A DNA stretch of 21,530 nucleotides. It comes from Trichormus sp. M33_DOE_039 (lineage in GTDB: Bacteria; Cyanobacteriota; Cyanobacteriia; Cyanobacteriales; Nostocaceae). The stretch covers positions 1-21,530 of the forward strand of contig DVDT01000030.1 in the NCBI GenBank assembly GCA_015296085.1. The letters are read 5' to 3'. The notes under the pieces were generated by a model that worked only from the letters and a program-made list of their open reading frames with translations, was not told the origin of the DNA and ran no database searches. The position numbers and the translations under genes were made by a program. This document shows, piece after piece, positions 1 to 21,530 of this stretch. Each line of letters opens with the position of its first letter. The first letter of the stretch is position 1.

Positions 1-240
1 ATCCATATCAAAGACTCGTTCACGGAGCAAAAATACTCGTTCATCCATATCAAAGACTCGTTCACGGAGCAAAAATACTCGTTCATCTATATCAAAGACT
101 CATTCACGGAGCAAAAATACTCGTTCATCTATATCAAAGACTCATTCACGGAGCAAAAATACTCGTTCATCTATATTAAAGACTCGTTCACGGAGCAAAA
201 ATACTCGTTCATCTATATCAAAGACTCATTCACGGAGTTT
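1..240. repeat. 42-bp tandem repeat array (5 full copies plus a 30-bp partial copy)
   Basis: The unit ATCCATATCAAAGACTCGTTCACGGAGCAAAAATACTCGTTC repeats head to tail at 1-42, 43-84, 85-126, 127-168 and 169-210, with a partial copy at 211-240. Copies differ only at unit positions 4 (C/T), 9 (C/T) and 18 (G/A). The unit is itself a degenerate 21-bp doublet, since ACTCGTTC occurs twice per unit. Confidence 0.95.
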
Positions 241-243
241 TGA
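1..243 (+). CDS. Possible 3' end of a CDS entering from upstream, with a C-terminal 14-aa tandem repeat (I[HY]IKDSFTEQKYSF)n ending IYIKDSFTEF*
   Basis: Frame 1 is open from the window edge and stops at TGA 241-243, directly after the last repeat. Two of the three polymorphic sites are synonymous in this frame (TCG/TCA Ser, ATC/ATT Ile). Frame 3 gains TAA in copy 5 (177-179). Of the three reverse frames, one has TGA in every copy and the other two gain TGA or TAG in variant copies. Frame 2 also stays open, so coding status is not proven. Confidence 0.35.
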   Translation: MHIKDSFTEQKYSFIHIKDSFTEQKYSFIYIKDSFTEQKYSFIYIKDSFTEQKYSFIYIKDSFTEQKYSFIYIKDSFTEF

Positions 244-442
244 GGTTGATAGTTTAGTTGCGATCACCTGACATTTCTTAAATTTATATCAGGGATGGGG
301 CAATTATTGGTGCGATCGCTCCTAAACTTTCTTTATGGACTAAATATAGCCACCCAATAGTGTATTGCTTCTCTCTAAGCAATATACCTAGGATAGACTA
401 ACTATAATTTACTTATACTGACTCAATATTTTACTCAATTAC

Positions 443-865
443 ATGGATCTAATTACCCTGGGTGCGATCGCGCTTGGTTTTTTAGGAAGTAAATTCGCCG
501 ACTGGTCGATAAATAAAGCTTTTGATGTCGCCTATGACAAAGCCATGCAAACTCTAGCGGCTAAATCACCGGAAACAGCAGAGGCTTTCGCACTACCACC
601 CTCAGAACGAGAAGATATTGGTGTTGCTTTGTTGGTAGAACAAGTAGAACAAGCAGCACAGAAAGATCCAGAAATTAAACAAGCGGTGGAAGCATTAGGA
701 AGTCAAGTTACCACGGCTGCACAAGATCATCCTGAATTGGCAAAAGCGATTCAAGAGTTAACCGCAACTCTCAAAGCTCAAAAACCTACCACTGTTGAGA
801 ATTGGCGCGGTATCAATATTAAAGGTGGTGAGAATACCATTAATAACCCTACTCTGAATTTTTAA
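443..865 (+). CDS. Small (140 aa) predicted alpha-helical protein with an N-terminal hydrophobic glycine-zipper helix and a C-terminal N/G-rich motif shared with the downstream NLR; Bell-domain-like candidate membrane-targeting effector carrying a putative amyloid signalling motif
   Basis: ATG at 443 and TAA at 863-865. The N-terminus MDLITLGAIALGFLGSKF is hydrophobic with G-x4-G-x2-G spacing. The middle is rich in A/E/Q/K and looks helical. The C-terminal 22 aa (nt 797-862, ENWRGINIKGGENTINNPTLNF) match residues 4-25 of the next gene at 15 of 22 positions. Only 7 nt separate its stop from the next start, which implies an operon. Confidence 0.75.
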   Translation: MDLITLGAIALGFLGSKFADWSINKAFDVAYDKAMQTLAAKSPETAEAFALPPSEREDIGVALLVEQVEQAAQKDPEIKQAVEALGSQVTTAAQDHPELAKAIQELTATLKAQKPTTVENWRGINIKGGENTINNPTLNF

Positions 866-872
866 ATCAAAG

Positions 873-3236
873 ATGAACTCGGAGAATTGGCAAGGGATAA
901 ACAGCAAAGGTGGCGAAACCGTTATTAATAACCCCATCATTAATTATGGGAATTCCCCACAGGCTACTCCAGCAAATCCCCTGAAAAATATTCCCTACAC
1001 TGGTGTTGTCAACTTTATTGGTAGAGAAAATGAACTTGTTAACATCCACCACAAATTGCAACAGCCAGGGAAAGTTTCAATTTGTGCCGTTGTCGGGATG
1101 GGTGGTGTCGGCAAAACAGAGTTAGCCACTCAATACGCGCGCCAGTTTGAAGCTGATTACTCTGGTGGTGTTTGCTGGATAAATGCCAGGGAATCTGACT
1201 TAGCAGCAAGCATTATTCAGCTTTATCAGTTGTATATTAGTCCGAAAGTCCCAGACAAGATAGGTGAAAAACGGCTTAACCCCCAAGAACAAGTGCAGTG
1301 GTGTTGGCAGAATTGGCAACCATCTCAAGGTTTGGTGTTAGTAGTTTTCGATGATGTGACTAGTTTCGAGAAACTTCTAGAAGTACAGCCGACACTTAAC
1401 CGCTTCCGTGTACTCATCACCACTCGACTGCGAAACCTCAACCCCAAATTTGTGCAGGAAATCTCTCTAGATGAGTTGTCGCCAGCAAACGCCTTGGAAC
1501 TACTCAGGGTTTTTGTAGGAGAAAATCGATTACAACGAGAACGGAAAGCAGCTGAAGAATTGTGTCAATGGCTGGGATATTTACCTTTAGGTTTGGACTT
1601 GGTAGGACAGTATTTAGTTGAAGATCCAGATTTATCTTTAGAAAAGACGCTAATTAAATTAAAAACTCAACGATTAGAAGATCCAGCCCTCAACGCCAAA
1701 CAGCAAGGAGTTAAAGCCGCCTTTGAATTAAGCTGGCAAGAACTTGACCAAACAACACAGCGTATTGGAGCATTGTTAAGTCTATTTGCCCCTGATGTTA
1801 TTCCCTGGCAATTATTAGAGTCTACCTGTGAATTATTAAATTGGACACAGGTAAAGGTAGATGAGGCGAAAAAACAACTCTACAAACGTCATCTCATCCA
1901 ACCGTTAACAGAGAAAACTGGGTGTTACAAAATTCATCCTTTAATTCGGGAGTTCCTACGAGTAAAACTCACACAAATTGCCGACGCAGCAACCGAAAAA
2001 GAATTAGAGATGGAATTAAAAGTAGCTTTTGCAAAGATGATAGTAGCAAAGGCGAAAGAAATTCCTGAAACTCCCACACTTGATGTTATCGCCTCAGTCA
2101 AAGATATTATTACCCAACTCCAAGAAGTTGCTCAATATTTAATTGCTGCTGTGAGTGATCAAGATTTAATTCAGGTTTTTGTTGGGTTAGGCAGATTTTA
2201 TGAAGGACAGGGTTTATATAGGCTAGCAGAACCTTGGCGTGAGCAGTGTTTAACAATAGTTAAATCTCGTTTAGGAACAGAACATCCCCACACCGCCACC
2301 AGCCTTAACGACCTGGCTGGAATCTACTATGCACAAGGAAGATACACAAAAGCCGAACCCTTGTATGTTGAAGCTTTGGCACTGAGAAAACGCCTGCTGG
2401 GAACAGAGCATCCCCACACCGCAGAAAGCCTTAACAACCTGGCTTATCTCTACTATGCACAAGGAAGATACACAGAAGCCGAACCCTTGCTAAAGGAAGC
2501 TTTAGCATTGAGAAAACGCCTGCTGGGAACAGAACACCCCCACACAGCAGAAAGCCTTAACAACCTGGCTGGACTCTACTATGCACAAGGAAGATACACA
2601 GAAGCTGAACCCTTGTATCAACAAGCTTTAGCACTGATAAAACGCCTGCTGGGAACAGAACATCCCCACACCGCCACCAGCCTTAACAACCTGGCTCTAC
2701 TCTACAAAGCACAAAAAAGATACACAGAAGCCGAACCCTTGCTAAAGGAAGCTTTGGCACTAAGAAAACGCCTGCTGGGAACAGAACATCCCCACACCGC
2801 AGCCAGCCTTAACAACCTGGCTTTACTCTACTATGCACAAGGAAGATACACAGAAGCCGAACCCTTATATCAACAAGCTTTGGCACTGATACAACGCCTA
2901 CTAGGAACAGAACATCCCCACACCGCAGCCAGCCTTAACAACCTGACTCATCTCTACTATGCACAAGGAAGATACACAGAAGCCGAACCCTTGCTAAAGG
3001 AAGCTTTGGCACTAAGAAAACGCCTGCTGGGAACAGAACATCCCCATACAGCAGCCAGCCTTAACAACCTGGCTTATCTCTACCATGCACAAGGAAGATA
3101 CACAGAAGCCGAACCCTTGCTAAAGGAAGCTTTGGCAATTTCTGAGCGACAATTAGGTGTCAATCATCCTCATACTATTGCTTGCCGCAAAAATCTTGAT
3201 GACTGCCGTAAAATCGTTCTTGAACTAGGGCATTGA
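873..3236 (+). CDS. NB-ARC / TPR STAND NTPase (bacterial NLR-like protein) with a short N-terminal signalling motif in place of an effector domain
   Basis: 787-aa ORF carrying the canonical NB-ARC motifs: Walker A GMGGVGKT (aa 75-82, nt 1095-1118), Walker B LVLVVFDD (aa 154-161), sensor-1/RNBS-B LITTR (aa 181-185), the GxP motif YLPLGL (aa 236-241) and an MHD-like KIHPLIRE (aa 353-360). The C-terminal half holds 7 full and 1 partial 42-aa TPR units (LGTEHPHTAxSLNNLAxLYYAQGRYTEAEPL...). The N-terminal 26 aa carry the motif shared with ORF 443-865. Confidence 0.95.
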   Translation: MNSENWQGINSKGGETVINNPIINYGNSPQATPANPLKNIPYTGVVNFIGRENELVNIHHKLQQPGKVSICAVVGMGGVGKTELATQYARQFEADYSGGVCWINARESDLAASIIQLYQLYISPKVPDKIGEKRLNPQEQVQWCWQNWQPSQGLVLVVFDDVTSFEKLLEVQPTLNRFRVLITTRLRNLNPKFVQEISLDELSPANALELLRVFVGENRLQRERKAAEELCQWLGYLPLGLDLVGQYLVEDPDLSLEKTLIKLKTQRLEDPALNAKQQGVKAAFELSWQELDQTTQRIGALLSLFAPDVIPWQLLESTCELLNWTQVKVDEAKKQLYKRHLIQPLTEKTGCYKIHPLIREFLRVKLTQIADAATEKELEMELKVAFAKMIVAKAKEIPETPTLDVIASVKDIITQLQEVAQYLIAAVSDQDLIQVFVGLGRFYEGQGLYRLAEPWREQCLTIVKSRLGTEHPHTATSLNDLAGIYYAQGRYTKAEPLYVEALALRKRLLGTEHPHTAESLNNLAYLYYAQGRYTEAEPLLKEALALRKRLLGTEHPHTAESLNNLAGLYYAQGRYTEAEPLYQQALALIKRLLGTEHPHTATSLNNLALLYKAQKRYTEAEPLLKEALALRKRLLGTEHPHTAASLNNLALLYYAQGRYTEAEPLYQQALALIQRLLGTEHPHTAASLNNLTHLYYAQGRYTEAEPLLKEALALRKRLLGTEHPHTAASLNNLAYLYHAQGRYTEAEPLLKEALAISERQLGVNHPHTIACRKNLDDCRKIVLELGH
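2271..3233 (+). repeat. 126-bp (42-aa) tandem TPR-coding repeat array inside the NLR gene
   Basis: Units lie at 2271-2396, 2397-2522, 2523-2648, 2649-2774, 2775-2900, 2901-3026 and 3027-3152, with a degenerate terminal unit at 3153-3233. Long stretches are identical at nucleotide level, for example CTGCTGGGAACAGAACATCCCCACACCGC and GCACAAGGAAGATACACAGAAGCCGAACCCTTG. Confidence 0.93.
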
Positions 3237-3312
3237 TATCAAATTCTAATCACGAATATGACTTTTTTCCTATCGTAATGCGTCAGCATCCAAAATATTT
3301 TTTACTTTAACT

Positions 3313-4002
3313 CTAGGCAATACTAGCTACATAATGCTCTGTTACCATACCTAAATTTGCACGGATTTCACTCACTGGCACATCCCAGAATTGATCCCAT
3401 CTTTGTGCAATTAACTTGCCCGGAGTATGCGAACCTAATCTATAGCCACGTGCTATTTCAGTCATTAAATCTTTGAATTTTGTCGGTTGGTAAATGCTTA
3501 TCATCACCATGCCAAAACTCACCAACATTACACTGATAGGAATGGGAGTTTGAGCTAAAACAAAAGCTTGCAAGCCAATTTCACCAATACCATCAGTATC
3601 AAATCCGGTAACTACGTGATAAATATCATGGGTAGAACGCCACAACATTTTGAGATAGGAAATATCATCAACTACAGGCACTTTTTTGTAAAAGTAAGGG
3701 TCAAAACCTCTAGCTTTCATTTCTCTGGCGTAGACATTACCTAACGTTCCATCTGGCAATTTTGCTAAGTCATCTAAATTAAAAGGTGCAGGTAGCCAGC
3801 GTTCTGCAAATAAGGCGTTAACCTCTGGAATCTTTTTCAATTCGTTAACTGCTAACTGCGCCATTTCGATTTGGTCTAGTGCATCCTCAAAATCAAAAAT
3901 GGGGTCGGTATTGCCATTTCTAGATTTGAGACTACTAGCTGCTAAAAATTCTATGTAGGCAAGAAGTCCTTTATCATTGTTGTAATTAATTACATTAGTC
4001 AT
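3313..4002 (-). CDS. Coq4-family protein (ubiquinone biosynthesis protein COQ4 homologue)
   Basis: 229-aa ORF with an ATG start. It contains the Coq4 zinc-ligand signature HDxxH-x11-E exactly (H125-D-I-Y-H129, then 11 residues, then E141; nt 3580-3630). Length and the surrounding hydrophobic context fit bacterial Coq4 homologues. Confidence 0.8.
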   Translation of the reverse strand: MTNVINYNNDKGLLAYIEFLAASSLKSRNGNTDPIFDFEDALDQIEMAQLAVNELKKIPEVNALFAERWLPAPFNLDDLAKLPDGTLGNVYAREMKARGFDPYFYKKVPVVDDISYLKMLWRSTHDIYHVVTGFDTDGIGEIGLQAFVLAQTPIPISVMLVSFGMVMISIYQPTKFKDLMTEIARGYRLGSHTPGKLIAQRWDQFWDVPVSEIRANLGMVTEHYVASIA

Positions 4003-4182
4003 AGTTAATAATGATGAAAGTTGCAGAACTTTTCTTTGCTTAAAAGAGAAAATATTGGCCTTAATTCTTGTCCATAGTTACCCAATTTGCATGAATCCTC
4101 AGATAGATATAGGAAAATTTGGGAAAATACCGCACAATACCTAATGCTGATTTGACACCACCCCAAACATAGGGAAAAGCAC

Positions 4183-4237
4183 TGTAGAGACGTTGCATGC
4201 AACGTCTCTACATTATTTGGCCTGCAACGTCTCTACA
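4183..4237. repeat. Perfect 30-bp palindrome TGTAGAGACGTTGCA/TGCAACGTCTCTACA plus a third half-site 10 bp downstream (dispersed GTAGAGAC hairpin family)
   Basis: 4183-4212 is its own reverse complement. 4223-4237 repeats TGCAACGTCTCTACA. The same TGTAGAGAC...GTCTCTA arms recur at 5844-5873 and 5937-5966. Confidence 0.9.
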
Positions 4238-4340
4238 TGATGTCGTGCAAATTCATAAAGAATTGGTATAACATTTTCCTCAAACCCCTACACCCCCACA
4301 CCCCTAAACCCCTACCTTTTTAAACTAGGATCAAAAAGGA

Positions 4341-5825
4341 TTGTTAATTTTGAATTCGGAGCGCAGCGACGTGACATCCACATTGCCCGAACCGCATCAC
4401 AATGACTCACCCAACTGGGAGGAAGAATTAGATAGTGCCATTTTTAGCTTTGAAGACATTCAAGCGGAACTCAACTATAAACAAGCACAAACGGCACTAC
4501 GTAATTTAGTTGCAAGTCTTGACCTCAGTACCCAAGAAAAAGCGGGTTTAGAGTCGGAAATTGCTGATTTGGAAACTATGCTGGGAAAATTAGACAGTAT
4601 GGTAGTCCAGATTGCGGCTTTTGGCATGGTGGGACGGGGTAAGTCTTCCCTGTTAAATGCTTTGGTAGGACAATCGGTGTTTGAAACTGGCCCTTTGCAT
4701 GGTGTCACCCGTGCGGCTCAAAGCGTCAATTGGAGTATTAGCGAAGAAGTAATTGGCGAAACAGAACGGGCTTTGCGGGTGACTTTACCTGCTGTGGGTA
4801 AATCCCAAGTGGAATTAATTGATACCCCAGGCTTAGACGAAATCGATGGGGAAACGCGCACAGCTTTAGCAGAACAAATAGCAAAACAGGCGGATTTGAT
4901 TCTGTTTGTAATTGCGGGTGATATGACTAAGGTTGAGCAGGTGGCTTTATCGCAATTGCGGGAAGCAGGGAAACCCATCATTTTAGTATTTAACAAAGTA
5001 GACCAATATCCAGAAGCCGATCGCTTGGCAATTTACCAGAAAATCCGCGATGATCGAGTACGAGAATTACTCACACCGCTAGAAATTGTTATGGCGGCGG
5101 CATCTCCACTGGTGAAGACTGCTGTCCGCCGTGCAGATGGGACTAGGGGTGTACAGATGCGTCCGGGTGCGGCACAGGTGGAAGAGTTGAAGCTAAAAAT
5201 TTTAGAGATTTTACAACGCGAAGGGAAAGCTTTAGTCGCACTCAACACCATGCTGTATGCTGACACAGTGAATGAGCAGTTGGTGCAGCGTAAGTTGATG
5301 ATTCGGGAACAGAACGCCAATCAATTAATTTGGAAAGCTGTTATGACCAAAGCTGTGGCGATCGCTCTCAATCCTGTGACAGTAGTAGATATACTGAGTA
5401 GTATAGTTATTGATATAGCTTTAATTTTGGGTTTATCTAAACTCTACGGCATCCCCATGACTGAAGCTGGGGCTGTGCAATTACTGCAAAAAATCGCCAT
5501 CAGTATGGGTGGGATTGGTGTCAGTGAATTATTGGCAAACTTGGGTTTAAGTGGGTTGAAAACTTTACTGGGTATCTCTGCATCAGCCACAGCTGGTTTT
5601 GCCCTTGGCCCTTACATCTCCGTGGCCTTGACGCAAGCCGGGGTAGCTGGTGTTTCTTCCTATGGGATTGGGCAAGTTACCAAAGTGTATTTAGCGAATG
5701 GAGCGACTTGGGGGCCGGATGGGCCGAAAGCTGTGATTAATCGGATTTTGTCCACCCTGGATGAAGCATCAATTTTGAATCGCATCAAAGATGAATTGAT
5801 GCACAAGGTAAAATTCAAAAGGTAA
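4341..5825 (+). CDS. P-loop GTPase (Era/EngA-like G domain) with a C-terminal multi-pass membrane domain (DUF697-like)
   Basis: The G1 motif is GMVGRGKS (aa 95-102, nt 4623-4646), G3 is DTPGLDE and G4 is NKVD. The N-terminus looks coiled-coil. The C-terminal ~170 aa are hydrophobic and rich in G/A (for example AVAIALNPVTVVDILSSIVIDIALILGL). The track start at 4341 is TTG. An in-frame GTG at 4371 is an alternative, and there is no early in-frame ATG. Confidence 0.85.
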   Translation: MLILNSERSDVTSTLPEPHHNDSPNWEEELDSAIFSFEDIQAELNYKQAQTALRNLVASLDLSTQEKAGLESEIADLETMLGKLDSMVVQIAAFGMVGRGKSSLLNALVGQSVFETGPLHGVTRAAQSVNWSISEEVIGETERALRVTLPAVGKSQVELIDTPGLDEIDGETRTALAEQIAKQADLILFVIAGDMTKVEQVALSQLREAGKPIILVFNKVDQYPEADRLAIYQKIRDDRVRELLTPLEIVMAAASPLVKTAVRRADGTRGVQMRPGAAQVEELKLKILEILQREGKALVALNTMLYADTVNEQLVQRKLMIREQNANQLIWKAVMTKAVAIALNPVTVVDILSSIVIDIALILGLSKLYGIPMTEAGAVQLLQKIAISMGGIGVSELLANLGLSGLKTLLGISASATAGFALGPYISVALTQAGVAGVSSYGIGQVTKVYLANGATWGPDGPKAVINRILSTLDEASILNRIKDELMHKVKFKR

Positions 5826-5975
5826 TTGGGAAATCAATAATTTTGTAGAGACGCGATTAATCATGTCTCTATAAGATTCATTGATGAATTGATGCACAAG
5901 GTAAAATTCAAAAGGTAATTGGGAAATCAATAATTTTGTAGAGACGCGATTAATCATGTCTCTATAAGATTCATT
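5790..5975. repeat. 93-bp direct tandem duplication covering the last 12 codons and stop of the GTPase gene plus its downstream hairpin
   Basis: 5790-5882 and 5883-5975 are identical as far as I can read: GATGAATTGATGCACAAGGTAAAATTCAAAAGGTAATTGGGAAATCAATAATTTTGTAGAGACGCGATTAATCATGTCTCTATAAGATTCATT. Each copy contains the TAGAGAC-N12-GTCTCTA hairpin. Confidence 0.92.
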
Positions 5976-6001
5976 AGTCAAAAAATTACACATCTTAATT
6001 T

Positions 6002-6970
6002 ATGAATAAACCTAAAATTTTTATTGACGGGGAATCGGGAACTACCGGCCTACAGATTTACTCGCGTCTCAATCAACGGGATGATATTGAATTAGTTAGT
6101 ATTGAGGCATCTAAACGCAAGGATGCGACGGAACGAGCCAAAATAATTAATGCTGTCGATGTTGTCATTCTTTGCTTACCAGACGATGCAGCCCGTGAAG
6201 CCGTTAGCTTGGTGATTAATAATCAAGTTAAAATTCTGGATGCTAGTACCGCCTATCGCACGGCTGCGGATTGGGTGTATGGCTTTCCTGAAATGAACCC
6301 AGGACAGCGAGAAAAAATTGCTCATGCTCAGTTTGTCAGCAATCCTGGTTGTTACCCTACGGGATTTTTAGCTTGTATTCGTCCATTAATCGCTCAGGGG
6401 ATAATTCCTCACACTTTTCCGCTCACGATTAATGCGGTGTCTGGTTACTCTGGCGGTGGTAAGAATCTCATTCAAAAATACGATACATTTCATGAACAGC
6501 AAACGGGGGCAAATTCGCTTTATCCCTACGGAATCTATGGTTTGCAGTTCGGACATAAACACGTCAAAGAAATGCACCAGCATTCTGGGTTAGCATCACC
6601 ACCATTATTTGTCCCCGCAGTTGGAGATTTTGCCCAGGGGATGTTAGTCCAGATACCTTTGCCTTTATGGACTTTAGCAAATCCCCCTTCAGGTGAAGCA
6701 ATTCATCAGGCGATCGCAGAATACTATGCAGGTGAAAAGTTTGTCCAGGTAGCCCCATTCCAAGATGCAAGTTTGCTGAGAGATGGAACTTTCTTGGATG
6801 CAATGGCGATGAACAACACTAATATTGTGCAGGTGTTCGTCTTCGCTAATGACGCTACCCAGGAAGCCTTATTAGTAGCGCGTCTCGACAACTTAGGTAA
6901 AGGTGCATCAGGCGCAGCCGTCCAGAATCTTAATATTATGTTGGGTGTCCCAGAAGATTTGGGACTTTGA
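6002..6970 (+). CDS. argC: N-acetyl-gamma-glutamyl-phosphate reductase, short (type 2) form
   Basis: 322-aa ORF. The N-terminal Rossmann motif is IFIDGESGTTGLQI. The catalytic cysteine sits in the context SNPGCYPTG. The C-terminal motif DNLGKGASGAAVQN is typical of ArgC. The length matches the ~310-320 aa ArgC2 type rather than the ~350-aa type 1. Confidence 0.88.
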   Translation: MNKPKIFIDGESGTTGLQIYSRLNQRDDIELVSIEASKRKDATERAKIINAVDVVILCLPDDAAREAVSLVINNQVKILDASTAYRTAADWVYGFPEMNPGQREKIAHAQFVSNPGCYPTGFLACIRPLIAQGIIPHTFPLTINAVSGYSGGGKNLIQKYDTFHEQQTGANSLYPYGIYGLQFGHKHVKEMHQHSGLASPPLFVPAVGDFAQGMLVQIPLPLWTLANPPSGEAIHQAIAEYYAGEKFVQVAPFQDASLLRDGTFLDAMAMNNTNIVQVFVFANDATQEALLVARLDNLGKGASGAAVQNLNIMLGVPEDLGL

Positions 6971-6985
6971 GGGGATTTGGGACAG

Positions 6986-7017
6986 GGGAGACAAGGAAGA
7001 ATTCTTTCTTATCTCCC
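6986..7017. terminator. Stem-loop between the convergent argC and membrane-protein genes (possible bidirectional terminator)
   Basis: GGGAGA (6986-6991) pairs with TCTCCC (7012-7017), and there is an inner AAGAATTCTT palindrome. It lies in the 66-bp gap between two convergent stop codons. No clear U-tract follows, so the call is weak. Confidence 0.3.
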
Positions 7018-7036
7018 TACTTAGCAATTAGCACTC

Positions 7037-8692
7037 TTAACTTTTTTCTTTGAATGAATCTAGCCATTCTCGCATTTGCTCGCGAGCGATGTCCCGACCA
7101 CCGAGTCCAAAGGCTAAAGCAATCGCAACAGCGATCGCACCTAATAGCAATCCGAATGCTAAATTGACAATATCGCTGGCTATGCCAATCTGTTGCAACG
7201 CCATTGCAGAAACTAGAGTGATAATGGAAATCCGTGCTGCTTGACCTAAAATCATGGCTTGGCGGTTTCCAGAACTGGTAATGATGTTAAAGGCGAGATT
7301 GGCTAAAAATAATCCAATAGCAAAGACTACTAAGCCAGCTAAAATTCGGCCAATAATTACCAGAATGCCAGTTACTAAAACCGTTAGTGCTGGAATATTG
7401 AGAATATTAACTGCTGCTACCGTAGCAAATAATAGAATCCCGACTAAAACCACAATACCTGCAACTTCCGATGGCGTACGGGTGGGAATTGTTGGTGTAG
7501 GTGTATCATCAACATCGGTGACAGGCTTGGCCTGAGGTACAGGTAGACCGAGGATAGAAAAAATGTTATTGAAGCCTAAACTTGTGAGGATGCTGGTAAC
7601 GACATCAGCCACAAACCGTCCCAAGAAATAGGCAAAAATCAATATGGTAATGGCTGTTAAGATGGCAGGTAAAACATTGAGAATCTGCTGTAACATAGCA
7701 ATCGCCGGTACAGAGATCGCCTCAATTTTTAAAGCATTAAGAGCAGCGATCGCCACAGGAATTAAAATCAATATGTAAACTATTGTCCCCGTAATGGCTG
7801 ATAAAGACTGCATCCCAGCGGCTGAAGACAGTCCTAATCTACTACCTAAGTGATCAACTCCCGTCGTCGCCAGCAAGTTACTGACAATCTGTCGCACCAC
7901 ATTCGCTAAAAACCAACCTAATCCAGCAATCAGTGTTGCTGCTAGGATATTGGGCAGAATCGAGAGAATTTCCGTAGTTAATGCTTGTACTGGTTGTAAT
8001 GCTTCCTTGAGTCCCAGGGTATCTAGAACGGGAACGAGAAACAATAAAAAGATAAACCAATATAAAGCCTGTCCAATTGTCTCACTCAAAGACAAGCGAT
8101 TGAGGGTGAGATGATCGTTTGTTTCGTCTTGTATCAAACGCTCATCTAGTTTCAATGCTTGCAGTCCCCGGATTGTCACCACCTTAACAATAGTTGCTAA
8201 GACCCAAGCTACTCCTAACAAAACGGCTGCACCTACTACTTTAGGTAAAAAGCCAATTAATTTTTCTAAAAAACTATTGAGTGGTCGAGAAGCTACCTCT
8301 AATCCCAAAGTTTGGAGGACAGCTACAACCGTTAAAAGAATGATGCTCCAAAAAACAAGGCTGGAAATAAACTTTTCCACTTGAGGGACATCTTGACGAC
8401 CAGTCACCCCAGCCGCAATGCGATTATCGATTTTAGTGCTGTTTAATATTTTGCGTGCGACAGTCGCCGCACCAGCTGCAATTAACCAGCCGACTAACAA
8501 AATCGCCGTTGCTCCTAGCAATCTGGGTATAAATTGCAGTACTGGCTGCAAAATTCCTTGTAAATCAGTCAGACTTTGATTTACCTCTGGTGATTCTATT
8601 GGCAGACTGGGTGATTGTGCTAATAATTGCTGCACCCTTGATAATAAATCTACTCTGCTTATCTGTAATACATCTGGCAAAGTTGTATTCAT
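7037..8692 (-). CDS. Multi-pass membrane protein built from repeated conserved TM-helix units (mechanosensitive-channel-associated TM_helix type); function unknown
   Basis: Open frame 7037-8740. The preferred start is the ATG at 8692 (MNTTLPDVL...), because the track start at 8740 is TTG and adds 16 aa. About five internal units share the pattern [LI]P.[IL][LV].A..[IL]L..G[WL][FL][LI]A..V, for example IPRLLGATAILLVGWLIAAG, LPKVVGAAVLLGVAWVLATIV and LPNILAATLIAGLGWFLANVV. The tail is charged: GGRDIAREQMREWLDSFKEKS. Confidence 0.8.
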   Translation of the reverse strand: MNTTLPDVLQISRVDLLSRVQQLLAQSPSLPIESPEVNQSLTDLQGILQPVLQFIPRLLGATAILLVGWLIAAGAATVARKILNSTKIDNRIAAGVTGRQDVPQVEKFISSLVFWSIILLTVVAVLQTLGLEVASRPLNSFLEKLIGFLPKVVGAAVLLGVAWVLATIVKVVTIRGLQALKLDERLIQDETNDHLTLNRLSLSETIGQALYWFIFLLFLVPVLDTLGLKEALQPVQALTTEILSILPNILAATLIAGLGWFLANVVRQIVSNLLATTGVDHLGSRLGLSSAAGMQSLSAITGTIVYILILIPVAIAALNALKIEAISVPAIAMLQQILNVLPAILTAITILIFAYFLGRFVADVVTSILTSLGFNNIFSILGLPVPQAKPVTDVDDTPTPTIPTRTPSEVAGIVVLVGILLFATVAAVNILNIPALTVLVTGILVIIGRILAGLVVFAIGLFLANLAFNIITSSGNRQAMILGQAARISIITLVSAMALQQIGIASDIVNLAFGLLLGAIAVAIALAFGLGGRDIAREQMREWLDSFKEKS

Positions 8693-9078
8693 ATGTGTAA
8701 AAACATTACTAGTTATGGCGAAGAGAACGCAGTCAAACAAAGCGATGCGCTAAGGCGATCGCCAACAATAATTGTTGCAATCACTACCATCACTTTCCTG
8801 TATAAAAGACTGTGCGGACAGAGACGTAAAAGCTGACACAGACTAAATCACAACTTATAATCCTAGTAAATTTGCTAAATTTTGATTCACTCCATTGTGT
8901 TCTATTGTTTTGCGTATTAATTTACCAGTAAGAGTACATTTTTAATTGATCACTAGAGTATTTTTTTACTTTTTTCAGTTTTTCAGTAAAACTTATACAG
9001 TAGGGAACGAAGAACAGGAAACAGAGAACAGAGTTAAAATTCTTTTGATATATGGCGTTGTTCTTCCCATTCCCTAAT

Positions 9079-9099
9079 CCCCAGTCCCCAGTCCCCAGT
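9079..9099. repeat. STRR1-type heptamer tandem repeat, CCCCAGT x3
   Basis: CCCCAGT occurs at 9079-9085, 9086-9092 and 9093-9099, immediately upstream of the ATG at 9106. This is the classic short tandemly repeated repetitive sequence of heterocystous cyanobacteria. Confidence 0.9.
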
Positions 9100-9105
9100 T
9101 TCCAA

Positions 9106-9558
9106 ATGTCTCAACTTATAGAGCAATCAATACAAATTAACGCTACAGCCACCGCAGTAGAACGCTGTTTTACCGATTTAGAACTCATGCACCGTTGGCT
9201 AAACCCCGTGTTGCGTTGTGAACCTGTGGGTAAAAGTTGGAGTACAGAGATAGGTAGTAAAAGCCGCTTTTTAATTCAAATTCCCCTCATGCCACCCACA
9301 TTAAATAGTGTGGTAGTAGAAAGGCAACCGGGTTTAGTCGTGTGGGAATTTCAGGGATTTTTCCAAGGACGCGATCGCTGGGAATGCCAACCCACATCAC
9401 AAGGTACACTTTTACTCAACCGCTTTGAATTTGAGATTCCCAATCCCATAGTCAATTGGGGCTTTAACGCCTTCGCCGCCAAGTGGACAAAAGAAGATAT
9501 GCAAGCACAGCTACGCCGCCTCAAACGTGTAGCCGAAGAATTACAAATAGCTCGTTAG
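9106..9558 (+). CDS. SRPBCC-superfamily (polyketide cyclase/dehydrase-like) protein
   Basis: The ORF is open from 9052, but the first 18 codons run through the STRR heptamers. The ATG at 9106 gives MSQLIEQSIQINATATAVERCFTDLELMHRWLNP..., a typical SRPBCC N-terminus. The size of ~150 aa and the W- and F-rich beta pattern also fit. The family call comes from motif recollection only. Confidence 0.65.
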   Translation: MSQLIEQSIQINATATAVERCFTDLELMHRWLNPVLRCEPVGKSWSTEIGSKSRFLIQIPLMPPTLNSVVVERQPGLVVWEFQGFFQGRDRWECQPTSQGTLLLNRFEFEIPNPIVNWGFNAFAAKWTKEDMQAQLRRLKRVAEELQIAR

Positions 9559-9690
9559 TCAATACTCCGTGTTACTTTGCCCTGATCTCAGCGTACCTAT
9601 GCGTTGAAAAAACAGCGTTTCAACTTCGTCTCAATAACCTGATGTAGAAGAATTGGTAAAATTGTAAAGAAATATTAAGGCTATAGGTTC

Positions 9691-10683
9691 ATGAATTGGT
9701 TTGCTTCTGGGCTGGGACTGCTTCTAGCACTACTGACAATAGGCATAGTATTGTATCTAATTACTGCTCGCCGTTATGAATCATCTAACTCCGTAGCCAA
9801 TTCTTATGACCAATGGACTGAAGATGGGATTTTAGAATTCTACTGGGGCGAACATATCCACTTAGGTCATTATGGTTTACCACCACAACGCAAAGATTTT
9901 TTGACCGCTAAATCCGACTTTGTACATGAAATGGTGCGTTGGGGTGGGTTAGATAAGTTACCCCCTAAAACAACCGTCTTAGATGTAGGCTGTGGAATTG
10001 GGGGTAGTAGCCGCATATTGGCACGAGACTACGGGTTTTCCGTCACAGGTATTACCATCAGTCCCCAACAGGTTGAACGCGCCAAACAATTAACTGCTCA
10101 GGAACTTGATGCACAATTTCTTGTAGATGATGCGATGGCACTTTCTTTCCCAGATGCTAGTTTTGACGTTGTTTGGTCGATTGAAGCCGGCCCGCATATG
10201 CCAGATAAAGCCGTGTTTGCCAAGGAGTTAATGCGAGTATTAAAGCCAGGTGGAGTAATGGTTTTAGCTGACTGGAATCAGCGAGACGATCGCCAAAAAC
10301 CGCTCAATTTTTGGGAAAAACCAGTTATGCAACAACTACTAGACCAGTGGTCTCATCCTGCTTTTGCTAGTATTGAAGGCTTTTCTGAACTGTTGGTAGC
10401 AACGGGATTAGTCTCAGGGGATGTGATCACAGCAGACTGGACACAACAGACACTTCCTTCTTGGTTAGACTCTATTTGGCAAGGTGTAATTCGACCAGAG
10501 GGACTGGTGCGTTTTGGTCTATCTGGGTTGATTAAATCTCTGCGAGAAGTCCCAACTCTGCTACTGATGCGGCTAGCATTCGGTACAGGTTTATGCCGTT
10601 TTGGTATGTTTCGTGCTTTACGAGCTAATTCTTCGGCACAATCAACAACGCAGACCGCTACCAACAAAACTGCTCAAGTTTGA
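9691..10683 (+). CDS. SAM-dependent methyltransferase, MPBQ/MSBQ (2-methyl-6-phytyl/solanesyl-1,4-benzoquinol) methyltransferase of the Synechocystis Sll0418 type (plastoquinone/tocopherol pathway)
   Basis: 330 aa. It has an N-terminal TM helix (GLGLLLALLTIGIVLYLI) and SAM motif I VLDVGCGIGGSS. Long blocks match what I recall of Sll0418: SVANSYDQWTEDGILEFYWGEHIHLGHYG, DVVWSIEAGPHMPDKAVFAKEL, ADWNQRDDRQKPLNFWEKPVMQQLLDQWSHPAFASIEGF and LLMRLAFGTGLCRFGMF. Confidence 0.82.
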   Translation: MNWFASGLGLLLALLTIGIVLYLITARRYESSNSVANSYDQWTEDGILEFYWGEHIHLGHYGLPPQRKDFLTAKSDFVHEMVRWGGLDKLPPKTTVLDVGCGIGGSSRILARDYGFSVTGITISPQQVERAKQLTAQELDAQFLVDDAMALSFPDASFDVVWSIEAGPHMPDKAVFAKELMRVLKPGGVMVLADWNQRDDRQKPLNFWEKPVMQQLLDQWSHPAFASIEGFSELLVATGLVSGDVITADWTQQTLPSWLDSIWQGVIRPEGLVRFGLSGLIKSLREVPTLLLMRLAFGTGLCRFGMFRALRANSSAQSTTQTATNKTAQV

Positions 10684-10800
10684 TGTGCTGATCAGATTCA
10701 ATCAAGATTTGACACCTAGCCTACAGCGATCGCTTTCTAGCTTGTCTACTATTAGCCAGTTATCAACTAGCGATCGCTGATTCCAAACAGGCTTTCTATA

Positions 10801-11140
10801 ATTACAGGACTTACGCATCCAGGCTGTCTGTTGAGACTGGGTGTAAGGGTGTAAGGGTGTAGGGGTGTAAGGGTTTTAAATATAGCGGTTCTAGTTTGGG
10901 TGTAGCACAGTTTTGACCTCTCTCCAAACCTCTCTCCTACAAGAAGGAGCCACTGCGTTGCGGAGGTTCCCTCCGTTGTAGCAAGTGGCGTTAGAGGCTT
11001 TGAGTTTTATTCCCCTTCCCTTGTAGAGAAGGGGTTAGGGGTTAGGTCTATATTCCATTCAACTGCCGCTATATTTACACCCCTATACTCTTATACCTTT
11101 CTCCAAACCCTTGATTTTTCGTTTTCATGCGTAATTCCTA
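10801..11140. repeat. MITE-like composite element: ~340-bp nested imperfect palindrome
   Basis: Nested inverted repeats are visible. The outer pair is GGACTTACGCAT (10807-10818) with ATGCGTAATTCC (11127-11138). The G-rich octamer array GGGTGTAA x4-5 (10839-10875) faces the C-rich TTTACACCCCTATAC... (11074-11100). AAATATAGCGG (10878-10888) pairs with CCGCTATATTT (11066-11076). CTCTCCTACAAG faces CTTGTAGAGAAGG. A central hairpin lies at 10949-10989. There is no ORF inside. Confidence 0.6.
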
Positions 11141-11300
11141 AAAGTCTCTTAATTGCGAATTGGTATTATTTTTTAACCAGATATTGAGTTGATACTCAAC
11201 ACCAGAAAACGCAATAGGTTGACGGTAATTACTCCAGTAATTCCAGAAAATAAAATATAAAATTAGTAAAAATTATAATCATTACAAGGGGAAGGAAGAG

Positions 11301-11465
11301 ATGGAACTCATAGACTTAACCCTATCTAAATATCGTTGGTATCGCCGCCTACGGGGTGGGACATGGTGGCAAGTAGAAATTCCCTTATTTGATGGTTCTC
11401 AAATTACTTGGGTACATAATTTACCAGAATGTGAATGCTATATTCTGCAAACAGAAGACTACTAG
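11301..11465 (+). CDS. Candidate small ORF (54 aa), below the ORF-track length cutoff
   Basis: The ATG at 11301 is preceded by the purine-rich AAGGGGAAGGAAGAG (11286-11300), and the stop is TAG at 11463-11465. The product MELIDLTLSKYRWYRRLRGGTWWQVEIPLFDGSQITWVHNLPECECYILQTEDY is W-rich and not low-complexity. I recognise no homology. Confidence 0.3.
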   Translation: MELIDLTLSKYRWYRRLRGGTWWQVEIPLFDGSQITWVHNLPECECYILQTEDY

Positions 11466-11715
11466 TTTTGTAGTAATGACTGGGGATTCGACTATTTTAT
11501 TGAAGTTAGCAAAATCACTAAATGAACTAGGAATAAAGATTTGGAAAATGGTTTTTTGAATTGTGACAAATGATGAATTGATACGCAATATTAACTTATA
11601 CCAATCCTCCAACATTCAATAACAGATGCAAACTCTAAAACTCAAGCAGCATCTCTCGTAATTTTGAATTTGGTAAGCGCAAGCCGTTACACAGGAAACA
11701 GTAGCTGTAAAAACT

Positions 11716-12534
11716 TTAACTTTCTAAATCACTCAGTAATCGCCGGATGAGTGCCGCGTCTTCAGTTTCAGGAGTTCTCGTCAGATAATTTTGTAGGTCT
11801 GCGGTAGCTTCCGAATAATTACCTAATTGATAGTTTAATAAACCGCGATCGCGCACTTCTGAACTAGCATCAGGATAAAGCAACAAAATTCTTTCAACGA
11901 CAGCCAAACTTTTTTCTAACTGTTGCTGTCTAAGATAAATATATTTTAAATTAGCTAACATTCGTGCCAAGAATTGTCGCTTACTCACTGTAGCCAAAAA
12001 CTCTGGACGTAGAGTTATGTTCTGCTGAAACATTTGATTCAATCTATCGTGACAATCTTGGGCAAACATTACTTCGCCACGATTGAAAGCATCCACAAAA
12101 ATTTCCATATCTGGAATTGCTGGACGAATGAGGAAATGTCCCGGCATTCCTATACCTACCATCGGAAAATCTATCCGCCTTGCAATCTCCAAATACACTA
12201 AAGCTAATGTTATTGGAATGCCCGTGCGCCGGTCAATCACATCATTTAAGAAGCTATTACAGGGATCATAATAGTTACTTTGATTCCCCTTAAATCCTAA
12301 GTCATCGTAAAGATATTGATTGATAGTTTGAATGACTCGTAATGGATAACGGGAAGATGGCAAACGTTCTTGCACTTCTTGCGCCATCGTATCCAAAACG
12401 TTTAAATATTCTTCTATATCAATGTAAGGATATTCTTCTTTAGCGATGTATAAAGCTGCCTTAGCTAAGTCAATATACTCATCAGAATGCTGAATTTCTT
12501 GATAGAAATATTGACGTGGTAAAGAGAAAGTCAT
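11716..12534 (-). CDS. SirB1/YchA-like protein (transglutaminase-like N-terminal domain plus C-terminal TPR)
   Basis: The frame is open to the GTG at 12543, with an ATG at 12534 (MTFSLPRQYF...). The diagnostic block RRTGIPITLALVYLEIARRIDFPMVGIGMPGHFLIRP is present, followed by a TPR-like C-terminus (LKYIYLRQQQLEKSLAVVERILLLYPD...RDRGLLNYQLGNYSEATADLQNYL). Confidence 0.78.
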   Translation of the reverse strand: MTFSLPRQYFYQEIQHSDEYIDLAKAALYIAKEEYPYIDIEEYLNVLDTMAQEVQERLPSSRYPLRVIQTINQYLYDDLGFKGNQSNYYDPCNSFLNDVIDRRTGIPITLALVYLEIARRIDFPMVGIGMPGHFLIRPAIPDMEIFVDAFNRGEVMFAQDCHDRLNQMFQQNITLRPEFLATVSKRQFLARMLANLKYIYLRQQQLEKSLAVVERILLLYPDASSEVRDRGLLNYQLGNYSEATADLQNYLTRTPETEDAALIRRLLSDLES

Positions 12535-12668
12535 AAGCAACACCTGATAATAAGTGTAACAGGGAACAGAGAATCGGGAATAAGGAAAAAGCGCGTATAG
12601 TAATTCGATTTTAGTAATTAATCTTTTTCAATTCTTGATTAAAAAAGTGAATAATATTAGGTTTTATT

Positions 12669-12698
12669 TCCCCCCAATGGTGGATGAAGTTGGGGGGA
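12669..12698. terminator. 9-bp G/C-rich stem-loop just downstream of the RND gene stop
   Basis: TCCCCCCAA (12669-12677) pairs perfectly with TTGGGGGGA (12690-12698) around a 12-nt loop, 26 nt beyond the stop of the minus-strand RND gene. On the minus strand an A-rich run follows rather than a U-tract, so intrinsic-terminator status is uncertain. Confidence 0.3.
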
Positions 12699-12723
12699 TG
12701 CTCACATTTAGGTGGAGCAAAGC

Positions 12724-15700
12724 TCATTCATCATTGCTTGTTGTCGCTGAAGCCACAGTTTTTCTATCTGATGAAGTTGTACTAGTTGCTAATACTGGCT
12801 TCTGATTTGAATTGAGGAAACGTTCACTCATTGTCTTAATTACAATATACAAGATTGGCACGATAAACAAACTTAAGAATGTGGCGATTAACATCCCACC
12901 AAACACTGCTGTTCCCAATGATTGACGACTTCCCGCGCCTGCACCTGTGGCAGTAGTTAAGGGAAAAATACCGATGAGTGTGGAAAAGGCAGTCATCAGA
13001 ATGGGGCGTAGTCGTTCTTGGGAAGCTTCAATTGTGGCTTTGGTGATGCTCAATCCTTGTTCACGTAACTGGTTAGCAAATTCCACAATTAAAATCGCAT
13101 TCTTACTTGCTAAACCAATCAACATCACTAAACCAATTTGACAGTAAACATCGTTAGCAAAACCTCGCATTGATTGAGCTACCAATGCACCAAAAATTGC
13201 TAGAGGTACGGATAAAAGAATGATGATTGGGTCTATATAATTTTCGTATTGGGCTGCTAGTACTAAAAAGACAAATACTAGTCCCAAACCAAAAATTAGG
13301 GGTGCTAAACCACCGGATTCTTGTTCTTCTAAAGAAGTCCCAGACCATTCATAACCATAGCCAGCTGGTAAAACTGCTTGCGCTGCTTGTTCCATTCTGT
13401 TAATTGCATCCCCAGAACTGAACCCAGGTGCAGCAGAGCCATTAATTTCTATGGAACGAAATAAATTGTAGTGGTTAATTGTTTGCGCTCCCACAATAGA
13501 AGTAATTTTGACTAAGTTCCCCAGGGGAATCATTTGATTAGTTTGCGATCGCACATACAATTGTTCAATATCTTTGGGGTTAGCGCGGAACTGTTGGTCT
13601 GCTTGCACATACACTCGATAGTTGCGCTGCTGCAAGTTAAAATCATTTACGTACTGAGAACCTAAAGCCGTTTGTAAGGTACTGAAAATATCATTAATAG
13701 AAACTTGCAGTGCTTTGGCTTTGTTACGGTCTACTTCTACTAACAACTGTGGTGTATTAGCAGCAAAGGTGCTAAACACAGCTTGTAATCCTGGTGTTTG
13801 GTTGGCGCGTCCTAGCAATTGTCCCATTGTCTGCACCAGATTCTCTAAACCGCTATTTCCTCGACGGTCTTGGAGTTGAAAGGTAAAACCGCCAAAGTTA
13901 CCCAACCCTTGAATTCCTGGGGGGTTAACAGGAAAAACTCTCGCTTCGGGAATGGCAAAAAACTTGCCTTGCAGTTTACCAATGATGGCTTGTACTGATT
14001 GGTCTGGTCGAGGGCGTTCATCCCAAGGTTTTAAGGTGGTGAAGATAATCCCGCTATTGGCTGTACTACCACTAAAACCAAAACCGCCAACTGCAAAAGT
14101 TCCTACTACTTCTGGTAGTTGCAGAATTTCTTGTTCTACCTCTGACATCACATCACTTGTGTATTGCAAAGATACCCCTTGTGGCCCTTGAATAATCGTG
14201 ATGAAATAACCTTGGTCTTCATCAGGTAAAAAAGCTGTGGGAACTGTAGTGTACAGCCAAACTGTCATGCCCAAGGAAACGATGAATAGACCGATGATAA
14301 TGCTTTTGATGCGGGTGAGGAAGGTGAGCGATCGCTGATAGCCTCGTTGTACCCAATCCAAAAATCGATTGATCTGGTCAAAAATCCACCCCAGCCAGCC
14401 TGTTGGCTTTTGTCCCTGACGTAGTAACAAAGCACACAAAGACGGTGTCAGGGTCAAAGCCAAAAATGTCGAAATGACAATTGAAAAAGCGATGGTTAAA
14501 GCAAATTGTCGATACAATGCGCCAGTAGTTCCGGGAAAGAATGCTACCGGCACAAACACCGCCATCAATACTAAGGAAGTAGCGATAACTGCACCAAACA
14601 GTTCCGCCATTGATTCACTAGCAGCCCGACGGGGTTGAATGCCTTTATCCTGAATAAAACGGCTAATTTGCTCAACTACAACAATTGCATCGTCTACTAC
14701 CATCCCCGATGCTAGGGTCAAACCAAACAAGGTCAAACTATTAATCGAAAAGTTAAAAACTTTAACGAAAGCGAATGTCCCTACCAAAGCCAAAGGAATG
14801 GTCAACGCCGGAATTAGAGTGGTGCGCCAGTCTTGCAAGAAGAAGAAAATCACCAGCACCACTAAAATTACGGCTTCTATCAGAGTTTTCACCACTTCTG
14901 CGAGGGATTCTTCGACGAAGGTTGTAGTATCGAAAGCCACCTGATATTTCATTCCCGGTGGTAAACTCGGAGCTAATCGAGCCATCTCCTCTTTCACTCC
15001 CTTGGCTACATCCAAAGCGTTACTCCCAGGAACTTGGTAAACTCCTAACCCGACTGCCTCTTTGCCCCGAAACCGCAAGAATGTGTTGTAGTTTTCTGCT
15101 CCTAGTTCGGCTCTACCGACATCTTGGAGTTTAACTAAAGTCCCATCACTCTCAGTTTTGATCACAAGTTCTTCAAACTCTTTTGTATCCGTCAGTCGGC
15201 TAGCAGCCCGTACATCGAGTTGATATTCTTGTCCTTTGGGTGCAGGTTCTTGTCCAATTCTCCCTGCACCAACTTGCAAGTTTTGTTCTGCCAGCGCATT
15301 GGTGACATCTGCTGTAGTTAAACCCCGACTCGCTAAACGATTGGGATCTAACCACAAACGCATAGCATAGCGACGTTCCCCGAAAATCCGCACATCACCC
15401 ACACCTTTAACCCGTTTTAAGGCATCTGCTAAGTAAAGATCAGCGTAGTTACTGAGAAATATGTTGTCATATTCCTGATTATCTGTATACAAGCCGATCG
15501 CCAACAAAATATTGTTAGATTGTTTACTTACCCGCACTCCTGTGCGTTGCACAGCATCGGGTAATTGAGCTTCAGCCACGGAAACACGATTCTGGACATC
15601 GACGGCAGCAATATCTTTATCCCGCGAGGCATCGAAAGTTACTGTAATGCTGCTAGAACCATCGTTGCTGCTGCTGGAAGTAATATATTTAACACCCTCA

Positions 15701-15918
15701 ACACCGTTAATTTGCCGTTCTAAAATGTTTGTCACACCGCTTTCCACTACTTCTGCACTCGCGCCGGTGTAGTTAGCAGCAACGTTGATTTGTGTGGGAC
15801 TAATATCTGGGAAACGGGCAATAGGAAGTGTGGGAATACTGATTAGTCCCACTAGCAGAATAATTATCGCGCAGACTGTAGAAAAGACCGGCCGCTTAAT
15901 GAAGAAATCAACAAACAT
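12724..15918 (-). CDS. RND efflux transporter permease, HAE1 (AcrB/AcrD/AcrF) family
   Basis: 1064 aa. The N-terminus MFVDFFIKRPVFSTVCAIIILLVGLISIPTLPIARFPDISP is canonical for AcrB-type pumps. The TM4 proton-relay pair appears in GMVVDDAIVVVE. The protein has a 12-TM architecture with two large periplasmic loops. Confidence 0.95.
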   Translation of the reverse strand: MFVDFFIKRPVFSTVCAIIILLVGLISIPTLPIARFPDISPTQINVAANYTGASAEVVESGVTNILERQINGVEGVKYITSSSSNDGSSSITVTFDASRDKDIAAVDVQNRVSVAEAQLPDAVQRTGVRVSKQSNNILLAIGLYTDNQEYDNIFLSNYADLYLADALKRVKGVGDVRIFGERRYAMRLWLDPNRLASRGLTTADVTNALAEQNLQVGAGRIGQEPAPKGQEYQLDVRAASRLTDTKEFEELVIKTESDGTLVKLQDVGRAELGAENYNTFLRFRGKEAVGLGVYQVPGSNALDVAKGVKEEMARLAPSLPPGMKYQVAFDTTTFVEESLAEVVKTLIEAVILVVLVIFFFLQDWRTTLIPALTIPLALVGTFAFVKVFNFSINSLTLFGLTLASGMVVDDAIVVVEQISRFIQDKGIQPRRAASESMAELFGAVIATSLVLMAVFVPVAFFPGTTGALYRQFALTIAFSIVISTFLALTLTPSLCALLLRQGQKPTGWLGWIFDQINRFLDWVQRGYQRSLTFLTRIKSIIIGLFIVSLGMTVWLYTTVPTAFLPDEDQGYFITIIQGPQGVSLQYTSDVMSEVEQEILQLPEVVGTFAVGGFGFSGSTANSGIIFTTLKPWDERPRPDQSVQAIIGKLQGKFFAIPEARVFPVNPPGIQGLGNFGGFTFQLQDRRGNSGLENLVQTMGQLLGRANQTPGLQAVFSTFAANTPQLLVEVDRNKAKALQVSINDIFSTLQTALGSQYVNDFNLQQRNYRVYVQADQQFRANPKDIEQLYVRSQTNQMIPLGNLVKITSIVGAQTINHYNLFRSIEINGSAAPGFSSGDAINRMEQAAQAVLPAGYGYEWSGTSLEEQESGGLAPLIFGLGLVFVFLVLAAQYENYIDPIIILLSVPLAIFGALVAQSMRGFANDVYCQIGLVMLIGLASKNAILIVEFANQLREQGLSITKATIEASQERLRPILMTAFSTLIGIFPLTTATGAGAGSRQSLGTAVFGGMLIATFLSLFIVPILYIVIKTMSERFLNSNQKPVLATSTTSSDRKTVASATTSNDE

Positions 15919-15931
15919 ATTTTTAGGAAGC

Positions 15932-15966
15932 CAAAAGGCAAAAGGTCAAAGGTCAAAGGTCAAAAT
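15932..15966. repeat. Heptamer tandem repeat (AAAGGTC x3 plus degenerate flanks) filling the MFP-RND intercistronic gap
   Basis: CAAAAGGCAAAAGGTCAAAGGTCAAAGGTCAAAATC. It sits inside the 52-nt spacer between the MFP stop (15971) and the RND start (15918). Confidence 0.85.
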
Positions 15967-15970
15967 CTTT

Positions 15971-17551
15971 TTACTTTTCACTTTCAACAATAGGTGCGCC
16001 GTTGGTGAGATTGAGAATGCCGGAAACTACTAGTTTGTCGCCAGCTTTTAGTCCTTCGATGACTTGATAGTTGTTGCCTTCAATCGCTCCCAATTTCACC
16101 GATTTTTGTACAGCTACTAAAGATGCTCCTCCCGCTTGGGGTTTTTCAGGTGGTTGGGCTAGGAATACGAAGGTTTCTCCACCTAAACGCGATACGGCTG
16201 TGACGGGAATTAATACCCCTGGGCGTTCACCCCAAATCACTTTGGCTTGGACTAACTGGCGATTGAGTAGCTGTCCTGTCCCATTGCTAATGGTGGCTTT
16301 GGCTAAGACTGTTTGGGAATTGGAATTGGCGTTGGGTTCGATAAAACTAATCCTGCCTGTGGCGGTGCGTTCGCCTTGGGCATCTAGCATCTGTACGGGT
16401 AATCCCGTCCGCAGTTGTGCAGCTTGATTGAGAGGAATGGATATATTCAGTTCTAAAGCACTGTTTCGAGTCAATGTAGTGAGTTGATCACCTTTGCTGA
16501 CAAAGCTGCCAACTCTGACGGGAATATCACCGATAATCCCTGTGAAGGGTGCAAGAACGTTAGTGTAGCGCACTTGCACCTCTGCCGCTTTGACTTGGGC
16601 TGCTGCTTGGGTAACTTGCGCTCGCGCTTGGGCAATTTCCTCTGGACGCGCACCGTTCTCTAGTTGTCTGAGGTTTTGTCTTTGCTGTTCGAGGGCGGCC
16701 GCTAGTTCGTTAATATCAGAGCGACGACTTTTTTGCAGTTGTTCTAATCTGCGCTGGGCTTCCCGTAATCTAGCCCCAGCACTACGTTGTTCTTGGAGAT
16801 AACCTTCTAAGACATCTTGGGAAATTGCTCCCTCGGTTCTCAGTTGTTCATATCGCTTGGCTCTTGACTGTGCTAGGTCTAAATCAGATTTGGCTGATTC
16901 AATTTGTGCTTCTGCTTGAGCAATTTCCTCTGGACGCGCTCCGGCTTGAGCATCTGTTAACCTAGCTTGGGCTTGGGCTACTTGCGCTCTGGCTTGGGCA
17001 ATTTGTTCAGAGCGAGTACCCGCTTTGAGTTCCTCTAGACGAGCGCGGCTTTGTTCTAGGGATGCTTTAGCTTGTAATAGCTGCGCTTGAGCATCATCAC
17101 TTTGCAGGCGAATGACAACTTGTCCCTGTTGAATGCGATCGCCTTCTGTGACTAAAATCTGACTGACTCTACCTTCAATCTCTGGACTCAGCACCACTGA
17201 ACGAGGAGCTTCTAAGCTACCGACAAATACAGAGCTTTCTTGTAAATTTCCTGTCTCTACTGTCGCTACTTTCACTGGTATTCCCGTTGGTTGACCAGCT
17301 GCCGCCCCTGGCGGTTTATTCGCAGCCATGCTACTTTGCCACCACCTCCAGCCAAAACCACCGCCCAAAATTAACAACACAATGCCGACAATCAAAGGCC
17401 AACGTGGCTTATGAAAAGGGGTAGGGGAAAGTGGAGAGTCAGTAATCGGAACAGAGTTATGTTCTGGCGAAAGATTCTCTGGCGTTTGAGTCGTTGTAGA
17501 ATCTTCTCTCTCTACTGGGACAGAGGAATGAGAATGATCTTCATGAGACAT
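15971..17551 (-). CDS. RND efflux periplasmic adaptor (membrane fusion protein, HlyD/AcrA family) with an extended coiled-coil hairpin
   Basis: 526 aa. The N-terminal cytoplasmic tail is His-rich (MSHEDHSHSS), followed by a TM anchor (WPLIVGIVLLILGGGFGWRWW). The lipoyl/barrel motif is VVIRLQSDD...VRYTNVLAPFTGIIGD. A long Ala/Gln-rich coiled coil carries three copies of the motif [RP][SP]E[EQ]IAQA.AQ. Confidence 0.92.
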   Translation of the reverse strand: MSHEDHSHSSVPVEREDSTTTQTPENLSPEHNSVPITDSPLSPTPFHKPRWPLIVGIVLLILGGGFGWRWWQSSMAANKPPGAAAGQPTGIPVKVATVETGNLQESSVFVGSLEAPRSVVLSPEIEGRVSQILVTEGDRIQQGQVVIRLQSDDAQAQLLQAKASLEQSRARLEELKAGTRSEQIAQARAQVAQAQARLTDAQAGARPEEIAQAEAQIESAKSDLDLAQSRAKRYEQLRTEGAISQDVLEGYLQEQRSAGARLREAQRRLEQLQKSRRSDINELAAALEQQRQNLRQLENGARPEEIAQARAQVTQAAAQVKAAEVQVRYTNVLAPFTGIIGDIPVRVGSFVSKGDQLTTLTRNSALELNISIPLNQAAQLRTGLPVQMLDAQGERTATGRISFIEPNANSNSQTVLAKATISNGTGQLLNRQLVQAKVIWGERPGVLIPVTAVSRLGGETFVFLAQPPEKPQAGGASLVAVQKSVKLGAIEGNNYQVIEGLKAGDKLVVSGILNLTNGAPIVESEK

Positions 17552-17679
17552 ATGTGGTTACTCGTCCTTAAATCTTAGCTAGGGAAAGTACTGGGATATT
17601 TTTTATAGTGTGAGTATCAAAAAACGTTGCTATTGATGGACTGTGGTTAATTAAATTTTTACTTTTGATGAAGCAGTGC

Positions 17680-18016
17680 GGTGAGGCATTCTGTTGGGGA
17701 GACACTGCGTTGGGCGGGCAATGCCCGACTTGTAGCAAGTGTCGTCGGCTTTGCCGACTTGAAGGAACTGCCGTTAGTGCAGCGTTAGCGATGTTAGGAG
17801 TATCACTCCTTTTATGTCTCGAATCCCTTGAGTGACTGCTGTGGGTGCAGCATTAGCGACACAGGAGCGTCACCCTAAGAGATTTTAAATTTGAAATGGG
17901 GATTGAATCTAAAATTCGTCTTGAAAAATTCTAATCACCGAAGATGGGGCTTTGCCCATTGGAGGAAACCTCCGCACCCTGTGGGTACTCCTACGGAGAA
18001 CTCGCAGAGTAGCAAG
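17680..18016. repeat. Cluster of hairpin and direct repeats in the tetR-MFP intergenic region
   Basis: There is a hairpin at 17701-17743 (GACACT...AGTGTC with inner CGGGC-AAT-GCCCG), GTCGGC-TTT-GCCGAC at 17742-17756, direct repeats of ~41 bp at 17766-17806 and 17833-17873 (GTGCAGCRTTAGCGA...AGGAG..TCAC), and GGAGG-AAA-CCTCC at 17961-17973. Parts resemble the central hairpin of the element at 10949-10989. Confidence 0.7.
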
Positions 18017-18655
18017 CTACAGACTTTCCGCAAAATCTGAAATGCCTTGTTTTTCCTCTGTCTCTATGCCACTGACCAACATTTCTACACAGGTTTCGAT
18101 GTAACAAGCACGACTATAACCAAGTGTACTAGGCGTATCACCACGACGTAGCATTCCGTATAGCAACATACCAGTAAAACTATCTACTACTGCTCTCAAA
18201 TCTACATTTGTACGCACCTTGCCCTTGTTCTGCGCTTTTGTGAGATACGACACTAGTTGTTCTCGCAAAATCTGGTCTTTTTTGTATAATATTTGGCATG
18301 CAACTTCTGGATGTCGCTTGGCTTCTCCAATAAATGTCCGAATCAGGGCTTCGTTTTCTTCCATCATCTGATTACACAATCGAGCATAGTGTCTGAGGCC
18401 AATATGTAAATCTTGAGTCCATTCATCTTGATGTGCCAAAATTTCTGCCGGCAAGGATAAAGCTTGCTGAATGACAGCTGCTAAAAGTTGCTCTTTAGTT
18501 TGAAAGTGGCGAAACAGAGTGACTTCATTCACTCCAGCTACCCGCGCAATTTCTTTGGTTGTAGCTCCTGTTAATCCTGCATCAGCAAACACTTCAGTTG
18601 CAGCTTTGATTAACCGTGACCGAGTGTGCGCTGTTCTTGGCACCAAGTGATTCAT
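18017..18655 (-). CDS. TetR/AcrR-family transcriptional regulator
   Basis: 212 aa. The N-terminal HTH block is RSRLIKAATEVFADAGLTGATTKEIARVAGVNEVTLFRHFQTKEQLL, which is a textbook TetR_N domain. It lies upstream of, and on the same strand as, the MFP-RND genes. Confidence 0.93.
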   Translation of the reverse strand: MNHLVPRTAHTRSRLIKAATEVFADAGLTGATTKEIARVAGVNEVTLFRHFQTKEQLLAAVIQQALSLPAEILAHQDEWTQDLHIGLRHYARLCNQMMEENEALIRTFIGEAKRHPEVACQILYKKDQILREQLVSYLTKAQNKGKVRTNVDLRAVVDSFTGMLLYGMLRRGDTPSTLGYSRACYIETCVEMLVSGIETEEKQGISDFAESL

Positions 18656-18662
18656 GACATTT

Positions 18663-18706
18663 ATGCAAGCACTTGCTTACAAATGCAAGTAATTGCTTGC
18701 ATTATA
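18663..18706 (-). promoter_or_regulatory. Putative tetR promoter -10 box overlapped by two tandem palindromic operator-like sites
   Basis: The motif ATGCAAG-N4-TTGCTT occurs twice, 20 bp apart, at 18663-18680 and 18683-18702. The second site is an 18/20 palindrome, ATGCAAGTAATTGCTTGCAT. On the minus strand 18706-18701 reads TATAAT, 46 nt upstream of the tetR ATG. No convincing -35 was found. Confidence 0.45.
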
Positions 18707-18839
18707 TACACATAGTTGTGAAATTTGTATAAATTAAGCAAATAAACGATAAAAATAGCTAGAATATATGCTGAATTTGCTCAAAATTGAAGGCAATGCC
18801 GACCTCCAGTCGCTTCCCTACGTACCCCTCGCTGGCTCA

Positions 18840-21530
18840 CTAAAGACTGATTGCCAAAGATATTGTCTGTAAAAGTTCTGGCAGAGTGTATGGCTTAGGC
18901 AAAAATGCTTTAATGCCGACGTTAGCAAAGGTGAGTTTATCGTTGAATACTAGTCCGCTAGAGGCAATAACTTTGAGATGGGGATTGATTTTGTGTAGCG
19001 TGTGGATGATTGTCATGCCATCCATTTCTGGTATCACCATATCCACCAATGCTACACTAATTTCAGTTTTATGCTTGATGTACAAAGCGATCGCATCAAC
19101 ACCGTTATCAGCTGTTATTACCTTGTAATTATGGTTCAACAGCAAGGTTTTGGCTGTTTCTCGAATTGATGTTTCATCATCTACTACCAAAATTAACTCT
19201 CCATTGCCTTCGGGGATATTCTGAATTGTTTTTGGCTGGGATTGTTGACCTGTGATGGCTGGTAGATATACCTGAAATTGACTACCCTTCCCTACACTGC
19301 TGTCTACATTGATAAATCCACCATGACTTTTGACGATTCCTATCACCGTTGATAACCCTAGTCCTGTACCCTTACCGACTTCTTTGGTGGTAAAGAATGG
19401 CTCAAAAATTCTTTCCAATATTTCTGCGGGAATACCTATGCCAGTATCTGTTACAACCAACATAATGTAACAACCCGCCTGCGCTTGCGGATATCTGGGA
19501 GCAGATGATTGATCGATGACAATATTTGTAGCCAATATCTGCAAACAACCCCCATTAGGCATAGCATCACGGGCATTGATGCACAAGTTCATCATCACTT
19601 GATTTAATTGCGTTGCATCAGCACGGACAGTCCAAAGGTCTGGGGCTATGTTGGTGGAAAATTCTATGGATTTGGGGAATGTTTGTTCAATAATGTAATG
19701 GATTTCAGAAATGATGTGCTTAAGTTGAACAATCATCCGTTTTCCCGATACACCTCTGGAAAACGACAATACTTGTTTGATTAATGCTGCGCCCCGCTTG
19801 ACGTTACTATCGAGCATTTTGAGCAGTTGTCGAGTTTGTTGGTCAGATATTTTTTTTTCTAATAGTTCTAATGACATTGATATTGGTGACAGCACATTAT
19901 TTAAGTCATGGGCAATACCACTAGCTAATGTACCGATGCTTTCTAGTCGCTGGGTACGAAGAAATTGTTGCTCTATTTGTTTTTTCTCTGTGATGTCGGT
20001 ATTTGTTACCAAAATTGATTTCGGTTGTCCTTGGTCATCACGGACGAGAGTCCAACGACTGGCGACAATGATTTGTTTACCGTCTTTGGTAATTTGGTGC
20101 AGTTCTCCTTGCCAAGCACCTTGATTGAACAGTGCGGGCTGGATTTCTTTGACTACTAGTGAAGTTTCATCTGGTTTAAATAAAAGGTGGGTGGCATTTC
20201 TACCGATCGCTACTGAGGCTGGCCAGCCGTATAAACACTTGGCACTTTCATTCCAAAATAAGATGCGGTTTTCTAAGTCTTGCACCAAAATCGCGTCGGT
20301 GGAAATATCAATTAAGGTAGCCTGTTCGCGGATTTTTGCTTCTGCTTGTTTACGCTCTGTGATATCTTCAGCCAGACCAGCATAGCGATAGATTTCTCCA
20401 TGAGTGTTGCGAATGGGAAAACTGCGATCGCGTAGCCAGCGAATTTCCCCATCCGAACGTACAATCCGATACTCAAGATCAAAGTTATCCTCTGAGTGCA
20501 AAACTACCGTTTTCACTTTCTCTAAATCTTCTGGATGGACAATACTGAAAAATGATTGGGGATTTTCAAGTATATAGTTGGTAGAGTATCCACAAATACG
20601 AGTATAAGCTGGGCTAATGTAAAGTACCTGATACTGCTCTTTGTTTCTCACCCAGAAGATAGCATCAACATTCTCTGCTAACTGACGGAAGCGTTCTTCG
20701 CTTTCTTTGAGGGCTGCTTCTATTTGTTTGCGCTCAGTAATATCTTGTACTGTTACATTGACTCCCAAAACTTGACCATCACTTCCTTTCATGGGGTGAT
20801 AGCTACTGAGCCAATATTTTGCGATTCCTGGATTGGCGGGAGTTGTACCGTGGGTTTCGATATCTAAAACAGGTAGACCAGATTGAATAACTTGCAGATA
20901 GATGTGTTCTAGTTGATCAGCTATCTCCGGTATGACCTCCCGCACTCTGCGCCCAATATGCTCTTTCGCTGGTAAACCATTCATTTGTGCCAAGCGTTCG
21001 TTGATCCGCACATACCGCAGATTAGTATCGATAAAACACAGACCAATGGGAGTTGAATCATAGATGGCTTCAATCTCTGTTAATTGCTGCTGAATAGTTT
21101 CCTGGCTTTGCCAAAGTGCTGCTGCTGCTAATTTGCGCTCAGTTACATCTAATCCTGAGCCGACGAGTTTAATGATTTGTCCTTGGGCATTGCGAATTAC
21201 TTCTCCTCTGCCTTCAATAAACCGCATGGTTTGATCAGGCGGTATAATCCGGTAATCCAACTCTATATCAATGCCTTCAGTGATCATTCGCTCCGTGCTA
21301 TTTTGAATAGCTAGGCGATCCTCTGGATGAATCAACTGGAGCATTTCTTCAAGTGTGGGTTCTGGGTGGTTGGGGTCTAGCCCAAAGATCCGAAATAATT
21401 CTTCCGACCAAGTAATCTTGCCGCTAATTACATCAAATTCCCAACTCCCTAGACGGGCAACTCTTTGAGCAAATCTTAAACTAGCTGCGGTTTCTTTTAA
21501 AGTTACTTCTGCTTGTTTGCGTTGACTCAT
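18840..21530 (-). CDS. Hybrid sensor histidine kinase: about four PAS/PAC domains, HisKA, HATPase_c and a C-terminal receiver domain (may extend beyond the window)
   Basis: 896 aa in the window. Four repeated PAS-PAC modules are each closed by D[IV]TE[RK]K. The H-box is [13 protein letters not shown] (His541, nt 19908-19910). The N-box is [11 protein letters not shown]1 is DTGIGI and G2 is GKGTGLGLS. The receiver contains LVVDDE...[12 protein letters not shown] (Asp830) ...LPKP. An ATG sits exactly at 21528-21530, but the frame is still open at the window edge. Confidence 0.92.

Follow-up and report, generated by a model that had tools for sequence, protein, structure and literature searches.

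The window, by which we mean the whole 21,530-nt stretch of Trichormus sp. M33_DOE_039 DNA that was analyzed, carries near its start a gene for a 140-aa protein followed by a gene for a 787-aa receptor, with a similar short motif at the facing ends of the two products. The features of this locus, with the evidence on which each was placed, are:

443-865, forward strand: gene for the 140-aa Bell protein (ORF with ATG start and TAA stop)
443-781, forward strand: helical domain of the Bell protein, residues 1-113 (predicted all-helical by AF2; hydropathy)
797-862, forward strand: Bell-side BASS7 motif ENWRGINIKGGENTINNPTLNF, residues 119-140 of 140 (BASS7 profile match)
866-872, forward strand: 7-nt intergenic spacer ATCAAAG (sequence)
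873-3236, forward strand: gene for the 787-aa NB-ARC/TPR NLR-like receptor (ORF with ATG start; Pfam)
882-947, forward strand: NLR-side BASS7 motif ENWQGINSKGGETVINNPIINY, residues 4-25 of 787 (BASS7 profile match)
948-1013, forward strand: linker GNSPQATPANPLKNIPYTGVVN, NLR residues 26-47 (comparison with the N-termini of related NLRs)
1026-1976, forward strand: NB-ARC (residues 52-288) and DUF7779 (residues 287-368) (Pfam, motif search)
2265-3233, forward strand: TPR array of seven 42-aa repeats and one partial repeat (TRF, repeat alignment, Pfam)

Both ORFs of the cassette are intact, and the gap between them (866-872) has the 7 nt given in the original prediction; the two genes are probably co-transcribed. 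In Dyrka et al. (2020), collinear pairs at most 10 bp apart make up 57%. The database record of an identical 140-aa protein reads "hypothetical protein, Trichormus sp. M33_DOE_039". The genes around the cassette are housekeeping genes, with no defense island, and PADLOC holds no model fitting a Bell/NLR pair; we count both points against the amyloid-cassette reading developed below.

The last 22 residues of the small protein and residues 4-25 of the receptor align without gaps at 15/22 identical positions (68%), and this is the top local alignment of the two full-length proteins, with a BLOSUM62 score of 92. Shuffled 40-residue termini (n = 20,000) scored 24.6 ± 5.1 with a maximum of 58, and none reached 92, which bears out the claim that the two proteins have this motif in common. 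The two copies are identical at 46 of 66 nt, and the codons differ for 6 of the 15 shared residues, indicating that the likeness has been maintained at the protein level and does not stem from a fresh DNA copy.

A BASS motif had been proposed here with its family left unnamed. We built a BASS7 profile from 10 rows that Dyrka et al. (2020) list for this family in their Supplementary Table 2, in place of the published HMM, and it matched the Bell C-terminus with 38.3 bits (E 3e-11) and the NLR N-terminus with 21.8 bits (E 4.5e-6). Of the window's 621 six-frame segments no others matched significantly, the next best reaching 4.6 bits, and both copies resemble published BASS7 rows of the same table (e.g., PTIINENWQGINIKGGTNTINNNTFNF / ENWHGINIKGGKNEIKGNTFIF). 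On the strength of these profile matches at both termini, the shared motif belongs to the BASS7 family of Dyrka et al. (2020). The placement expected for this family, at a Bell C-terminus and at the N-terminus of an NB-ARC or NACHT protein whose gene lies no more than 5 kb away, is also found here, with both genes on one strand.

Loci retrieved through the Bell protein alone encode a BASS7-bearing NLR immediately downstream in 16 of 28 cases. In a set of 13 non-redundant orthologous loci, the motifs of cognate pairs agree at 14.92 of 22 residues, compared with 12.88 ± 0.43 for permuted partners, a value of 14.92 being reached in 1 of 100,000 permutations. Joint changes in both copies include W3S, N7I and K9T (locus L007), I8F together with GG to NA/DS (L018 and L027), and P18N (L021, L026 and L027). 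The pair is thus conserved across Nostocales and its two motifs co-vary there, which the original prediction had suggested looking for in orthologous NLR loci; the co-variation provides statistical evidence for co-evolving motif copies within BASS7. At locus L065, an alpha/beta-hydrolase module replaces Bell at the same junction, as would be expected if effectors were interchangeable.

Conservation of this kind bears on whether the duplicated motif could be a functionless leftover of a split Bell-motif-NLR fusion gene, or the cassette be in decay. A split origin is plausible, since there are relatives in which Bell-motif and NLR lie in one frame with a single stop codon between them. The window pair, however, has two undamaged reading frames and a motif held at the protein level through synonymous differences, and the motif is conserved and co-varying in 19 loci from many genera. 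The present data already disfavor loss of function, and we consider it highly improbable.

The small protein begins with the hydrophobic helix MDLITLGAIALGFLG, with D at position 2 and the hydropathy peak of the protein at residues 3-15. Its relatives start with MEP(L/I)T.GAIA. This is the hallmark "MEPIS"-type N-terminus of Bell domains, in which a hydrophobic helix comes after an acidic residue at position 2 or 3. Two AF2 models, from 13 and 133 sequences, are all-helical over residues 3-113 (helices 3-15, 25-41, 43-50, 53-59, 61-74, 76-95 and 97-112, at a pLDDT of only 63-67), and pLDDT drops below 50 across residues 114-140, so that the BASS7 tail is predicted to be unstructured in the monomer. 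With the motif left out, residues 1-115 align to the corresponding domain of the L021 protein at 50% identity (E 5e-34). We tied L021 to the published pair OYE01691.1/OYE01692.1 via its strain and via both motifs, which match both published rows; a cluster-member look-up of the Bell relatives found no published accession among them. This homology to a published member identifies the small protein as carrying a Bell domain, in agreement with its initial description as a Bell-like small helical protein. Within the window, a profile from 133 Bell relatives matches the 140-aa ORF alone (135 bits, E 8e-41). The wider family comprises 824 proteins in 186 clusters at 50% identity, whose members are 120-170 aa long, start with MEP(L/I)T and end in C-terminal tails that are BASS7, BASS5-like or other.

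A Bell domain is expected to form a compact all-alpha bundle that is related to HeLo, MLKL and CC domains and cups helix 1 with its other helices. Comparisons beyond the family gave little. Foldseek searches of the PDB with both moderate-confidence AF2 models returned no HeLo, MLKL, CC or Bab match (best E 3.7), the family profile had no match below E 0.3 among PDB sequences, and Pfam, NCBIfam and PADLOC, libraries without a Bell model, yielded only sub-threshold noise of coiled-coil type. The small protein could on this account act on the NLR as a membrane-associated adaptor or regulator, with an output other than cell death, such as signaling or filament development: those three libraries recognize no enzymatic or pore-forming domain in it, its predicted fold matches no known executioner domain in Foldseek, and the cassette sits amid housekeeping genes. 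We regard such a role as distinctly unlikely, because the combination of an acidic position 2 with a hydrophobic, glycine-containing helix is a signature common to Bell, Hell, HeLo, MLKL and Avast2, N-terminal mutants of Avast2 lose antiphage activity, and G11K in the Bab helix abolishes abortive-infection activity. The alpha/beta-hydrolase found instead of Bell at the L065 junction, as for interchangeable effectors, also speaks against it.

The downstream gene encodes a protein with a Pfam NB-ARC match at residues 52-288 (E 4.8e-16) and no Pfam domain ahead of it, so that, as anticipated for an effector-less NLR, the motif alone precedes NB-ARC. The expected linker of ~25 aa has the right length up to the start of NB-ARC (FIGRENEL, ~residue 48), but the P-loop that was to follow it lies ~50 residues past the motif. 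The linker itself is homologous to an NPPxNIP linker in related NLRs. The motifs of the NB-ARC region are intact, with a P-loop (GMGGVGKT, 75-82), Walker B (VLVVFDD, 155-161), TTR (VLITTR, 180-185), GLPL (GYLPLG, 235-240) and an MHD-like IHPLIR at 354. In the C-terminal part, TRF reports a period of 126 bp with 6.9 copies and 87% matches (2274-3137), and Pfam marks eight TPR_12/TPR_10 stretches (TPR_12 E 7.8e-140). The repeats are nearly identical, with positions 12, 18-19, 22 and 34-35 variable in the repeat alignment, and their number differs among near-identical strains at orthologous loci. Judged by its NB-ARC and TPR domains, the receptor is an NLR-like STAND NTPase. The protein also scores 322.9 bits against the NCBIfam model for the FxSxx-COOH system TPR protein (NF040586; cut-off 300), but only positions 424-775 of 830, the TPR part, are covered. 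This score comes from the repeats, and an automatic name taken from it would mislead.

Taken together, we think it probable that the locus is a two-gene Bell/NLR amyloid-signaling cassette of the BASS7 family. Amyloid formation and killing by such a cassette are proposed by analogy with BASS1 and BASS3 in Podospora, with Bab/Agp and with HET-S/NWD2. The TPR array of the receptor would bind a trigger, probably phage- or non-self-derived, and NB-ARC-driven oligomerization would gather the N-terminal BASS7 segments into a cross-beta fold. This nucleus would template the same fold onto the C-terminal BASS7 tail of Bell, and conversion of the tail would free the N-terminal hydrophobic helix of Bell from the helical bundle. 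The freed helix would then enter the membrane and cause cell death, as abortive infection or another form of regulated cell death.

The motif might instead be an ordinary docking peptide, through which the two proteins pair stoichiometrically (for instance by beta-strand addition) and the NLR holds or releases Bell, with no prion-like templating or amplification. Motif similarity and co-variation are equally expected of a heterodimer interface, and the amyloid behavior attributed to BASS7 comes by analogy; in Dyrka et al. (2020), amyloid tests concern BASS1 and BASS3 only. Yet the 22-residue motif contains 6 N, 3 G and 3 I, in keeping with its initial description as N/G-rich, and its composition, length and terminal placement agree with those of motifs shown to make prions and fibrils and to cross-seed. 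The Bell tail is moreover predicted to be disordered, as opposed to a folded interface. We find simple docking unlikely. [quoted passage not shown]

The original prediction held that few if any such bacterial pairs had been tested. In part this has been overtaken: for Bab/Agp, a Bell-like/BASS11 pair of E. coli, later work demonstrated abortive infection working through BASS11 (bioRxiv 10.1101/2024.11.07.622273). For Bell/NLR pairs, the same preprint still describes the function as unknown. Bab/Agp (E. coli ECOR25) resembles the window locus in that its effector is helical and Bell-related and ends in an amyloid motif matching the start of the neighboring sensor. Abortive infection via amyloid conversion was shown experimentally there. 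The TGP sensor of that pair carries TPR, GreA/B-C and PIN domains, while Pfam finds NB-ARC and TPR only in the window partner; Bab has the shorter effector domain (Babybell, ~80 aa) and a BASS11 motif in place of BASS7, and Bab/Agp lies in a prophage defense hotspot and the window pair among housekeeping genes.

The closest counterparts are the published BASS7 pairs of Nostocaceae and Leptolyngbya (e.g., OYE01691.1/OYE01692.1 and AKG20974.1/AKG24489.1), which have the same consensus, ENWQGINIKGG.NTI..NT(F/L)NF. As here, a Bell protein of ~140 aa ends in the motif and an NB-ARC/TPR protein carries it within residues 2-25, and the genes are collinear and adjoining in a filamentous cyanobacterial host. 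The window adds a new host (a Trichormus MAG) and its own sequence variants (R4, NNP...), and its spacer is 7 nt where a 4-nt overlap is commoner, but the pair is no different in kind from those published.

HET-S/NWD2 of Podospora anserina, a fungal HRAM signaling system, follows the same logic: adjacent genes encode an effector-less NLR that starts with an amyloid motif and a small helical membrane-targeting protein that ends with the matching one. In contrast, the window motif is BASS7 and not HRAM, the receptor is NB-ARC/TPR and not NACHT/WD, and the effector has a single motif copy where HET-S has two pseudo-repeats. The HeLo and Hell Pfam families were absent from matches at E up to 1; with homology absent in every comparison run, the locus is an analogue of HET-S/NWD2 and not a member. 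The RHIM-based RIPK1/RIPK3 necrosome and BASS3 likewise use a short amyloid motif as a signaling switch in regulated cell death, but the window motif is without the I/VQxG core and the proteins are different.

About one-third of related loci, which we call type-B, have another arrangement, with one motif, an in-frame UGA-C and a conserved 45-nt element ahead of the receptor frame. This arrangement suggests programmed stop-codon read-through. The window holds no such element, even at three mismatches, and neither Rfam nor tRNA scans gave a match in the window or in five type-B loci. A putative hairpin within the element draws its support from co-variation and invariant fourfold sites only, the stability of single-sequence folds being not above that of shuffles (z -1.1 to +1.7). 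A pseudoknot between the loop GGG, which was fixed by our search pattern, and a downstream CCCCC is a candidate, although CCCCC also codes for a conserved Pro-Pro. Other ways of reaching the receptor frame were also considered. A prfB-like +1 frameshift was rejected, since a ribosome shifted to +1 would run into a stop after 9 codons; independent initiation of the NLR is disfavored, as in 32 of 47 loci the stretch ahead of the conserved FVGR offers no ATG, GTG or TTG in frame. Selenocysteine may be inserted at the UGA. Among the best 120 matches there was no continuous Bell-BASS7-NLR fusion in which a sense codon takes the place of the UGA.

Tentatively, then, the gene family could supply its receptor with the effector motif in two ways, through a second, co-evolving copy as in the window or through read-through of UGA-C as in type-B loci. 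In the latter, rare read-through would place a Bell-motif-NLR fusion beside abundant free Bell-motif protein, and the window pair would represent a single-ORF switch based on recoding that has been "resolved" into two genes. This sister architecture, in which one motif possibly serves both proteins, is apparently undescribed so far.

Many loci equivalent to the window locus exist; this one is a compact, intact BASS7 pair with 68% motif identity. Bell/NLR pairs are a bacterial counterpart of amyloid-controlled cell death in fungi, and they bear on a possible ancient origin of NLR-based immunity and amyloid signaling. If the two-way scheme is true, programmed stop-codon read-through would serve a bacterial immune sensor as an inbuilt means of setting stoichiometry. 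Should the read-through be real, it would join the rare bacterial examples of programmed read-through and would show a new principle of design for the sensor-to-effector ratio.

The original prediction held that two adjacent genes of the window encode proteins sharing a terminal motif of about 22 residues, and we confirm this observation. The pair is arranged as follows:

443..865, + strand: gene of the small protein, of the Bell family by homology (140 aa, stop codon TAA)
873..3236, + strand: gene of the NLR (787 aa), starting 7 nt behind the first ORF

The final 22 residues of the 140-aa protein (ENWRGINIKGGENTINNPTLNF) match residues 4-25 of the 787-aa protein (ENWQGINSKGGETVINNPIINY) in a gap-free alignment, with 15 of 22 positions identical. 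This is the top local alignment of the two complete proteins, and its score of 92 was reached in none of 20,000 shuffles of the termini (24.6 ± 5.1). The underlying DNA agrees at 46 of 66 bases and codons differ at 6 of the 15 identical residues, indicating that the likeness is kept on the protein and does not reflect a recent DNA copy. The MAG "Trichormus sp. M33_DOE_039" has a hypothetical protein with exactly the sequence of the 140-aa protein.

Interpretation of the pair as a Bell/BASS/NLR system is also supported. Fragments of the motif, searched in the supplementary tables of Dyrka et al. (2020; bioRxiv 10.1101/2020.01.06.895854), led to the bass_07 rows, where Calothrix sp. 336/3 is listed with PTIINENWQGINIKGGTNTINNNTFNF on the Bell side and ENWHGINIKGGKNEIKGNTFIF on the NLR side. 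A profile HMM made from ten published BASS7 rows was run on the window in six frames (621 segments in all) and matched both termini, at 38.3 bits for the C-terminus of the small protein (E 3e-11) and 21.8 bits for the N-terminus of the NLR (E 4.5e-6), and the third-ranked segment scored 4.6 bits. Judged by these profile matches, the window motif is BASS7.

Pfam, NCBIfam and PADLOC, libraries that hold no Bell model, returned only noise for the small protein, and membership in the Bell family was therefore judged by homology. Relatives of the 140-aa protein were sought in one genome per species, which yielded 28 loci. At L021, from the strain of the published pair OYE01691.1/OYE01692.1, a 140-aa protein is followed by an NLR, and the motifs match those of the published proteins. 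With the motif left out, residues 1-115 of the window protein are 50% identical to the helical domain of the L021 protein (E 5e-34); this homology places the small protein in the Bell family, as had been proposed. An exhaustive profile search gave 186 clusters (50% identity) and another search gave 824 proteins, almost all 120-170 aa long with the N-terminus MEP(L/I)T. Their C-terminal tails are of several types, including BASS7 and KLAEKIG..VQGG, the latter corresponding to BASS5 in Table S2 (bioRxiv 10.1101/2020.01.06.895854), a variety that constitutes the modularity ascribed to the family. The N-terminus of the window protein (MDLITLGAIALGFLG) has an acidic residue at position 2 followed by a hydrophobic helix, and is the hydropathy maximum of the protein; such an N-terminus is a signature common to Hell, HeLo, MLKL and Avast2 (bioRxiv 10.1101/2020.01.06.895854; 10.1101/2024.11.07.622273). 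AlphaFold2 models from 13 and 133 sequences concur on an all-helical domain for residues 3-113, with only moderate confidence (pLDDT 63.4 and 66.7) and a low-confidence tail (114-140) in both. Foldseek searches of the PDB with these models gave no better than E 3.7, and the sequence profile of the family found no match in the PDB, so that kinship with the HeLo, 4HB or Babybell folds stays a proposal.

Domains of the receptor were identified with Pfam:

NLR residues 52-288, + strand gene: NB-ARC (E 4.8e-16)
NLR residues 287-368, + strand gene: DUF7779
eight stretches in the NLR, + strand gene: TPR_12/TPR_10

Pfam found no domain ahead of the NB-ARC, in agreement with a receptor predicted to carry no enzymatic or pore-forming N-terminal domain. 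The NLR has kept its catalytic and signature motifs: GMGGVGKT (P-loop) at 75, VLVVFDD (Walker B) at 155, VLITTR at 180, GYLPLG at 235 and IHPLIR at 354. Seven 42-aa TPR units and a partial one make up its C-terminal half; they are almost identical among themselves, and the differences cluster at few positions. In the DNA (window 2274-3137) the array has a period of 126 bp, 6.9 copies and 87% matches. The number of units varies between near-identical strains (L001 versus L002, and L003 versus L004), which, together with the 87% DNA identity of the window units, fits a reshuffling of repeats that would diversify the sensor. The orthologous NLRs of these strains measure 804 and 888 aa (L001 and L002) and 513 and 852 aa (L003 and L004). 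An NCBIfam match to "FxSxx-COOH system TPR protein" scored above the cut-off through the TPR part only, and we rejected this membership.

Several repeats lie elsewhere in the window. A 42-bp tandem repeat (1-237; 5.6 copies, 96% matches) sits directly upstream of the Bell gene and is open in two frames, one of which reads a 14-aa unit (IKDSFTEQKYSFIY) and continues past the left edge of the window. A perfect palindrome of 30 nt (TGTAGAGACGTTGCATGCAACGTCTCTACA; 4183-4212), which scores as a bidirectional terminator-like hairpin, separates the Coq4-like gene from the DUF697 GTPase gene (4341-5825). The last codons and 3' flank of the latter form a perfect 93-bp direct duplication (5790-5975), within which GTAGAGACGCG, akin to the palindrome, recurs.

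In the proposed survey of related loci, the gene pair proved to be kept and its two motif copies to co-vary. An NLR with its own start and its own BASS7 lies directly downstream in 16 of the 28 Bell-anchored loci, most paired loci having a 4-nt ATGA overlap of the two genes, and loci retrieved by exact protein match show the same layout. Over 13 dereplicated loci, cognate Bell- and NLR-side motifs share 14.92 of 22 identities, compared with 12.88 ± 0.43 for permuted partners; the cognate value was reached in 1 of 100,000 permutations, in a test that ignores phylogeny. Matching substitutions occur on both sides: W3S, N7I and K9T in L007 (TDSQGIITTGG/ESSQGIITTGG), I8F with GG to NA/DS in L018 and L027, and P18N in L021, L026 and L027. 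Since common descent alone does not liken the tail of one gene to the head of another, co-evolution or conversion within the locus is needed. Genes flanking the cassette vary between genomes, chromosomal copies having different neighbors in each, and contigs of several copies bear relaxase, MobC, DnaB or Prim-Pol genes, which indicates that the cassette moves. ParB genes are also found near copies on plasmids or contigs (L005, L006, L008, L019, L088-L090). In the window, the neighbors are housekeeping and regulatory genes: Coq4-like, DUF697 GTPase, semialdehyde dehydrogenase, a mechanosensitive-channel protein, an AcrB/HlyD/TetR efflux unit and a PAS hybrid kinase.

The locus thus joins the published BASS7 Bell/NLR family, a type of system already known; the biological function of Bell/NLR pairs is described as still to be elucidated (bioRxiv 10.1101/2024.11.07.622273). 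By analogy with relatives, we infer the whole activation scheme: the TPR array would bind a trigger, the NB-ARC would oligomerize, the clustered N-terminal BASS7 segments would form a cross-beta nucleus templating the Bell tail, and helix 1 would be freed to damage the membrane. BASS1 and BASS3 behave as prions in Podospora and form fibrils in vitro, and Bell-side motifs are converted by NLR-side motifs at 43-56% identity (bioRxiv 10.1101/2020.01.06.895854), compared with 68% for the window pair. In the E. coli abortive-infection system Bab/Agp, which has a Bell-related effector and a BASS11 motif, the sensor sets off amyloid conversion and membrane damage, and mutation of helix 1 abolishes activity (bioRxiv 10.1101/2024.11.07.622273).

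A second architecture, which we call type B, appeared among the related loci; the window holds no copy of its element. Nine of the 28 Bell-anchored loci, and L008 as well, have a Bell-motif ORF that terminates in TGA; behind it the reading frame goes on in phase, straight into the receptor linker and P-loop, with neither a second motif nor a start codon (for example ...NPTLNF*LQSSSGERTKLNPPNNVPRSGVVKFIGRESEL...GMGGVGKTE). Type-B loci are L005/L024, L006/L020, L008, L019, L028, L029, L031, L033, L035, L037, L038-L087 and L088-L090, and copies are especially often on plasmids or contigs with relaxase, MobC, DnaB, Prim-Pol or ParB genes. In the unbiased set of ten loci the stop is TGA in 10/10 and is followed by C in 9/10. 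Behind the stop lies an element of about 45 nt, TGA CTACAGTC GCCCG AACGGGAA CGGGT AAAGTTAAATCCCCC, exemplified by:

L035:5397-5445, type-B element
L089:2998-3046, type-B element

The element is far better conserved than the preceding coding DNA, down to invariant fourfold-degenerate third positions (TCG/CCG, CGG, GTA/ACA/GCA). Its conservation persists despite differing upstream motifs or downstream partners. A metagenome scan with the putative stem set to N returned 50 stretches, about 48 in type-B arrangement: the TGA is exactly the stop codon of a Bell-type ORF (135-160 aa, its amyloid-like tail diverse), and the in-frame ORF behind it typically spans several hundred codons (up to 987), with the NB-ARC P-loop 47-59 residues past the stop in most. 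NB-ARC/TPR proteins predominate behind the element, alongside NACHT, CHASE2, TM+TPR and GUN4-like proteins. At L065, an alpha/beta-hydrolase-like ORF (683-1609; weak PGAP1/DUF676 matches) replaces Bell ahead of a TGA element at 1610, which suggests that upstream effector modules are interchangeable. Three complete plasmids carry the layout, and the one of Nostoc sp. UHCC 0870 has a BASS7 tail; in the annotations of these plasmids the second gene is a truncated one, placed further along the same frame.

A 5-bp hairpin starts 8 nt past the stop and is paired in 99.6% of cells across 49 distinct elements (slid controls, 7-45%). Three of its five pairs have changed on both sides, and none of 500 shuffles reached its covariation score. 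Pair 13-28 is C-G in 29, U-A in 18 and U-G in 1, and the U-A class may descend from a single event. By folding energy the hairpin is not unusually stable. In bacteria, termination at UGA followed by C is documented to be weak (PMC5289835). Viral read-through signals, the MuLV one among them, likewise place a structured element 8 nt behind the stop. We give programmed UGA read-through at the type-B junction roughly even chances. Alternatives are Sec insertion at the UGA, the element spacing being SECIS-like as well, coupled non-canonical re-initiation, and a role of the site as a recombination junction for module shuffling. Independent initiation of the receptor is disfavored: from the TGA to the conserved FVGR, 32 of 47 NB-ARC loci have no in-frame ATG, GTG or TTG. 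A +1 frameshift is excluded, as that frame closes after 9 codons. Among the best 120 matches to the junction, none is a continuous fusion with a sense codon for the stop. Stop-free domain-motif-NLR fusions do exist in other motif families: the cyanobacterial NB-ARC proteins P0319 and P0336 carry, in one continuous ORF, a BASS9-like motif (..FQTKVEGGTAYI.. and ..FQTLVEDGGTANV..) behind a helical segment, 40-120 residues from the N-terminus.

The literature searched did not link read-through with bacterial NLRs or amyloid signaling, and Dyrka et al. (2020) make no mention of it (bioRxiv 10.1101/2020.01.06.895854); no description of the type-B architecture, a candidate for programmed UGA read-through, was found in the papers searched. 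If read-through holds, Bell-motif protein would be abundant at these loci and a Bell-motif-receptor fusion a minor product, a single motif thus serving both partners.
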